This document shows, piece after piece, positions 1 to 64,000 of a DNA stretch of 64,000 bases. The notes under the pieces were generated by a model. It was not told the origin of the DNA and did not search any database. It saw nothing but the letters and a program-made list of their open reading frames with translations. The DNA comes from an uncultured Candidatus Rokubacteria bacterium (lineage in GTDB: Bacteria; Methylomirabilota; Methylomirabilia; Rokubacteriales; CSP1-6): assembly GCA_963771355.1 (NCBI GenBank), contig CAVYTA010000007.1, positions 416,001 to 480,000 of the forward strand, written 5' to 3'. The stretch's first letter is position 1, and each line of letters starts with the position of its first letter. Both the position numbers and the translations under genes were made by a program.

Positions 1-1347
1 GCCGAGCAGCTCGACGCCAACGTCATCGCCCGCCGCGAGTTCCTCCGCAAGGCGGCCATCATCACCGGCGGGACCGCCGCCGGGCTCGGCGCGCTCGAAC
101 AAGATGGCGCATGCCCAGGCCGAAGCCCAAGCTCCGCGTCTGGCTCTTCAAGAGCTTCGTCACCGGCGCCAACGACATGCTCGCCAAGCAGATCGAGGCC
201 TGGGCCAAGGAGCAAGAACGTCGAGGTGGAGACGGACTGGGCCACCTTCGGCGACCGCGAGCAGAAGTTCGTCGCCGCCATCGAGGCGGGCAACCCGCCC
301 GACATCGCGGAGATGAACTATCTACGGGCCCATGCGCTACAAGCCGGCCCTCCGCGACATGACGCAAGCTCGCCGAGGACATCGCGGCACCAGCAAGGGC
401 GGGCTCCTGCCCTTCGCCGAGCGGCTGATGAAGGCGGACGGGAAGTTCCTCGCGGTGGCGCGTTACAGCCATGACCGGCGTCTTCTTCATCCGCAAGGAC
501 ATCATGGAGGCCAAGGGGCTCAAGCCGCCCAAGGTCTACGATCCCGACGTGGTGGAGTTCGCCAAGAAGACCCAGGACCCGAGCAAGGACCTGTGGGGCT
601 TCGGCCAGACGCTGAACCGCTCGGATGACGGCGACGGCTTCATGTCACAATATCCTCTGGAACTACGGTGGGGGCGTCTGGGACAAGGACGGCAAGCCCG
701 CGCTCGGGACCTCCTTCCTCAAGCAGAACATGACCGCGCTCCAGTTCTCGATCGACACCATCCAGAAGCACAAGATCCAGCCGCCCGGGGTGATGGGCTG
801 GACCGACGTGTCGAACAACGAGGCTTACATGGCAGGCAAGCTGGTGACCACCAACAACGGCGCCAGCCTCTACTACGCCATGGTGACCAAGAAGCACGAG
901 CTGGCGCCCAAGACCCAGCTCGTCCTGACGCCCGGCGGTCCGGCCGGCAGCTTCGTGGGCTCGAGTTGCTACAACTGGGCCGTGTTCCAGAAGACCAAGC
1001 ACGCCGAGCTCGCCGAGGACATGATCCGCTACGTCGAGGACGAGAAGCGCTTCGTCGAGTACATGAACGCCTCCGTGGGTCAGGCGGGCCCGGTGTACAA
1101 GGGCCGCGCGGACCATCCCTACTGGAAGTCCGACCCGAATTTCGACGCTATCCTGCAGAACATCCTGCGCTACGTGAACATCGGCTATCCCGGGCCCATG
1201 ACGCCGGCGGCGGCCGAGGTGCAGGCGCAGAAGATCCTCACCGACATGGCCGGGCGCGTGGTGGTGGGTGGGCTCTCTCCCGAGGCGGCCATCAAGGAAG
1301 CGCACGCGCGGGTGGAAGAGATCCACAAGATTCGCGGCAAGGCCTAG
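1..1347 (+). CDS. Carbohydrate-type ABC transporter substrate-binding protein (SBP family 1), 5'-partial, multiply frameshifted
   Basis: Frame 1 gives a Tat-like RREFLRKAAIITGG. Consecutive ORF pieces (KLRVWLFKSF, AAIEAGNPPDIAEM, FFIRKDIMEAKG, 625..1347) join into one SBP upstream of two permeases. Confidence 0.8.
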
Positions 1348-1360
1348 AGGAGAAGCTTCG

Positions 1361-2306
1361 GTGGCGATTTCCACCGCGCGGCTTCCCGCTGCGCTCCAGC
1401 CAGGAGCCCGGCGGCGCGACGGGCTCCGGCGCCTGCTGGGGCCCGACTACCGCATGGGGTTTCTCTTCGTAGCGCCCATCGTGGTGCTCACCCTGGCGCT
1501 GGTAACGTATCCGTTCTGCTACGCCATCTACCTGAGCCTCACGCGGAAGTACGTCGGCATGCCGCCGGTCTTCGTGGGGCTCGAGAACTACATCAAGCTG
1601 ACCCACGATGGGTTCTTCCAGCGGGCCGTCATCAACAGCTTCATCTTCACCTTCGGCTCCGTAGGCGTGAAGGTCGATGCTCGGCATGGTGATGGCGCTG
1701 GTGCTGACCTCGAAGATCCGCTTCCGCTCCTTCTGGACGGGCGTGCTCCTCATCCCGTGGGTGGCCCCCACCGTGGTCTCCGCGCTGAACTTCCTCTGGA
1801 TCTTCGATTTCAGCCTGGGCGTGCTCAACTACCTCCTGGTGCGGGTCACCGGCCTGCTCGATCAGGGCGTGGGCTGGCTGTCCGAGCCCAGGACTGCGAT
1901 GGCGTCGGTCATCTCGGTGAACATCTGGCGGGGCTTTCCGTTCTTCGGAATCTCCTTCCTCGCCGGCATGAAGGCGATCCCGGGGGAGCTGTACGAGGCT
2001 TCGGCGGTGGATGGGGCCAATGTGCTCCAGCGCTTCCGCTACGTGACGCTGCCCGGCCTCAAGAACATCATGATCATCGTGGTGTTGCTGTCCACCATCT
2101 GGACCTTCAACGACTTCGCCATCGTCTATATCCTCACCAAGGGTGGACCGGGCGGCGCGACCCAGGTGCTGCCGGTTCTCACCTACGAGATCGCCTTCGG
2201 CGCGCAGCGGCTCGGCGAAGCCATCGCGGTGGCGCTCTACATGCTGCCGGCCATCGCCATCGTGATCGTGGTACTGGCGAAGTACATGCGGCGAGGCCGC
2301 AAGTAG
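1361..2306 (+). CDS. Carbohydrate ABC permease (MalF-like), frameshift near 1675
   Basis: GTG after GAGGAG; FVGLENY motif in the first frame, EAA loop ELYEASAVDGA in the second. Confidence 0.85.
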
Positions 2307-3146
2307 ATGGGGCGGCAGGGCCTCGAGCGGCTCCAGTCGGGCATCTCCTACGCGTTCCTCATCGTGCTCGCGGTCCTGGTGCTCTTCCCCTTCTACTGGA
2401 TGACGGTGACCTCGTTGAAGTCCGAGAACCAGATGCGCAGCCTGGTCTCGATGTTCTGGCCCAGCCCCTTCGCGACCGAGAACTACGAGCATCTGCTCCG
2501 CAAGACCGACTTCATCACCTGGTACCGCAACAGCATCTGGGTATCGGTGTCGAGCACGCTCCTCGCCATCGGCATCGGCACCGTGGGCGCCTACGCCCTG
2601 GCCCGGCTCAAGTTTCTGGGCCGCGGGTTCATGGCCAGCGCCACCCTCATCACCTATCTGGTGCCGCCCTCCATCCTCTTCATCCCGCTCTACGCCCAGA
2701 TCCGGAACCTCGGCCTCGCCGACAGCCTCTCGGGGCTCATCGTGGCCTATCCGTCCTTCACCGTGCCCTTCGTGACCTGGCTCCTCATGGGCTATTTCGA
2801 GTCCATCCCCGAGGAGCTGGAAGAGGCGGCGATGATCGACGGCGCCACCAGGTTCGGCGCCTTCTGGAGAGTGGTCCTGCCGCTGTCCGCGCCCGGGGTG
2901 CTGGCGGCGGCGCTCTACGCCTTCACCCAGGCGTGGAACGAGTTCCTCTACGCGCTCGTGTTCATCACCGACGTGAAGCTGCGCACGCTCCCGGTGGGCC
3001 TGTCCTCCTTCATCACCGGGGACGTCTACGGCTGGGGTTACCTGATGGCGGGGGCGGTGCTCACCACGGTGCCGGTGATCGCCGCCTACATCTACCTCCA
3101 GAAGTACATGGTGGAAGGGCTCACCGCGGGCGGCGTCAAGGGCTAG
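2307..3146 (+). CDS. Carbohydrate ABC permease (MalG-like)
   Basis: EAA motif ELEEAAMIDGA, AWNEFL, C-terminal GLTAGGVKG. Confidence 0.93.
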   Translation: MGRQGLERLQSGISYAFLIVLAVLVLFPFYWMTVTSLKSENQMRSLVSMFWPSPFATENYEHLLRKTDFITWYRNSIWVSVSSTLLAIGIGTVGAYALARLKFLGRGFMASATLITYLVPPSILFIPLYAQIRNLGLADSLSGLIVAYPSFTVPFVTWLLMGYFESIPEELEEAAMIDGATRFGAFWRVVLPLSAPGVLAAALYAFTQAWNEFLYALVFITDVKLRTLPVGLSSFITGDVYGWGYLMAGAVLTTVPVIAAYIYLQKYMVEGLTAGGVKG

Positions 3147-3162
3147 CCGGAGCGCGTCGCGG

Positions 3163-3528
3163 TCAGTCGCACTTCTTCAGGTTCAGCGCCCAGAACTTCA
3201 CCGGGCTCTTGCTCTCGTTCATGGCGATGTGCCCCGACCCCGACTCGAGGTAGATCACCGAACCGGCCTTGTAGACCTGCTTGCCGTGCCGGGTGACGAA
3301 GGTCAGCTCGCCCTCCACCACGATGCCGATCTCGGGCTCGGGGTTGACGTGGATCCCCGAGGACGCCCCTGGCGGATAGACGAGGTAGCCGATCTTCACC
3401 GTGTCGTTGTCGAGCGCGACGCGCTCCTGGGTATCCGGCGCGGTCGGGTGCGCGCTCCACGCGCCGTCGGCGAGGAGCACGGCGGCGGCGAGCAGGACCA
3501 TCGCGAGGCGGCGCGCGGTCAGCCTCAT
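3163..3528 (-). CDS. Exported cupin-domain protein
   Basis: Signal peptide; [16 protein letters not shown] and GHIAMN cupin motifs. Confidence 0.75.
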
Positions 3529-4961
3529 GCCGGATTCTCCGCAAGCGGTGGCCGGCGGGCGGCCCAGGGGCGGGCGGCCTCGAGCTGGGCGGCGAGCCGG
3601 AACAGCGTGGCCTCGTCACCGAAGCGGGCGACCCAGTGGGTGCCGATGGGCAGGCCCTCGGCGTTCCAGGCAAGGGGCGTGGACATAGCGGGTTGTCCCG
3701 TCACATTGAGCAGCGGGGTGAACGGCACGAAGGCGGCCGACCGTCGCAAACCGCGGACGGGGTCGTCGGGGGTGGGATCGAAGCTGCCCAGCGGCAGGGG
3801 CGGCTCGGCCAGGGTCGGGGTGAGCCAGACGTCCCAGTCGCCGAAGAAACTGGCGACCTCCCGGGAGACCCGCTGGAGATCCTGGACCGCGGTGAGATAG
3901 GCCGCCGCGGAGCGCCGCTCGCCCATCTCGTGGAGCACCCAGGTGAGGGGCTCGAAGCGCGCGGGGTCGGGCGTCTGTCCGGTGCGCCGCGCCCAGTCCG
4001 CCACCGTCCAGGCGCAGCCCGCCGACCACAGCGTGAAGAAAGCCTCGGTGAGCATCTGGCCGTCGAGGATGGGTGCCGCCTCCGCCACGTGATGGCCGAG
4101 CGCGGCCGCGAGACGGGCGGCCTCGTCGACCGCGGCCACGCAGTCGGGGTGCACGACCGCGCCGTTGGGCGCCGAGCGGGTCACGGCGATGCGGAGACGG
4201 CCGGGATCGCGCCCGACCTCCTCGAGCCAGGGCCGCGCGGGCGGCGGCGCCACATAGGGATCACCCGGCGCCGGTCCGGCGGTGGCGTCGAGCAAGGCGG
4301 CACTGTCCCGCACCGAACGGGTCACGGCATGCTCGGCCACGAGGCCGCTGAACAGGTCGCCATAGTGCGGGCCCAGCGGGTTCCGGCCCCGGGTGGGCTT
4401 GAGCCCGAAGATGCCGCAGCAGGCCGCCGGAATGCGGATGGATCCGCCTCCATCATTGGCGTGGGCCATCGGGACCATGCCGGCGGCCACCGCGGCCGCG
4501 GAGCCGCCGCTCGAGCCGCCGGTGATCCGCGTGACGTCCCAGGGATTCCGGCAGGGACCGAAGAGCCGGGGCTCGGTGGTGGGCAGGATGCCGAACTCCG
4601 GCGTATTGGTCTTGCCGATCACGATCAGTCCCGCGCGGCGATACCGCGCCACAAGCTCGGTGTCGTGCTTGGAGACATAGTGGCCGTCGAGAAAGGCGGA
4701 GCCTTCGGTGAGCCGGGTGCCCGCGTACTCGGCGAGGAGGTCCTTGAGGAGGAACGGCACCCCCGCGAAGGGCCCGTGCCCCGGCGGTACCGCGGCGGCC
4801 CGGCGCGCTTCGTCGAACAGGGGCGTGACCACCGCGTTCAACCGGGGGTTGAGACGCTCGACGCGGCGGATCGCCGCCTCCACCAGCTCGAGCGGCGTGA
4901 CCTCGCCCCGCCGGACGAGCGCGGCCTGGCCCAGCGCGTCGAGGTGCGCGAAGGGATCCAC
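3525..4961 (-). CDS. Amidase-signature family amidase
   Basis: [45 protein letters not shown] start inferred at 4961. Confidence 0.92.
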
Positions 4962-5048
4962 GGTGAGGGGGACTCTATGGAGTCTGACGTGGACTGTCAA
5001 GCACACCAGGCCCGAGACGGGGTAACATAGTGGCGGTCGGGAGGGCAC

Positions 5049-6401
5049 ATGTCGCATCGGGTACTCATTGCGGACGATCTGGAGGCCTCGCGCAAGGGTC
5101 TGGCCGCGCTCGTCGCGACCTGGGGATACGAGGTCGAGGAAGCCGGCGACGGGCAGGAAGCGCTTGCGAAGGCCGCGGACTCGAATCCGGCCGTCGTCAT
5201 CACCGACCTGGTGATGCCGAAGCTGGACGGTCTCGGTCTGCTCAAGGCCGTGCAGGCCGAGCTGCCGTTCACCATGGTCATCATCATCACCGGGCACGGC
5301 ACCATCGAGACCGCGGTGGGGGCGACCAAGGACGGCGCCTACGACTACCTCACCAAGCCGGTGGACGTGGCGCGGCTCCGCCTCCTCGTGGAAAAGGCCA
5401 TCGAGAAGGGCGAGGCGCTGCGCGAGGTCAATGTCCTGCGCCGGCGCGTCAAGGCGGTGTGGGGGCACGGCCGCCTGGTGGGAACCAGCAAGGCCATGCA
5501 GGCGGTGTTCCGCCAGATCGATCTCGCCGCGCCGACCTCCGCCCCGGTCCTCATCGTGGGTGCGAGCGGTACCGGCAAGGAGCTGGCCGCGCAGACACTG
5601 CACGAGCTGTCGCCGCGGAGCCAGGGGCCCTTCGTGGCCGTCAACTGCGCCGCCATTCCCGAGACCTTGCTGGAGAGCGAGATCTTCGGGCACGAGCGGG
5701 GTGCCTTCACCGGCGCGCTGGAGCGCCGCATCGGCTGCTTCGAGCTCGCGCATCAGGGCACGCTCTTCCTCGATGAGATCGCGGAGATGAGCCCCCCGCT
5801 CCAGGCCAAGTTTCTCCGCATCCTCCAGGACGGTTCGCTCAAGCGTATCGGCGGCCGCTCGGAGATCAAGGTGGACGTGCGCGTGCTCGCCGCCACCAAC
5901 AAGGAGCCCGCGCACGGCCTCAAGGACGGCAGCTTTCGCGAGGATCTGTACTATCGGCTCAATGTCTTCACGCTCAGCCTGCCGCTGCTGCGCGCCCGGC
6001 GCGACGACATCCCGCTCCTCATCCAGGCGTTCGTCGAGGAGTTCGATGCCAAGTACGAGCGGAAGGTCCGCGGGGTGGACGAGGCCGCGCTGCGCCATCT
6101 GGTCGCGCACGACTGGCCCGGCAACGTGCGCCAGCTCCGCAACACCCTGGAACGCGCGGTCATTTCCTGCGCGGGCGAGCTCATCACCCCGGCGGACCTC
6201 CCCAGCGAGGCCGGTCCCGGGAGCGGCGAGGAGCCCCGCGCGAGTGCGACCCTCCCGGTGGGCGTGAAGCTCAAGGACGTGGAGCGCGAGGTGATCTTGA
6301 AGACGCTGGCCTCGGTGGGCAATAACAAGACGCGGGCCGCCGACGTGCTCGGCATCAGTCTCAAGACCCTTCACAACAAGCTGAACCGCTACGGCGTTTA
6401 G
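5049..6401 (+). CDS. Sigma54-dependent response regulator (NtrC/AtoC type: REC-AAA+-Fis HTH)
   Basis: TDLVMP phosphoacceptor, GASGTGKE Walker [21 protein letters not shown]-terminal HTH. Confidence 0.96.
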
Positions 6402-6402
6402 C

Positions 6403-7923
6403 ATGCGCTGGGGTCTCAAGTCGAAGGAAGCGCTGGCCATCACCTTGCTGACGCTGGTGGTGGTGGCCACCACCCTGGTGGTGCACCTGGCCCAGCTCAC
6501 GCGCGTGGCGGTGGAAGAGACGCAGCGCCAGGCCGAGCTCATCGCCAAGCAGATCGTGGCGCACAGCGCCCGCGTGCTCGCCCGCGGGCCGGCGGCGGAT
6601 CCGCACGACGCGCTCCGCATGGACTCCGAGCTGCGCAATCTCCTCGAGGCCAGCGTGGGGTACTCGCCCTCTCTGCTCTACGTGCTGGTGGCCGACCGCG
6701 AGGAGCGGGTGATCCTCCACAGCCAGAGCGATAAGGAGGGCGAGCGCCTCAAGCTGCAGCCGCCCCTCACCGATCTCCGCGCGGTGAACCCCGTGCGCCG
6801 CTTCGACGCCCTCCTGAGCCGCGGGCGGACCTACGAGACCTCGGTGCCCATCAGCCTGGACCGGCAGCCCTTCGGCAGCGTGCGGCTCGGCGTGTCCACC
6901 ACCCTGCTTCGCCGCGAGCTCACCGAGGCGGTGACCCAGAGCCTCATACTCGCGGTCCTGGCCCTGCCGGGCGCCTGGCTCCTCGCCCTCTACCTCGCCA
7001 ATCGCATCATGCGGCCGATCGGCCAGCTCGCCCGCGAGCTGGATCGCCTCCGCCGGGGCGAGCTGACCGCCGCCGCCGCCACGCCGGCGCTGGACCGGGA
7101 AGATGAGCTGGGCGATCTGGCCGCCCAGGTACAGCTCCTCAGCCAGCAGCTCCAGGCCGACCGGCTCGCCCTGCTCTCGCAAAGCGCCTCCGCGGGTGAG
7201 CTCGAGTCCATCAAGACCCTCCAGTCGCTGGTGAGCTACTCCGCCAAGCTCGCCGCGCTGGGGCGCCTCACCTCCGGCGTCGCCCATGAGGTGAAGAACC
7301 CGCTGAACGCGATGATGATTCACCTGGAGCTGGTCCGCGCCCGGCTCGAGGGCGGCGCGCCGGACGGGGGCAAGGTGCGCGAGAGCCTGGACGTGATCGG
7401 CAGCGAGATCCGTCGGCTCGATCGCGTCGTGCAGGGCTTTCTCCGCTTCGTGCGGCCCCAGGAGCTCTCGCTCAAGCCGGTGGACGTCAACCTGCTCAGC
7501 CAGGGCGTGGCCGCCCTCCTGGAGGCCGAGTGGCGCCCGGCGGGTATCCGCTTCGTACTCGCGCTCGACCCCGAGTGCCCGCGCGTCTCGGGGGACGAGG
7601 AGCTCTTGCGCCAGGCCCTCCTCAACGTGGTGGTCAATGCCTGCCAGGCCATGCCCGAAGGCGGGGCGGTGACCCTCGCCACCAGCCGTCCCGCGCCCGA
7701 GTGGGTGGCGATGTCGGTGACCGACGAGGGATCCGGGATCGCGCCGGAGAACCGCGATCGGATCTTCTCGCTCTACTACACCACCAAGCCCGACGGCAGC
7801 GGCATCGGGCTGTCCCTCGTGTACCGCATCGTCCACATGCACGACGGCGCCATCGACGTGGAGTCGCCCCTGGAAGGAAACCGGGGCACGCGAATGACGC
7901 TGAGGTTGCCGGTGCGGCGATGA
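6403..7923 (+). CDS. Membrane sensor histidine kinase (2 TM, HAMP, HisKA, HATPase)
   Basis: H-box AHEVKNPL, N-box [33 protein letters not shown]. Confidence 0.95.
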
Positions 7924-8555
7924 GCCACTTCATGCGGCTCGGTTTCCTCGGGCTCGGGCTCGCCGCGGTGATGAGCTGCGCCCCCGTGCAGCCCCCAGTG
8001 GTCAGGGTCCCGCCTCCAATCCCGCCCCCCGCCCCCGCCGCGCCTCCCGTCAGCCGCCCGGCCGCGCCGGCGGCGCCGGCGCCGGTGGCGCCGAGATCTT
8101 CTCCCACGGTCCGGCAAGATCCCATGCCCGATCTGCCCACCGTCGCGCCCCCGCCCCCGCCGCCGCGGGCCGCCGCGCCGCCGGCCGCTTCACCGCCGCC
8201 GCCCTCGCCTGCGCCTCCCCCGGCCCCCGCGCCCCCTGTGTCGCCAACGCCGCCGCCGCCTCCGGCCTCGTCGCCGGTGCGGAAGGAGCCTCCGCCGGTG
8301 CTGTCTCCCCAGGTGTCGTCCGCGGAGGAGCTGCGGCTGACCCAGCAGGCCCGCACCCGGATCGAGGGAGCGGAACGGCTGATGTCCCAGCTCGACCCGC
8401 GCCGCCTCGATCGCGAGCAGCAGGACACCTTGGCCACGATCAAGGACTTCCTCACGAAGTCGAAGGAGGCCATGGTCACGCGAGACGTCCAGCGCGCCTA
8501 CAACCTCGCCGACAAGGCTTTTATCCTGGTCGAGGACCTGTCTCGCGGCCGCTGA
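7920..8555 (+). CDS. Putative lipoprotein with long Pro-rich linker and C-terminal helical domain
   Basis: ATGA overlap with kinase stop; signal peptide ending AVMS-C; about 110 aa Pro/Ala-rich, then amphipathic helices. Confidence 0.75.
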   Translation: MSHFMRLGFLGLGLAAVMSCAPVQPPVVRVPPPIPPPAPAAPPVSRPAAPAAPAPVAPRSSPTVRQDPMPDLPTVAPPPPPPRAAAPPAASPPPPSPAPPPAPAPPVSPTPPPPPASSPVRKEPPPVLSPQVSSAEELRLTQQARTRIEGAERLMSQLDPRRLDREQQDTLATIKDFLTKSKEAMVTRDVQRAYNLADKAFILVEDLSRGR

Positions 8556-8582
8556 GAGCGTGCGGCTGGCGACGATTCGCCA

Positions 8583-8595
8583 TGTAAGGCTTACA
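8583..8595. promoter_or_regulatory. Palindrome TGTAAG-G-CTTACA, candidate enhancer (UAS) for the sigma54 activator
   Basis: Perfect inverted repeat 138 bp upstream of a -12 element; related copies at 9611 and 9632. Confidence 0.7.
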
Positions 8596-8705
8596 CGCGA
8601 CAGCGGTTCTTGCCCGGAAGCTGTCGAGAAAAGAAGAGGGCCGTCTGACCTCCTAAGTGTGTGACAAGTCGAGCCTTTCGTTAATAGCTCATCGTTCCCC
8701 CTCCC

Positions 8706-8721
8706 TTGGCACGAAGTCTGC
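8706..8721 (+). promoter_or_regulatory. Sigma54 -24/-12 promoter upstream of the OmpA-family gene
   Basis: TTGGCACGAAGTCTGC = TGGCAC-N5-CTGC with exact GG-N10-GC spacing. Confidence 0.8.
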
Positions 8722-8792
8722 CACTGTTCCCACAGAGCCAGCGTATCCTCGATCTGAACGAGTGGGATCCATCCCAGCAAGGAGGAAGTGAA

Positions 8793-9521
8793 ATGAAACA
8801 CCTGACCGCTTCTCTGATCCTCTGCACCGGCGTCGCCCTCTTGGGCTCCGCGTGCGCCACCAAGGGCTATGTCCGCGAGCAAGTCGGCAGCGCCGAGACC
8901 AAGCTGTCCACCCGCGCGGAGGGGACGGAATCGGCGCTCAAGGACACCAACGACAAGACGGCCGCCAATGCCCAGGCCATCGATGCCAGCCGCAAGGACA
9001 TCCAGGGGCTGGATGGCAAGGTCCAGGGGCTGGATGGCAAGGTCGTCCAGGTTGGGACCCTCGCGGCCGACGCGAAGAAGCAGGCCGAGTCGGCGTCGGA
9101 GGCGGTCCGTGACACGGATTCCCGCCTGCAGGCGCTGAACACGCGGATGACCAACCGCAACAAGTTCGCCATGGTCGAGACGAAGTCGGTCTATTTCGAC
9201 TTCGACAAGGCCGCACTGCGGGACGAGGGAGTCAGTGACATCGAGGAAGTGGCGAAGGCGCTGAAGGCCGATCCCAATGCGGTGGTGGAGCTGCAGGGCT
9301 TCGCCGACGCGCGCGGCGCCGAGCGCTACAACTATCAGCTTACCCGCGAGCGGGTGGACGCGGTCGCGCGGTACCTGGTGCAGCGCCACGGCATCGAGCT
9401 GCGCCGCATCCACATGGTCGGTATGGGCAAGGTCGTCCTGGCCGCCGGTGAGCGGGGCGGCAACGAGGTGTACGCCAAGGCCCGCCGGGTGGACATCAAG
9501 CTTCTGTCTCCCCAGAGCTAA
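8793..9521 (+). CDS. OmpA/Pal-like peptidoglycan-binding lipoprotein with N-terminal coiled coil
   Basis: RBS AGGAGG; lipobox LGSA-C; VYFDFDKAAL, LQGFADARG, YNYQLTRERVDAV, RRVDI. Confidence 0.9.
   Translation: MKHLTASLILCTGVALLGSACATKGYVREQVGSAETKLSTRAEGTESALKDTNDKTAANAQAIDASRKDIQGLDGKVQGLDGKVVQVGTLAADAKKQAESASEAVRDTDSRLQALNTRMTNRNKFAMVETKSVYFDFDKAALRDEGVSDIEEVAKALKADPNAVVELQGFADARGAERYNYQLTRERVDAVARYLVQRHGIELRRIHMVGMGKVVLAAGERGGNEVYAKARRVDIKLLSPQS
9001..9044 (+). repeat. 21-bp in-frame tandem duplication (heptad QGLDGKV x2)
   Basis: tccaggggctggatggcaagg repeated directly. Confidence 0.85.
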
Positions 9522-9541
9522 GCGCTCGCGAGACGAGCACT

Positions 9542-9575
9542 CCCGGGGCTCCGCGCTCTCGCGCGGGGCTCCGGG
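9542..9575 (+). terminator. GC-rich hairpin after the OmpA-family gene
   Basis: cccggggctccgcgc-tctc-gcgcggggctccggg (two G.U pairs); weak U tract. Confidence 0.5.
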
Positions 9576-9610
9576 GTTCGCGGGTGGGTTCGCGCGTTTC
9601 GTACCCACCA

Positions 9611-9644
9611 TGTAAGGCCTACATTGCGGGATGTATCCCTTACA
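9611..9644. promoter_or_regulatory. Tandem TGTA-N5-TACA sites (candidate UAS pair)
   Basis: TGTAAGGCCTACA (9611) and TGTATCCCTTACA (9632), 21 bp apart. Confidence 0.7.
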
Positions 9645-9752
9645 TCCGCCTGGTCATGTCTGCCTGCGCCCGCCGGCTCGCGCATCCGAGCGAACGAGAG
9701 CCAAATGCTTGACCTGCCACAGTTTCTCCCCCCTCTGCCATGGTTCGGAGAA

Positions 9753-9768
9753 TTGGCATTCCCCCTGC
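9753..9768 (+). promoter_or_regulatory. Second sigma54 -24/-12 promoter
   Basis: TTGGCATTCCCCCTGC, GG-N10-GC. Confidence 0.65.
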
Positions 9769-9780
9769 TCAGAGGACAGC

Positions 9781-10188
9781 ATGGCCTTCGAACACCCCAC
9801 TATCCTGGTGGTCGAGGACGAGCCGCATAGCCGCGAGGGCCTCCGGGACCTGCTGGCCGGTCGTGGCTATCTCGTGGAGACGGCCGCGGACGTTCCCCAA
9901 GCCATCAGCCAGGTGAACGCTCATCAGTTCGCGGGCGCCATCATCGATCTCCATCTACCGCCCGTTCACGAGGTCATGGTGACGGGCTGGGACATCGCCG
10001 ATATGTGCCGCGCCTGCACGCCGGATATCGCCGTGCTCTTCGTCAGCGCTCAAGGGGGCGCCGAGGTAGTAGACCGCGCGGAACGCCTCGGGCACGCCGC
10101 CTTCCTGGAGAAGCCGATCGATCCCGTCCGACTCGCGGCGGCGCTCGGCCAGCTCGGCCTCAAGGCCCAGGCGTGCGACACCCCCTGA
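9781..10188 (+). CDS. Single-domain response regulator (REC only)
   Basis: ILVVEDE, IIDLHLP, FVSA, FLEKP. Confidence 0.88.
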   Translation: MAFEHPTILVVEDEPHSREGLRDLLAGRGYLVETAADVPQAISQVNAHQFAGAIIDLHLPPVHEVMVTGWDIADMCRACTPDIAVLFVSAQGGAEVVDRAERLGHAAFLEKPIDPVRLAAALGQLGLKAQACDTP

Positions 10189-10277
10189 CCGCGTCAGGAC
10201 TCAGGCGGCCGCCCAGCAAGGTGCGCCCCGCCGGGGTCGGACGGGCAACGGTCGAGGACACCCGAGAGCCCTGGAAG

Positions 10278-10682
10278 ATGACCGCCCTCGGCATGGCGCT
10301 GATCGTCGCCGCCGCGGTGATCATGGGGTTTCTGATGGCGGGCTGGGGGCCGCGCGCCGAATTGGAGGCCATGCTTGCGCCGGTGATCGCTCCCGCGTCG
10401 CCGGCGCCGGCGCACGCGAAGGTCGTCGCGGAAGCGCCCGCTCCGGCCGACGTGGAGTCCTGCAACCAGTCCGCGAAGGCGCAGGCGGGCGACAAGACCA
10501 TCGAGGTGGTGAAGGACGGGGCGGCCGAGGCGGGATGGGGGCCTGGCCGAGGCGGGGACATCGGTGGTATGGTCGTCGCGGCGGCGGGCACACTTCACGG
10601 GATCAACGAGCGGAAGAAGAACGATGCTCGCTACGTCGAGGCCTATCGCGCCTGCATGAAGGGGCGCGGGTTCAGTAGCTAA
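10278..10682 (+). CDS. Hypothetical membrane-anchored protein with short glycine zipper and Cys pair
   Basis: N-terminal TM, ESCNQSA...GGDIGGMVVAAAG...YRACMKGRGF; start uncertain. Confidence 0.6.
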   Translation: MTALGMALIVAAAVIMGFLMAGWGPRAELEAMLAPVIAPASPAPAHAKVVAEAPAPADVESCNQSAKAQAGDKTIEVVKDGAAEAGWGPGRGGDIGGMVVAAAGTLHGINERKKNDARYVEAYRACMKGRGFSS

Positions 10683-10708
10683 CCCCTCAACGAGGAGGAG
10701 TCACGAAC

Positions 10709-10957
10709 ATGCGGATCCTGGTCCTCGCCCTTGCCGTCCTCGCCCTGGTTGCCGGCCCCGCCCTGGCCAGCCAGTGCCCCAGCCTGATCAAGCAGGTTAA
10801 TGACGCCGTCGGCACCAAGACCGACGCGGCCTCCACGAAGGCAAAGGCGCTCGCCGCCGAGGCCCAGACGCTGCACGCGGCCGGCAAGCACGCCGAGTCG
10901 GTGGCCAAGGCCGAAGAAGCGGCCAAGACGATCAATCTGACCCTCACGAAGAAGTAA
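10709..10957 (+). CDS. Small exported helical protein
   Basis: RBS GAGGAGGAG; signal peptide ALA-SQCP; Ala/Lys-rich helices with HAAGKH. Confidence 0.75.
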   Translation: MRILVLALAVLALVAGPALASQCPSLIKQVNDAVGTKTDAASTKAKALAAEAQTLHAAGKHAESVAKAEEAAKTINLTLTKK

Positions 10958-10981
10958 GCGGCGGCATCGTTCCGGATCGAC

Positions 10982-11023
10982 CCGAGCGCGGGGCGCAGGA
11001 CCGGCCCCGCGCTCGGTCTTTCT
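10982..11023 (+). terminator. Intrinsic terminator between convergent genes
   Basis: 13-bp stem ccgagcgcggggc/gccccgcgctcgg followed by tctttct. Confidence 0.7.
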
Positions 11024-11056
11024 GGAGTCCGGGTGCCTCGCCGGGAGACGGCCCCG

Positions 11057-11773
11057 CTACACGGCCAGAAGCCGATGCGTCAGCGCGGCGTCGGCGGCCA
11101 GTGCCGCCGCGCTGGCCGCGTGCACGATGCGGCCGTCGTCGATCACGTAGGCGCGCTGGGCCAGGGACAGTGCCATGGCGGAGTTCTGCTCCACCAGCAG
11201 GATGGCGATCCGCTCTTCTCGCATCTCCTCGATCACCGCCATGATGTCCTCCACGATGCGCGGGGCCAGGCCCTGCGAGGGCTCGTCGAGCAGCACCAGC
11301 CGCGGGTGCATGAGGAGGGCGCGCGCGATGGCCACCAGCTGGGCCTCGCCCCCCGAAAGATGCTCGCCGGTCCGGGCCTTGAGCCGGTCGAGGATGGGGA
11401 AGCGCTGGTACACGCGCGCCAGGGTCCACCGCTGAGTCACCATCGAGGCGGTGGCGCGATTGAGGGCCATGGCGAGGTTCCGCTCCACGGTGAGGGTGGG
11501 GAACACGCGCCGGTTGTCCGGCACCCAGGCGATGCCGCGGCGGGCGATCAGATGGGTGGGCCAGCGCGTGATGTCCTCCCCGTCGAGCGTGATGTGTCCG
11601 CTGCGCACCGGGGCCAATCCGAGAATGCTCTTGATGGTGGTCGTCTTGCCGCGCCCGTTCCGGCCCAGGAGGCACACGGTTTCCCCCGCCTCGATGGTCA
11701 AGGACACGCCGGCGAGGATCTGGGCGTCCCCGTAGAAGGTGCAGACCTCGTCGAGGGCGAGCAGCGGCGCCAT
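11057..11773 (-). CDS. livF: HAAT ABC transporter ATPase (LivF-like)
   Basis: GRNGRGKTT, LSGGEAQ, LLDEPSQGLAP, LLVEQN. Confidence 0.9.
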   Translation of the reverse strand: MAPLLALDEVCTFYGDAQILAGVSLTIEAGETVCLLGRNGRGKTTTIKSILGLAPVRSGHITLDGEDITRWPTHLIARRGIAWVPDNRRVFPTLTVERNLAMALNRATASMVTQRWTLARVYQRFPILDRLKARTGEHLSGGEAQLVAIARALLMHPRLVLLDEPSQGLAPRIVEDIMAVIEEMREERIAILLVEQNSAMALSLAQRAYVIDDGRIVHAASAAALAADAALTHRLLAV

Positions 11774-12573
11774 CAGCGAGCCCGCAGGTGCCGGAGGGTG
11801 CCCAGATAGGCTTCGCGCACCTCCGCGTTGTCGCGGACGGCTGCGGGCGGGCCCTCGGCGATCACGGTGCCGCGGTGGAGCACGGCCACGTGATGGGAGA
11901 GCGACAGGACGAAGTCCATGTCGTGCTCGATCACGACGATGGTGAGGTGCTCGGAGAGGCGCTGCACGAGGGCGCGCAGGGTCTCCATGGGGCGGCTGCC
12001 CAGGCCGCTGGTGGGCTCGTCCAGCAGCAGCAGCTCCGGCTCGCCCGCCAGGGCCACCCCGATCTCGAGCAGGCGCCGCTGGCCATAGGAGAGGAACTTC
12101 GCCGCCACGTGCTCGCGGCCGGCCAGCCCGATGAGCCGCACCGCCGCCGCCGCCTTGTCCGCCGCCGCCGTCACCTCGCCCGCGGGCGTCCACAGGTCGA
12201 AGCCGCGCCGCCGCATGGCGGGCACTGCCATGCGGATGTTCTCCAGCACCGTGTAGTCGTTGAACAGGTTGAGGATCTGGAACGAGCGGCCGATGCCGAT
12301 GCGCGCTCGCCGGTCGGGCGTGAGCCCGGTGATGTCGCGGTCGGTGAAGTGGATGCTCCCCGCGTCGGGTCGGAGGACGCCGGTGAGGAGATTGAAACAG
12401 GTGGTCTTGCCCGCGCCATTGGGCCCGATGAGGGCGGAGAGCCGCCGGCGCTGGAAGCGGAGACTCACGTCGTCCAGGACCACGTGGCCACCGAAGGCCT
12501 TGCGGAGGCCGCGCGTCTCGAGGATGGGGGCGACGGCGGTGGAAGTGCCGGCGGGGGGGACGCTGGACGTCAC
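11773..12573 (-). CDS. livG: HAAT ABC transporter ATPase (LivG-like)
   Basis: GPNGAGKTT, LSYGQRR, LLDEPTSG, IEHDM, VREAYLG. Confidence 0.9.
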   Translation of the reverse strand: MTSSVPPAGTSTAVAPILETRGLRKAFGGHVVLDDVSLRFQRRRLSALIGPNGAGKTTCFNLLTGVLRPDAGSIHFTDRDITGLTPDRRARIGIGRSFQILNLFNDYTVLENIRMAVPAMRRRGFDLWTPAGEVTAAADKAAAAVRLIGLAGREHVAAKFLSYGQRRLLEIGVALAGEPELLLLDEPTSGLGSRPMETLRALVQRLSEHLTIVVIEHDMDFVLSLSHHVAVLHRGTVIAEGPPAAVRDNAEVREAYLGTLRHLRAR

Positions 12574-13589
12574 TCCGCGCTCCGTGCCGCTTCGGCGGCG
12601 CGCGTGTCGTGGAAGCCGCTCGGACGGCGCACGCGCTGGATGAGGCCCAGGATGCCTTCGGGCATGAAGAGGATGATGCCCATGAAGAGGAGACCGTAGA
12701 GGAGCATCCAGTGATCGGTGAGGGTGGAGAAGAGGTCGCGGAGGACGAGGAACACCGCCACGCCCAGCACGGGGCCGTAGAAGGAGGCGAAGCCCCCGCC
12801 GATCAGGCACATCAGCACCACGTTGCCCGACTGCTGCAGGCTCATGGGCTCGGCGAAGGCGCCGAAGCGCGCCAGCGTGTAGAGTCCCCCCGCCAGCCCG
12901 GCGAAGGCGGTCGACAGCGTGAACACCGCCCACTTGTAGCGCGGGGTGTCGTAGCCGAGCGCCCGCGCGCGCGACTCGCTCTGCTTGACGGCGCCGATCA
13001 CCTGGCCGAAGGGCGAGTGGACGATCCGCCAGAGGACGATCGTCGCCAGCACGAAGAAGACGTAGACGAAGTAGTAAAAGGGGAGATTGTCCCGCAGGGA
13101 GAGCGCGCCCCAGATCGGCAGGACCACCGGTCCCCGCTGGATGCCGGTGAGGCCATCCTCGCCGCCGGTCCAGGTGTCGAGGAAGAACACCATGAACCAG
13201 AACATGACCCCGAAGGCGATGGTGAGCAGCGAGAAGTAGATGCCGCGCCGCCGCGCGACGAAGAGCCCCACCAGCGCGCCGCAGAGGACCGTGCCCACGA
13301 TGCCGGCGACGAGCGGCGCCCACAGCCCCCCCACCAGCCACTTCTGCGTGGCCCCCAGGAAATAGCCCGCCATGCCGAAGAAGGCGCCGTGACCGAAGGC
13401 GGGGAGGCCCGTGTAGCCGAGGAGGAGGTTGTAGCCGAGCGCGAAGATCGCCCAGATCATCACCTCGGTGCCCAGATAGGTATAGCCGCCGATCCACGGC
13501 AGCAGCGCGGGCAGGACGGCGAAGAGCGCGAAGAGCCCCAGCATGGGCGGGGGCGCCCAGGATGCCAGGCGGGCGCGGGCGCCGGCCAT
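12570..13589 (-). CDS. livM: HAAT ABC permease (LivM-like)
   Basis: NLLLGYTGLPAFGHGAFFG, GIYFSLLTIAF, TGGEDG. Confidence 0.9.
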   Translation of the reverse strand: MAGARARLASWAPPPMLGLFALFAVLPALLPWIGGYTYLGTEVMIWAIFALGYNLLLGYTGLPAFGHGAFFGMAGYFLGATQKWLVGGLWAPLVAGIVGTVLCGALVGLFVARRRGIYFSLLTIAFGVMFWFMVFFLDTWTGGEDGLTGIQRGPVVLPIWGALSLRDNLPFYYFVYVFFVLATIVLWRIVHSPFGQVIGAVKQSESRARALGYDTPRYKWAVFTLSTAFAGLAGGLYTLARFGAFAEPMSLQQSGNVVLMCLIGGGFASFYGPVLGVAVFLVLRDLFSTLTDHWMLLYGLLFMGIILFMPEGILGLIQRVRRPSGFHDTRAAEAARSAE

Positions 13590-14806
13590 CAGCGCGTGTA
13601 CCGGCGGGCATACTGCGCGACGCAGGCCGCCTCGAGCGTGGCGGCGTCCTCGAGCCGCCCGCGGAAGCGCTCCACGCCCAGCGGCGCCAGATCCGGATCG
13701 CTGCGGCCGTCCACCACCAGGTCGGCGAGCGCGCGGCCCGCGGCCGGCGAGAGTCCGAGCCCGCCCACGCAGCACCCCGACGCCACGAAAAAGCCCTCGA
13801 GCCCGGCCACCGGCCCGAGCAGGGGCCGGCCGTCCGCGGTCATGGTGGGCAGCCCGCCCCGGTGAATGGCGATGCGCGCGGAGGCGAGCGCGGGGAAGTG
13901 CTCGGCGACCTCGTCCACCAGGGCGCGCAGCACGCCGAGATCGAGCGCGAGCTCGGCGATCTGGAAGGTGGGCGGCAGGGTGGCGGCGTCCACGACCCGG
14001 GGCGCATCCTCGTAACCCCCGAAGAGCAGGCCGCCCTGCTCGTGGCGGACGTAGACGCTGGCTTCGACGAGTCGCACGATGGGCTGCTGCGGCTCCACCC
14101 CCGCGATGGGCTCGGTGACGAAGAGCTGATGGCGCACCGGGACCAGCGGGATCCGCAGGCCCGCCTCCGCGGCCACGCGCGACGCCCAGGCGCCCGCCGC
14201 GTCCACCACCACCGGCGCACGAATGGCGCCACGCGGCGTCGTCACCCCCGCCACTCGCCCGCCTTCGCGCAGCAGGCTCTCCACGCGCGTGAAGGGCATC
14301 AGGCGCGCCCCCAGCTCGGCCGCGCGCGCGGCGAAGCCCACCGCCAGACGCGCGGGGTCGAGCCAGCCGTCGCCGGGCACGTGCAGGATGCTCCGGGCGG
14401 CACCGGCGCAGAAATGCGGCGCCAGGCGCTCGGCGTCGGTCGGGTCGATCAAGGTGGCCGCGATGCCGAGCCCCTGGGCGGTGGCCAGGCTCTCGCGTAC
14501 GCGCGCCTCCCCGGCGTCGGTATAGGCGGCGCGGAGGCTCCCCGACTGGTGAAAGCCGATCGAGCGGCCCATCTCCCGCTCGAAGGCGGCGAACGCGTCG
14601 CAGGCTTCCCGGCGAAGACGTGCCAGCACGGGCACGCGATCGGCCTGGCTGGTGAGGCCGGCCGCCCGCGGCGAGGTCTGCGAGCCCAGCGCGTGCTGAT
14701 CCACCAGGACGGGCTTCATCCCGCGCCGGGCCAGGTGATAGGCGGTGCTGGACCCGAAGGCGCCCGAGCCGATGACGATGGCGTCCGCGGAAGCGGTGTC
14801 CGGCAC
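13589..14806 (-). CDS. FAD-dependent amine/amino-acid oxidoreductase (DAO/sarcosine oxidase beta-like)
   Basis: VIGSGAFG dinucleotide fold, TSPRAAG, DAAGAW, TADGRPLLG. Confidence 0.88.
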   Translation of the reverse strand: MPDTASADAIVIGSGAFGSSTAYHLARRGMKPVLVDQHALGSQTSPRAAGLTSQADRVPVLARLRREACDAFAAFEREMGRSIGFHQSGSLRAAYTDAGEARVRESLATAQGLGIAATLIDPTDAERLAPHFCAGAARSILHVPGDGWLDPARLAVGFAARAAELGARLMPFTRVESLLREGGRVAGVTTPRGAIRAPVVVDAAGAWASRVAAEAGLRIPLVPVRHQLFVTEPIAGVEPQQPIVRLVEASVYVRHEQGGLLFGGYEDAPRVVDAATLPPTFQIAELALDLGVLRALVDEVAEHFPALASARIAIHRGGLPTMTADGRPLLGPVAGLEGFFVASGCCVGGLGLSPAAGRALADLVVDGRSDPDLAPLGVERFRGRLEDAATLEAACVAQYARRYTR

Positions 14807-14808
14807 GC

Positions 14809-15684
14809 TCAGAGCTCCAGCATGCTCTTCTGCCCCGCCAGCCCGCGCGGGCGGAGAAGCAGGATGGCGGTCATGAGGAGGTACATGACCATGATGGAGC
14901 CGCGCGGGATGACGAGGTTCGAGAGCCCGCTGACGAGGCCGACCAGGAGGCCGCCCACCACCGCGCCCCAGAAGGAGCCGATGCCGCCGATCACCACCAC
15001 GATGAAGGCCGGCATCACCGCCTCCGCGCCGATGGTGGGCTTGAGGCTCCACATGGGCGCGGCCACCACGCCGGCCACCCCGGCCAGTGCGGTGCCGAGC
15101 GCGAAGACCAGATTGCGCATGCGGGTGAGGTTGATGCCCAGCGCGCGGACCATCTCGCCGTCGTGCGCGCCCGCCTTGATGATGGCGCCGTAGGGGGTCT
15201 TCTCGATGAACCACCACACCAGGGCCAGCAGCGTCACGGCCACCACCGCCACCAGCACGCGGTACTTGGAATAGTAGAGGAAGCCCAGGTGAAACGGTCC
15301 CGCCGCGAAGGCGGGGGCGGAGACGGTGTAGCCGCGCGGTCCCCAGACGATGCGAATGACCTCTTCCAGGGCGAGCGCAGCACCGAAGGTGAAGAGCAGG
15401 CCGAAGAGGGGATCCCGTCCATAGGTGCGGCGCACGCCGAGCTCGAGCACGAGCCCCACCAGCCCCACCAGCAGGGGCGCCAGGACGAGCGCGCCCAGCC
15501 AGCCCACCCACGGGCTCAACGCGAGGGCGAAGTAGCCGCCCAGCGCGAAGAGCACGCCGTGGCTGAAGTTGATGATCTCCATGGTGCCGAGGATGAGCAT
15601 GAAGCCCAGCGCGATCACCGCGTAGAGGAGTCCGAGGACGACTCCGTTCAGCAGGTGCGTCGCCACCTCGGCCAGATCGGGCAC
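14809..15684 (-). CDS. livH: HAAT ABC permease (LivH-like)
   Basis: GLLYAVIALGF, IINFSHG, VVVIGGIGSFWG. Confidence 0.9.
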   Translation of the reverse strand: MPDLAEVATHLLNGVVLGLLYAVIALGFMLILGTMEIINFSHGVLFALGGYFALALSPWVGWLGALVLAPLLVGLVGLVLELGVRRTYGRDPLFGLLFTFGAALALEEVIRIVWGPRGYTVSAPAFAAGPFHLGFLYYSKYRVLVAVVAVTLLALVWWFIEKTPYGAIIKAGAHDGEMVRALGINLTRMRNLVFALGTALAGVAGVVAAPMWSLKPTIGAEAVMPAFIVVVIGGIGSFWGAVVGGLLVGLVSGLSNLVIPRGSIMVMYLLMTAILLLRPRGLAGQKSMLEL

Positions 15685-15748
15685 GTCAGGGCGCCGCCGC
15701 GGGCGCGAGGAGCGAGGAAGGCGGCTGAATGGATGAAGATCCAAAGAT

Positions 15749-15823
15749 GCCGGAGGGGGGCGGGGGCGCGCTCGCGGCGAATGCTGTACTGAGCAAGCGA
15801 GTGCGCCCCCGCCCCCCTCCGGC
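15749..15823. repeat. REP-like hairpin copy 1 (27-bp stem, 21-nt loop)
   Basis: gccggaggggggcgggggcgcgctcgc / loop ggcgaatgctgtactgagcaa / complementary arm with one wobble. Confidence 0.8.
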
Positions 15824-15835
15824 CACCATATGGGT

Positions 15836-17131
15836 CTATCCTCCGTAGACGGGAGTATCCGCGATCGACTGCATCTTGCACTTGGACTGCGCCTGCGGCG
15901 GCGCCGCCTGCTCGGGCGCGATGTCCGCGATCATCTCGATCATGTCCCACTTCTCCTTCATCTGGTCCTCGCGCTTGGTGCGGGCGAGCGAGATCATCTG
16001 GCCCACCAGGTGGTCCCAGGGCCGGATGGTGGACGGGTGCTTGCGGAAGTTGTCGCGGATCACATGGCCCTCGAGCGCCTTGATCACCTCGTGGTTCCGA
16101 GTGGTGCCCGCCCGCTCGATGGCGCGCAGCATCTCGCGCATGGCGAGGTAGCCGTTGGAGGAGACGTTGTCGGGCACCGGGATGGGCGCCGACGCCCAGC
16201 GCTTGCGGAAGCGGTCCACGAACTCCTTGGAGCCGGGGCCGTCGACGGTGTAGTGCCAGGTGGTGCAGAAGTGGCCGAAGGCCTTCTTGGGGCCCAGCGC
16301 CACCAGGTCCGGGAAGTCCTGCTGCGGGAACACCCAGTGCGCGTCCTTGTCGGCGCCGAACTCGTAGGCCTGCTCGCGGAGGGCGGTCTGCTCGATTCCC
16401 GCCACGTTGGCCATGACCACCTGCGGCTTGGCATTCCGGATGCGCAGGAGCTGGGCGGAGAAATCGCGCGTGCCCTGGGGGATGAGGAGCTCGCCCAGCT
16501 CCTCCGCCCCCACCTTCTTCATGCTCTCGCGGGAGGCCGCGGTCGCGTTCTTGCCCCACACGTAGTCATGGGTGAGGAGGAACCACCGGGTGCCGAGGTT
16601 CTTGACCACCAGCGGTCCCAGCGCATTGGCGAACATCCAGTTGTTGGCGTCCCAGACGAAGTTGGTGCGCTGGCACTTCTCGTTGGTCACGGTGTCGGCG
16701 CTGGAGTTGCTGTTGAAGTAGATGATTCCGTAGCGCTGGGCGAGGTCACTCAGCGGCGCCGCCACGCCGCTGCTCAGCGCGCCGATCATGAAGTCGATAC
16801 GGTCCCGCTCGATGAGGCGCTGGGCCTTGCGCACCGCCACCGAGGCGTCGGTCTCGGTGTCCTCCCACCTGTACTCGATGGGCCGCCCCAGCACGCCGCC
16901 CCGGGCGTTCTGCTCCTCGATGGCGAGGATCATGCCGCGGCGGTCGGCCTGGCCGCTGTCCGCGAAGGTGCCGGTGGCGTCGCAGGTCAGCCCGATCAGG
17001 ATCGCTTTCTTGCCTTGCGCGCGCGCCCGGCGCCAGGGGCCGATGAAGCCCACGCCGGCGCCGAGGGCCGCCGCGCCCTTGAGGATGTTCCGCCGCGTGA
17101 TCCGGGTGCCGTCTCCGAGGTGTCGCTCCAT
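15836..17131 (-). CDS. HAAT/LivK-family substrate-binding protein, Tat-exported
   Basis: TRRNILKG Tat motif; NARGGVLGRPIE; DYVWG; GTRDFSAQL. Confidence 0.9.
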   Translation of the reverse strand: MERHLGDGTRITRRNILKGAAALGAGVGFIGPWRRARAQGKKAILIGLTCDATGTFADSGQADRRGMILAIEEQNARGGVLGRPIEYRWEDTETDASVAVRKAQRLIERDRIDFMIGALSSGVAAPLSDLAQRYGIIYFNSNSSADTVTNEKCQRTNFVWDANNWMFANALGPLVVKNLGTRWFLLTHDYVWGKNATAASRESMKKVGAEELGELLIPQGTRDFSAQLLRIRNAKPQVVMANVAGIEQTALREQAYEFGADKDAHWVFPQQDFPDLVALGPKKAFGHFCTTWHYTVDGPGSKEFVDRFRKRWASAPIPVPDNVSSNGYLAMREMLRAIERAGTTRNHEVIKALEGHVIRDNFRKHPSTIRPWDHLVGQMISLARTKREDQMKEKWDMIEMIADIAPEQAAPPQAQSKCKMQSIADTPVYGG

Positions 17132-17156
17132 CGCGTGCCTCCTGGGTTGGGGTGGG

Positions 17157-17894
17157 TCAGGTGGTCTCGGCGAGGCGTCCCATCGCCTGCATCCGGTGGT
17201 GCTCGATGGCGCGCGCGGCGCGGTCGGCGTCGCCGTCCTCCAGCGCGCGCAGGATCTGTTCGTGCTCGGCCAGCGACTCGCGGGCGAACCCGCCCCGCCG
17301 GGCGTGCATGATGACGCGGTAGTACTCGCCGCGGTCCCAGACGTTCTGCAGCGTCTGGACCACCTGGCGGAGACCCGATGCCTCCCAGAGGAGGCGGTGG
17401 AACTGGCTGTCCGCCGCCACCGCGCGGGCGGCGTCCCCGGCGGCCCGCCCCGCCGCCATCTCCTTCTGGAGCGCGCGGAGCCGGGTCAGCAGGGCGGGCG
17501 AGATGCGCGTCCGCGCTTCGCGCACGCACAGGGCTTCCAGGGCCGCCATCATGAGGAAGCGCTCGCGGAACTCGTCGGCGGACAGCCCCGTGACCACCAC
17601 GTCCTTGTGGGGCGTGATGCGGACGAAGCCATCGCTCTCGAGCCGCCGCAGCGCCTGCATCACCGGAATGCGGCTCACCCCGGCGGCGACGGCGATGGCG
17701 TTGGCCACGATGCGCTCACCCGGGGCGAGGCGGCCCTCCATGATGGCCTTGCGGATGTCGCGATAGGCCAGCCCCTCGAGCGTCTCGTGCCGCGCAAGGG
17801 AGGGGAGGAGCGTGGGCGGCGCGGCGCTCGTCATCACCGTGCGGGCGGGGCGGGGCTTCGCGTGCGCGGCCTTGCGCGGCGCGCGGGTTTTCAC
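17157..17894 (-). CDS. GntR-family (FCD) transcriptional regulator
   Basis: GRLAPGERI, GVSRIPVMQALRRLESDG, DSQFH, EHEQILRAL; start uncertain. Confidence 0.9.
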   Translation of the reverse strand: MKTRAPRKAAHAKPRPARTVMTSAAPPTLLPSLARHETLEGLAYRDIRKAIMEGRLAPGERIVANAIAVAAGVSRIPVMQALRRLESDGFVRITPHKDVVVTGLSADEFRERFLMMAALEALCVREARTRISPALLTRLRALQKEMAAGRAAGDAARAVAADSQFHRLLWEASGLRQVVQTLQNVWDRGEYYRVIMHARRGGFARESLAEHEQILRALEDGDADRAARAIEHHRMQAMGRLAETT

Positions 17895-19645
17895 GCGAGC
17901 CGGAAGCCCCGCGCGGTCTCGGCGTCCTGCACGGGTCGGCAGCCCCGGAGGAAGTCGAAATCGACGCCCTCATCGGCCTGAAGCACGTGGTCGAGGAAGA
18001 GGCGGAGATAGCCGCCGGTGACGCCGTCCGGCCGCGGCCGCCACGCCGCCTTGCGCTGCGCCAGGTCCGCCTCGGGTACGAGGAGCGACAGACGGCGGTG
18101 CGGGACGTCCAGCTCGATCTCGTCGCCGTCGCGCACCAGGGCCAGCGGGCCGCCCACCGCGGATTCCGGCGCCACGTGGAGGATGACGGTGCCGTAGGAG
18201 GTGCCGCTCATCCGCGCGTCCGAGATCCGCACCATGTCCTTGACGCCGGCCTTGAGCAGGCGCGCCGGGATGGGAGCGGCGCCTGCCTCCGGCATGCCGG
18301 GACCGCCCTTGGGCCCCGACTGCTTGAGCACGAGCACGCTCGTCTCGTCGATGACGAGGTTCGGATCGTCGATGCGTCGCTCGAGATCCAGCGCGTCCTC
18401 GAACACCACCGCGCGGCCGCGATGGGTGAGGAGATGCGCGGAGGCGGCGGACTGCTTGAGGACCGCGCCGCCCGGACAGAGATTGCCGGTGAGGATGACG
18501 GTGCCGCCCTCGGGCGCGAGCGGCATCCCGAGCGGCCGGATCACGTCGGGGTTGTGGCAGACCGCGTCACGGACATTGTCGCCCAGCGTGCGCCCGTTCA
18601 CGCCTCGCGCGCGATCGTGCAGCAGCGGGAGGAGCTCCTTGAGCACCGCCGGGAGCCCGCCCGCATAGTAGAAGTCCTCCATCAGGTACTTGCCGGACGG
18701 GCGCACGTTGACGAGGAGCGGCGTCGAGCGAGACAGGTCGTCGAAGCGCTGGAGCGGCAGGGAAACCCCCACGCGTCCGGCCAGCGCCACCAGGTGCACG
18801 ATGGCGTTGGTGGAGCCGCCGACGGCCATGTCGGTGCGGATGGCGTTATCGAAGGCGGCCGCGGTGAGGATCTCGGAGGGCTTGGGGCCGCGGGCCCGCG
18901 CCATCTCCACCGCGAGCCGGCCGCTCTCCTCGGCCAGGACCAGGCGCCGCGAGTCGGCGGCGGGGATGGCGGCGTTGCCGGGCAGCGCCATGCCGAGCGT
19001 CTCCGCCATCGCCGCCATGGTGGAGGCCGTCCCCATGACCATGCAGTGGCCCGCGGAGCGCGAGAGGCAGCCTTCCACCTCGGCCATGGTCTCGTCCGTG
19101 ATCTCGCCCGCGCGCCGCTGCGCCCAGATCTTCCGCGCGTCGGTGCCGGAGCCGAGCGTCTGGCCGCCCCACATGCCGCGCAGCATGGGCCCGCCCGTCA
19201 CCATGATGGCGGGCACGTCGGCGGAGGCGGCTCCCATGAGCATGGCCGGCGTGGTCTTGTCACAGCCGGCCAGCAGCACGACGGCGTCGAGCGGATAGGC
19301 GCGGATGCACTCCTCCACGTCCATGGCCATGAGGTTGCGGAAGAGCATGGTGGTGGGCTTCATCAGGATCTCGCCCAGCGAGATCACCGGGAACTCGAGC
19401 GGGAAGCCGCCCGCGCTCCAGACGCCGCGCTTCACCGCCTCCGCCACCTGGCGGAGGTGGGCGTTGCAGTTGTTCAGCTCCGACCACGAGTTGCAGATGC
19501 CCACCACCGGGCGGCCGTCGAAGACGGCGTCCGAGAAGCCCTCCGCCTTGAGATACGAGCGGTGCATGAAGCCGTCGAGGTTCTTCGGCGCGAACCAGTT
19601 GCGGCTGCGGAGGGGGGGCGTGGCGGCGGGCGGGGTCGGCGGCAT
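17891..19645 (-). CDS. IlvD/Edd family dehydratase (L-arabinonate dehydratase-like)
   Basis: WSELNNCN, GCDKTTP, GHCMVMGTASTM, GGSTN, SDARMSGT. Confidence 0.92.
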   Translation of the reverse strand: MPPTPPAATPPLRSRNWFAPKNLDGFMHRSYLKAEGFSDAVFDGRPVVGICNSWSELNNCNAHLRQVAEAVKRGVWSAGGFPLEFPVISLGEILMKPTTMLFRNLMAMDVEECIRAYPLDAVVLLAGCDKTTPAMLMGAASADVPAIMVTGGPMLRGMWGGQTLGSGTDARKIWAQRRAGEITDETMAEVEGCLSRSAGHCMVMGTASTMAAMAETLGMALPGNAAIPAADSRRLVLAEESGRLAVEMARARGPKPSEILTAAAFDNAIRTDMAVGGSTNAIVHLVALAGRVGVSLPLQRFDDLSRSTPLLVNVRPSGKYLMEDFYYAGGLPAVLKELLPLLHDRARGVNGRTLGDNVRDAVCHNPDVIRPLGMPLAPEGGTVILTGNLCPGGAVLKQSAASAHLLTHRGRAVVFEDALDLERRIDDPNLVIDETSVLVLKQSGPKGGPGMPEAGAAPIPARLLKAGVKDMVRISDARMSGTSYGTVILHVAPESAVGGPLALVRDGDEIELDVPHRRLSLLVPEADLAQRKAAWRPRPDGVTGGYLRLFLDHVLQADEGVDFDFLRGCRPVQDAETARGFRLA

Positions 19646-19652
19646 GACGGGG

Positions 19653-19664
19653 ATTGTATACAAT
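19653..19664. promoter_or_regulatory. Palindrome ATTGTATACAAT, candidate GntR operator overlapping a TACAAT -10 box
   Basis: Perfect 12-bp AT-rich palindrome 7 nt before the ATG of an operon encoding a GntR regulator. Confidence 0.7.
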
Positions 19665-19687
19665 ATACGACCGGGGTCTTGTCAAGG

Positions 19688-19772
19688 GGCCAGAGCGCAG
19701 CCGGGGGCGCGGCGCTCGCTTGCTCAGTACAGCATTCGCCGCGAACGCCGCGCCCCCGGCTGCGCTCTGGCC
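19688..19772. repeat. REP-like hairpin copy 2 (32-bp stem, same 21-nt loop, inverted)
   Basis: Loop ttgctcagtacagcattcgcc is the exact reverse complement of the copy 1 loop. Confidence 0.8.
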
Positions 19773-19778
19773 GCCAGC

Positions 19779-21050
19779 CTACACGGTCTGCGCGATCGGG
19801 GAGCCCGCCGGTAGCTCCGCCTCGCGCCAGTCGGCGCCGCGCGGCAGTACGGCCTCGGCGGCGGCGAGCGTCGCGTACGTGGGCTCGATGCCGCGCGGGG
19901 TGCCACCCTCACTGACGACGCTCACCGCCTCCAGCAGCAGGCGGCGCGCCTGGATGATCGCGCGGTCCGCGGGGCCGAGGTGCTCGCGGCTGCGATCGAC
20001 GATCGAGCCCATGCCCTCCTGGATGGCGCGGTCCTGCACGTTGATGCCGTCGATGCCGGTGAAGCTCTCGGTCTTCTGGACCTGCCGGTCGAGCAGGTAA
20101 TTGTTCCGGCGATTGCGGATCGCGCGGAACGTCGTCTGATCGACGTCGAGCGGCCCGTTGCCGAGCCGCCGCTCGAGCCGGTCCTCTGCGGTGAGGGGCG
20201 CGGTGCCGCTGTACTCCCAGTTGTAGACCATGGTGTTCTCGTCGTCGATCGGAACCCACATGTGACCGGCCACCAGCGGCACGCCGCTCTCCGAGCGCGA
20301 GGGACGGATCTGGTGGAACGGCAAGATGAAGTGATAGGTCCGCACATGGAAGCTCGCCTCGTCGAGGGGCCGGACGCCCGCGTAGCGGTAGCCGTAGTCG
20401 GTGATGTCGACCTCGAGCGTCGGCGCCTTCCCGCGCACGAAGGGGTTGTCGGGCTTGAAGCCTGGCCGCGTGGTGTTGGTAGTGAGCAGCCGGTGCAGGA
20501 TGGGCGCGTGCGAGGTGTCGATGCCGCCCTCCAAGCCCTGCAGCCAGTTGCTCTCCTGGATCACCTTCGACACTTGGATGTGCGTCGCCGGGATACGCGT
20601 CCACGCGAAGGCCGGCGGCGCCGGCTTCCGCTCGGGCGGCCCCATGTAGACCCAGACCACGCTCCCCACCTCCACCGTGGGGTAGGAGGCGATGAAGACC
20701 TTGTCCTTGAACTGCCGCTCCTCGGGCTCGTTCATCATGTCCACGCAACGGCCGTCCACGTCGTATTTCCAGCCGTGGTAGACGCAGCGCAGTCCGCACT
20801 CTTCGTTGCGGCCGAAGAACAGCGAGGCCCGACGGTGCGGGCAGAACTCGTCGAGGAGTCCGACGCGGCCGCGCGTGTCGCGGAACGCGACGAGGTCCTC
20901 ACCCAGCAGCCGGACGCGGACGGGCGGACCATCTGGCTCCGGCAGCTCCCGCGCGAGCAGCGCGGGGATCCAGTACCGGCGCATCGTGGCGCCCATCGGC
21001 GTGCCCTGCCCGACCTCGGTCAGCCGCGCATTGTCCTCGCGTGACAGCAT
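19779..21050 (-). CDS. Rieske non-heme iron oxygenase (phthalate 4,5-dioxygenase/LigX-like)
   Basis: CPHRRASL...CVYHGW Rieske motif; EGGIDTSHAPILH iron site; QDRAIQE. Confidence 0.93.
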   Translation of the reverse strand: MLSREDNARLTEVGQGTPMGATMRRYWIPALLARELPEPDGPPVRVRLLGEDLVAFRDTRGRVGLLDEFCPHRRASLFFGRNEECGLRCVYHGWKYDVDGRCVDMMNEPEERQFKDKVFIASYPTVEVGSVVWVYMGPPERKPAPPAFAWTRIPATHIQVSKVIQESNWLQGLEGGIDTSHAPILHRLLTTNTTRPGFKPDNPFVRGKAPTLEVDITDYGYRYAGVRPLDEASFHVRTYHFILPFHQIRPSRSESGVPLVAGHMWVPIDDENTMVYNWEYSGTAPLTAEDRLERRLGNGPLDVDQTTFRAIRNRRNNYLLDRQVQKTESFTGIDGINVQDRAIQEGMGSIVDRSREHLGPADRAIIQARRLLLEAVSVVSEGGTPRGIEPTYATLAAAEAVLPRGADWREAELPAGSPIAQTV

Positions 21051-21143
21051 GCTCGATCCTCCGTGACGGCGTCGCCGCCGGGCGGATGCGGTGAGCTCCC
21101 GACCGTTTGCGGGCAGTCTACCACCGAGCCGGATATCGGGCCC

Positions 21144-21172
21144 TTGCCTTCCAGGAAGGTGTTGTGTAACCT
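21144..21172 (+). promoter_or_regulatory. Sigma70-type promoter of tRNA-Asp
   Basis: TTGCCT-N17-TAACCT with TGTG just before the -10 box. Confidence 0.55.
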
Positions 21173-21188
21173 CGCGTAGTAGCGTCAC

Positions 21189-21266
21189 GGGCTCGTGGTG
21201 CAGCCTGGTTAGCACACTGGACTGTCAATCCAGAGGTCGCGGGTTCAATTCCCGTCGAGCCCGCCA
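21189..21266 (+). tRNA. tRNA-Asp (GTC)
   Basis: Acceptor GGGCTCG/CGAGCCC, anticodon arm CTGGA-CTGTCAA-TCCAG, T arm GGTTCAATTCC, encoded CCA. Confidence 0.97.
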
Positions 21267-21284
21267 TTCAATCAAGTGGTTAGG

Positions 21285-21309
21285 AGGGGGCGACTCGGTC
21301 GCCCCCTTC
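21285..21309 (+). terminator. Hairpin downstream of tRNA
   Basis: agggggcgac-tcg-gtcgccccct followed by a pyrimidine-rich tract. Confidence 0.65.
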
Positions 21310-21402
21310 ACTTTGTCCGAAAACCGTCCGAATCATGTTCCGGGACCGGGATGAATCTGCAGGACGGTTCGGTGCTGTTCAGCGCGAATCAAACGCGGAA
21401 GC

Positions 21403-21822
21403 TTACGGCTTGTCTCCGATGATCGCCCTTGCGGCCAAAGCGGTGACTATCCCGTACGGCAGATTTACCAGCAGCAGATAAACCGTGAACATCGGCCCGC
21501 CCTGCCGAAGCCCGAAATACCCCGCACCGCTCATCGGCAGGAAAATCAGAAACAGCGCCAGCACCGGCGCGAGGAAGTAGAGAAGGCCGAAAAGGTACAG
21601 GTGCATCCAAGCGGCATTTATCAAGATCCCAAACGGGATTCCCCACAGCCCGCCCCAGAAGAGCGGCTTATATATATCCGGCGATTTGAGTGAGACCGGC
21701 GCCATGACGCCGAGTTTCTGGCTAAGCCCCAACGCGAACAGGACGTGGCTGAAGAGGACTACGGCCAGTGCGCCTATGACTCCCGCCGCGAAGCAGATTG
21801 CCACCCGCTGTAGGACGTTCAT
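21403..21822 (-). CDS. Hypothetical 4-TM membrane protein (lower GC)
   Basis: Hydrophobic ORF, LFWGGLWG motif; visibly more AT-rich than neighbours. Confidence 0.75.
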   Translation of the reverse strand: MNVLQRVAICFAAGVIGALAVVLFSHVLFALGLSQKLGVMAPVSLKSPDIYKPLFWGGLWGIPFGILINAAWMHLYLFGLLYFLAPVLALFLIFLPMSGAGYFGLRQGGPMFTVYLLLVNLPYGIVTALAARAIIGDKP

Positions 21823-22104
21823 GACGACAACCCCTTTCAATTGAGAAGATTTGAAGTGCGTCACGTCCATCGCTGTGAGTTGCGTAGCGAGCTACCTGGT
21901 GCCCGGTATGTTAGGCCCGGTTGATAGCGAGATCCAGGCACAGCAAAGACGCCTGGCTAACTCGCCGGATCGCTAGACTCACTCGGTCCGATCAGTCCCT
22001 GGGCCGGTGCTTTTCTCGTCCGTTCGGATTAGTATGAGGATATGTGTGGACCGGGCAGCTCACCTGGCGCAGTGCTGAGCGCCTCTTCCTCGGGAGGTCC
22101 CTTC

Positions 22105-22425
22105 ATGCGTGCACCCCGGCTTCTCTCGCTCCTGCTCTCCCTGGTGCTGCTTACCGGCTTCGTGACCGCGCCGGCCGTCGCCCAGCCCTTGGCACCGCCG
22201 CCGTCGGAAGCCGCGCACGTCGCCGCGGGATTCGCCAACGTGTTCTACGTGCCCGGTAAGGCCCTCACCTGCGCGGGCAGCGCGGTCCTCTGGGTGGTGA
22301 TCCTCGGTGTCTCCTTCGGCACCCTCTACGAGGACGCCACCCACATCGCTGCGGGCGGCTGCGGCGGCAAGTGGACAGTGCACGGCCGAGACCTCCAGCC
22401 CGCGCTCCAGGCCGCGGCCCCCTGA
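22105..22425 (+). CDS. Hypothetical exported/membrane protein
   Basis: RBS GGAGGT, signal peptide AVA-Q, ANVFYVPGKALTC and GGCGGKW. Confidence 0.65.
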   Translation: MRAPRLLSLLLSLVLLTGFVTAPAVAQPLAPPPSEAAHVAAGFANVFYVPGKALTCAGSAVLWVVILGVSFGTLYEDATHIAAGGCGGKWTVHGRDLQPALQAAAP

Positions 22426-22462
22426 CCGGACACCTCGGCGCTCGCCGACCCGTTCTCCGCGC

Positions 22463-23899
22463 TCAGTATTCCGCCAGCAGGCGATCTACCATCGCCTTGG
22501 CGGAGGTCCAGTCGAAGGAGCGGAACATGCGGCGGTTCACCACGGGCTGCGCCGCGGAGTAGAACATCTCGTACTGGAGCTGGCGGCCGCCGTACTCGGT
22601 GCCGATGAGGTCCCAGATCAGCCGGAGCAGCTTGACGCGCTCGCGCGCGGGAGCCGCCGTCGACTGGTAGTAGCGCTCGGTGTTGGCGCGCGTCTCGGGC
22701 GCGAAGAAGCTCGCTTCGGACGACGGCAGGTGCTGGAAGGCGCCGCCGGCGAGCTCTCGGATGGTCCGATAGAGATCGACGATGACGCGGCGCTGCAGTC
22801 CCATCCCCGCATAGATGTACTGCGGGTGCGGCCTTGCGTAACCCTCGCTGATCAGGGGAAACCGCTCGGCCGCCTTCACGAGCCCGTCGAAGGCGGCGCA
22901 GAAGGTGGCGATCTCGCCGCCCAGCATGGCCTGGGTGGTGGGGTCGCCCTCGCCGCGGCCTACCTCCACGAGCTTCATCGCCAGACCGGCCATCAGCTCG
23001 AGCTTCACGCCGAAGCGCACCAGCGACTGGAAGTTGGCAGTGGTGTGAGCGGGCGACTCGTGGAACTGGGCGGTGACCAGCTCGACGTTCCGGTGGACGA
23101 ACACGTGCTCCCAGGGCACGAACACGTCGTCGAAGACGACGGTGGTGTCGACCTCGTCGAAGCGCGCGGAGAGCGGATAGTCGTACACGCTGGTCGCGAG
23201 GGTCGCATACGGGCGGCGGGGGAGGAGACGAAGGCCCTCGGCATTCACCGGCACCACCAGCGAGATCGCGTAGTCCTGATCGCCGGGTGCCAGCGGCGTG
23301 ATGTAGCTCACGTAAAGCCAGTTCGCCATGGTCACCGAGGTCGCGATGGAGTGGGCGCCCCGGATCACGATCCCGGCGTCCGTCTCCTTGACGACGCCCG
23401 TGTGCAGGAACGGCTCGGGATGCTGGTTTGCCGGCGTCGATCGGTCGATCTGAGGGGGCACGATGGCGTAGGCGACGTAGAGATCCTCGTCGCGCGCCTT
23501 CTCGTAGAAGCGCACGACGTTGTCGCCGAATTGCCGCCCGCCGCGGTCGAAGAGCTGGCGCCAGCCGGCGAACCCGGTCAGCACCGAGGCGACGTGATCG
23601 GGTGTGCGGCCCATGAGCCCGTAGGAGCCTTCCGCCCAGAACCGGTGAACCGCGCGCCGGCGCCCGAGATCCTCGGCCGAGCGAGGGATGAGCCACATCG
23701 CGCCGATGCGGCGGCCGCTGGCGGGATCGACACAGGTGGTCGTGTCGGGTGAGCCGCCGGCGGCATCGTATCGCTCGGCGATGCGCCGGATCGACTCCGA
23801 GAAGGCCGGGTGCGCCGCTACATCAGCGACCCGCTCCCCGTCGAGAAAGATCGCGCGGCCGTCCCGGAGGCTCGCCAGGTACTCGCTCGCCGAGCGCAT
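22463..23899 (-). CDS. 4-hydroxyphenylacetate 3-hydroxylase family flavin monooxygenase (HpaB-like)
   Basis: EYLASLRDGRAIFLDGERV, GRTPDH, PPQIDR, RFDEVD, GGRQLQYEMFY. Confidence 0.92.
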   Translation of the reverse strand: MRSASEYLASLRDGRAIFLDGERVADVAAHPAFSESIRRIAERYDAAGGSPDTTTCVDPASGRRIGAMWLIPRSAEDLGRRRAVHRFWAEGSYGLMGRTPDHVASVLTGFAGWRQLFDRGGRQFGDNVVRFYEKARDEDLYVAYAIVPPQIDRSTPANQHPEPFLHTGVVKETDAGIVIRGAHSIATSVTMANWLYVSYITPLAPGDQDYAISLVVPVNAEGLRLLPRRPYATLATSVYDYPLSARFDEVDTTVVFDDVFVPWEHVFVHRNVELVTAQFHESPAHTTANFQSLVRFGVKLELMAGLAMKLVEVGRGEGDPTTQAMLGGEIATFCAAFDGLVKAAERFPLISEGYARPHPQYIYAGMGLQRRVIVDLYRTIRELAGGAFQHLPSSEASFFAPETRANTERYYQSTAAPARERVKLLRLIWDLIGTEYGGRQLQYEMFYSAAQPVVNRRMFRSFDWTSAKAMVDRLLAEY

Positions 23900-24014
23900 G
23901 ACGAGACCCTCGCACACACCATGGGACGCGGGCAAGGGGACCGAGGGCGCCGAGTGTTGATCGGGGTGATACGGTAGGATTCCTACAAGCATTCCTACAC
24001 CAGGAGGGCAAAGC

Positions 24015-24911
24015 ATGGAGCGCAAGGCGGGGGGCGAGTTCAACCAGGAGCTGCTCAACCTCTTCGACCTGTACGTGCACGGGGACATCGACCGGCGCGG
24101 ATTCCTCGACCGGGCGGCGAAGTTCGCGGTCGGCGGGGTCACCGCGGCCATGCTGCTCGATTCGCTGAGTCCCCGGTTCGCGGAGGCGCAGCAGGTCGCG
24201 AAGGACGACAAGCGGCTCCGGATCGAGTGGATCGACTACGAGTCCCCGCAGGGGACGGGCAAGGTCCGGGCCTATCTGGCGAGGCCCGAGGCGGTCACCG
24301 GGAAGCTCCCGGGCGTCCTCGTCGTCCACGAGAATCGTGGCCTGAACCCGCACATCGAGGACATCACGCGCCGCCTCGCGCTGGAGAATTTCGTGACGCT
24401 GGCGCCGGATGCGCTGACCCCGCTGGGCGGGTATCCGGGCGACGAGGACAAGGCGCGGGAGGCGTTCGCCAAGCTCGACCAGACGAAGACGCGTGAGGAT
24501 TTCGTGGCGGCCGCGGGAGTCCTCAAGAGCCGGCCCGAATGCACGGGGAAGATCGGCACCGTGGGCTTCTGCTATGGCGGCGCCATCGCAAACATGCTGG
24601 CCACCCGGCTGCCCGATATCGGCGCCGCGGTACCGTTCTACGGGACGCAGCCCACCGCGGCCGAGGCCGCGCGGATCAAGGCGCCGCTGCTGATCCACTA
24701 CGCGGACAACGACGACCGGGTCAACTCAGGCTGGCCGGCATACGAGGCCGCGCTCAAGGCAAGCAATGTGCCGTACACGATGTACCGCTATCCGGGCACG
24801 CAGCACGGCTTCAACAACGACACCACGCCGCGCTACGATCGGGCCGCCGCCGCGCTCGCATGGCAGCGCACGGTCGACTTCCTGAACAAGAACCTGCGCG
24901 CGGCGGGGTAG
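24015..24911 (+). CDS. Dienelactone hydrolase family (YghX-like)
   Basis: DRRGFL leader, HENRGLNPHIED, GFCYGG nucleophile, HGFNND. Confidence 0.93.
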   Translation: MERKAGGEFNQELLNLFDLYVHGDIDRRGFLDRAAKFAVGGVTAAMLLDSLSPRFAEAQQVAKDDKRLRIEWIDYESPQGTGKVRAYLARPEAVTGKLPGVLVVHENRGLNPHIEDITRRLALENFVTLAPDALTPLGGYPGDEDKAREAFAKLDQTKTREDFVAAAGVLKSRPECTGKIGTVGFCYGGAIANMLATRLPDIGAAVPFYGTQPTAAEAARIKAPLLIHYADNDDRVNSGWPAYEAALKASNVPYTMYRYPGTQHGFNNDTTPRYDRAAAALAWQRTVDFLNKNLRAAG

Positions 24912-24918
24912 GGGTGCG

Positions 24919-26181
24919 CTACCGCCAGGCCTGCTCCAGCGGCCTCCCCGGGCGCCGGAGCAGGCCCACCGCGATGCCGATGTTCAGCAGGTTCCAGAGG
25001 ATGCCGTTCACGAAGGCGGTGTGGTAGGACCCGGTCAGGTCGAAGATCACGCCGGACATCCACCCGCCGAGAGCCATGCCGAACACGGTGGCCATGATCA
25101 CCGTGGCCACGCGGACGCCCGCCTCCTCCGGGGGAAAGAACTCCCGGATGATGACCGCGTAGGCGGGGACGATCCCGCCCTGGAAGAGGCCGAACAGCGC
25201 CGAGAGCGCGTAGAGCGCGGGGAGATTGTCGAAGGGCAGGAAGAGTACCAGCGCCAGCGCCTGCAGGCTCGAGCCCAGCAGGAGCGTGCGCCGTCCGCCG
25301 ATCTGGTCACAGACCCAGCCCGAGGCGAGGCGGCTCACGATGCCGAAGCCCAGCATGAAGGAGAGCATCTGCGCGCCCCGCGCCGCCCCATAGCCCAGGT
25401 CGGCGCAATAGGCCACGATGTGGACCTGCGGCATCGACATGGCGACGCAGCAGCTGAGGCCGGCGATGATCAGCACCGTCTGCAGCGCGGCGGGCGACAT
25501 GCCGAGGGGCCGCGAGACCCGGGCCCCGACGTGGGACGTCCCGGAGGACGTCTCGACCAGCGGGGACCGCCGGCGCAGAATCAGCGCGAGCGGCAACATC
25601 GTCGCTACGCAGAAGACGGCGATGCCGAGGAAGGTGTGGCGCCATCCGACGCTCTGGATGAAATGCTGGACCACCGGCGGCCACGCGGTGCCGGCGAGGT
25701 AGCTGCCGCTGGCGATGATGGCCACGGCCATGCCGCGACGGCGGGTGAACCAGAGCGAGGTATCGGCGATCACCGGCGCGAATGTGGCCGAGCTGCCGAA
25801 CCCCACGAACAGGCCCTGCGCGAGCACGAACTGCCAGAGGCTCGTCGCCTGACTGGCCAGGGCATACCCGAGCGCGAGGAAGACGGTTCCGCCGGCGACG
25901 GGGGTGAGGATGCCGAAGCGATCGGACAGGCGCCCCATGATGATGCCGCCCAGCCCGAAGCAGATCATGGTCACGGTGTAGGGCAGCGACGCAGCGGAGC
26001 GTGCCACCCCGAACTCCGCCTGGATCGCCGGAAGGGCCACGATCACCGACCACATGCCCACCCCGCCGATCCCCGACAGCAGCAGCGCGGCGGCGAGCCG
26101 GGTCCATGCGTACGGAGACTCCGGCACACCACGGGAAGCGGTCTCCGCGGAGCTGCCGGCGTCGCTGACGGGCTCGAACAT
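24919..26181 (-). CDS. MFS transporter
   Basis: About 12 TM; GRLSDRFG and CDQIGGRR motif A. Confidence 0.9.
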   Translation of the reverse strand: MFEPVSDAGSSAETASRGVPESPYAWTRLAAALLLSGIGGVGMWSVIVALPAIQAEFGVARSAASLPYTVTMICFGLGGIIMGRLSDRFGILTPVAGGTVFLALGYALASQATSLWQFVLAQGLFVGFGSSATFAPVIADTSLWFTRRRGMAVAIIASGSYLAGTAWPPVVQHFIQSVGWRHTFLGIAVFCVATMLPLALILRRRSPLVETSSGTSHVGARVSRPLGMSPAALQTVLIIAGLSCCVAMSMPQVHIVAYCADLGYGAARGAQMLSFMLGFGIVSRLASGWVCDQIGGRRTLLLGSSLQALALVLFLPFDNLPALYALSALFGLFQGGIVPAYAVIIREFFPPEEAGVRVATVIMATVFGMALGGWMSGVIFDLTGSYHTAFVNGILWNLLNIGIAVGLLRRPGRPLEQAWR

Positions 26182-26300
26182 GATGACGGTGTTCAGTATC
26201 AGGGATGCGCGATGCTTTGTGATCAGCCAATTCCCCGTGGTTTTGGACGGCATTGGGAGCGGGCCGGCACGGTGGGGGTGGTAGAGTAGGCGCCCACACG

Positions 26301-27300
26301 ATGCGCACGATCGACATCCACGCGCACCTGGTGCCGCAATCGCTCTGGCGGGCCGCGGACGCCGGCAAGGAGTGGCACGGGTTCCGCCATGAGCCCGGCG
26401 AGGGCGTCGGGGTCTTCGTCGGCGGCGGCAAGCGGCACGGCTTCGTGTCGCCCAAGGTGCGCTTCACGGCGGAGGAGCGCCTCCAGGACATGGACGCGCA
26501 GGGCGTGGACGTCCAGGTCATCTCGATTCACACGCCATTCTTCGGCTATCACCTCGATGTCCGCCGAGGGGCAGGCGCTGGCCCGGGAAGTCAACGACGA
26601 GATCGCGGCCATGGTGCGCCAGTGGCCGCGACGCTTCGCGGGCCTCGCCACGCTCCCGATGCAGAACGTGAACGCCGCCATCGCCGAGCTGGAGCGCGCG
26701 GTCACGGTGCTCGGGCTCAAGGGCGCCGAGCTCGATACGGTGGTGAATGGCGAGAACTGGGACGAGCCCAGGTTCCTCGACTTCTTCAAGGCGGCGGAGG
26801 CGATGGGGGCCGTCCTCTTCTACCACCCGCAACCGTTCCACAACTTCATGGTGGAGCGCGCGGGGCGCTACGGGCTCAACAATAGCCTCGGCGTCATCGT
26901 GGAGGACGCGATCGTCGTCGCGGTCCTGATCTTCGGCGGCGTGCTGGAAGCCTGTCCGCGCCTCAAGGTGTGCGTCGCCCACGGCGGCGGGCCGGCGTGC
27001 TACGCGATGGGCCGGCTGGATCGCGGTTGGCAGACGCGCCCCGACGCGCAGCGGCGCATTCCCCAGCCGCCCAGCGCGTATCAGCGCCGGCTCTACTACG
27101 ACAGCGTGGTGGGGAGCGAGGCGGCCCTCCGCTTTCTGCTCGACCAGGTCGGCGCGGACCGCGTGGTCCTCGGCAGCGATTGGCCCTTCGTGCCCTGGCA
27201 TCCGTCGCCGGTCGCCTGGGTCCAGGGCCTCGCCACCCTCACGGCGGAGGAGAAGGAGCGGATCCTCTGGCGAAACGTGGAGGGGTTGCTGGGGCTATAG
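26301..27300 (+). CDS. Amidohydrolase-2 (ACMSD/decarboxylase-like), frameshift near 26560
   Basis: IDIHAH in the first frame; YHP, AHGGG, GSDWPF in the second. Confidence 0.85.
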
Positions 27301-27336
27301 CCCCGCTCGGCCTCCTTCGAAGCGAGGCGCGCCGGC

Positions 27337-27802
27337 CTATTTGGCCAGCGCCTCGCGCATCCGGGCCAGCGCCGAGCCGTACACGTGCTCAGGGCGCAGC
27401 ACCATCGCGACCCGCTTGTCGGCCTCCGCGATGCGGTCGTATTCGTCCCAGTCCTTGCTCCGGCGCTTCGTGGTGGCGCTGAAGATGTGGCGGCGCGCCA
27501 GGCGAAGCGCGTCAGGATCGGCATTGCCCGGAGTGGGTGAGCTCCGCTTTGCCCTCGAAGACCAGGAACCCGGACCACCAGTCGGCGTGTGAGATCAACA
27601 CCGAGCAGCGAGGGTCTCGAAGCAGGTTCTTGAACTTCATCCGGTTCTCGGTGATGGAGATCCCCACGCCCCCGTCTCGCGGGTAGACGGTGACGATGCT
27701 GAGCTGGGGCATGCCGCTCCGTCGGAACGACGTCAGAACGCCCTGCGGGTTGTCGTGGATGAACTGCTCGATCTGCGGCGCCAGGGGAGCGTGCGTCGGC
27801 AT
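27337..27802 (-). CDS. PPOX-class (putative F420-dependent) oxidoreductase, frameshift near 27520-27540
   Basis: GVLTSFRRSGMPQLS, KFKNLLRDPRCS; C-terminus continues in another frame (DKRVAMVLRPEHVYG). Confidence 0.75.
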
Positions 27803-28053
27803 CGGGGCCTCCTCCGTGAGGTGGGGTCAGGTCTCGGCTCTTCCGGTGCGGCATTGTCGTTCGGCCTGGCCCGGCCGGTCAACGCCGACGAGATCGAACG
27901 GGCGCCGACCGGGCAGATGCGGCCGCGCAGTTTCCGATCCGAACAGAAGGGCCAACTTGCCCCAAACTTGCCCCGAACCATCGAGGACGGAGAGAGACTA
28001 CGGGCAGGAATGTCGGAGACGAGCGGCGACCGGCAAGTTCTGGATGTAGCGCT

Positions 28054-28100
28054 ACTGTCATTTCCAGAGGTCGCGGGTTCAATTCCGGTCGAGGCCGCCA
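28054..28100 (+). repeat. attR-like degenerate copy of the tRNA-Asp 3' half
   Basis: actgtca-tt-tccagaggtcgcgggttcaattccggtcgaggccgcca vs tRNA actgtca-a-tccagaggtcgcgggttcaattcccgtcgagcccgcca. Confidence 0.85.
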
Positions 28101-28166
28101 ATCAATGACAAACGTCTCGCTTGTCGTCGTTCGATCATGCCCGTGGTTCTTGGCACGAGCTGACGC

Positions 28167-29353
28167 TCATCCCCACCGGGGCTGCGCGTCGGGATCGATC
28201 CCGAGGGTCAGCTTGGCGACGATCTCGTGGGTCAGGGCGGAGTTGGCCGGATGGATGCGGCTGAGACGGGCGTCACGGAACAGGCGCTCGATGCCGGAGG
28301 CGGCGAAGATGCCGTAGCCCCCGGCGAGATCGAGCGCGGTGTCCACCACCTTCCACACCACCTCGGCCGTCCGGTGCTTCGTGGCCACGATCTTCAGCGG
28401 CCACGCGCCGCCGTGGTCCACCCCCTGGGTCCAGTCGTCGGCGAGGCGATCGATCTGGGGGCCGATCCCCTCCAGCTCGATCACCATGTCCGCGACGGCG
28501 TGCTGCACCTCAGGGTGGTGGATCAGCGACGCCGCTGGAGATTGCGATCGAGGTCTTCGTTTTGAGGTTGTCGACCGTCAGGTCGAGCACGTGGCGGGCG
28601 AGTCCATAGTAGACGTTCGCGAAGCCGGTCAGCGCCCAGGCGAAGATGGCCAGGATGAACAGGTCGGCGCCGGCGAACCCGGGGGGAACCACGCGCGCGA
28701 TGTACCGGTCGGCCACGAAGGCCCCCTGGAGCGCGGTGTCCTGGCTGGCGGTGGCGCGCATCCCGAGGACGTCCCAGGTCTCCTTGATCGAGTACCCCTC
28801 GGTCGCCCGCGGCATGAAGGCGTGCACGATCTTCGGCGCGGCCGGATCGCTCGAGTCCATCCCGTGCAGGCCGAGGTAGGTCCAGACCGGCGTGAGGCTG
28901 CCGAAGGACTTGTGTCCGGTGAACCGGTAGCCGCCGGCGACGCGCTCCGCCTTCGTCGTGGACAGAAACAGCGGCATATCGTTTCCACGCTCGGCGTGGC
29001 CCGCCGCGAACACCTCCCCGTCGATGGCGCCGCGTCAGCATCCACTCGAGCGAGCGGTCTCCTGCTCGCCAGAGGTCCGCGGCGACTCCGACCCAGTACA
29101 CGTGCATGTTCATCGCCAGCGCGGTGGCATGCGCGTAGTAACCGAGCCGGCGCTGCTCGCGCATGCATTCCGCGAAGGTGAAACCCCGCCCCCCCAGCTC
29201 GCGCGGCGCGGCGATGGCGAGATAGCCCGCCTGGCGGAGCTCGTCAAAGTCCTCTTGGAAGAAGCGGTTGTCCCGGTCGTAGCCGGGCGCGCGCTCCCGG
29301 AACCGCTGGAGCATCGCCTCGGACAGGAGCGGGGACGCGGTTGGTGCGGGCAT
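28167..29353 (-). CDS. Acyl-CoA dehydrogenase family protein, two frameshifts (near 29030 and 28515)
   Basis: PRELGGRG, FTGHKSFGS, GMRATAS, IERLFRDARL in three consecutive ORF pieces. Confidence 0.8.
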
Positions 29354-29365
29354 GAGCGTCGCCTC

Positions 29366-32300
29366 CTATTCGGTCTCGTGCAGCCAGAAAGTCATGTTCA
29401 TCGCGCGGTAGAGGTCGCGTGCTGCCGCGACCGCTGACGCGGCAGAATCAGCGTCGCCCGTTCGCCGATGGAGGCGACCGAGGCCGTGGTGACAGTGCCC
29501 CTGGAGCGGTCGCATTCCGAGCTGCTCGGCGAGAGTGAGGGCCTTGCGGTAGCCCTCCTCGGCCCGGTCGAAGGCCGGCGCCTCGCGCTCGATCTCGATC
29601 GAGGCAAGGAGCCGGAGGGCATGCGCCTCGTGTCCACGCTCGTGGTGTTCCTGTGCGAGGTCGAGGGCCTTGGCCGCGAGCGGGAATGCGCTCTCGGGCC
29701 GCCCGGCCCTGACATGCGCCTCGGCGAGCCGCACCAGCCGGATCGACTGATTAGCCTTCAGTTTCATGGCCGCCGCCCGCTCGACCGACCCCTCGAGCAA
29801 CGGCAGCGCCTCAACTAGGCGGCCGGCGTGAGTGTATGCCGCTCCCAAAGCCGAGGCGACGAATGGCCACGCCCCCGTGCGGGGCTCACCCGCCTCGCGG
29901 GACACACCGCGCTCCAGGACGGCGACGGCGCGATCGAAGTCCCCTTTGGCCACGCAGACGTTGCCGAGGCCCGCGCACCCGAGGACGAAGCTAAAGCCCG
30001 GGTCCCCAATCTCGGCGATCTGGAGCGCCTCCTCACCGAGCGCCAGTCCCTCGTCGAATTCCCCCCGCTCGGCTAGGCACAGCGCCAGCCAGACCCGGGA
30101 GAGGACGGAGGGCAACGCGGCCATATTGTGGTAACGGTCCTGCAACAGGTCGCCGACGAGGAGCTCGACGTTCTTTCGCAGGTAGTCCACGGCTCGCGAA
30201 TACTGGCCGAGCGAGTGGTGGGCCTGACCGAGCCGGAAGTTGGCGATGACCCCGACAGCAAAGTTCCAACCGAACATGGCGGGGGACGCGGCTAGCTCCC
30301 GTTGGGCCGCCCTGACGGCATGCTCGTGGTCGCCCATCCACCAGGCCGCGCCTGGGTTGTCCCCGCCCGTGAAGAGGCTGACGTACCCGTCCAGGGTCGG
30401 CAGATCGCTGCCACGCAGGTAGGCCACGGCGCGGTCCCACACCTCTCCACGGAAGGCATGCAGGATGAGCCAGCTCGTCTGCTCCCCCGCACGCCCTGGA
30501 TACAAGGTCTCGAAAGCCCGAACGATCCGGGCGTGCAGAACGCGTCGACGCTCCTGGAGCAGACCGCCGTAGGCCACCTCCTGGGTCAGCGCGTGCTTGA
30601 ACGTGTACTCCAGCTCGGGGAAGAGGGCAGTTTCGTAGAGGAACTCGGAAGCCAGGAGCCGTGCGAGGCCATGCGCGAAGGGTCTCCTCCGAGGTGTCAC
30701 TGATGGCCTCCAGAATCGCGAACGGCACGTCCTTGCCGATCACGGCCGCCGTCTGGAGCAGCGTCTTATCCTCGGGAGAGAGGCGATCGATCCGTGCGGC
30801 GAGGATGGCCTGCACCGTGGCCGGCACCTGGATGGTGTCGAAGGGGCGCCCCAGTCGATAGCCGCCGCGTTCGCCGGCGAGCGCCCCAGTCTCCACGAGC
30901 GTTCGCACGCTCTCCTCGAGAAAGAACGGGATTCCCTCGGTGCGCTCGACCAGCAGGCGCTTGAGCGGCTCGAGGTCGTCGTCCTCGCCGAGCAGCGAGC
31001 GGAGCAACTCCTCCGCGCTCTCGGGCGGCAGGGGGTCGAGCCGGAGCTGGCTGTAGTAGGTCTTGCCTCCCCAGCCATGGCTGGTACTCGGGCCGGTAAT
31101 TGACCAGCAGGAGGATTCGCGCCGTCGGCAGGCTCTCGACCAGCGCGTCGAGCAGTCCCTGGGTCTCGGCATCCACCCAGTGGAGATCCTCGAACACCAG
31201 ACACAGCGGCTGGATCTGGCTCTCACGCAGCAGCATCCGCCGCACGCCGTCCACGGTCCGCCGGCGGCGTTGCGCCGGGATCGAGGGCATCCCATGCCGC
31301 GTCGTCGCTCGGCACCTCGAGGAGAGAGAGGAAGGCCGGCACCATCGCGCGAAACGACTCGTCGAGCGTCAGGAGCTTGCCCGTGACCTTCTCCCGTATG
31401 CTGCGCGCATCGTCACGCGCCTCGATCCGGAAGTAGCTCTTGCAGCAGATCGATGACGGGCAGATAGGCGCTGGCCTTGCCGTAAGAGAAGGAGCTCGAC
31501 TCGAGGACGAGCCAGTCCTGGGTCCGGTGTGAATGGATGAACTCCCAGAGCAAGCGCGACTTCCCCACCCCGGGCTCGCCCACCACGGCCACGATCTGCC
31601 CGTGACCCCCTGCCGCCTTGTCGAGAGCCTGGCGGAGATGGACGAGCTCCTGGCCGCGCCCCACGAAGCGGGTGAGCCCTCGCGCGGCCGCCGCCTGAAG
31701 GCGCGTGCGCGTCGCCGATGGCCCCGCCAGCTCGAAGACATCGACCGGGCGCCGCACAGCCCCTTGACCGGGATCGGGCCGATCGGGATCGACCTGGACG
31801 AACCCCTCGGCGAGCCGCAGCGTCTCGCCGGTCAGCCGCGATCGAGCCCGGGGTCGCGAGCTGCTCCATCCGCGCGGCGAGGTGCGTGGTCTGGCCCACC
31901 GCCGAGTAATCCATGCGCAGATCGCTCCCGATCGTCCGCACCACCACCTCGCCGGAGTTGAGGCCCACCCGGATCTGGACCTCGATGCCGTGGTCGCGCC
32001 GGACCTCGGCCGTGTAGCGGTGGATGGCCTGCTGCATCGCCAGGGCGGCGTAGCACGCGCGGACGGCGTGGTCCTCGTGGGCCAGTGGGGCGCCGAAGAG
32101 CGCCATGATGCCATCGCCCATCACCTGGTTGACGGTGCCCTCGTAGCGGTGCACCGCCTCCATCATGCGCTCGAGGACAGGATCCAGGAGCTTGCGCGCC
32201 TCCTCCGGGTCCCGATCGCTGAGCAGTTCGAGGGAGCCCTTGATGTCGGCAAACAGCACCGTCACCTGCTTGCGCTCCCCCTCGAGGGCGTGGCGGGATG

Positions 32301-32535
32301 TGAGGATCTTCTCGGCTAGGTAGCGAGGGGTATAGCTTTGCGGGGATACAGGCGCCGGCAGGGCGGCAGACGCCGCCGCTACCGGCTTACCACACTCGTT
32401 GCAGAAGCGGCCGCCCGGGAGGGTGGGATGCCCGCACGCGGGACACACCGACTCCAGACGCCCGCCGCAGCCGCTGCAGAACTTGGCGCCCGGGGGATTT
32501 TCCTGCCGGCATTGGGGGCAACTCATGTCGGCCAT
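29366..32535 (-). CDS. Double zinc ribbon - class III nucleotide cyclase - STAND ATPase - TPR protein, about 6 frameshifts
   Basis: Four CxxC, VLFADIKGS, MGDGIMALFG, GEPGVGKS, FEDLHWVD, YTFKHALTQEVAY, TPR-like helices. Confidence 0.85.
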
Positions 32536-32581
32536 GCATCCGTGGGGCTCGCGGGCGCCTCGGACGAAGCGACGGCGCTCC

Positions 32582-32833
32582 CTACGAGCCTTCCTTCACT
32601 TCGACGATCTCGTCAGCCATGCCGCCGTGGGCCTCGCGGTGGACGGCCGCGGCCGCTTCCTTGCTCGGGGCTTCGACCAGACAGAACACCTTGCCGGTGC
32701 CCTCGTCGTACCAGTATCGGATGTAGTTCACGCCGTGCTTGCCTTGCACGGCGAGATCCTTCTTGTGGGCCTCGGCGGCCATCTGGGTCGTGAGGCCGTC
32801 GATCCTGTTGTGGACGTCCAGGTAAAGCGGCAT
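32582..32833 (-). CDS. DUF4242 / SCO4226-like metal-binding protein
   Basis: MPLYLDVH, AEAHKKDL, YWYDE..GKVFCLVEAP, VHREAHG. Confidence 0.85.
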   Translation of the reverse strand: MPLYLDVHNRIDGLTTQMAAEAHKKDLAVQGKHGVNYIRYWYDEGTGKVFCLVEAPSKEAAAAVHREAHGGMADEIVEVKEGS

Positions 32834-33084
32834 GGTTGGACACTTCCTCCTCTGGATCTCCTGGTTCCCGCCCGGTGGAGCGATGCTCCACGGCGACCCG
32901 GCATGTGTGGCAGGAAATGTATCGAGTCCGCAGCAGGGTGTCAAGCTGACCCGGGACGGCTGCGCCGGGGGCGAAGGCAGAGCGTGGTTGCCCGAGCGGC
33001 TGGGAAAGATCAAGGACAGGACTGCATCTACTCACTTCCAGCCAGCCCCGAACTAATGCTCGGAACGCGAATGATGGGTGACCG

Positions 33085-33200
33085 CTAACCCGTCGGATCT
33101 TGTCGAATGGTCAATCCAAGAAGGAGCCGACTGCGGGATCGTCCGACCCAAGGCTCGAACTTGGTCGCCTGCATGACCGGCAGATCGGCCGGCTTTTCGA
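33085..33200 (-). pseudogene. C-terminal remnant of an ABC substrate-binding protein (ABC_sub_bind type)
   Basis: EKPADLPVMQATKFE...LGLTI resembles the family C-terminus; no upstream body. Confidence 0.55.
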
Positions 33201-33617
33201 ACTTGAGAATTGCCGCCTCGAGCAGTGCCCCGATCTCCGCGTCGCACTCCCGCCGGGCCTTGGCCCTTCGCCACCAGCTCCGGGCGCCCGACTCCGGCCG
33301 GAGCACCCTTCCGGCGGGTGATCGGCGGGGTCGTGCGGTGACCGGGGCATGTCCGGGTCTCTCCCACGTCCCCCGTAGCAGGTGCACGTACGCAGTCCGG
33401 GCTGCCTGTGGATGTGACGCCTAGATCACTTGCGCGCGCGCCGCCGAAGCGTTCGCGCTCCTCCTTCTCCGCGGGAACAGGATCACGCGGCCGACGAGTA
33501 ACACGCTCCCCTTACCGAGTAGTAAGTCCCCCTCCTCAGTCGTTTGACGGAGACTCGTGTCCTACCCAGAGCGGATATTGCGCCGCCCGAGGCGTTCCTG
33601 CCTCGTCTCCTCACGCA

Positions 33618-33633
33618 GGGCACGACGTATGCA
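33618..33633 (+). promoter_or_regulatory. Sigma54 -24/-12 promoter candidate
   Basis: GGGCACGACGTATGCA, GG-N10-GC, about 100 bp before the ATG at 33731. Confidence 0.55.
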
Positions 33634-33730
33634 CTGCATGGACTCAGCGGAGGCGGATGCGGAGCAAGCTCCCCGTATCCAACGGGCTTAACCATCCCAC
33701 CATCCGGCACAGCCGGACTGGAGAACACTA

Positions 33731-34258
33731 ATGGCTGAGAAGGACTATCTGGCAACCCGACTCTTTACCGATCGCAGCAGTGCCGAGCGGGAGTATGACG
33801 CGCTGGTCGGGCGCGGCTACTCGGCGGACGACATCAACGTGATCATGACCGAGGAGGGCCGGAAGCGGCACTTCGGCACGGGCGCCACGACGGAGCTCGG
33901 CAACAAGGCCCTGGAGGGGGCGGGCGTCGGCGGCGGTATCGGCGTGGTCGCGGGAGGCGCCCTCGGGGCGATCGCCGCAGCGGCCACCGTGGCGGTACCC
34001 GGCCTGGGGCTGCTCGTCGCGGGACCGATTGCGGCCGCGCTGCTGGGAGCGGGCGCGGGCGGCGTCGCCGGAGGCGCCATCGGTGCGCTGGTGGGCGCAG
34101 GCATCCCCGAAGAGCGCGTCAAGAAGTACGAGAGTGGGCTGAAAGAGGGTGGCATCGTCATGGGCGTGACGCCGCGGACGCCGGAGGACCGGAGCTACTT
34201 CGATCGCGAGTGGGACAGCGATCGCTACGAGGCGGATCCGGCCCGCCGAGGGCGGTAA
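33731..34258 (+). CDS. General-stress-protein-like membrane protein with glycine zipper
   Basis: GYSADDINVIM, GAGVGGGIG, PGLGLLVAGPI, GIPEERVKKYE. Confidence 0.8.
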   Translation: MAEKDYLATRLFTDRSSAEREYDALVGRGYSADDINVIMTEEGRKRHFGTGATTELGNKALEGAGVGGGIGVVAGGALGAIAAAATVAVPGLGLLVAGPIAAALLGAGAGGVAGGAIGALVGAGIPEERVKKYESGLKEGGIVMGVTPRTPEDRSYFDREWDSDRYEADPARRGR

Positions 34259-34262
34259 GGCC

Positions 34263-34655
34263 ATGCGCGGGGTGACCGCCCTGACGCTGGCTCTGACCCT
34301 CGCGTGTTCGGCGATCCCGGCGGTGGCCCAGCAAAAGCCCGCCACCGACACCAAGAAGCCCGCCACCGACACCGCGCGTGACGCGGACTCGAAGCTGGGT
34401 GCTCGAAGTGTGACGGGGACGGTAAAGAAGACGACGGACAAGGGATTCGTGGTGGTCGGCCGTGAGACCGGTCAGCGCGAGGCCGGTCAGAAGGATCGAG
34501 AGTGGGCCTTCGTCTTCGATGACGCCACTCGAATCAACGCGGACGGAAAGGCGCGGACCGCAAAAGAGCTTCGGGAGGGCGAGCCCGTCACGGTGACCTA
34601 TACGAACCGGGACGGCAAGATCGTCGCCCAGAGCGTCAAAGTCAATCCCAAGTAG
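34263..34655 (+). CDS. Exported small beta-barrel (OB-fold/DUF5666-like) protein
   Basis: Signal peptide, SVTGTVK...LREGEPVTVTY...VAQSVKV; KPATDT duplicated at 34335-34373. Confidence 0.7.
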   Translation: MRGVTALTLALTLACSAIPAVAQQKPATDTKKPATDTARDADSKLGARSVTGTVKKTTDKGFVVVGRETGQREAGQKDREWAFVFDDATRINADGKARTAKELREGEPVTVTYTNRDGKIVAQSVKVNPK

Positions 34656-34668
34656 CGGGCAGCGGCGC

Positions 34669-34706
34669 GGGGCTCCTCCGTCCGCACATGCGGAGGAGCC
34701 CCTTTT
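34669..34706 (+). terminator. Rho-independent terminator
   Basis: 12-bp stem ggggctcctccg/cggaggagcccc followed by tttt. Confidence 0.85.
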
Positions 34707-34807
34707 CGGCCAGGTCCGGAGTCACCTTTCCGCGACGTCCGCCGCGGAGCCTCAGCCTATCGTGGCCCATGGCGCGCGTGGTATACGGTAGGCGGCGGAG
34801 GTGGCCG

Positions 34808-36340
34808 ATGAAGCTCGCCCTGGCACCGCTCCTCGTCCTGTGCGCCCTGCTCGCCAGCGGCCCTGACGCGCCCGCGCGCGCTCAGCCCGTCCGGCCCGAC
34901 GGCGAGATGCGGTGGGCGCTCTACCTGACGCTCTCCCCGAACTGGTTCGACCCCGGGGAGGCGGTGGGGCAGCTCACGCCGTTCTGGGTTCTCTATGCCC
35001 TGCACGACGCCCTCATCAAGCCCCTGCCGGGAAACCTGATGGCGCCGAACCTGGCCGAGTCCTGGACGGTGAGTGCGGACGGGAAGACCTACGAGTTCAA
35101 GCTGCGCGAGGGCCTCAAGTTCCACAACGGCGATCCCTTCACCGCCGAGGACGTGAAGTTCAGCTTCCACCGCGCCCGGGCGAAGGCCATCCAGGACCGG
35201 GTGCGCGATGTCGTGGTCGCGGGCCCGCATCGGGTGCGGTTCATGCTGCACGAGCCCTGGCCCGACTTCCTCACCTATTACGGGAGCCTCGTCTCCGGCG
35301 CTGGGTGGGTGGTGCCCAAGAAGTACGTCGAGCAGGTGGGCGCGGACGGCTTCAAGCGGAACCCGGTTGGCCTGGGACCCTACCGCTTCGTGAGCCATAC
35401 CCCGGGCGTCGAGCTGGTCATGGAGGCCAACGAGGGCTACTGGCGGAAGGTCCCCTCGGTGAAGCGTCTCGTCTGGAAGATGGTGCCGGAGGCGACCACC
35501 CGGGCGGCCATGCTGAAGCGCGGCGAAGTGGACATCGCGCACCTCCTCGAGGTGCCGCAGGCCCAGGAGATCAAGCGCGATCCCAATCTCCGGATCGCGT
35601 TCTCCGGGGGCATCGCGATCTTCTACCTGGATTTCTTCGAGCAGTGGGATCCCAAGTCGCCCTGGCACGATCGGCGTGTGCGGCTGGCCGCCAACTACGC
35701 GATCGACCGGAAGGCGCTCAGCGAGGCCGAGACGCTTGGGGCGTCCCGGCCCGCCGGCAACTTCGTGCCGCGCTCCTTCGAGTTCGCGCTGCCCATCGAG
35801 CCGTATCCCTACGATCCCGCGAAGGCGAAGGCGCTCCTCGCCGAGGCCGGCTATCCGAACGGCTTCGACGCGGGCGAGTTCCACCAGCTCCCGCCCTACT
35901 TCTCCCTCGGGGAGGCGATCATCGGCTATTTTCAGGCGGTCGGGATCCGGATGCGCATGCGGCCGATGGAGCGGGCGGCCTTCCTCGCCGCCGTCCAGTC
36001 CAAGAAGCTCAAGGGCGTCTGCGTCTGCTCGAGCGCGCTCTACGGCAACGCGGCCTCGCGTCTGTCGGAGGTCTTGCCGAGCGACGGCGCGTTCGCGTAT
36101 GGCGGGTACCCCGACCTGGACGCCCTCTACAAGCAGCAGGCCCGCGAGACGGACCGGGCCAAGCGGGAGGCCCTGCTCCACCAGATCCAGCGGCTCATCC
36201 ACGAGCGCGTGCGCATGGGGCCCATCTTCGAGTACGTCTGGCCGAGCGGGATCGGGCCCCGGGTGGCGGAGCCCGCCCTCATGCTGATCGATCCCTATCC
36301 CTGGTCGGCGCCGCTCGACGACGTGCGGCTGAAGAAGTAG
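34808..36340 (+). CDS. ABC substrate-binding protein family 5 (peptide/nickel type), orphan
   Basis: LAESWTVSADG, LREGLKFHNGDPFTAEDVKFS, GLGPYRF, AEAGYPNGF. Confidence 0.93.
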   Translation: MKLALAPLLVLCALLASGPDAPARAQPVRPDGEMRWALYLTLSPNWFDPGEAVGQLTPFWVLYALHDALIKPLPGNLMAPNLAESWTVSADGKTYEFKLREGLKFHNGDPFTAEDVKFSFHRARAKAIQDRVRDVVVAGPHRVRFMLHEPWPDFLTYYGSLVSGAGWVVPKKYVEQVGADGFKRNPVGLGPYRFVSHTPGVELVMEANEGYWRKVPSVKRLVWKMVPEATTRAAMLKRGEVDIAHLLEVPQAQEIKRDPNLRIAFSGGIAIFYLDFFEQWDPKSPWHDRRVRLAANYAIDRKALSEAETLGASRPAGNFVPRSFEFALPIEPYPYDPAKAKALLAEAGYPNGFDAGEFHQLPPYFSLGEAIIGYFQAVGIRMRMRPMERAAFLAAVQSKKLKGVCVCSSALYGNAASRLSEVLPSDGAFAYGGYPDLDALYKQQARETDRAKREALLHQIQRLIHERVRMGPIFEYVWPSGIGPRVAEPALMLIDPYPWSAPLDDVRLKK

Positions 36341-36351
36341 CGCGGCGACCG

Positions 36352-36747
36352 TCAGGCGCAGCCCACCCGCGGCGCGCCCGGGGCGCGGCGGGGCACCAGC
36401 GTGCAGGCGAAGGTCGCGGGCTGGCGTCGATACTGATCGAGCGTGGCCTGGAGCCGCGCGAGGGTCCGCTCGCGCTTCGCCAGGCCGATCCCATAGATCG
36501 CCAGGTCGTTCACGAGCCGGACGTAGAACGCGTGGGGCGCATCGCCGCCCGCGCCCATGCAGGGGGTCGGCTTCTGGGCGAGCCGCAGCTGGGGACCGAA
36601 CGCCGTCACGTACTCCGTCAGGACCGGGGCGTCCCGGAGGTCGCGAGGCACCTCGGGGAAGAGGGTCAGGAACTCATCGACGCTCAGCGGCGTGGTGGCC
36701 GCCCGGGCGCAACCCTCGAGCTCCCGCGAGAGGCGAATCTGGACCAT
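36352..36747 (-). CDS. Hypothetical protein (4 Cys, ends GCA)
   Basis: Protein-like composition, fills the gap between genes, TATACT 8 nt before ATG. Confidence 0.65.
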   Translation of the reverse strand: MVQIRLSRELEGCARAATTPLSVDEFLTLFPEVPRDLRDAPVLTEYVTAFGPQLRLAQKPTPCMGAGGDAPHAFYVRLVNDLAIYGIGLAKRERTLARLQATLDQYRRQPATFACTLVPRRAPGAPRVGCA

Positions 36748-36809
36748 GGCTAGCTAGTATAGCCCGCCGAGACCGGGTGGGCGGTGGATGAGTGCAGGGC
36801 GGCGCCGGC

Positions 36810-37655
36810 TCAGGTCGCCGCCCGCGTGCCCCCGTAGGCCTCGCTGGGGCCGATCACGCTGTCCTCGAAGATCAGCTTCGCGCGCTTGTCGGTGATGCGC
36901 GCCCAGTTGGCCAGGGCAGTGGGACTCCACTCCGCGTCGGGGCGCGGCTCATCGTCGAAGTTGCCGAAAGTATCGACCCCGCGCAGGAGCATGGTGGACT
37001 GGCGCACGCGAGGCGGCTTGGCCCAGGTGGGCAGCATCTCCACCAGGAGGAGGAAGCGGCGGTCCGGGCCGAGGTTGGTCCCCGAGCTGTGGATGAGCGA
37101 GTTGTCGAACATCACCATCTCGCCCGGCTGGAGCTCGAAGTCCACCGCCTTGGATTGATCGAACGGCTCGATGATGGACTGGCCGCGGGCGAGGATGCTC
37201 TTGGGATCGTCGCTCTCGTCGTGCTTGAGGACGCCCCACTGGTGGGAGCCGGGGACGCCCCGGAGGCACCCCTGTCGCACGCCGCACTCCGACAGGGCGA
37301 GCCCGCCGAGCACAACCGGGGTGGCGGCCCCATAGGCCGAATCCTGGTGCCACCCGGCGAAGGTCTGGCCGTCGGCCTTCTTCACGCGCCAGGCCATGCT
37401 CCAGCAGCGGATGTTCGGACCGATGAGGTCCTCGAAGATGTCGAGGATATGGGGGTCTTCCGCGATCTCGAGCACCCAGGGGCAGAGGAGATGCGACTTG
37501 GTCTTCATCTTCTTGATGTCGGGGACCCGCGCCTCCAGCGCTTCGAACTGCTCCCGGTAGTGGCGCGCGCGCTCGGCGCTCATGGCGCGCACCGGCGAGA
37601 GACAGCCGTCGCGCTCGTACGTGCTGACCTGCGCCTCCGTCAGGACCTTGGGCAT
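36810..37655 (-). CDS. Phytanoyl-CoA dioxygenase (PhyH) family Fe/2OG enzyme
   Basis: WHQD, GCLRGVPGSH, IHSSGTN..DRR. Confidence 0.92.
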   Translation of the reverse strand: MPKVLTEAQVSTYERDGCLSPVRAMSAERARHYREQFEALEARVPDIKKMKTKSHLLCPWVLEIAEDPHILDIFEDLIGPNIRCWSMAWRVKKADGQTFAGWHQDSAYGAATPVVLGGLALSECGVRQGCLRGVPGSHQWGVLKHDESDDPKSILARGQSIIEPFDQSKAVDFELQPGEMVMFDNSLIHSSGTNLGPDRRFLLLVEMLPTWAKPPRVRQSTMLLRGVDTFGNFDDEPRPDAEWSPTALANWARITDKRAKLIFEDSVIGPSEAYGGTRAAT

Positions 37656-37749
37656 GGGGTCAACCTCCTCCCGGGATGCTGCCCTCCAGGGCCGAGAAGG
37701 TCAAGGGGGCCCTGTGATAAGGTGGCGGCGGCCGAAAGGAGGCCCACTT

Positions 37750-39318
37750 ATGTCTCAGACCCCGGATCTTTGGCGCGGTGCGCTCCTTCTCCTCCTGACC
37801 GTCCTCGCGTTCCCTCTGGCGGCCGGGGCGGCCCCGGCGGGCAAGGTGGTCATCGCCCAGGGCGTGGATCCGTCCACGCTGGACATGATGAATCAGTCGG
37901 AGCAGCCGGCCTCCAATGTGGGCGCCCAGATGTTCGACATGCTGGTGGCGCGGGATCAGAGCCTGGCCCTGGTCCCGGAGCTCGCCGCCGAGCTCCCGAA
38001 GCTGGTGGCGCCCACGACCTGGGAGATCAAGCTGCGCCGGGGCGTGAAATTTCACAACGGCGAGGATTTCGACGCCGAGTCCGTGAAGTTCAGCCTCGAG
38101 CGGCTGAGCAATCCCGCCAACAAGCTCCGGGGCGCGCCGTCCTTCGGCCTCCTCGACCGGGTCGAGATCGTGGACCGGTACACGGTGCGCGTGCACACCA
38201 AGAAGCCGTGGCCGGTATTCGTCGCCCACCTGACCCTCCGGAGCGCCTCGATGTACCCGCCCAAGGAGTACGCGGGCAAGGATTCTGCGGCGATCTCGAA
38301 GAACCCGATCGGCACCGGCCCCTATCGGTTCGTGCGCTGGTCGAAGGACGAAGAGATCGTGATGGAGGCGTTCCCGGGGCACTTCCGGGGCGCGCCCGCC
38401 ATCAAGACGGTGGTCTTCCGGCCCATTCCCGACGACGCGGTGCGGGTGGCCGCCCTCCAGAACGGTGAGATCGACGTGGCGGTGAATATCCCGCCCCATC
38501 TGGCCCGCATCATCGAGAACCACCCCAAGCTCTTCCTGAGCACGGCGCCGTCCATCCGGACCATCCAGCTCATGATCTACACCCATCAGATGGACGCTAA
38601 CCACAAGGTAACGGGGCCCTACGCCGGGCCCACGGTCGACAAGCGCGTGCGCCAGGCCATGGTCTCCGCGGTGGACGTCGACGAGATCATCAAGGGCGTG
38701 ATGGACGGCAAGGCCGTCCGGGTCTCCACCATGCTGACCAGCCTGCACTTCGGCTTCGACCCCACGCTCAAGCCGATCAAGCATGATCCGGCCCGGACCA
38801 AGAAGCTCCTGACCGAGGCCGGGTTCCCCAACGGCGTGGATATCGTGCTCAACGGCCCCCAGGGGCGCTACGTGCGGGACAAGGAAGTCGCGGAAGCCGT
38901 GGCCGGCCAGCTCACCAAGGCCGGCATCCGCACCACGCTGCGGACGCACGAGTTCGTCAACTACCTCAACAACATGGTGTACGTGCACAAGGCCGGGCCG
39001 GTATGGCTGATCGGCTGGGGGCATCCGACCATGGATGCGGAGGCGATCTACGTGCCGCTGTTCAAGTCGCCGGGCCTCTTCGTCAACTGGCACAACGACG
39101 ACTTCAACGGCATGACGGAGGAGGCGCAGTCGCAGATGGACGAGAAGAAGCGCCTCGCCCAGTACCACAAGATCAACAAGCTCTGGGTGGAGGAGACGCC
39201 CGCGGTGCCCCTCTATCAGCAGATCGACCTGTACGGCGCCAACCGGCGGCTGGCCTGGAAGGCGCGCAGCGACGAGTTGATCCGCGCCTACGACATGGCG
39301 CTCAAGGACGGGAAGTAG
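37750..39318 (+). CDS. ABC substrate-binding protein family 5
   Basis: LRRGVKFHNGEDFDAESVKFS, PIGTGPYRF, EAGFPNG. Confidence 0.93.
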   Translation: MSQTPDLWRGALLLLLTVLAFPLAAGAAPAGKVVIAQGVDPSTLDMMNQSEQPASNVGAQMFDMLVARDQSLALVPELAAELPKLVAPTTWEIKLRRGVKFHNGEDFDAESVKFSLERLSNPANKLRGAPSFGLLDRVEIVDRYTVRVHTKKPWPVFVAHLTLRSASMYPPKEYAGKDSAAISKNPIGTGPYRFVRWSKDEEIVMEAFPGHFRGAPAIKTVVFRPIPDDAVRVAALQNGEIDVAVNIPPHLARIIENHPKLFLSTAPSIRTIQLMIYTHQMDANHKVTGPYAGPTVDKRVRQAMVSAVDVDEIIKGVMDGKAVRVSTMLTSLHFGFDPTLKPIKHDPARTKKLLTEAGFPNGVDIVLNGPQGRYVRDKEVAEAVAGQLTKAGIRTTLRTHEFVNYLNNMVYVHKAGPVWLIGWGHPTMDAEAIYVPLFKSPGLFVNWHNDDFNGMTEEAQSQMDEKKRLAQYHKINKLWVEETPAVPLYQQIDLYGANRRLAWKARSDELIRAYDMALKDGK

Positions 39319-39349
39319 GGGAATGCCGCATCCACCGCGAGGAGAGCCC

Positions 39350-40312
39350 ATGCGCCGCATCGTCGCGCTCGTGCTGGTGCTTCTCACCACGGCGGCCTTG
39401 CCCGCCGCCGCCCAGCAGTACCCCGATCGCCCGCTCACCGTGCTGACCGGCTATCCCGCCGGCGGCATGGTGGACATCGTGGCCCGGGCGCTCGCCGAGC
39501 CGCTGAAGAAGAAGTTTCCGAAGGGCATCGCCATCGTCACGCGCCCCGGCGCCGGCGGCTCGCTGGCCGTCTCGGAGCTGGTCCAGGCCAAGCCCGACGG
39601 CTACACCGTCATCCTGGCGCCGCTGTCGACCCTGGTCATCCACCCGCAGCTCAACGACCTGCCGTACAAGACCCCGGACGACTACGAGGCGATCATCAGC
39701 GTCGTCTCGTTCTACTCGCTCGTCACCGTGAAGGCGGATGCGCCGTGGAAGACCATCCAGGAGTTCGTCGCCGCGGGCAAGGCCAGCCCCGGCAAGCTGC
39801 GGGTGGGCTCGCCGGGCGAGGGCACCTCGAGCCATCTCAGCCTGGAGGAGCTGAAGCGTCTGGCCGGTGTCAACTTCACTCATGTCCCGTTCTCGGGTTG
39901 GGGGGAGACGAGCCCGGCCCTGCTCGGCGGGCATATCGAGGGTCTCGTGGCCCAGCCCGGCGAGGTGAAGCCGCTGGTGGAGGGCAAGAAGCTGCGCGTG
40001 CTGCTGACCTTCCAGCCCAAGCGCCACGAGGCGTTCCCGGACGCGCCCTCCGCGAAGGAGCTCGGCTGGGACGCAACGAACGCCGTCACGTTCATGGTCG
40101 TGGTGCCCAAGGGCACCCCGGGGCCCGTGCTCAGGTACCTCCACGACTCGGTGCGCGTGGCGATGGAGGATCCGCAGTTCGTCAATACCATCAAGCAGCG
40201 GGTGATCGAGATCGACTATCGCGCGGGGGACCAGCTCAAGGCGGATCTGTGGAAGGAGTACAAGTTCCACACCGAGATCCTCACGCGGCTCGGGATGATC
40301 AAGAAGAAGTAG
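39350..40312 (+). CDS. tctC: Tripartite tricarboxylate transporter binding protein (TctC/Bug)
   Basis: YPDRPL, PAGGMVDIVAR, PGAGG, KPDGYT, HVPFSG. Confidence 0.92.
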   Translation: MRRIVALVLVLLTTAALPAAAQQYPDRPLTVLTGYPAGGMVDIVARALAEPLKKKFPKGIAIVTRPGAGGSLAVSELVQAKPDGYTVILAPLSTLVIHPQLNDLPYKTPDDYEAIISVVSFYSLVTVKADAPWKTIQEFVAAGKASPGKLRVGSPGEGTSSHLSLEELKRLAGVNFTHVPFSGWGETSPALLGGHIEGLVAQPGEVKPLVEGKKLRVLLTFQPKRHEAFPDAPSAKELGWDATNAVTFMVVVPKGTPGPVLRYLHDSVRVAMEDPQFVNTIKQRVIEIDYRAGDQLKADLWKEYKFHTEILTRLGMIKKK

Positions 40313-40316
40313 CTCG

Positions 40317-40799
40317 ATGATCGAGCGGGTCCTCGCCCTGGCGCTCCTCGCGGCGAGCGGGGTGTACGTGGCGAATGCCTGGATGCTCCCGCTGGGCACC
40401 GCCGCCCGGCCGGGGGCGGGCTCCTATCCGCTCGGCGTCGGGATCTTCGGCGCCGCCGTCGCGCTCACCTGGGTGGTGATGGCGCTGCGGCGGGCGCCGG
40501 CCGGGCCCGCCGCGGAGCCCGCCGCCGAGCTCCTCGCCGAGCCGCGCGCGGCCCCCGTGAACCCGTCGGGAGGCGGGCGCGTTGCCATCACCGCCGGCCT
40601 GCTCATCGCCTTCTGCTGGCTCTTGCCCCTGGCGGGCTACCCCATCGCCGCCTTCCTCTTCGTGGCGCTCCTGCTCCGCGGGCTGGGCGCGGGCTGGGCG
40701 TCCGCCGGCCTGATCGCGCTCTGCACCGCCGGCGCCTCCCACTATGCGTTCGGCACGCTGCTCGGCGTCCCGCTGCCCGCCGGCGCCCTCTTCGGCTGA
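40317..40799 (+). CDS. tctB: TctB small membrane subunit
   Basis: PGAGSYP, 4-5 TM, FGTLLGVPLPAG; lies between tctC and tctA. Confidence 0.85.
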   Translation: MIERVLALALLAASGVYVANAWMLPLGTAARPGAGSYPLGVGIFGAAVALTWVVMALRRAPAGPAAEPAAELLAEPRAAPVNPSGGGRVAITAGLLIAFCWLLPLAGYPIAAFLFVALLLRGLGAGWASAGLIALCTAGASHYAFGTLLGVPLPAGALFG

Positions 40800-42310
40800 T
40801 GGGCCCCATCGACGGGCTGATCTATGGCTTCGGGATCGCGCTGCAGCCGGCGAATATCTTCGCCTGCTTCCTCGGCGTGCTCATCGGCACCGTCGTCGGC
40901 ATCCTGCCCGGCATCGGGCCGGTGGGCGCCATGGCGCTGCTCCTGCCCTCGACCTTCGCGATGCAACCGGCGACCGCCATCATCATGCTCGCCGGCATCT
41001 ACTACGGCGCCATGTATGGCGGCTCCACGACGTCGATCCTGGTGAACGTGCCGGGCGAGGCGGCCTCCGTGGTGACCGCGCTGGATGGCTATCAGATGAC
41101 CAAGCGGGGCCGCGCCGGCGCCGCGCTGGCGGTGGCCGGGGTGGGCTCCTTCGTCGCCGGCACGGTGGGCGTGGTGGGGATCGTGCTCGCCGCCTCCTGG
41201 CTCGCCGACCAGGCGCTCCGCTTCGGCCCGCCGGAGTTCTTCGCGATGGCGGCGGCGGGGCTGATGCTGCTCTCGCGTTTGAGCGGCGGCTCCGTGATGC
41301 ACGGGCTTCTCATGGTCGCCATCGGGCTCGCGCTGGGCACGGTGGGCATGGAGCCGATCTCGGCGGTCCGGCGCTTCACCTTCGGCTCCAACCAGCTCTC
41401 CCAGGGCATCGAGCTGGTGCCGGTGATCATGGGGCTCTTCGGCGTGGCCGAGGTGCTCCTCATCGCGGAGTCCGGCATCCGCCGGGCCAGTATCTACTCG
41501 GTGAAGCTCCGGGAGCTGCTGCCCACGCGGGCCGAGTGGCGCCGCTCGGCTGCGCCCATCGCGCGGGGCTCCGTCGTCGGCTTCGTCACCGGTCTGGTGC
41601 CGGGCCCGGCCACCGTGCTCGCGACCTTCATCTCGTATGCTCTCGAGCGGCGCGTGTCGAAGCACCCGGAGGAGTTCGGCAAGGGGGCCATCGAGGGCGT
41701 GGCAGGCCCCGAGGCCGCGAACAATGCCGCCACCGCCGGCGCCATGGTCCCCCTCCTCTCCCTGGGCATCCCGTTCTCGCCGGCCACCGCCATCCTCCTC
41801 GGCGCGCTGGTCATCTCCGGCATCCAGCCCGGTCCACTCCTCATCAGCCAGCGGCCGGAGGTGTTCTGGGGCGTGGTGGCCAGCATGTACGTGGGCAATG
41901 CGATCCTGCTCATCCTCAACCTGCCCCTGGTAGGGCTCTTCGTGAGCGTGCTGCGGCTGCCTCAGCACGTGCTCGCCACCCTCGTCCTGCTCCTGTGTCT
42001 GGTGGGAGCCTTCAGCCTGAACAACAGCCAGCTCGATCTCTGGGTGCTGGTCATCTTCGGGATCTTCGGGTACGGGCTGCGCAAGCTCGCCATCGACCCC
42101 TCGCCGCTCGTGGTCGCCCTCGTCCTCGGGCCCATCATGGAAAAGACCCTGCGCCAGGCGCTCTTCATGGAGCGGGGCGATGTATTGTCGCTGGTGGGGC
42201 GACCGCTGACGGCCACGCTCTTGCTCCTGGGCGTGCTCGCCCTCGTCGGTCCGCCCCTGGCCCGGCTCCTGCGCGGCCGGCGCGCGAGCCACATGGAGAT
42301 TGCGCGATGA
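40799..42310 (+). CDS. tctA: TctA permease
   Basis: GILPGIG, GAMYGGS, VAGPEAANNA, GIQPGP. Confidence 0.95.
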   Translation: MGPIDGLIYGFGIALQPANIFACFLGVLIGTVVGILPGIGPVGAMALLLPSTFAMQPATAIIMLAGIYYGAMYGGSTTSILVNVPGEAASVVTALDGYQMTKRGRAGAALAVAGVGSFVAGTVGVVGIVLAASWLADQALRFGPPEFFAMAAAGLMLLSRLSGGSVMHGLLMVAIGLALGTVGMEPISAVRRFTFGSNQLSQGIELVPVIMGLFGVAEVLLIAESGIRRASIYSVKLRELLPTRAEWRRSAAPIARGSVVGFVTGLVPGPATVLATFISYALERRVSKHPEEFGKGAIEGVAGPEAANNAATAGAMVPLLSLGIPFSPATAILLGALVISGIQPGPLLISQRPEVFWGVVASMYVGNAILLILNLPLVGLFVSVLRLPQHVLATLVLLLCLVGAFSLNNSQLDLWVLVIFGIFGYGLRKLAIDPSPLVVALVLGPIMEKTLRQALFMERGDVLSLVGRPLTATLLLLGVLALVGPPLARLLRGRRASHMEIAR

Positions 42311-42483
42311 AGAACGTGGACATGAAGGTGAACGGCGACATTCTCACCATCACCGTGGACCTCTCGAAGGAGTTCGGTCCCTCCTCGTCGGGGAAGACCA
42401 TCATCATCGCCTCGACGGAGGGGAACGTCAGCGTGCCGGAGCGCGAGGTGAAGGTGGGGCTGAACGTCTACCGGAAGAAGTGA
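42307..42483 (+). CDS. Conserved-looking 58-aa hypothetical protein
   Basis: ATGA overlap, GGAG RBS; MKNVDMKVNGDILTITVDLSKEFGPSSSGKTIIIASTEGNVSV...GLNVYRKK. Confidence 0.8.
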   Translation: MKNVDMKVNGDILTITVDLSKEFGPSSSGKTIIIASTEGNVSVPEREVKVGLNVYRKK

Positions 42484-42494
42484 GGGGCGGGGGC

Positions 42495-42782
42495 TCAGCC
42501 GACGACGACGGAGGGGATGGGCAGACGGTCGCGGGTCTTGATGCCGATGCCACGCGGGCTCACGTGGCGAACCTCCCCCACGGTGATGAAGGGCTCGCCC
42601 ATCTCCGCCACCAGCTCCAGCCGATAGGCCCGGCCCACCCGGAGCGCGGCCGTCGGGGCCGTCGCCAGGCAGATGCCGTGCTCGCTCACGTCGATGGTGT
42701 TCCCCACGATGATCTCGTCCGGAGTCCAGAGCCGACCCGCCCAGGTGGCGAGGATGCGGGGATCACGGCGGCGTTCGTCCAT
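42495..42782 (-). CDS. Stand-alone PilZ domain protein
   Basis: RRDPR (RxxxR) and DVSEHG (DxSxxG). Confidence 0.8.
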   Translation of the reverse strand: MDERRRDPRILATWAGRLWTPDEIIVGNTIDVSEHGICLATAPTAALRVGRAYRLELVAEMGEPFITVGEVRHVSPRGIGIKTRDRLPIPSVVVG

Positions 42783-42932
42783 GGGAGGTAGCTCAGCACG
42801 CCCGGGTCGCCAGCGCAAGGCCGGACCGAGACCGACGGGCTGCGGTACACTCCCCTACGCCGGGGGCGATCGCGGGACCGGGTCGCCCGCCGGGTGGGGA
42901 CCACTCCTACGTGCCAACCGGGAGGAGATGCC

Positions 42933-43358
42933 ATGAGCGATACCGCGCAGCGCTTCAGCGCCAGCCTGGCCAAGGACGCGGTGTACACGCCGGGACTGCG
43001 CAGCTTCATGGAATATCGCGACCTGGGCGTCGCCGACGCCACTCACGGGCAATTCCGCGCCCACGTGGTCCGGATCAAGAAGGAGGCCGCCGGCGATCAC
43101 GACCTCCACACCACCGGGCTCCATCGGCATCTCTGCGACTTCCAGATGTTCTACGTGCTGAAGGGGTGGATCCGGTTCGTCTACGAGGGGCACGGGGAGC
43201 ACCGCTTCGGGCCGGGGGACTGCGTGGTCCAGCCGGCGGGCATCGTGCACAACGAGCTGGACTGCTCCGACGACCTCGAGCTGCTGGAGATCTACTCGCC
43301 CGCCGTGCACCAGACGGTCAAGGCCGAGACGATCGCCACCGCGGCCGCGGCTCGGTAG
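42933..43358 (+). CDS. Cupin domain protein
   Basis: HRHLCDFQMFYVLKGW, QPAGIVHNE. Confidence 0.88.
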   Translation: MSDTAQRFSASLAKDAVYTPGLRSFMEYRDLGVADATHGQFRAHVVRIKKEAAGDHDLHTTGLHRHLCDFQMFYVLKGWIRFVYEGHGEHRFGPGDCVVQPAGIVHNELDCSDDLELLEIYSPAVHQTVKAETIATAAAAR

Positions 43359-43367
43359 GCGACCCCC

Positions 43368-43910
43368 ATGGCCCGACTGCCCGATCCGCTCGACACGCTG
43401 GCCCCCGACGCCAAGCGCATCTACGACAAGATCAGCGCCAAGCGCGGCGCCATCCGGGGTCCTTTCGCTTCCCTCATGCACCACCCGACCCTCGCCGAGC
43501 GCGTGGGGGATCTCGGCGAGTTCCTCCGCTTCGACTCGTCTCTCCCCGGCGACATCCGCGAGCTGGCCATTCTCATCACCGCCCGCGCGGTGAGCCAGAC
43601 CTTCGAGTGGTACGCCCACGCCAAGATCGCGCGCACGGAGAAGCTGCCCGACGACGTGATCGAGCGGGTGCGCACCCGTGGGGATCTCGGCGCGCTGCCC
43701 GCGCGCTACCTCAAGCCGGCCCGGGTGGTCCAGCACGTGCTGGCCTTCGAGTCCATTCCCCAGGCGCTCCAGGACGAGGTCAAGGGAGAGCTCGGGATGA
43801 GCGGGCTCATGGAGCTGGTGGTGCTGGCGGGCCACTATCGCCTGATCGCGGGCGTGCTCTTCGCCTTCGACACCCCGCTGCCGCCGGGCGAGCCTCAGCC
43901 ATTCGCGTGA
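43368..43910 (+). CDS. Carboxymuconolactone decarboxylase/AhpD-like protein
   Basis: GPFASLMHHP, RELAILITAR, FEWYAH. Confidence 0.85.
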   Translation: MARLPDPLDTLAPDAKRIYDKISAKRGAIRGPFASLMHHPTLAERVGDLGEFLRFDSSLPGDIRELAILITARAVSQTFEWYAHAKIARTEKLPDDVIERVRTRGDLGALPARYLKPARVVQHVLAFESIPQALQDEVKGELGMSGLMELVVLAGHYRLIAGVLFAFDTPLPPGEPQPFA

Positions 43911-43923
43911 CGAGGGGCTGAAG

Positions 43924-44253
43924 GTGGAGGAGCGCGACCGCATCGCGGAGTTCAAGGAAGTGGCCGAGATCATGCCGGACGATCCGGTCGTCCGGTTCGG
44001 CCTGGCGGGCGCGTACCTCGAGGCCGGGCAGGCGGAGAACGCCGTCCTCGAATACGCGGAGACGATCCGGCTCAAGCCGGACTACTCGGCCGCCCATCGT
44101 GGACTCGGCCGGGCGCTGGAGCGGGCCGGACGCTCCGAGGAGGCCCAGGCCGCGTACCGAACCGGGCTGGAGGTGGCCACGCGGACCGGCGACCTCCAGA
44201 CGAAGAAGGAGATCGAGGTCTTCCTGCGCCGCCTGGATTCCGGCGGCGGCTGA
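43924..44253 (+). CDS. TPR protein
   Basis: PDDPVVRFGLA, PDYSAAHRGLGRAL. Confidence 0.85.
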   Translation: MEERDRIAEFKEVAEIMPDDPVVRFGLAGAYLEAGQAENAVLEYAETIRLKPDYSAAHRGLGRALERAGRSEEAQAAYRTGLEVATRTGDLQTKKEIEVFLRRLDSGGG

Positions 44254-44272
44254 GCAGGCCGGAGGAGACCCC

Positions 44273-45064
44273 ATGCAACCGAACCGGGTGAAGCGGATCC
44301 TGCGCGAGGGCGGCCTCGCGCTGGGGACCTACGTGGGCGGCATCGCCGATCCGCAGATCGTCGAGATCATCGGGCATGCCGGCTACGATGCGGCCTTCAT
44401 CGACATGGAGCACACGAGCTTCGACCTGCGGGACGTGCAGCTCATGGTGCTGGCCGCCGAGCGGGTGGGTATCACGCCCATCGTCCGCACGCCGGGCTTC
44501 GATCCCGCCTTCATCCTGCGACTGCTCGACATGGGAGTGCAGGGCATCCAGGTGCCGCACATCAATGACGCGCGCGCGGCCCGCGCGGCGGTGGCGGCGG
44601 TGCGTTACGCGCCCCTGGGCGACCGGGGGATGGCCGGCGCCAGCCGGGCCTCGGACTACGGCAGGGTCCCGATGGCGGAGCACATGGCCCAGTCCAACCG
44701 GGAGATCACGCTGGCGGTGATGGTCGAGGACCTGCCCGCGCTGGACGAGATCGACGCCATCGCCGCCACCGACGGCCTCGACATCGTCGCGGTGGGGCCG
44801 TCCGACATGTCGCGCGCGCTGGGGGTGGGCGGCACCGCCGATCACCCGAAGCTGCGCGCCGCGGTGGACCGGGTGGCGGAGGCGGTGCGCAAGGGCGGGG
44901 TGGCGCGCCTCGCCCTGCCCATGAACCACCCCACCTTGCCGCGCAATGCGGCCCAGCTGCGGGAGCTGGGGGTGGGCTACACCAACTGCGCGCCCGCTCC
45001 CGAGGTGCGCATGCTCAGGTCCATGCAGGCCCAGGTGGCGGAGGCGCGCGCGCTGCTCGGCTGA
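44273..45064 (+). CDS. HpcH/HpaI aldolase family
   Basis: FIDMEH, LLDMGVQGIQVPHI, MVED, VGPSDMS. Confidence 0.92.
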   Translation: MQPNRVKRILREGGLALGTYVGGIADPQIVEIIGHAGYDAAFIDMEHTSFDLRDVQLMVLAAERVGITPIVRTPGFDPAFILRLLDMGVQGIQVPHINDARAARAAVAAVRYAPLGDRGMAGASRASDYGRVPMAEHMAQSNREITLAVMVEDLPALDEIDAIAATDGLDIVAVGPSDMSRALGVGGTADHPKLRAAVDRVAEAVRKGGVARLALPMNHPTLPRNAAQLRELGVGYTNCAPAPEVRMLRSMQAQVAEARALLG

Positions 45065-45101
45065 GGCGGTTTGCGGGCGCGGGGGTGCGGGGCGCCCGGA
45101 G

Positions 45102-45950
45102 CTAGAGCCCCACCGTCTTCGCGATGCGCTCGAGCTCCGCGCCCATCTCGGCGTCGGTCTTCACCGTGGCCGGCCGCACGATGACGCGATTGGCGCCGGC
45201 GTCGAGCAGGCGGCGGATCAGGTCGCGGTCGGCGGGCTGGCCGTGCACCGAGATGGTGATGGCGCCGGGATCACGGCCCGCGTCCTTCGCGAGTCGATCC
45301 AGGGTGGCCCGGCTCTCGCGGAGCTGGTCCGGCGTGGTGCGATTCGGCAGCCATCCGTCGCCCCAGGCCACCACGCGCTCCAGCACGCGCTTGGCGCCGC
45401 CGCCGAGAATCACCGGCGGGTGCGGCTTCTGCGCCGGCTTGGGATAGGAGCGGACGGGCGGGAAGTTGTAGTAGCGGCCGTGGAACTCGGCCTCGGGCTT
45501 GGTCCACAGTTCCTTCATGGCCAGGACCGACTCCCGCGTCTGCGTCCAGCGGTGGTCGAAATCCCCGCCCATGATCTCGGTCTCCTCCCGGAGCCATCCC
45601 GCGCCGATGCCGAAGAGGAATCGGCCGCCGCTGAAGTGATCGAGCGTGGACACTTCCTTGGCGAGGAGCAGCGGGTGCCGCTCGGGAACGAGCACGATGC
45701 CGGTCCCCAGCTTGATGCGCGTCGTGGTCCCCGAGGCCCGCGCCAGCGCGACGAAGGGATCGACGAAGTGGGAATAGCTCTCGGGGATGACGCCGTCGTC
45801 CGAGCCGGGGAAGCGGCTGGCCGAGCGCACCGGGATGAACGGATGCTCGGCGCACCAGAAGGACTCGAAGCCGAGCGCCTCGGCCTTGCCCGCCATGGCG
45901 CCCACGTCGACCAGATAAGCGGGCAGGGGAACCGCGACCCCGACGTTCAT
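45102..45950 (-). CDS. LLM-class (putative F420-dependent) oxidoreductase
   Basis: GFESFWCAEH, SGGRFLFGIGAGWLREE, PKPAQKPHPP, WGDGW. Confidence 0.9.
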   Translation of the reverse strand: MNVGVAVPLPAYLVDVGAMAGKAEALGFESFWCAEHPFIPVRSASRFPGSDDGVIPESYSHFVDPFVALARASGTTTRIKLGTGIVLVPERHPLLLAKEVSTLDHFSGGRFLFGIGAGWLREETEIMGGDFDHRWTQTRESVLAMKELWTKPEAEFHGRYYNFPPVRSYPKPAQKPHPPVILGGGAKRVLERVVAWGDGWLPNRTTPDQLRESRATLDRLAKDAGRDPGAITISVHGQPADRDLIRRLLDAGANRVIVRPATVKTDAEMGAELERIAKTVGL

Positions 45951-47548
45951 GCCCACTCCTCGCGGAGGCCGAGGGCCTCCAGGTAGCGGCGATACGGCTC
46001 GAGGGTGTCGCCGTACTTCTGGTGGCCCGCGGTGTGCTGGGCGCAGGCGAGCAGGAGCCGTTCGCGGTCGCCGTGCGGGTTGCGCCGGTAGTCGTCCAGC
46101 AGGCAGAGCGCGATCTCCTGGTTGTGCGTGTCGTTGCCGTGCTTGAGCGCGTCGAGCGCCAGCACGCTCACCAGGCGCGCGCGGTCATGGCCGCCCGCGA
46201 GATAGGCGCGGGTCCACGCGACGCTCTCGGGCGCCTTCATCGCGACCTGGGCGGCGTCCAGCCGGTGGAGGATCTCGTCGGCGGACAGGCCGTCGCTGCC
46301 CATCGGCGCGCGGGTGTCGACCTTGCCGTTGCGCGGGGTGGCGCGCAGCCAGTGGGCGACCTGGCAGATGAACGAGCCCGCCACGTAGAGGAGCTTGAGC
46401 CGGTGCGGGTGCTCGAAGGTGTTGAGGAACCAGCGCAGCGTATTCGAGTACTGGAAGCAGTGCTGGGGCCCCGAGAAGTCGCGGCCGTCGGTGGTGTCGA
46501 GGAGGAGATCGGCGATGGCGATCTGCATGGTATCGAGGATGTGCAGGGGAGCCTTGCCGGCCTGGAGAAGCGCGGTGATCGCCTCGATGTAGGCCGGCTC
46601 GGGCGCCCGGAGGGCCTCGATCAGGCCCTGCGCCTCCGCGGGCGTCAGCGGTGCGCGGTTGGCGAGGAAGCGCTCCTCGCAGACGACCGACGGGCTCGCC
46701 TCCAGCGAGGACTGGTTGCGGTGCTCGTCGTCGGCGAGATCGACCCAGCTCACCTGGCAGGCCATCTCGTAGGCGGAGTGCCAGCGCGGTCCCACCGCCA
46801 TGTCCAGCGCGCCCGCATAGACCACGTCGTGCGCGTCATCCCAGCCCACCGCGTTGCCGACGTCGATGGTGGCGCGGGCGCGGTAGGACTTGTGGCCGGT
46901 GGTGTAGGAGCGGTTGTAGAGCATCCGGTCCTGCACGTCGATGAGCCCGGCGAAGGCGAGCTGCGCGAAGAGCTCGCGATGGTGCTCGCGCGCCTCGAAG
47001 AGGCCCAGGAAGACGCGATAGGCCTCGATCACCTGGCCCTGCTGCACCAGGGTGAGCCAGTGGTCGAGCCCGTCCTGGTAGGGACCGTCCAGGCGGTGCG
47101 GGGCCTGGTCCGCCCAGTGCGCGACGGGGGCGGGGAAGGGCGGCGTCTTGCTGCCCTTCCAGGTCCGGCGGCCGTAGTGGCCCGGCGCGCCGCCGAGCAG
47201 CTGGTTCCACTGATCCAGCGCGGTGGGCACGTACCAGACCGTCTGGGCCATCGGCAGGTAGGCCAGCTCCGGCGCGACGAAGGCGGGCAGGAACAGACTC
47301 GACCGCGTGCTCAGGAGGCAGTGGTCGTTGTTGACGAAGCGGAAGAAGCCGCGGTCGACCCGCTGGTGATACGGCACGTGGGTGTAGGGGGCGTGGATCC
47401 GTACCGTCTCGCGGGCGATCTCGGGGAGCGGCCGGCCGGCCTTGATCAGCTCGTGGAAGACGCCGGTCGCCCCGACCTGATCCCGGGCCAGGTAGCGGTC
47501 TTCCAGCTTTCCGTACAGCGCGGCGGCTCCGTTTCCCGCGTTCGCCAT
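45947..47548 (-). CDS. Hypothetical 533-aa helical protein with recurring His motifs
   Basis: Long ORF with RBS GGAGGT; NNDHCLL, TGHKSY, PQHCFQY, DTHNQE. Confidence 0.8.
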   Translation of the reverse strand: MANAGNGAAALYGKLEDRYLARDQVGATGVFHELIKAGRPLPEIARETVRIHAPYTHVPYHQRVDRGFFRFVNNDHCLLSTRSSLFLPAFVAPELAYLPMAQTVWYVPTALDQWNQLLGGAPGHYGRRTWKGSKTPPFPAPVAHWADQAPHRLDGPYQDGLDHWLTLVQQGQVIEAYRVFLGLFEAREHHRELFAQLAFAGLIDVQDRMLYNRSYTTGHKSYRARATIDVGNAVGWDDAHDVVYAGALDMAVGPRWHSAYEMACQVSWVDLADDEHRNQSSLEASPSVVCEERFLANRAPLTPAEAQGLIEALRAPEPAYIEAITALLQAGKAPLHILDTMQIAIADLLLDTTDGRDFSGPQHCFQYSNTLRWFLNTFEHPHRLKLLYVAGSFICQVAHWLRATPRNGKVDTRAPMGSDGLSADEILHRLDAAQVAMKAPESVAWTRAYLAGGHDRARLVSVLALDALKHGNDTHNQEIALCLLDDYRRNPHGDRERLLLACAQHTAGHQKYGDTLEPYRRYLEALGLREEWA

Positions 47549-47614
47549 GTGGGTGACCTCCGTTGGTCGGCTGCGGTCACCATACCCCCGCCCACCGATA
47601 GGGTCCAGTCCCTC

Positions 47615-48376
47615 TTACGTGCCCCCGACGGTCAGCTTCTCGTACAGCGCGCTGAGGATCTCGTCCACCGCCGCCGCCCCCCACAGGTCGAAGAAGGCCG
47701 AGCCCTGGAGCGCCACGAATTCTCGCCCGGCCCGCTCCTGCGCCTGCGCCGCGCTCTCGCCGGGCCGGGCGCGGCCCTGGTGCCCCCGGACGAGGTCCTT
47801 GTGGTAGATGGCGGGATACTCGACGTATCGATGGAGCTCGCGGAAGTCCCGCGTGTAGAACACCGCCACCGGGATCGATGCCCACTCGCCGCCGTTCTTC
47901 GCGTTGAGGAACTGCAGCATCAGGTCGTGGTTACCGTCAGGGGACGCGGCGGGATCGGGTCGTCGCGTGCCGAGAATCTTCTGGCCGTCGCGATTGAAGA
48001 TGCGGAGCTCGAGCCCGCCGGCCTCGGCCAGCCGCGCGAGCATGGGCACGTCGCGCCGGCAGTCGGACGACCAGTCTTCCGAGATGACCAGGATCCGGGC
48101 GGGGCCGTCGGGCTGGGCGGCGAGCCACTTCACCGCGGCGACCTGCGGCTCGCTGAGCCGCGCGCGCGCATGGCGGTCGCGGAAGACCGCGCTCTGGTCC
48201 CGGCGGGGAGCGCCGAAGGACCCGCCGTCGGGGAGATAGCCGCCGAAGGCCTCGCGGCCGAGATTGTCCGCGCTGCCGACATAGGCGACGTAGTCCTCGA
48301 AGGTCATGCCCTGGGCATACCGCTCGGGGGTCAGGGGAGCGGTTTCCTCCGGCGCGCGACCGTCCGGGACCGGCAT
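47615..48376 (-). CDS. Thioredoxin-fold protein (Thioredoxin_9-like) with SxxC site
   Basis: ILVISEDWSSDCRRDVP and cis-Pro SIPV. Confidence 0.8.
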   Translation of the reverse strand: MPVPDGRAPEETAPLTPERYAQGMTFEDYVAYVGSADNLGREAFGGYLPDGGSFGAPRRDQSAVFRDRHARARLSEPQVAAVKWLAAQPDGPARILVISEDWSSDCRRDVPMLARLAEAGGLELRIFNRDGQKILGTRRPDPAASPDGNHDLMLQFLNAKNGGEWASIPVAVFYTRDFRELHRYVEYPAIYHKDLVRGHQGRARPGESAAQAQERAGREFVALQGSAFFDLWGAAAVDEILSALYEKLTVGGT

Positions 48377-48460
48377 GGCGCCGATAGTGCGCTCGCGCTC
48401 CCGTCCCCGTCAAGGCGGCCCGGTTGACTTTGCCGCCGAGGGCGGGGCACGATCCGGGGC

Positions 48461-50077
48461 GTGTCCGAGGACCCGCATCCGTCGGCCTCGCTCTCCTCCA
48501 CGCGGAAGTGGGCCATCACGATCTCGGTGATGCTGATCACCGTCACCCAGATGATCGACACCAGCATCACCAACGTCGCGCTCCCCCACATGCAGGGCTC
48601 GCTGGCGACGAGCGTGGAGGAGACCTCCTGGGTGCTCACTTCCTATCTCGCCGCGAATGCCATCGCGGTCCCCGCCACCGCGTGGCTCACCGGCCTCCTG
48701 GGCCGCCGCCGGCTCTTCCTGCTCTGCGCCACCGTGTTCACGGCGTCCTCGTTTCTCTCGGGGCTCGCGCCCAATCTGGAATTTCTCGTCGTCATGCGAG
48801 TGATCCAGGGGCTGGGGGGCGGCCCCATCATCCCCATGGCGCAGGCCACCATGTGGGAGATCTTCCCCCTCCGCCAGCGCGGGCTCGCCATGGCGGTCTG
48901 GGGCATGGGCATCATGATGGCGCCCATCCTCGGCCCCACGCTGGGCGGCTGGATCTGCGACAACTGGTCCTGGCGCTGGATCTTCTACGTGAACCTCCCC
49001 ATCGGCGTGGTCGGGTTCCTCATGGCGAGCGCCTTCCTCTTCGACTCCCCCTATTCGCGCAAGGCCTCCTCGGTCGACTGGCAGGGTCTGGTCTTGATGG
49101 TGATCGGCTTCGGCTCACTCCAGCTCATGCTCGACCGCGGGGAGCGGGCAGACTGGTTCGAGTCCACCGCCATCACCGCGCTCGCCCTGCTCGCCGCCTT
49201 CGCCATTGCCTGCTTCCTCTATCGCGAGTTGACCGCCGATGAGCCCATCCTCAACCTCACCGTGTTCAACGACCGGAACTTCGCCGTCGGCTCCCTGGTG
49301 ATGGCGACGGTGGGGTTCGGCTTCTACTCGAGCACGGTGCTGCTGGCGCTCTATACGCAGAAGGTGATGGCTTACGACGCGTGGACATCGGGACTGGTGC
49401 TGGCGCCGGGCGGGCTCGGCAATATGGCCGCACTGCTCATCTCGGGTCGCCTGGTGACCCGAATGGATCAGCGGCTGCTGCTCGGCGTCGGCTGCGCGCT
49501 CAACATCACGGCCTTCGTCCTGATGACCAATATCTCGCTCGGCATGGACTACTACGCGCTCGCCCTGCCCCGCTTCATCCAGGGACTGGGCCAGGGGTTC
49601 ACCTTCGTGCCGCTGCAAACCCTCGCCCTGGCCACCGTCCCCATGCAGCGGCTGTCCAACGCCACCGCGGCCTACAACGTGGTGCGGAACTTCGGCGGCA
49701 GCATGGGCATCGCCATGGCCACCACCCTGCTGGCCCGGCGCAGCCAGTACCATCAGTCGACCCTGGCCGGCCACGTGACGGTGTGGGATCCGGAGACGGC
49801 CGCCCGCCTGAAGGAATGGACCGGCCATTTTGTTGGCCAGGGCGCGGACGGCTTCACCGCCCAGCGCCGGGCGGTGGCCATGCTCTACCGCGGCACCCAG
49901 GATCAGGCGCAGGTGCTGGCCTATGCCGATGCCTACGTGGTCCTGGTGATCCTCTTCGTGGGGATCGTCTTCCTGCTGCCGCTGATGCGGCGGGTGCGCG
50001 TGGACCAGACCGGCCCGAAGGCGGCGCGGCCCGCGGAGGGCCGGGCCGAGGCGGTGTCCGGCGCCGCCGCCGACTAG
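48461..50077 (+). CDS. DHA2 family MFS efflux permease (EmrB/QacA)
   Basis: IDTSITNVALP, WVLTSYL, WRWIFYVNLPIG; about 14 TM. Confidence 0.93.
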   Translation: MSEDPHPSASLSSTRKWAITISVMLITVTQMIDTSITNVALPHMQGSLATSVEETSWVLTSYLAANAIAVPATAWLTGLLGRRRLFLLCATVFTASSFLSGLAPNLEFLVVMRVIQGLGGGPIIPMAQATMWEIFPLRQRGLAMAVWGMGIMMAPILGPTLGGWICDNWSWRWIFYVNLPIGVVGFLMASAFLFDSPYSRKASSVDWQGLVLMVIGFGSLQLMLDRGERADWFESTAITALALLAAFAIACFLYRELTADEPILNLTVFNDRNFAVGSLVMATVGFGFYSSTVLLALYTQKVMAYDAWTSGLVLAPGGLGNMAALLISGRLVTRMDQRLLLGVGCALNITAFVLMTNISLGMDYYALALPRFIQGLGQGFTFVPLQTLALATVPMQRLSNATAAYNVVRNFGGSMGIAMATTLLARRSQYHQSTLAGHVTVWDPETAARLKEWTGHFVGQGADGFTAQRRAVAMLYRGTQDQAQVLAYADAYVVLVILFVGIVFLLPLMRRVRVDQTGPKAARPAEGRAEAVSGAAAD

Positions 50078-50117
50078 GGTTGGGGAATCTGCCCCGATCC
50101 TCGCGCAAACTTCGCGG

Positions 50118-51221
50118 TCAATTGGCGGGAATGGTGAGCACCGCCCCCGGGGCCTTTTCGCCGGTGTCCGCCAACGTCATGAGGATCAGGAGGAACGTGA
50201 ACACCCCCTTGGACTTCAGGTCACGGTTCTCGATCCAGTACCAGAGATCGCCATAACGGACCGCGGCGAAAGAGGCCTCCGGCCGGGATGGACCGCTCGC
50301 AATGCGAATGATGGGCGCCAGAGCGTCATCGCCGTCCGCGGGGCGCGGGGGCGCCGGAAAGGCGAGGCCATCGCGCACATGGTCTGCGGGGACGTCGACG
50401 AACGCCGACAGCTCGAGGAGTATCCCCATCCCCGAGCGAGTCTGCATGGCAATCACGTCGTCGCGGCCTGTCCACGGTCCGAAAACAACCCGGAACTCGG
50501 ACTTTTCGTGGCTCAGCCCCAGGAGCGTCCTGACCACCTCCCGATCGGCTTGAATGTCCGGCGGAACGTCCTTCCCGGGGAAGGTCATGACAATTCCTTC
50601 GCGCTTGGTCTCCTTGTCCGCCTCGGCGCGGAATCCCACGGTGCCGGACTCCTGGATCCGCCAGAGGGCCCTGACCAGCCGTAGAAAGTCCGGGTCCGGT
50701 GGCCTCCCCCGTCCTCCGGCCCTGCCGTTCGAGAGCCCGTTGACGGTCTGCAGCGTGACGGGGAGCAAGATATCCGCTCGGTAGCCCGCCTGGAGCAACT
50801 CCATCAGTCGGATGGGCGGAATCGGAGTCATCATGGTCCGGATGAAGCCGGGCCCGGTAAGGGGCACATAGGTAACCGTGGGCCGGTCGGTGTACTGGCC
50901 CTGGGCGCCCAGGCCAATGCTGCTGTTGGGAACACCCGGGACGACGGTGGTGGTATTGAAGACGCTGCCCGCGGCCGAGAACGAGCTTTGCAGCTGGTAG
51001 CTGCTGACGATCTGCCCCACATCCACGAAGATCGGCGTGTCGGCGTAGCGCAGCTTGACGATGTTGAGGAGCATCTGCTGCTTCCAGGAGTTGGCCACCG
51101 CCGAGGTGTAGTCGAGCCGGTCACGGTCAAGCGTGGCCGCACCGTAGCTCGCGCAGCCGGAGAGGCAGGCCGCGCCCACCAGGACACCGATCCGCGCGGC
51201 AAGGGCACCACCGTTGGGCAT
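50118..51221 (-). CDS. Hypothetical lipoprotein
   Basis: Lipobox [31 protein letters not shown]. Confidence 0.8.
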
Positions 51222-51620
51222 CGGATCGGAACGTACCGCTCAAGTCGCAGGTCACCTATACGACCAAAGTCCTAGTTGGCCGGTCCCCACGAATCACCTA
51301 TTGCCTCGGAGTCCGCGGGAGCGACGGCCTGCCTCGGGACATCCATCTCGGTAGGATGAGCGGTTTCGACCTTCAGCAACACCTGGCCACCGCCGGCGTC
51401 CCGCCCACGACGATTCAGTCACGCGCGAGCGCGCCCGATCGGGCTTGGCCTACCTAGGGAAGCCTTTCCGCGAAGGCGCGCTCCTCGGCGCTATCCAGTG
51501 GGCGCTAGAGGGCCGTCGGGCCTAGGTCCTAGGTCCTATAGAGGAGCGTTCGACCTCGCCCCTATTCTGATCGTCAGCATCAACGACCTCGAAGACCCGC
51601 TAAAAGGGGAGGGACGAGCC

Positions 51621-52100
51621 ATGACATCTCAAGTTCGAGCCGTGATATTGATTTCGGCCTTCATGGCCTGTCTGCTAGGGGGAGTGGCGGGCGCGGAGGG
51701 CGAGCCCGCGGACCTGATGGAGACTCTCCGCGAGAAGGCGCGCGCGGACGAGAAGCTGATGGTGGGGGCGGCGCTCAACCTCACGGAGGGCGAGGCCAAG
51801 ACCTTTTGGCCCGTCTACCACTCCTATCAGAGCGACATGATCACCTATTACAGCCGGGTTGCCAAGTTCCTCGGCACGTGCGCGCAGGCGTACGGGTCGA
51901 TAACCGACGAGACCGCCACCCAGCTGCTCGGCGAGTTCCTGGCGCTCGAGACAGATCACGTGGCGATTCTGAAGTCATACGCGCCGCGGTTCCGGCGCGT
52001 CCTGCCGCCCGTGAAGGTCGTGCGTCTCTACCAGATCGAGAACGAGCTGCGCACGCTCGTGAACTACGAGATCGCCCGCGAGATTCCGCTCGTCAAGTGA
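51621..52100 (+). CDS. Hypothetical exported helical protein
   Basis: Signal peptide; LNLTEGEAKTFWPVY, LYQIEN. Confidence 0.75.
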   Translation: MTSQVRAVILISAFMACLLGGVAGAEGEPADLMETLREKARADEKLMVGAALNLTEGEAKTFWPVYHSYQSDMITYYSRVAKFLGTCAQAYGSITDETATQLLGEFLALETDHVAILKSYAPRFRRVLPPVKVVRLYQIENELRTLVNYEIAREIPLVK

Positions 52101-52145
52101 CCGAGGGGAACGACCGCTCGATTCGACGTGATGAGGAGAGCGATC

Positions 52146-53675
52146 ATGCGTGCCGCGACCGACAAGATTCGGCGAAGCGTTCTGAGGCGTGGGTGCGTCA
52201 TGCTGAGCCTTGCCTGCTTCTACTTCCTGTCCGGGGGCCCCGCGCTTGCCCAGCCGCAGGCTCCGCAGAAGGCGGCGGGCGGGGCCCTCACCATCGATCT
52301 CGCGGCGATGCAGAAGCCGTGGACCGGCGATCTGGACGCGATGATCGACCGGCGGACCATCCGCGTGCTGACCGTGAACAGCAAGACCTCCTATTTCCTC
52401 GACAAGGGGGTGCAGCGGGGCATCGTCGTTGACTACTTCGGGGTGTTCGAGAATGAGCTCAACAAGAAGCTTGCCGCCGAAAAGAAGCTCAAGGACAAGA
52501 ACCTGAAGGTGCGGGTGGTATTCATCCCAGTACGACGCGACCAGTTACTGCCCGGGCTTGCCGCCGGCAAGGGCGACATCGCCGCTGCCAATCTCACGAT
52601 CACGCCGGAGCGCCAGAAACTGGTGGACTTCTCCGCCGCCGGTCTGAGCAACGTCAGAGAGATCGTAGTGTCGGGGCCTGTCTCACCGAAAGTCGCCAGC
52701 CTGGACGATCTCTCCGGCAAGGCCGTCTTCGTGCGCAAGTCGTCGACTTACTACGAGAGCCTCGTTACGCTCAACAAGAAGTTTGCGGCCGAGAAGAAGC
52801 CGCCGGTCGCGCTCAAGGAAGCGCCCGAGACGCTGGAGGACGAGGATCTGCTCGAGATGCTCAACGCCGGTCTCATAGAGCTTGTCGTCGTTGACAAGCA
52901 CCTTGCGGACTTCTGGAAGCAGATATTCCCGAAGCTCACGGTGCACGACGACGTCGCGGTTCGCACCGGCGGCGAGGTCGCGTGGGCGATCCGCAAGGGC
53001 AGCCCGCAGCTCAAGGCGGCGGTGGACGATTTCGCCGCGCGCAACAAGGTCGGGACCGCGACCGGCAACCAGGTCCTGACGCGCTACCTGAAGAACGTCA
53101 AATATGTAAAGAATGCGGCCTCCGAGAAGGAGCGCAAGAAGTTCCTGGCGCTGCTCCAGTATTTCCAGAAATACGGTGAGAAGTATGATGTGGACTGGGT
53201 GCTGATGGGTGCGCAGGGCTACCAAGAGTCGCAGCTCAACCAGAGTGCAAAGAGTTCGGCGGGCGCCATCGGAGTCATGCAGGTGATGCCCGCGACCGGC
53301 AAGGAAATGAAGGTGGGCGACATCACGGAAACCGAGGCAAACATCCACGCCGGCATCAAGTACATGCGCTTCATGATCGACCAGTACTACGAGAAGGAGC
53401 CGATGACGAAGCTTGACAAGGCGCTGTTCGCCTTCGCGTCGTACAACGCGGGCCCCGCCCGCGTCCGGCAGCTCCGGCAGGAGGCCGCCAAGCGCGGGCT
53501 CGACCCCAACGTCTGGTTTCAGAACGTGGAGTATGTCGCGGCCGAAAAGGTCGGCCCCGAAACGGTGACCTACGTCAGCAACATCTACAAGTACTACATA
53601 ACGTACCGCCTGGTTCTGGAGAGTCGAGCGACCAAGAAGGAAGCGGTCGAGAAGATCAAGGCTGGCGCCAAGTAA
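52146..53675 (+). CDS. MltF-like lytic transglycosylase (SBP3 domain + SLT)
   Basis: GDIAAANLTITPER; YQES catalytic Glu, GVMQVMP, ASYNAGP, ETVTYV; start uncertain. Confidence 0.9.
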   Translation: MRAATDKIRRSVLRRGCVMLSLACFYFLSGGPALAQPQAPQKAAGGALTIDLAAMQKPWTGDLDAMIDRRTIRVLTVNSKTSYFLDKGVQRGIVVDYFGVFENELNKKLAAEKKLKDKNLKVRVVFIPVRRDQLLPGLAAGKGDIAAANLTITPERQKLVDFSAAGLSNVREIVVSGPVSPKVASLDDLSGKAVFVRKSSTYYESLVTLNKKFAAEKKPPVALKEAPETLEDEDLLEMLNAGLIELVVVDKHLADFWKQIFPKLTVHDDVAVRTGGEVAWAIRKGSPQLKAAVDDFAARNKVGTATGNQVLTRYLKNVKYVKNAASEKERKKFLALLQYFQKYGEKYDVDWVLMGAQGYQESQLNQSAKSSAGAIGVMQVMPATGKEMKVGDITETEANIHAGIKYMRFMIDQYYEKEPMTKLDKALFAFASYNAGPARVRQLRQEAAKRGLDPNVWFQNVEYVAAEKVGPETVTYVSNIYKYYITYRLVLESRATKKEAVEKIKAGAK

Positions 53676-53760
53676 GACATGCTCCGTGTGATCAATGCGT
53701 GGAGGAGGGAATGCAACGACCTGCTCGGCTATTTAGTCCCGTTGAAGCCGCACTAGCGCC

Positions 53761-53983
53761 TCAGCGCGACGAGAAGCGCCAGCGGCGATAGCGCCAGGCT
53801 CCCCGCTCGGCGAGGCGCCCCTCCGCGATCAACGTCGCGCCCTCAGCCGCGAAGTCGAAGATCTTGACCACCCCGGCGCGCCTCGTCCACCACGGAGTCG
53901 GTCTCGGTGAGGAAGACCTCGTCGAGGAGGCCCGCGGCATGGGGTCGCCGCGCCGTCTGCAGATGCCACCGGATGCGCGCCAT
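53761..53983 (-). pseudogene. Possible frameshifted remnant resembling a RibD/DHFR C-terminus
   Basis: AGLLDEVFLT then, in another frame, VKIFDFAAEGATLIAEG. Confidence 0.3.
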
Positions 53984-55905
53984 CACGCCGGTCCGCCGTC
54001 CTCCTGCCGTGGCTCCACCACCGCGAACATGAGCGTGAAGTCGTCGAAGAGGCCGAAGAGCTCGGCGAGCCTGGCCGCGTCGCCATCCACCACCACCAGC
54101 CCCGCCGCCACCGCGTCGGCGACGGCGATCTCACGAAGGATGAGGCGGTTGAGGGCGGGGCGGTCGAGGGTGACGGTGAGGTCGGCGTCGGGGCCGGGCC
54201 GGCCGGCGCGGTAGGTCAGCGCGCCGTGCTCGAGAGTCAAGGCGTAGCGCTCGCCGGTGTCGGTCAGCACCCAGTTCACGGTGAGGGACTTGCCGTCGGC
54301 GCGGTCGGCGTCGAGCCGCACCGCGAGATAGTCGAAGAAGAGGTCGAGGCTCATCGACCGCACGAGGTCCGGGCTCACCGGAGCGCGGGCGGCCGGGTTG
54401 GGCCGGCCCTGCCGGAGCTCGAGCGCGCCGAGCAGATAGGCGTTGCGCCAGGTCGCCGACTCCGCCTGATAGCCGAGCTGCTCCAGCGCGTCGGCGCCGA
54501 GGGCGCGCGCATCCAGGTTTCCGGGGTCGGCGAAGACGAGGTGGCTCATCGCCTCCGCCACGAACCGGTACTCGCCGCGCCCAAAATCCTCGCGCGCCCG
54601 CGCCAGCGCGGCGACGGCCCCGCCCATGTACTCGACGTATTTCCGCGCCCGCGCCACCGGTGGCAGGGGATTGAGATTGGCGGGATTGGCGTCGTACCAG
54701 CCGAGATAGCGCTGGTACACCGCCTTCGCGTTGTGGCTCAGCGTGCCGTAGTAGCCGCGCACGTGCCAGGTGCGCGCGAGGCTCCGCGGCAGCACGAGCC
54801 GCTCCGCGATCTCGGCAGCCCGGTAGCCGTGGTTCATGAGGCGCACCGTCTGGTCATGGAGGTACTTGTAGAGGTCGCGCTGCTTGCGGAGAAAATCCTC
54901 CAGCCGCGCGCGGCCCCACACCGGCCAGTGGTGCTGGGCGAAGACCACGTCGGCGCCGGGGGCGAAGCGAGCCAGCGCCTCGTCGATGTACTTCGCCCAG
55001 GCATTGGCGTCGCGCACCTGGGCGCCGCGGATGGGATAGGTATTGTGCAGGTTGTGGGTGGCGTTCTCGGCGAGGTTCAGCGCCCGCAGCGCCGGATAGA
55101 ACATGTGCATCTCGGCGGGCGCTTCCGTGTCCGGGGTGACCTGGAACACCATCTCCACGCCGTCCAGCCGATGCGTCTCGAAGGGCTCCGTCACGGTGAC
55201 GGTGGGCGGGATCAGGGTGACGGTGCCGCGCGAGGTGCCCTTACCCAGCCCGGCATCCACCTGGCCGCGGGGGCCCTTCGGCAGCGTGGCGCCGAACTGG
55301 AACTGCGCGCGGCGGATCATGGGCGTGCCGGCGAGCACGGCCTCGGAGACCACTTCCTCCATGAAGCCGACGGGCGCGATCACCGGCACGCGGCCCGCGC
55401 GCACGTCGGCCTCGTCCACCACCCCGCGGACACCGCCATAGTGATCGGTATGGCTATGGCTGTAGATCACCGCCGTCACCGGCCGCCGGCCCCGATGCTG
55501 GGCGTACAGCTCGAGCCCGGCCCGGGCGGTCTCCGTCGAGATCAGGGGATCGACCACGATGACGCCCGTCTCGCCCTCGATGAGCGTCATGTTGGAGATG
55601 TCGAAGCCGCGGATCTGGTAGATCCGATCGGTGACCTGGAAGAGCCCGTTGGCGAGGTTGAGCCGCGCCTGCCGCCAGAGGCTCGGGTTCACCGTGGGCG
55701 GCGCGGCCTCGGCGGCGAGAAAGGCGTAGTCGGAGAGGCTCCAGACCACGCGGCCCTGCGCGTTGCGGATCTCCACCTCGGGGAGCGTGCCGAGGAATCC
55801 ACGTCCCGCGTCCTCGAAGTCCGCGCGGTCCTCGAAGGGCAGCGCCTCGAGGACCGCGCGGTGTGTCGCCAGCGTGTGGGGAGTGGCGTCCTTCGGTTCG
55901 CTCAC
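53983..55905 (-). CDS. Alkyl sulfatase (SdsA1/YjcS-like, MBL fold + SCP2)
   Basis: HSHTDH, NPSLWRQA, RGYYGT, YLGWYDANPANL. Confidence 0.94.
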   Translation of the reverse strand: MSEPKDATPHTLATHRAVLEALPFEDRADFEDAGRGFLGTLPEVEIRNAQGRVVWSLSDYAFLAAEAAPPTVNPSLWRQARLNLANGLFQVTDRIYQIRGFDISNMTLIEGETGVIVVDPLISTETARAGLELYAQHRGRRPVTAVIYSHSHTDHYGGVRGVVDEADVRAGRVPVIAPVGFMEEVVSEAVLAGTPMIRRAQFQFGATLPKGPRGQVDAGLGKGTSRGTVTLIPPTVTVTEPFETHRLDGVEMVFQVTPDTEAPAEMHMFYPALRALNLAENATHNLHNTYPIRGAQVRDANAWAKYIDEALARFAPGADVVFAQHHWPVWGRARLEDFLRKQRDLYKYLHDQTVRLMNHGYRAAEIAERLVLPRSLARTWHVRGYYGTLSHNAKAVYQRYLGWYDANPANLNPLPPVARARKYVEYMGGAVAALARAREDFGRGEYRFVAEAMSHLVFADPGNLDARALGADALEQLGYQAESATWRNAYLLGALELRQGRPNPAARAPVSPDLVRSMSLDLFFDYLAVRLDADRADGKSLTVNWVLTDTGERYALTLEHGALTYRAGRPGPDADLTVTLDRPALNRLILREIAVADAVAAGLVVVDGDAARLAELFGLFDDFTLMFAVVEPRQEDGGPA

Positions 55906-56774
55906 CCCAGCTGCTTGTGCACGAACTCGATGATCCGCGCGATGGCCTGCCGGGTGCCCTCGGAGTTCGGGTTCTTGGTGAAGAACCCCTCCGTCTCGCC
56001 CTCGTAGAGCTCGAGCTCCACCTGCCCCCCCGCCTTGCGATACGCGGCGACGAAGCGGTCGAGGTCGGGGCGGGGATGTGCGACGTCCTTGGTGCCCTGG
56101 ACGTACAGTGCCGGTGGCAGCTCCACTTGCTCGCCGCGCTCGAGCGCGAGGACGGGGTTGCCCTCCGCCATCGCCGCCTCGGTCACCCAGTACTGATCGT
56201 GGAGCGGCAGCACGCGGTCCACCACCTCGGGGTAGGGTGCGCCGCCCGCCTTGAGCTTCTTGGCGTAGTGATAGCGCGCGAGGGGATCGATGACCGGCCA
56301 GCCGAGCACCACGCAGCGGACGGTGGCCTCCTGCGGCGCGTTGCCCGCCGGCAGCGGGATCGCCGCGTAGCGTGGATCACGCGGCCGCATCGCGACCAGC
56401 ATGGCCTGATGCGAGCCGCTGGAATAGCCCATGAGCCCCACGCGGTCCGCGCGGCTCCCCAGGGATCCGGCGCGCGACTTGAACCAGCGCACCGCGTAGT
56501 TGATGTCGGCCAGCGACGCGGGGTAACCCGCCACCGGCGGCATGCGAAAGTCGAGCGCGGCCACGAGCACGCCGCTCTTCGCGAGCGCCTCGTTGACGAG
56601 ATTGTCGTTGAGCCGGTCACCACGGCACCAGGCGCCGCCGTGCAGGTCGATGACCAGCGGGAAGGGCCCAGTCCCGCGGGGCTTGAAGAGGCGCGCCAGG
56701 AGTGGCGTGTCCCCGTGGCGGAGATACTCGATGTCCTCGACGTCGATGGCGTGGGTGCCGGCGGTGGCGGTCAT
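55902..56774 (-). CDS. Alpha/beta hydrolase (HSL-like esterase)
   Basis: HGGAW oxyanion motif, GYSSG nucleophile elbow. Confidence 0.88.
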   Translation of the reverse strand: MTATAGTHAIDVEDIEYLRHGDTPLLARLFKPRGTGPFPLVIDLHGGAWCRGDRLNDNLVNEALAKSGVLVAALDFRMPPVAGYPASLADINYAVRWFKSRAGSLGSRADRVGLMGYSSGSHQAMLVAMRPRDPRYAAIPLPAGNAPQEATVRCVVLGWPVIDPLARYHYAKKLKAGGAPYPEVVDRVLPLHDQYWVTEAAMAEGNPVLALERGEQVELPPALYVQGTKDVAHPRPDLDRFVAAYRKAGGQVELELYEGETEGFFTKNPNSEGTRQAIARIIEFVHKQLG

Positions 56775-56843
56775 GGTGTTCCTCCTCGCCCGCAAGCCTG
56801 CGCCCCGCGGGTCCCGTCCGTCAAGGGGGGCGGGGCTGTCCCC

Positions 56844-58421
56844 TCAGCGGGTCCGGTCGCGATCGATGAGCAGGCGCCGCAGGATCTTGCCCGAGGCCGA
56901 CTTCGGGATCTGGTCGATGAATTCCAGGAGCCGGACGCGCTTGTGCGGCGCCACGCGCCCGGCCACCCACGCCATGATGGCGTCGGCCGGCGTGGCCTTG
57001 GCCGCCTCGTCCCCCTTGAGCACGATGAAAGCCTTCGGCACTTCCCCCGCCTCCTCGTCCGGGTGGCGCACCACCGCGACGTCGAGCACCGCGGGATGCG
57101 TGATGAGGAGCGCCTCCAGCTCGGCGGGAGCCACCTGCATGCCCTTGTACTTGATGAGCTCCTTGGTCCGATCGACGATGTAGAAGTAGCCCTCGGGATC
57201 CACCAGCCCCACGTCGCCGGTGTGGTACCAGCCCTCGCGATCGAGACAGGCCGCCGTCTCCTCCGGCTGATTGAGATAACCCCGCATGATCTGCGGGCCG
57301 CGTATCCACAGCTCACCTTCCTTGCCCGCGGGCACGTCTTCGCCCGTGACCACGTCGGCGATCTTCACCTCCGTGTTCGGCACGATGCAGCCGACGGATC
57401 CGGGCTTCATCGGCGCGTTACGGGTGGGGCTCAGGTGCGTCACCGGGCTGGCCTCCGTCATGCCATAGCCCTGCGTCACCGGGCAGCCCAGCTTCCGGCT
57501 GAGCTCGCGCGCCATCTCCTCGCCCAGCGGCGCCGCGCCCGAGAAGACGAGCCGGACGCTCGAGAGGTCGAACTGCGCCACCATGGGGTGCTTGACCAGG
57601 CCGAGCACGATGGGCGGCACGAGGGGGAGAATGGTGATCTTGTGCTTCTGGACGAGCCCGAGGAATTCCGCGAGGTCGAAGCGCGGCATGGACACGATGG
57701 TCCCGCCGCCGGCCAGCCCCAGCATCATGATCACCACCATCCCGTAGATGTGGAAGAAGGGCAGCACCGCGACGACGACGTCGCGCTCGCCGAAGGCCTC
57801 GAAGTTCTTCATGCCTTCGCACTGGCAGAGATTCGCCACCAGGTTCCGGTGGGTGAGCATGACGCCCTTGGGCAGGCCGGTGGTGCCGCTCGAGTAGGGG
57901 AGCACGACGAGGTCGTTCGCCGGATCGAGGGCAACCGTGGGCGGATCACCGCCGCCCTGGAGCAGCTCGGCGAAAGGTCGGGCGCCCTCGGCGGCGCCGA
58001 ACACGAACACGGCCTCCACGCCGCTCTTCCGCGCCGCCTCCTGCGCCTTGTCGAGGAAGGGCGGGACCGTCACCAGGAACCGCGCTCGGGAGTCCACGAG
58101 CTGCTTGGCGAGCTCGTCGGCGGTGTAGAGCGGGTTCACCGTGGTGTTGATCCCACCCACCGACGCGACCGCCAGGAAGATCACCGCATACTCGGGCAGG
58201 TTCGGGCTATAGATCGCGAACACATCACCCTTGCGGAAGCCGAGGCGGCTCAAGCCTGCGGCGGTCCGGCGCACGCCCTCCGCGAGCTGGCCATAGGTGA
58301 GGGTGCGCCCGGTGGGGCCGTCGATGAGAGCGGGCTTGTCGCCGAGGCGAGCCGCGTGCCGCAGCACGTAGTCCGTGATCGACACATCGGGGATGGACAC
58401 CTGGGGACTGGTCGAGAGCAT
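56844..58421 (-). CDS. 4-coumarate-CoA ligase-like AMP-binding enzyme
   Basis: YSSGTTGLPKGV, QGYGMTE, HTGD, DRTKELIKYKG, GKILRR. Confidence 0.93.
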   Translation of the reverse strand: MLSTSPQVSIPDVSITDYVLRHAARLGDKPALIDGPTGRTLTYGQLAEGVRRTAAGLSRLGFRKGDVFAIYSPNLPEYAVIFLAVASVGGINTTVNPLYTADELAKQLVDSRARFLVTVPPFLDKAQEAARKSGVEAVFVFGAAEGARPFAELLQGGGDPPTVALDPANDLVVLPYSSGTTGLPKGVMLTHRNLVANLCQCEGMKNFEAFGERDVVVAVLPFFHIYGMVVIMMLGLAGGGTIVSMPRFDLAEFLGLVQKHKITILPLVPPIVLGLVKHPMVAQFDLSSVRLVFSGAAPLGEEMARELSRKLGCPVTQGYGMTEASPVTHLSPTRNAPMKPGSVGCIVPNTEVKIADVVTGEDVPAGKEGELWIRGPQIMRGYLNQPEETAACLDREGWYHTGDVGLVDPEGYFYIVDRTKELIKYKGMQVAPAELEALLITHPAVLDVAVVRHPDEEAGEVPKAFIVLKGDEAAKATPADAIMAWVAGRVAPHKRVRLLEFIDQIPKSASGKILRRLLIDRDRTR

Positions 58422-58438
58422 GCGGGCCTCCGTGGCGG

Positions 58439-59215
58439 TCAGACGCCGATCAAGGACAGACGGGCGCCCATGGTTTTCTTCGCGTCGAGCGGCCCGGCCT
58501 TGCCCGATCGTGCGGTGAGGGTGGCGTCATGGGGTGAGGCGCCGCGCTGGCCCAGCCATTGCGCGACGGCGCCGTCCGGCCGCGCGGGCGCGAGGAACTC
58601 GAGCGCGTGCGGGCCGGCCATGAACCGCGTGCCGGCGCTGCCCGTCTCCGGGCTCGTGATCGCGGTGCCCGATTGTCCGGTGGCCTTGGTGTACCAGCGG
58701 GACACCGTGGCGAGATCCTCGGTGGCGATGCGCACCGCGCCGATGCCGGTGACGCCGTTGGGGTGCGTCTGCTCGCGGGGCACCCGCTCCTCGCGCGGCG
58801 TCTCGTCATTGATGAGGAAGGGTCCCACGCCGCGATGCGGCCCGCGCGCGAGCGAGAACACCCAGCGGAGCTGGTACCCGTCCGGGCGGACGCGCGACTG
58901 CGAGACCGGGTCGGCGATGTCGACGCCGGCGTCGCGAAAGGCGCGCGTGTCGCCCATGAGGTCGTCGGTCTGGAGGCAATAGTCCACCAGCCCGCCCCCA
59001 CGCTGCAGCGCGGCCCACCACCGATGGTCGGGATTGTCGCGGTAGAACCCGATCAGCTCGAGGTACGAGCCGTCGGCGAAGGCGATGAGCGTGTTGTAGG
59101 TCCCCACCGGGTGCCGCCCGCCCGGCACCACGGTGAAGCCGAGCTCCCCGTAGGCCCGCGTGGCGGCCTCGAGATCCTTCACCGCGATGACGAGATGATC
59201 GATGCCGGTGATCAT
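58439..59215 (-). CDS. VOC/glyoxalase-like protein
   Basis: MITGIDHLVIAV, GGRHP.GTYNTLI..DGSYLELI, HPNGVTGI. Confidence 0.88.
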   Translation of the reverse strand: MITGIDHLVIAVKDLEAATRAYGELGFTVVPGGRHPVGTYNTLIAFADGSYLELIGFYRDNPDHRWWAALQRGGGLVDYCLQTDDLMGDTRAFRDAGVDIADPVSQSRVRPDGYQLRWVFSLARGPHRGVGPFLINDETPREERVPREQTHPNGVTGIGAVRIATEDLATVSRWYTKATGQSGTAITSPETGSAGTRFMAGPHALEFLAPARPDGAVAQWLGQRGASPHDATLTARSGKAGPLDAKKTMGARLSLIGV

Positions 59216-60231
59216 GCGCGGGCTCCCGGGAGGAAGGCGGGGGCGACCTCGGTGAGGAAGCGCTTGAGCTGCCCGGCCTGATCCCAGGAGGTCAGGCGGA
59301 GGGCGATGTGACCGAGGCCCGCGTCGAGATACGCCCGGAGCTGCGTCACGCACTGAGCGGGACTGCCGGCGACGGTCCAGCCCTCGACGAAGCCGGGGGT
59401 GAACTTGCTGGTGTAGTACGTGTCGAGGAAGGCCTTGCTCTCCTCCAGCGCGGCCTGGCGGTCCTCGTTGACGTTGATGTTGTGGTAGAGCGAGCTCGAG
59501 AGGAGCCCCGGGTCCCGTCCCTCCTCGCGCGCCATGGCGGTGATGCGCGCCCACTGCTGGCGGAACTGGTCCGGGCTCACCTTGTTGGTCATCCAGCCGT
59601 CGGCATAGCGCGCCACCCGGCGGAAGCTCCGCTCCACCACGGAATCCGCCGCGCTGGCACCGCCCTTCCAGGTGAGGCCGGTGGGATTGCTGGCGATCCA
59701 GATGGGGCAGGGGCTCTGCGCGGGCGCGGGCTCGACCGTGACACCGTCGAATTGATAGAAACGGCCCGCGTGCGAGACCTTCTTGCCGCCGAAGACTTTC
59801 CGCAGGATTTCGATGCCCTCCTCGAGGCGCGCCACCCGCTCCGAGGCCTGGATCCCCATGACCCGATGCTCGAGGGCCTGCGCGGGGCTCTGCTCGTCGG
59901 GGCCTCCGAGGCAGACGGCGAGGAGCGAGCGGCCCCCCGAGATCACGTCGAGGCTCGCCCACTGCTGAGCGAACAGCAGCGGATGGCGATGGACGAAGGT
60001 GGCGAGGCACCCGACGCCGAGCCGAACCCGCGAGGTGACGGCGGCCAGCGCCGAGAGCAGGCTCACCGCCTCGAGCCGCGGCTTGGCCAGGAGGCTGTCG
60101 CCCACCCAGACCGTGTCGAAGGCGCCGGAGGCCTCCGCCCGCTCGGTGATGTCGAGGAGATCGCGGGCCTTTAGCGCCCCCAGGACGACGGCGCGATTGG
60201 CGAGGGTCAGTCCGAACGACGCCTGAGTCAT
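59212..60231 (-). CDS. LLM-class flavin-dependent oxidoreductase
   Basis: FDTVWVGDS, WASLDVISGGR, ARYADGW. Confidence 0.9.
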   Translation of the reverse strand: MTQASFGLTLANRAVVLGALKARDLLDITERAEASGAFDTVWVGDSLLAKPRLEAVSLLSALAAVTSRVRLGVGCLATFVHRHPLLFAQQWASLDVISGGRSLLAVCLGGPDEQSPAQALEHRVMGIQASERVARLEEGIEILRKVFGGKKVSHAGRFYQFDGVTVEPAPAQSPCPIWIASNPTGLTWKGGASAADSVVERSFRRVARYADGWMTNKVSPDQFRQQWARITAMAREEGRDPGLLSSSLYHNINVNEDRQAALEESKAFLDTYYTSKFTPGFVEGWTVAGSPAQCVTQLRAYLDAGLGHIALRLTSWDQAGQLKRFLTEVAPAFLPGARA

Positions 60232-60376
60232 GTTGGCCTCCGGGAATGCGGGTGGCGGGGCCGCCGCCGGCCGGGCCGGCCCCGACAGGCGACCACATCC
60301 GGTGCCCCCGCGTCAACCGCCCGGCCCCGTCGTTCGTCAGTATGAGTAGAAGCAAGTCAAGACAGGAGGAGCGACG

Positions 60377-61033
60377 ATGACGACCACGACCCCTATGACT
60401 AACCGGACGCCGATCGAATGGCTCTGGCTTGCGGCCCTCGCGCTGCCGGCCCTGGTGCTGGGATTGACCCTGGCCTGGCCCGCGGCCGCAGCGTCCCCCG
60501 ACCCCATGGTGCTGGCCCAGGCGGGAGCGCCGGCGCAGGTGGCCGACGCCCAGCCCGGGATGCGCCGGGAGATGCACGGACGGCGGGGTGACATGCGCGG
60601 TGAAGGCCAGCGATGGCAGCGGCATGGGCGACATCACCGCATGCCGTCCCTGGCCGCCATCGCCCTGCGGCACCGCGCCGAGCTGGGATTGAACCCGCAG
60701 CAGGTGGAGTCGCTCCAGAAGCTCCAGCTGGACGCTCGGCGCGCCGCCGTCCAGGGCCGCGCGAACGCGGAGCTCGCCGCGCTGGATCTGGGCGGTCTCC
60801 TGCGCAGCGAGCCAGTGGACATGGCCAAGGTGGAGGCCAAGGTGCGCGAGCTCGAAAAGCTCCGGGCCGACGGGCGCCTCGCCTTCATCCGGGCCAACGA
60901 GCAGGGCAAGGCGCAGCTCACCACGGATCAGCGGGACAAGCTCAGGGCGCTCCGTGCGGCGCGCTGGGAGCGGATGCGTCGGGGCGCCGAGGAGCCGGGC
61001 GGGCGGGCATCGGCGGAGATCGAGCGGTCGTAA
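60377..61033 (+). CDS. Spy/CpxP-family periplasmic protein
   Basis: Signal, M/H/G-rich linker, LGLNPQQ and LTTDQR (LTxxQ). Confidence 0.8.
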   Translation: MTTTTPMTNRTPIEWLWLAALALPALVLGLTLAWPAAAASPDPMVLAQAGAPAQVADAQPGMRREMHGRRGDMRGEGQRWQRHGRHHRMPSLAAIALRHRAELGLNPQQVESLQKLQLDARRAAVQGRANAELAALDLGGLLRSEPVDMAKVEAKVRELEKLRADGRLAFIRANEQGKAQLTTDQRDKLRALRAARWERMRRGAEEPGGRASAEIERS

Positions 61034-61106
61034 TACGCCTCGAGCAGCAAGGCTGATTCGTGGCCGCGGCGAGTGCCCGGTTGGGCTCGCCGCGGCCCGC
61101 GTCGCG

Positions 61107-61544
61107 TCAGGCGGGCGGGAGTCCCCACGCCCGCACGCGCGCGGGGACGATGCGGAACATCACGCGGTCCGGCGGCATGGCCCGGCCCTTCCAGAGCCGA
61201 GCCAGATCCGGATCGTAGCGCGCGTGGAACCGCTCCACGAGGGCGCGGCGCAGGGGCCCGTCGGCGAGGAACTCGGCGCGGCCCTGCACGGCGACGCCGC
61301 GAATGTTCCCACGCTCGCCGGCCTCCGTCACCACGCTGACGCGCGGATCGGCTCGCAGGTTGCGCACCTTGGCGAGCCCGTCCACGCTCAGCATGGTGAT
61401 CGCCTCCGCGTCGGCGAGGAACCACATCGGCATCGCCAGCGGCGAGCCGTCCGGGTTGAGGGTGGCGAGCACCGCCACCTCGCGCGTGGCGAGGAAGGCC
61501 TGCACGGCGGGCGCGGCGAGGCCGGCGGCGCCGCCGGCGCTCAC
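61107..61544 (-). CDS. PPOX-class/pyridoxamine-phosphate oxidase family protein
   Basis: [24 protein letters not shown]. Confidence 0.85.
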
Positions 61545-62407
61545 GTGGGCAACCCGAACAGCGAGGTCATCCGGGTGGCGCCGAGCATCTCGGCCATCTC
61601 CTCGTCCGAGGGCCGTCGCTCGAAGCGGGACGCCGCCTCGAGCACCGTGGGCAGGAGCGAGAGATCACCGACGGTGTTGAGGAAGATATCGGGCATCCCC
61701 AGGATCCAGTGCACCGCGCGCTCGATGTCCGCGCCCGCCTCCAGCGGCTGATACCAGGTGGTCTGGCGGCGCTCGGTGGTGGCCCAGGGTCCCCGCGCGA
61801 TGGACTTGATGATCTGGACGGCCACGTTGCGCTCGCGGCCCATGGTGAGCACCTCGTCGAAGGCGTGACGATAGCGCTCGTTCTGGGCCAGGAAGAAGTT
61901 GAAGGGGAGCAGCACCGCGTCGAAGTCGAAGCGCGAGAGGCTGCGGCGGTGCATGGCGGCGATGGTCCACCCATGCCCGGTGACCCCGATGAAGCGAGCC
62001 AGTCCCTGTGCCCGCGCCTCGATCAGGGCCTCGAGGGCGCCGTCCGGTCCCATGGCCTGATCCCAGTCGTCCGGGTGGGCGAGGGAGTGGAGCTGGATGA
62101 GGTCCACCCGATCCACGCGGAGCCGCTCGAGCGAGCGGTGGAGATCCTCGCGCGCCTCGCGTGCGCTCCGGCCGCCGGTCTTGGTGGCGAGGAAGAAGTC
62201 CTTCCGGTGCCGCGCCATCCACGGCCCGATGCGGAGCTCGGCGTCGCCGTAGCTCGCCGCGGTGTCGATGTGGTTCACTCCATGCCGCAGCAGCAGCTCC
62301 AGCGTCCGGTCCGCCTCCGCCTGGCTCGCCCGGGCGAGGGCGGCGGCGCCGAACAATGTTACGGTGCTGGAGTGCCCGGTCCGTCCGAAGGGTCGCCGTT
62401 CGATCAT
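61541..62407 (-). CDS. Aldo/keto reductase
   Basis: [29 protein letters not shown]. Confidence 0.92.
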
Positions 62408-62474
62408 CGCGCGTCCTCCTCGGGGCGCAGCATAGCGTAGCGCGGGTCGCAGCACGAGAGGAGGCGCGGGTCCC

Positions 62475-63680
62475 ATCGAGTCGTCGCTCCTGCGGCATCC
62501 GCCGTTCGCGCAGTTCTGGCTGTCGCGGGTCCTCTCGACCTTCGCATTCCAGATGCAGGCGGTGGCGGTGGGCTGGCAGATCTACGCCATCACCGGCAGC
62601 GCGCTCGACCTCGGCCTCGTCGGGCTCGTCCAGTTCCTCCCCATGATCCTGCTGACCCTCGTGGTGGGGCGGTTCGCCGACCGCTACGACCGGCGGGCCA
62701 TCGTGAGCTGCTGTCAGGTCCTGCAGGCGGGGGCGGCCACTCTGCTGGCGCTGGGCAGCGCGGGCGGCTGGCTGGGACGCGAGAGCATGCTCGCCATCGT
62801 GGCGGTGGTGGGCGCGGCGCGCGCGTTCGAGGGGCCCACCATGGCCGCGCTCATGCCGGGGCTGGTGCCGCGGCTGGCCATCCCGCGGGCGGCGGCGTGG
62901 GCGATCTCGGCCACCCAGACCGCGCAGATCGTGGGCCCCTCGCTCGGCGGCCTCCTCTACCTGGCCGGGCCCGGCGCGGTGTACGGCGCCGCCGCCGCGC
63001 TCTTCGTGCTGGCGGGCGTCTGCACCGCGACCATTCGCATAGCGGGCGCCCTGCGCGACCGGGCCGCGGTGACGTTGCCGCCGCTGTTCTCGGGCATCAC
63101 CTTCATCGCGGGGACGCCCATCCTCCTGGGCACGCTCTCCCTCGACCTCTTCGCGGTGCTGCTGGGCGGCGCCACCGCGCTCCTGCCCATCTATGCCGCC
63201 GACATCCTGGCCACCGGCCCCTGGGGACTCGGGCTCCTGCGCTCGGCCCCCGCGGTGGGCGCGCTGGTCATGTCGTTCGTCCTCGTCCGACATCCCATCG
63301 AGCGACGGGTCGGCCCGCGGCTCTTCGGCGCCGTGCTCGCCTTCGGCGCCGCCACGGTGGTGTTCGGGCTCTCCACCAGCCTGCCGCTGTCGTTCGCCGC
63401 GCTGGCCGTGCTGGGCGGCGCCGACGTGGTCAGCATGGTGATCCGCTCCTCGCTGGTGCAGCTCCGGACGCCGGACGCGATGCGCGGCCGGGTGAGCGCG
63501 GTGAGCTCGCTCTTCACCGGCACCTCCAACCAGCTCGGCGAGTTCCGCGCCGGGCTCACCGCCGCCTATCTCGGCGCGGTGCCCGCGGTGCTGATCGGCG
63601 GGCTCGGCAGCATCCTGGTGGCGGGCCTCTGGATGTATCTCTTCCCCGCGCTCCGCGGCATCCGCACGCTGGACGGCTGA
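62475..63680 (+). CDS. MFS transporter (EntS/MFS_3-like), probable non-canonical start
   Basis: [25 protein letters not shown]; first TM encoded upstream of the first ATG (62553). Confidence 0.85.
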
Positions 63681-63781
63681 GCGGGCAGCTTGTGCAGCAC
63701 CCCGCGCTGCGCTACGTTCAAGGCCCGACCAGGCTTGGGAGCCCATTCACCGCTGACATGCATCCCTGAAAGGAGCCAACC

Positions 63782-64000
63782 GTGATCCAGGAGATCCGCA
63801 CCTATCGCATCGCGCCGGGCAGTCTCGCCGAGGTGGAGAAGCGCTTCGGCGAAGCCTACGAGAAGCGCAAGAAGTACTCGGAGCTCACCGCGTTCTGGCA
63901 CACCGAGATCGGCCCCCTCAACGAGATCATCCACGTGTGGGGCTATCGCGACCTTGCCGAGCGCGCGCGCATCCGGGCGGAGGCGGTGAAGGACGGCGTG
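63782..64000 (+). CDS. NIPSNAP family protein (3'-partial)
   Basis: RBS AGGAG, GTG; IQEIRTY, WHTEIGPLNEIIHVWGY.DLAER. Confidence 0.88.
   Translation, partial: MIQEIRTYRIAPGSLAEVEKRFGEAYEKRKKYSELTAFWHTEIGPLNEIIHVWGYRDLAERARIRAEAVKDGV

Follow-up and report, generated by a model that had tools for sequence, protein, structure and literature searches.

A palindromic candidate enhancer at two sigma54 promoters beside an NtrC-type regulator operon of a Rokubacteria genome

Organization of the locus

The locus considered here belongs to the genome of an uncultured Candidatus Rokubacteria bacterium (5.5 Mb, 70% GC) and was analysed within a window of 64,000 nucleotides, this term designating the whole stretch of DNA under study. 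Three tightly coupled genes encode a regulator, a membrane histidine kinase and a predicted lipoprotein (Table 1). The kinase gene starts 1 nt past the stop codon of the regulator gene, and the start of the lipoprotein gene overlaps the stop codon of the kinase gene in an ATGA. In the regulator, Asp53 and the GASGTGK and GAFTGA motifs are intact. Two further genes follow, ompA and a gene for a stand-alone receiver protein, each behind a sigma54 consensus that is preceded, 130-151 bp upstream, by one or two palindromes. Both cores have the GG-N10-GC form, close to TGGCAC-N5-TTGC, and are conserved in relatives. Promoter 1 has a single palindrome, with no second enhancer site scoring 18-26 bp away from it in either direction. 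The stem-loop downstream of ompA likely ends the ompA transcript. For the gene located 3′ of the receiver gene (10278-10682), no Pfam family was found.

All the boxes described in an earlier note on this DNA (palindromes, IHF-like strings and GG/GC cores) are present exactly where it had placed them. The offsets to the −12 C that it had derived, 138 and 136 bp for the palindromes and 67 and 66 bp for the IHF-like sites, follow from these coordinates, as does the 21-bp distance within the pair of promoter 2. Contigs from RNA libraries, near-identical to the locus, cover ompA in four runs; they end at 8774 (a loose end) and at 8748 in two studies and span the promoter in a third, but such contigs cannot show where transcripts start.

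Table 1. Features of the locus, with positions numbered from the first letter of the window
Feature	Position	Strand	Basis or remark
Sigma54 activator (receiver - AAA+ - Fis-type HTH), 450 aa	5049..6401	+	Pfam PF00072, PF00158, PF02954
Membrane histidine kinase (sCache_3_2, HAMP, HisKA, HATPase), 506 aa	6403..7923	+	Domain search
Predicted lipoprotein, 211 aa	7920..8555	+	Signal peptide ending VMSC; fold and complex models
Promoter 1 enhancer ATGTAAGGCTTACAC, core TGTAAGGCTTACA at 8583-8595	8582..8596	.	Centred 132 bp ahead of the −12 C
IHF-like site of promoter 1, TAAGTGTGTGACA	8654..8666	-	Weak, with 2 mismatches; centred at −61 relative to the −12 C
Sigma54 promoter 1, TGGCACGAAGTCTGCC, GG 8708-9 / GC 8720-1	8707..8722	+	Predicted start ~8733
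ompA, OmpA-family lipoprotein (peptidoglycan-binding domain), 242 aa, promoter 1 target	8793..9521	+	PF00691
16-bp stem-loop 3′ of the ompA stop	9541..9576	+	Fold; single genome copy by blastn
Promoter 2 distal enhancer site, core TGTAAGGCCTACA at 9611-9623	9610..9624	.	Matrix; pair conserved
Promoter 2 proximal enhancer site, core TGTATCCCTTACA at 9632-9644	9631..9645	.	Centred 130 bp ahead of the −12 C
IHF-like site of promoter 2, CAAATGCTTGACC	9702..9714	-	2 mismatches; centre −60; weak
Sigma54 promoter 2, TGGCATTCCCCCTGCT, GG 9755-6 / GC 9767-8	9754..9769	+	Predicted start ~9780, 1 base ahead of the ATG
Stand-alone receiver protein, 135 aa, promoter 2 target	9781..10188	+	PF00072

Placement and conservation of the palindrome

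The motif had initially been written TGTA-N5-TACA. The palindrome is real, but RTGTAA-N3-TTACAY, the consensus of a weight matrix trained on 21 sites from other genomes, describes it better, and it occurs beyond this locus. In the whole genome (5,525,756 bp), which contains one RpoN box, seven perfect TGTA-N5-TACA sites are found. This raw count is ordinary, since other spacers (0-14) yield 0 to 18 sites each. Placement is more informative. A genome scan, which the earlier note had proposed as a check, lists 455 sigma54 candidates, and five of the seven perfect sites stand 120-151 bp upstream of a candidate; among 12 other spacers tested, only N10 (four sites) and N12 (one site) place perfect sites in the same upstream zone. 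Of the two remaining perfect sites, one is located between genes, at hemH, and one within a gene. When up to one mismatch is allowed (126 sites in the whole genome), 11 site-promoter pairs are observed upstream versus 1 downstream. With the matrix, six sites reach at least 20 bits among 5,525,644 positions. The three sites of the window are included (25.2, 21.5 and 21.8 bits), but these scores are not independent because the training loci comprise orthologues of both promoters; the sites ahead of an ABC transporter gene and of mreB lie outside the training set. At a threshold of 13 bits, matrix sites are found upstream of 8 of the 455 sigma54 candidates, with none downstream and one at 300-380 bp, for 0.15 expected.

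Phylogenetic footprinting leads in the same direction. Twenty loci of relatives were fetched, 11 of which reach the DNA beyond the lipoprotein gene. In 10 of these 11 loci, the promoter 1 site (with at most one mismatch) stands upstream of a sigma54 box, the genome G014 being the sole exception at this stringency. The spacer diverges between relatives while motif and promoter stay. Within the genus, the promoter 1 core TGGCACGAACTCTGCC is kept in all four loci reaching it, and the site pair of promoter 2 is also kept in four loci out of four, with its members 20-21 bp apart. Three of three aligned relatives retain the mreB site, and the single one aligned for the ABC transporter site retains it too.

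At the scale of the phylum, motif and promoter match together in 129 of 251 genomes, as compared with 5 for a reversed control. A set of metagenome loci was also picked through the lipoprotein (80 loci, 26 of which were dropped as duplicates or as too short, leaving 54 distinct ones). The motif is found within 170 nt of the lipoprotein stop codon in 42 of these 54 loci and is accompanied by a promoter in 37, versus 0 of 17 in the control; the distances from motif to −12 element cluster at ~115 and 131-137 bp. Of 178 secondary sites, 118 are 19-23 bp away from a strong one, so that pairing of sites at two helical turns is general in these sequences. Because the sequences are related, all such counts overstate independence. 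Taken together, placement, footprinting and phylum-wide conservation back the layout in which an upstream enhancer is combined with a sigma54 core, and the view that palindrome and core form an enhancer-dependent promoter of classical design is well supported at the level of sequence.

Beyond the phylum, the motif appears patchy. A scan of a species-wide collection returned at least 119 loci with motif and promoter, many of which have unrelated genes downstream and are probably due to chance. Among the matches listed, 80 have titles and full flanks; the titles of 23 of these loci name taxa of Acidobacteriota and those of 11 name Methylomirabilota or Rokubacteria. In the class of one proteobacterial genome (G254), the pattern is found in 10 of 101 genomes, versus 8 for the control, which corresponds to background. 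Viral contigs gave 19 motif matches, probably by chance.

The IHF-like sites call for more caution. Their positions stand, with two mismatches to the consensus each, but they are at chance level when taken singly and only partly conserved, so that the assignment is weaker than had been claimed. When the interval is shuffled 2000 times, an equally good match indeed arises in 33% of cases at promoter 1 and in 15% at promoter 2. At promoter 1, a YAA-N4-NTGA element is seen at the same offset in three relatives (G003, G006, G001) and 4 bp closer in a fourth (G010). At promoter 2, the best match has two mismatches in G004 and G001 and four in G003 and G006. Over the sigma54 promoters of this genome, IHF-like matches on the minus strand peak at −38 and −49. 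The two sites of the locus share this strand and, being centred at −61 and −60, extend the 11-bp series in helical phase with these peaks. A small peak at −62/−61 (8 matches, with three mismatches) is visible over 39 enhancer promoters of the phylum, and a peak at −49/−48 (14) over the 37 promoters picked through the lipoprotein; the profile over the at least 119 promoters of the collection has no clear peak. Five genes of the HU/IHF family are present in the genome. A role of IHF at both promoters is plausible on these grounds.

Activator family, candidate targets and sensor

The regulator scores below the cut-offs of each of its 25 best NCBIfam families, and a protein atlas contains only unnamed clusters, most commonly from Acidobacteriota. 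Its recognition helix belongs to a type, SLKTL[HY]N[KR]L, carried by only 2 of the 24 activators of this genome. Among the 251 genomes of the phylum, 120 have both the helix family and the motif, 45 the helix only, 9 the motif only, and 77 neither. In this count, a helix match means an HTH E-value of at most 1e-18, a threshold set after a gap in the E-values had been seen; the tables were transcribed manually, and related genomes are not independent. Sixteen of the 45 helix-only genomes belong to one family, a strict motif match being required, and the 9 motif-only genomes have a completeness of 69-93%. Seventeen listed motif loci have an activator-like gene within 5 kb, and in 10 of them it carries the helix [SG][LI]KTL[YH]N[KR]L; among the matches listed, the helix-bearing loci include Methylococcaceae, Marinobacter, Betaproteobacteria and Tectomicrobia. 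The five genomes reached through such motif loci all encode the helix. Two further proteobacterial helix loci have no sites or only weak ones. In a tree of the AAA+ domain, obtained by a quick search, 22 of 23 helix carriers stand on one branch, together with two variant paralogues (SH-aLRT 86). As judged from these sequences, the site belongs to one activator family.

Within this genome, strong sites occur ahead of ompA, the receiver gene, the ABC transporter gene and mreB. Weaker and uncertain sites are found at genes for superoxide dismutase (13.6 bits) and a FeeM/GNAT protein (11.6 bits) and at a receiver-trehalose phosphatase cluster (10.9 bits). It is likely that the regulon also includes the ABC transporter, mreB and, with weaker sites, the receiver-trehalose phosphatase cluster and superoxide dismutase. 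In other members of the phylum, the promoter behind the locus leads into trehalose genes: those for the phosphatase and the synthase follow directly in G011, L198 and L238, and that for the synthase in G010. In other phyla, the first genes behind the motif include ones for BON, CsbD, PrkA, DUF883, DUF4398, OmpA and short-chain dehydrogenase proteins, and a bactofilin is also found among the targets outside this genome; this rests on a Pfam scan of 26 of 78 first ORFs, in the choice of which plausible ones were favoured. Receiver genes recur as targets in both Methylomirabilota and Tectomicrobia and stand behind the motif in three other loci (L033, L039, L065). General stress regulons, under RpoS, sigma-B or EcfG, comprise trehalose synthesis, OsmY/BON, CsbD, DUF883 (ElaB/YqjD) and PrkA (YeaG). 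Many of the targets are of these types, but the strong ones of this genome are ompA, the receiver gene, the ABC transporter gene and mreB, and the promoters are of the sigma54 type with an upstream enhancer. From gene annotation, the targets likely form a set of genes for envelope and drought stress. Trehalose synthase is, however, encoded in the present genome by a gene with neither a site nor a sigma54 consensus in the 2.7 kb upstream, and a simple stress reading is weakened because the csbD promoter also lacks a good site here.

The lipoprotein is composed of a signal peptide ending in VMSC, a proline-rich linker (~48% Pro) and a C-terminal three-helix domain. Structure prediction folds its last 85 residues as three helices (pLDDT 91.8). 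No Pfam family was found for the protein, and the three-helix domain has no PDB match at an E-value of 0.001. When modelled with the Cache domain of the kinase, this domain gives a complex score of 0.80, as compared with 0.01 for the best of three controls. Of 157 solved complexes, 116 attained the mark used for this score, as did 2 of 215 mismatched pairs; with our own alignments, these counts apply only approximately. At least 89% of contacts are common to the model runs, and the pLDDT of the partner is at least 85. In the modelled contact, the nearly invariant VGYS loop and the Tyr93 region of the kinase face the conserved last helix of the lipoprotein, and the interface residues of both proteins show little or no variation. 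The three-helix domain of the lipoprotein is thus predicted to dock on the periplasmic Cache domain of the kinase.

Comparison with known systems and possible mechanism

Among the closest known systems is the QseE/QseG/QseF system (GlrK/YfhG/GlrR) of Enterobacteriaceae. According to one study, it combines a sigma54 promoter, activator sites more than 100 bp upstream and IHF sites, and the QseF binding site is TGTC-N10-GACA (PMC3045617). In two other reports, the lipoprotein QseG activates the kinase QseE and binds to the periplasmic part of the latter (PMC6075780; PMC12691602). As in QseEGF, a kinase, an NtrC-type regulator and a lipoprotein are encoded here in one operon. However, the gene order is regulator-kinase-lipoprotein and the targets differ. 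The site is TGTAA-N3-TTACA instead of TGTC-N10-GACA. QseE has a four-helix-bundle sensor and the kinase studied here a Cache domain (sCache_3_2), while in the dimeric QseG a C-terminal two-helix bundle accompanies a globular helical part, unlike the proline linker and three-helix bundle of the present lipoprotein. The regulator scores 327.5 against the GlrR family, below the cut-off of 763. The arrangement would work like QseEGF and yet falls outside this system by the GlrR cut-off, the site and the types of sensor and lipoprotein.

The best NCBIfam matches are found with AtoS/AtoC, ZraS/ZraR and NtrB/NtrC, which are alike in domain layout and in the enhancer-loop mechanism. Here again the regulator remains below the cut-offs (452.9 of 714 for AtoC, 405.2 of 558.6 for NtrC, 383 of 760 for ZraR), and the ZraR helix, ITRKTLLAKL, is unlike that observed here. 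The closest solved HTH is that of an Aquifex NtrC-family activator (PDB 4L5E/4L4U), which we take to be NtrC1; its helix, IPLRTLYKRL, is similar (E 3e-11) but not identical, and the structure can serve as a template for modelling. On the megaplasmid of Ralstonia solanacearum OE1-1, an activator pair beside a sigma54 gene carries SLKTLYNRL and groups on this branch of the tree with the other helix carriers. At one promoter nearby, two sites precede a perfect sigma54 box, at distances of 130 and 150 bp. The Ralstonia member is 44% identical to the regulator, and neither protein reaches the NCBIfam cut-offs of AtoC, ZraR, NtrC or PrsR. By its position, the OE1-1 pair was matched to the names Rsp1667/Rsp1668; in the accessible part of the study that lists these genes beside rpoN2, no name or function is given and the targets are guessed (PMC4676750, Table 3).

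Considering all these data, it is quite probable that the palindrome is the enhancer of the adjacent NtrC-family activator, which, once phosphorylated by the kinase, would turn on both ompA and the receiver gene, with the lipoprotein as a predicted contact of the latter. A change in the envelope would alter the contact between lipoprotein and Cache domain, and the kinase would then phosphorylate Asp53 of the activator. In keeping with established sigma54 biology, activator dimers may occupy a single site, or two that share a face of the DNA helix, and oligomerise after phosphorylation of Asp53; they would reach the sigma54-RNA polymerase through a DNA loop, probably aided by IHF. The list of targets suggests envelope or osmotic/desiccation stress as the signal, which may be sensed by the reach of the tethered lipoprotein across the periplasm. 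As for the induced receiver protein, it may serve as a phosphate sink or branch, or feed back.

The earlier note had called the palindrome the operator of the adjacent response regulator. This is the likeliest reading without being a unique one, since the motif tracks an activator family and a paralogue has the same helix. It may therefore be asked whether this paralogue (G000 C7:616726-618081) is the main activator, or shares the sites, the adjacent regulator being only one input. The recognition helix of the paralogue, SLKTLHNKL, is identical, it stands on the same branch of the tree, a weak 10.1-bit site and a sigma54 consensus lie directly beside its gene, and three paralogues are present in six of seven same-genus genomes. 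Moreover, three genomes (G016, G017, G024) have the motif beside a family member, with no lipoprotein found in the fetched locus. Because of these genomes and of the shared helix, the motif is to be attributed to the family and not to one gene. The paralogue is nonetheless unlikely as main activator. The strongest sites flank the operon of the adjacent regulator, and the motif accompanies this operon in 42 of the 54 loci picked through the lipoprotein. Furthermore, near-complete genomes with a single family member (G014, G064, G077) keep the motif, and the single member of G014 is of the regulator-kinase-lipoprotein type. The strength of the flanking sites and the single-member genomes make the adjacent regulator the best candidate. 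Most sigma54 promoters beside two paralogues, that of csbD included, have no good site.

Binding of the palindrome by another type of protein, either a LysR-type regulator or a repressor, sigma54 proximity being secondary, appears highly improbable. LysR-type sites follow T-N11-A, and the palindrome fits this pattern. A strong conserved site pair at C5:240694, 10 nt ahead of the hemH start codon, would favour such a binder, no sigma54 consensus having been found nearby; downstream of this pair, GAAC-N18-GTT is conserved in four of four genomes and, by its consensus, is presumably an ECF-like promoter. Activators can also repress where their site covers another promoter, as NtrC does at glnAp1. 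The 9 genomes with a motif and no helix match might also speak for another binder, but the preferred distances, the two-turn pairing and the co-occurrence with one activator helix across phyla fit an enhancer-binding protein. It could finally be argued that AT-rich palindromes arise by chance in the intergenic DNA of a 70% GC genome, as the ordinary genome-wide count and the chance-level IHF-like sites might suggest. This explanation is the least credible of all and was rejected for the palindrome and the promoters, being countered by the placement, footprint, phylum, matrix and lipoprotein-picked tests, each with its control; the IHF-like sites may be due to chance.

Starting from the enhancer of the adjacent activator as the preferred reading, a bolder proposal may be envisaged, which we hold as tentative and rather less than even in probability. 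A cross-phylum activator family would run a general stress/desiccation response through one conserved enhancer. In soil lineages, the trigger would be a lipoprotein on a proline tether, which measures the periplasm and docks on a Cache sensor, a solution that would have arisen independently of QseG. The lineages concerned are Methylomirabilota, Acidobacteriota, Tectomicrobia and scattered Proteobacteria, with trehalose, BON/OsmY, CsbD, PrkA, DUF883 and OmpA among the targets.

A literature search found no paper giving RTGTAA-N3-TTACAY for a sigma54 activator in searchable text, a scope that leaves outside the logos of figures and supplements, DAP-seq and SELEX atlases and subscription journals; the motif may already be published in such logos or atlases. 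The search for the motif strings with sigma54 returned RhpR, which has a different spacer, and searches for Rokubacteria with trehalose or sigma54 found no regulatory paper among those listed. In the accessible main text of the Desulfovibrio regulome, whose motifs are placed in figures and supplements, the strings TGTA and TACA are absent (PMC4641369). The mechanism is classical, whereas for the motif and its regulon no description was found in the searchable literature.

The present analysis provides a DNA site, a candidate protein and a list of targets for an activator family that has no NCBIfam name. In a phylum that is mostly uncultured and for which almost no regulatory genetics exists, the regulon becomes readable from any genome. 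If the stress reading is true, sigma54 would drive genes usually assigned to RpoS-type factors, and the operon would represent a second, unrelated case of a sigma54 kinase gated by a lipoprotein. Abundant, mostly uncultured soil bacteria would then possess a sigma54 counterpart of the RpoS, sigma-B and EcfG responses.

Genome-wide promoter architecture

Among the 135 TGGCA-N7-TGC sites of the Rokubacteria genome studied (G000), matches resembling IHF sites are concentrated at -38 and -49 from the C of the -12 element, these two 10-bp bins holding 41 matches and every other bin at most six. This pile-up is a clean, helically phased IHF signal across the genome. A second palindrome, TGTA-N10-TACA, occurs in 18 copies genome-wide, with four perfect copies upstream of sigma54 candidates; it likely defines a second enhancer family. 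The genome encodes 24 activators.

Features and their locations (G000 unless another genome or a locus is named)
Feature	Location	Description
Conserved pair of RTGTAA-N3-TTACAY sites	C5:240694-240728 (= L021:3195-3229)	upstream of hemH, 10 nt from its start codon
TGTA-N10-TACA copies	C1:148554, C6:97686, C6:97856, C6:218133	TGTAGGNAAANCTTTACA
Island	C7:582000-626000 (L024, L025, L030)	two paralogous activators, several kinases, csbD, 12 sigma54 consensus sites
134-aa protein	window 10278-10682	after the receiver gene; hydrophobic N terminus, two cysteines
Trehalose synthase fusion	L198:6912-9158	also in L238, L007 and L008
Gene 63% identical to this fusion	C1:75159	
Kinase	window 6403-7923	
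Two weak sites and sigma54 box	L014:252-380 (genome G021)	upstream of the regulator gene
Receiver-gene start	window 9768-9783	ATG 13 nt past the -12 C
mreB start	C6:2534941	ATG 15 nt past the -12 C

Candidate targets

No sigma54 box is found at the hemH site pair. On its opposite side, a secreted-protein gene has a GAAC-N18-GTT sequence, presumably an ECF-like promoter, conserved in four of four genomes. The activator may repress hemH or may touch an ECF promoter. In several Pyrinomonadaceae loci (L037, L045, L055 and L067 among them), the motif and promoter precede a conserved protein of about 507 residues assigned to no Pfam family. The intervening leader of some 260-270 nt has room for a small RNA or a small protein.

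In four loci, a trehalose-6-phosphate synthase (GT20) is preceded by a fused N-terminal region of about 270 residues, which begins with a hydrophobic stretch and has no Pfam match. The fusion looks like a membrane-anchored synthase, possibly gated by a sensor.

Regulators, kinases and neighbouring genes

Several of the sigma54 consensus sites in the island form divergent pairs, and most are without the RTGTAA-N3-TTACAY motif. One of the paralogous activators itself lies immediately behind a sigma54 box. The arrangement upstream of the G021 regulator gene suggests, from its sequence, autoregulation in that genus. Between HAMP and HisKA, the kinases of L065 and L110 have about 100 residues, PAS-like by appearance, that are missing from the kinase of the present genus. 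The 134-aa protein, for which no Pfam family is found, is possibly co-transcribed with the receiver gene.

Start codons close to sigma54 promoters

The spacing at the receiver gene is the same in the relative G003, and is 23-31 nt in three other genomes. The sigma54 transcripts of the receiver gene and of mreB are thus predicted to be leaderless or nearly so.

Follow-up and report, generated by a model that had tools for sequence, protein, structure and literature searches.

What are two long hairpins with the same 21-nt loop doing on opposite strands around a dehydratase-gntR-SBP block? The question was raised by a sequence-only reading of the window (the whole 64,000-nucleotide stretch analyzed here), and the hairpins are real: within the window there are exactly two occurrences of the 21-mer, and no match was found in 100 shuffles even with up to three mismatches allowed. 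Copy 1 (15749..15823, + strand) is a 27-pair stem around a core (15776..15796, +) with internal pairing predicted from covariation in alignment A3. It lies between the stop codon (15836) of its upstream neighbor, a gene for a branched-chain-type solute-binding protein (SBP, PF13458; 15836..17131, - strand), and its downstream neighbor, a livH-type ABC permease gene (PF02653; 14809..15684, start approximate, - strand). Copy 2 (19688..19772, - strand) is a 32-pair stem around the same core (19720..19740, -, an exact 21-mer match). It sits 6 nt past the stop codon (19779) of its upstream neighbor, a Rieske oxygenase gene (PF00355 and PF19301; 19779..21050, - strand), and before an IlvD/Edd-family dehydratase gene (17891..19645, - strand), which is followed by a GntR/FCD regulator gene (17157..17894, - strand). 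Both hairpins are intergenic. The strand carrying the GA motif of the core is antisense to the operon in copy 1 and sense relative to the flanking genes in copy 2. Each stem has a single non-Watson-Crick pair, a G·T in both cases on the strand on which the loop was originally quoted. Folding z-scores range from -8.5 to -10.3 as DNA and from -8.7 to -10.5 as RNA, and our model R2 scores copy 1 at 90.5 bits and copy 2 at 79.4 bits. A search for intrinsic terminators (a short stem followed by a U-run) found no site in 15500-20000.

Both hairpins belong to a small non-coding palindromic DNA repeat of soil Rokubacteria. This genome holds eight dispersed copies, the window pair included, and the repeat is carried by 44 of 141 genomes of one Rokubacteria family; outside that family, it was found in 0/24 and 0/57 genomes. 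Over 73 sites its length is 43-127 nt (median 81), with stems of about 20-45 bp. At gathering threshold, Rfam reported only tRNA in the window, and the repeat gave only sub-threshold miRNA-hairpin matches. Literature searches found no description of this Rokubacteria repeat, in line with the earlier suggestion of an undescribed dispersed family. Two search patterns gave no match in viral contigs, and plasmids gave none over 80% of the query. Matches in low-GC metagenomes lacked the stem and were taken as chance. Contig-end mirror artefacts were left out (L009 by the stem-length limit, L058 by name; L058 and L078 are of the same kind).

Comparison with related genomes, which the same reading had proposed, yielded both filled and empty orthologous alleles. 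Orthologous filled alleles of site 1 occur in G002, G003, G005 and L069. Site 2 is filled in G002 and G005 and empty in G001 and G004, where gene order is unchanged, and one relative has site 1 and no hairpin upstream of the dehydratase gene (L069, L086). Fourteen sites that are filled in other genomes are shorter by 75 nt or more in G000, and none of the empty alleles examined was close enough for junction mapping. Because site 2 can be empty with the same gene order and site 1 can be present alone, the idea that bracketing the dehydratase-gntR-SBP block is meaningful finds no support. Core orientation varies at 9 of the 22 multi-allele intergenic sites, which leaves the proposed pairing of the two loops in one read-through transcript unsupported. 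We consider it extremely improbable that the two hairpins delimit a mobile dehydratase-gntR-SBP cassette or anneal to each other in one transcript. Their opposite orientation 3.9 kb apart and their joint retention in G002 and G005 would suit such a reading, but the two sites vary independently, orientation is not fixed, the 73 sites have unrelated neighbors, and alleles with only one of the sites, in G001, G004 and L086, already largely refute it. Each hairpin is an insertion of its own and not the end of a cassette.

The stems had been described as divergent, and their sequences do differ: outer arms are site-specific, every site having its own. They are not unrelated, however: all but one of 163 copies (162) have a G-rich 5' arm, and within this genus many unrelated sites share the same inner arm. 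Similarly, the identical loop is constant within a genus but is neither unstructured nor constant across the family. Between genera it covaries as a small hairpin organized around near-invariant tandem G·A/A·G mismatches. The pairs predicted for core 1 are G2-C19, C3-G18, the tandem G4·A17/A5·G16 (15779-80 opposite 15791-92) and A6-T15, with an 8-nt apical loop. Among 94 divergent copies, pair 6-15 is G-C in 52, A-T in 38 and other in 4, pair 3-18 is C-G in 79, T-A in 9 and G-C in 2, and G4, A5, G16 and A17 are retained in 92, 93, 91 and 93, respectively; the pair counts are inflated because alignment A3 was fitted to the model, and the counts are not independent events because the copies are related by descent. 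Six copies have an extra C between G4 and A5 that disrupts the tandem GA. The K-turn consensus has a 3-nt bulge next to its tandem GA pairs. A kink-turn or K-loop was considered and rejected, as no such bulge lies beside the tandem GA here: the flanking positions 6-15 and 3-18 covary as direct pairs and so leave none.

The conserved core is probably a one-strand G·A-zipper fold. In DNA, tandem GA-AG steps show unusual stability (PMC8163305), and the core may adopt sheared G·A geometry and be recognized as ssDNA; RNA would accommodate tandem GA and G·U just as well. Stem wobbles on the GA strand comprise 75 G·T versus 20 A·C over 73 sites, and 32 versus 7 in the 37 sites found by core sequence alone (stem positions 4-30, summed). 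The bias is weaker with lenient stem extension over 83 copies (138 versus 81). At three orthologous sites, the core shows 26/315 differences versus 1442/4505 at four-fold sites of neighboring genes, about four times their conservation at inherited positions; an alternative core figure of 16/651 is biased by pattern-based retrieval, and 26/315 is the fairer. The earlier idea that the loop is a recognition element is plausible in that its conserved part is a strand-specific sub-hairpin, but no recognizing protein was found.

Arms and cores also change relative to one another. The core is reversed between shared arms in L042/L154 and in L137/L194, and a 9-bp insertion is present in both arms of L069 as a mirror-image change. 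Such inversions and mirror changes could arise by template switching between arms. Core variants are common to old paralogous sites, giving lineage-specific cores. For example, the extra C is common to paralogous sites of G001, G004 and G007 and missing from orthologous alleles elsewhere. Copy-to-copy conversion or re-insertion may produce this pattern.

Copies concentrate directly after stop codons, SBP-to-permease junctions are a recurrent location, and some junction sites are common to several genera. The 54 intergenic sites comprise 23 convergent, 29 tandem and 2 divergent gaps; among background gaps, 60/579 are convergent. Relative to transcription, the GA strand is antisense at 19 and sense at 10 tandem sites, and coding sites are split 9 to 9. 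An apparent transcription-strand bias (35 versus 11 copies) was dropped, as it vanished once orthologues were merged into sites (9 versus 8; 19 versus 10). The leading/lagging-strand comparison, with 8 copies and weak skew, was uninformative. At 18 of the 73 sites, in related genera, the repeat lies in frame inside unrelated intact genes, including those for RsmE, pyruvate-dehydrogenase E2, LigD and MutS2. The encoded peptides use several frames and both orientations, with no single conserved peptide, and would survive as mostly disordered Gly/Pro/Ala linkers. In RsmE, a gain of 14-15 aa marks one clade (27/47 rows, support 100/96), and one insertion is common to six genera. The element spans about 23 aa although the gain is only 14-15 aa, and its peptide seems to have taken the place of a native helix. 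Several RsmE alleles keep the peptide and have lost the hairpin. An ArsA-like coding copy (L320) had no orthologue in five genomes. Pairs of close copies in L031 and L498 flank or sit in ordinary genes.

The sequence-only reading had suggested looking for a linked RAYT/HUH or IS gene, and none of the types searched was linked. Y1/RAYT (PF01797) was absent from all five genomes of a first set and was present in 32/159 family genomes, which are incomplete MAGs, with none in the carrier genera g1, g6, g9, g15 and g31; within 1.5 kb of 30 Y1 loci there was no model match to the repeat. The flanks of 12 IS110, 6 GIY-YIG, 10 IS91 and 4 reverse transcriptase (RT) loci held no copy. IS91/Y2 occurs in 5/5 genomes and is unlinked to the repeat within ±1.5 kb, and the small GIY-YIG gene of G000 belongs to an operon and has no repeats on either side. 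Direct repeats of at least 5 nt occur at 8/73 sites and at 8/73 controls, and old insertions could have lost target duplications. There is no fixed terminus across the 73 sites. As for tags at the hairpin foot, GTAG (3/73, control 4/73) and CGTC (8/73, control 11/73) are not enriched, and GCAG was counted 13 times versus 4 in the control.

Several known systems share parts of this profile. Like the Rickettsia palindromic elements (RPE; PMC10969869, PMC3733652) and the Bordetella BRE (PMC3184786), the Rokubacteria repeat is a lineage-restricted palindrome, intergenic and in frame in unrelated housekeeping genes, with no transposase of its own. RPE are about 150 bp and encode a conserved peptide, and some end in CGTC (PMC10969869, PMC3733652); this description sets them apart from our repeat, with its median of 81 nt, copy-specific arms, several frames in both orientations, covarying GA core and lack of a CGTC tag. 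With REP/BIME/REPIN it shares GC-rich palindromes after stops, enrichment at convergent genes and in ABC operons, strand-biased G·T pairs, lineage-specific sequence and variable copy number (PMC2817692, PMC3733652). REPs, however, are short 20-40 bp palindromes with 5-13 bp stems and a GTAG or CGTC foot, and are RAYT-linked (PMC2817692, PMC3733652), whereas the Rokubacteria repeat is 43-127 nt long, with longer stems, apical conservation and no tag, and its main carrier genera lack a Y1 transposase. MITEs of bacteria such as Correia, RUP and Nezha are likewise non-coding, long stem-loops with filled and empty alleles, but their terminal inverted repeats are conserved and they duplicate the target (PMC3184786); in our repeat it is the termini that vary most, and duplications are no more frequent than in controls.

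We lean towards the explanation that the hairpins are independent copies of a REP/RPE-like element that would spread non-autonomously, its G·A-zipper core being read on one strand of ssDNA by a putative enzyme acting in trans. An RNA-level element, in which the GA-strand hairpin is a 3' motif bound by a protein or RNase, or a small RNA reverse-transcribed into DNA, seems unlikely to us. RNA typically shows both tandem GA and a G·T/G·U bias, and the placement directly after stops, in convergent gaps and at SBP-permease junctions would fit. Nevertheless, the GA strand is antisense to the sole flanking transcript at 19/29 tandem and 9/18 coding sites and flips at orthologous sites, there is neither an Rfam match nor a U-tail terminator, and only one of the five genomes that are high-copy or complete has an RT, which has no copy close to it. 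Equally doubtful is a host DNA signal, that is, a cruciform or ssDNA site for a nucleoid, topoisomerase or replication-restart protein, selected site by site with slow passive gain and loss. The conservation of the core relative to four-fold sites, compensated core changes in RsmE that cost two amino-acid changes, and junction sites common to different genera argue for it, yet genomes of a single genus hold anywhere from 2 to about 34 copies, and many members of the family lack the repeat altogether. A short GC-GA-R...Y-GA-GC motif recalling primosome/ssi hairpins is present in ColE1, including position 1339, which would be its primosome site. Its count is near chance (3 versus 0.79; 10/200 shuffles), and it has no long stem and no match to R2, so the likeness is one of resemblance only.

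Mobility of the core alone, written into a G/C-rich hairpin or Pro-rich linker with one arm made by fold-back copying, is quite unlikely. Fold-back copying of the target would account for copy-specific perfect arms, and each site indeed has its own arms and no target duplication. The RsmE gain falls short of the element's length, and in an MFS gene (L398) the outer part of one arm persists in the short allele, the polarity of these alleles being ambiguous. Against this, the arms follow a family profile (G-rich 5' arms, shared inner arms at unrelated sites), and the RsmE empty alleles contain neither arm. Derivation of arms from the target was not demonstrated. We likewise give a low probability to a selfish hairpin class without fixed ends or a REP/MITE-type transposase, the constant core of which would be recognized as ssDNA and then inserted into G/C-rich targets or overwrite them, its arms being made or corrected by fold-back synthesis, and which would remodel housekeeping proteins.

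Under the favored reading of a non-autonomous REP/RPE-like element, some copies may be kept by the host because RNA from either strand would fold into a very stable hairpin just past a stop codon and could protect, for instance, SBP mRNA. Elements of this general kind are common. Protein-invading palindromes have so far been described chiefly in Rickettsia, in Bordetella and for a few REP families, and the present repeat extends them to an abundant free-living soil lineage. Its events can be dated, as with the RsmE insertion across six genera, and it offers a natural series for mirror-perfect arm upkeep, loop inversion and concerted repeat evolution where no RAYT is in evidence. Being well defined, the GA core could be used directly as bait for the candidate enzyme. 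Lastly, between the dehydratase gene and copy 2 lies a region (19654..19685, - strand) in which a promoter scan called nothing; it contains a 10-bp palindrome at 19654-63 that resembles a GntR box and, only two bases from where copy 2 has its foot, a TTGACA hexamer at 19680-85.

The hairpins at 15749-15823 (copy 1) and 19688-19772 (copy 2) belong to a family of dispersed palindromic repeats that is real and apparently undescribed. Their 21-nt cores are identical and oppositely oriented, at 15776-15796 on the plus strand and 19720-19740 on the minus strand, as the sequence-only reading had claimed; the window holds no third occurrence at up to 3 mismatches, and 100 shuffles of it yielded 0 matches. 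The stems, of 27 and 32 pairs, fold with z-scores of -8.5 or lower, and each contains one G·T, both on the strand that reads the 21-nt loop as quoted, here termed the GA strand. Both hairpins do lie between genes: copy 1 is flanked by the stop of a solute-binding protein (SBP) gene and a permease gene, copy 2 by a Rieske oxygenase stop and a dehydratase gene. The terminator scan called no U-tailed terminator at either. The hairpins were also considered as ends of a dehydratase-gntR-SBP cassette, which was rejected since the proposed search for empty sites in relatives found no hairpin at the site of copy 2 in G001 or G004, whereas G002 and G005 have one there. Upstream of the dehydratase gene, 19654-19685 carries TTGACA and a perfect 10-bp palindrome, partly retained in relatives, and is a candidate operator of the adjacent GntR.

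Searching for the 21-mer recovered 5 exact and 7 near-exact loops in the source genome, where covariance modeling places 8 element loci and the copies include the most prominent long hairpins. Near-exact loops occur in 7/7 same-genus genomes versus 1/175 other genomes of the order, and the exact 21-mer lies in 33 stretches of the species collection, every one titled Rokubacteria or Methylomirabilota. With a first covariance model, built on 52 copies, divergent relatives of the element were detected in 44 of the 141 family genomes, spread over 18 of 48 genera. A second was positive in 41 of the 92 family genomes of a phylum sample, in 0 of 57 outside the family and in 0 of 24 genomes of other families in the same order; these genomes are MAGs, and absence means not found in those searched. 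In G005, many contigs end within the hairpin or have mirror-image ends (L009, L058/L078); short-read assemblies undercount the family. Viral and plasmid collections gave no element match, and looking the sequence up turned up nothing identical. No Rfam family matches the hairpins, and the earlier suggestion of an undescribed dispersed repeat family is supported. Our literature search brought up no description of the family among the top-ranked papers listed, nor is the lineage mentioned in the abstract or text passages of the Minerva preprint. Compared with the accounts in PMC2817692, PMC3733652, PMC3184786 and PMC10969869, the element resembles REP and RPE elements in its way of working, but falls outside both REP-RAYT systems and MITEs on their membership tests. 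What sets it above a routine repeat is the GA core, its invasion of coding sequences and the inversion of cores.

An identical loop on divergent stems describes the window correctly, but across 94 divergent copies the 8-nt apex varies and the 'loop' covaries as a paired core. G4, A5, G16 and A17 are retained in 92, 93, 91 and 93 copies, positions 6/15 are G-C in 52, A-T in 38 and other in 4, and positions 3/18 are C-G in 79, T-A in 9 and G-C in 2, counts qualified by an alignment fitted to the model and by the mutual relatedness of the copies. On this covariation, the core reads as tandem G·A/A·G mismatches between flanking Watson-Crick pairs, presumably in sheared geometry; PMC8163305 describes unusual stability of tandem GA steps in DNA. 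A second GA tandem is present in some subfamilies. As a further caveat, an additional C separates G4 from A5 in six copies. This structure is limited to the GA strand, in agreement with the stem mismatches on that strand, where G·T exceeds A·C by 75 to 20 (one copy per site) and by 32 to 7 summed over sites found by core sequence alone; lenient stem extension weakens the bias (138 versus 81, 83 copies). One subfamily, in G167 and G163, has a 14-nt apical loop (L262, L268, L277, L289, L292).

The 163 copies represent 73 sites which, by a crude codon-based gene caller, comprise 23 convergent, 29 tandem, 2 divergent, 18 coding and 1 unresolved, against 60 convergent, 350 tandem and 169 divergent background gaps of at least 60 nt on 4 of 8 contigs. 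Genes next to the copies have ordinary roles in metabolism and transport, and SBP-to-permease junctions appear repeatedly. Relative to transcription, the GA strand takes no fixed direction (19 antisense versus 10 sense at tandem sites, 9 versus 9 in coding sites).

Many copies outside the source genus are in frame within genes, including those for RsmE, two pyruvate-dehydrogenase E2-type linkers, LigD, ComEC, an MFS transporter, a radical SAM protein, MutS2, an oxidoreductase beta subunit, an ABC-F protein, acetolactate synthase and acyl-CoA ligases. Further coding copies were found, among them two opposite in-frame copies in one gene (L498, G167:C463), 1001-1069 and 1484-1552, 480 nt apart. 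In a tree computed with the insert region left out, the RsmE insertion marks one clade (27/47 rows, support 100/96, six genera). The net gain is about 14-15 residues, the element itself spans about 23, and the native short helix aligns with the antisense reading of the core; the element may have replaced this helix. The AlphaFold model has pLDDT <50 at residues 176-189 and a helix at 191-194. Several RsmE alleles have an eroded hairpin, and genus g6 has a compensated core pair with two residues altered. Some linkers with copies show no net length gain relative to the source genome.

At fourteen sites filled in other genomes the source genome is shorter by 75 nt or more, and the G005 allele of the copy 2 site combines compensated arm changes with a partial tandem copy. 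Of 22 multi-allele intergenic sites, 9 have the core in either orientation (at two of the nine, a single spacer contains two copies); the pairs L042/L154 and L137/L194 have common arms and a reversed core, and L069 differs from copy 1 by a 9-bp insertion in both arms. Cores at three inherited sites differ at 26/315 positions versus 1442/4505 four-fold sites. The extra-C variant is common to different sites of G001, G004 and G007 and absent from orthologous alleles elsewhere, a pattern that points to concerted evolution of cores. Across the 73 sites, neither target duplications nor GTAG/CGTC tags exceed control levels, and among the alleles compared no empty one was close enough for its junction to be read. 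Partial tandem duplications (5' arm and core) precede a full copy at C8:5985-6110 of the source genome and in L088 (G005:C62), consistent with slippage.

A shared recognition sequence had been proposed; a conserved core does exist, but it is structured, its apex varies and no recognizing protein was found. The suggested check for a linked RAYT/HUH or IS gene was negative: no mobilizer was found, none of the genomes searched in five carrier genera has Y1/RAYT, and the examined loci of Y1, IS110, GIY-YIG, IS91 and RT genes have no copy nearby. Given a strand-specific structure without transcription bias, the element is most likely non-autonomous, and its GA strand would be recognized in single-stranded DNA by an enzyme acting in trans. 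Arms would stay mirrored and cores would flip through template switching, and cores at different sites would be homogenized by conversion or re-insertion. By analogy to REPs, the host probably retains copies because they form an RNA hairpin downstream of stop codons in either orientation and because linkers tolerate them. Less likely readings are an RNA-level function of the element, a host DNA signal and arms derived from the target.

The source genome holds at least three further abundant intergenic repeat families (~59, 22 and 17 regions by shared 20-mers; examples are C7:149566-149666, C2:79565-79634 and C6:779000-779045), the first of which sits at a site that carries the studied element in relatives. 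L439 (G006:C8) and L168 are one site with the studied element in one genome and a different palindromic repeat in the other, which suggests that different repeats share hot spots. Finally, a 44-nt direct repeat of the tRNA-Asp 3' half, at 21229-21272 and, 6.8 kb downstream, at 28063-28106 of the window, suggests an integrated island with att sites.
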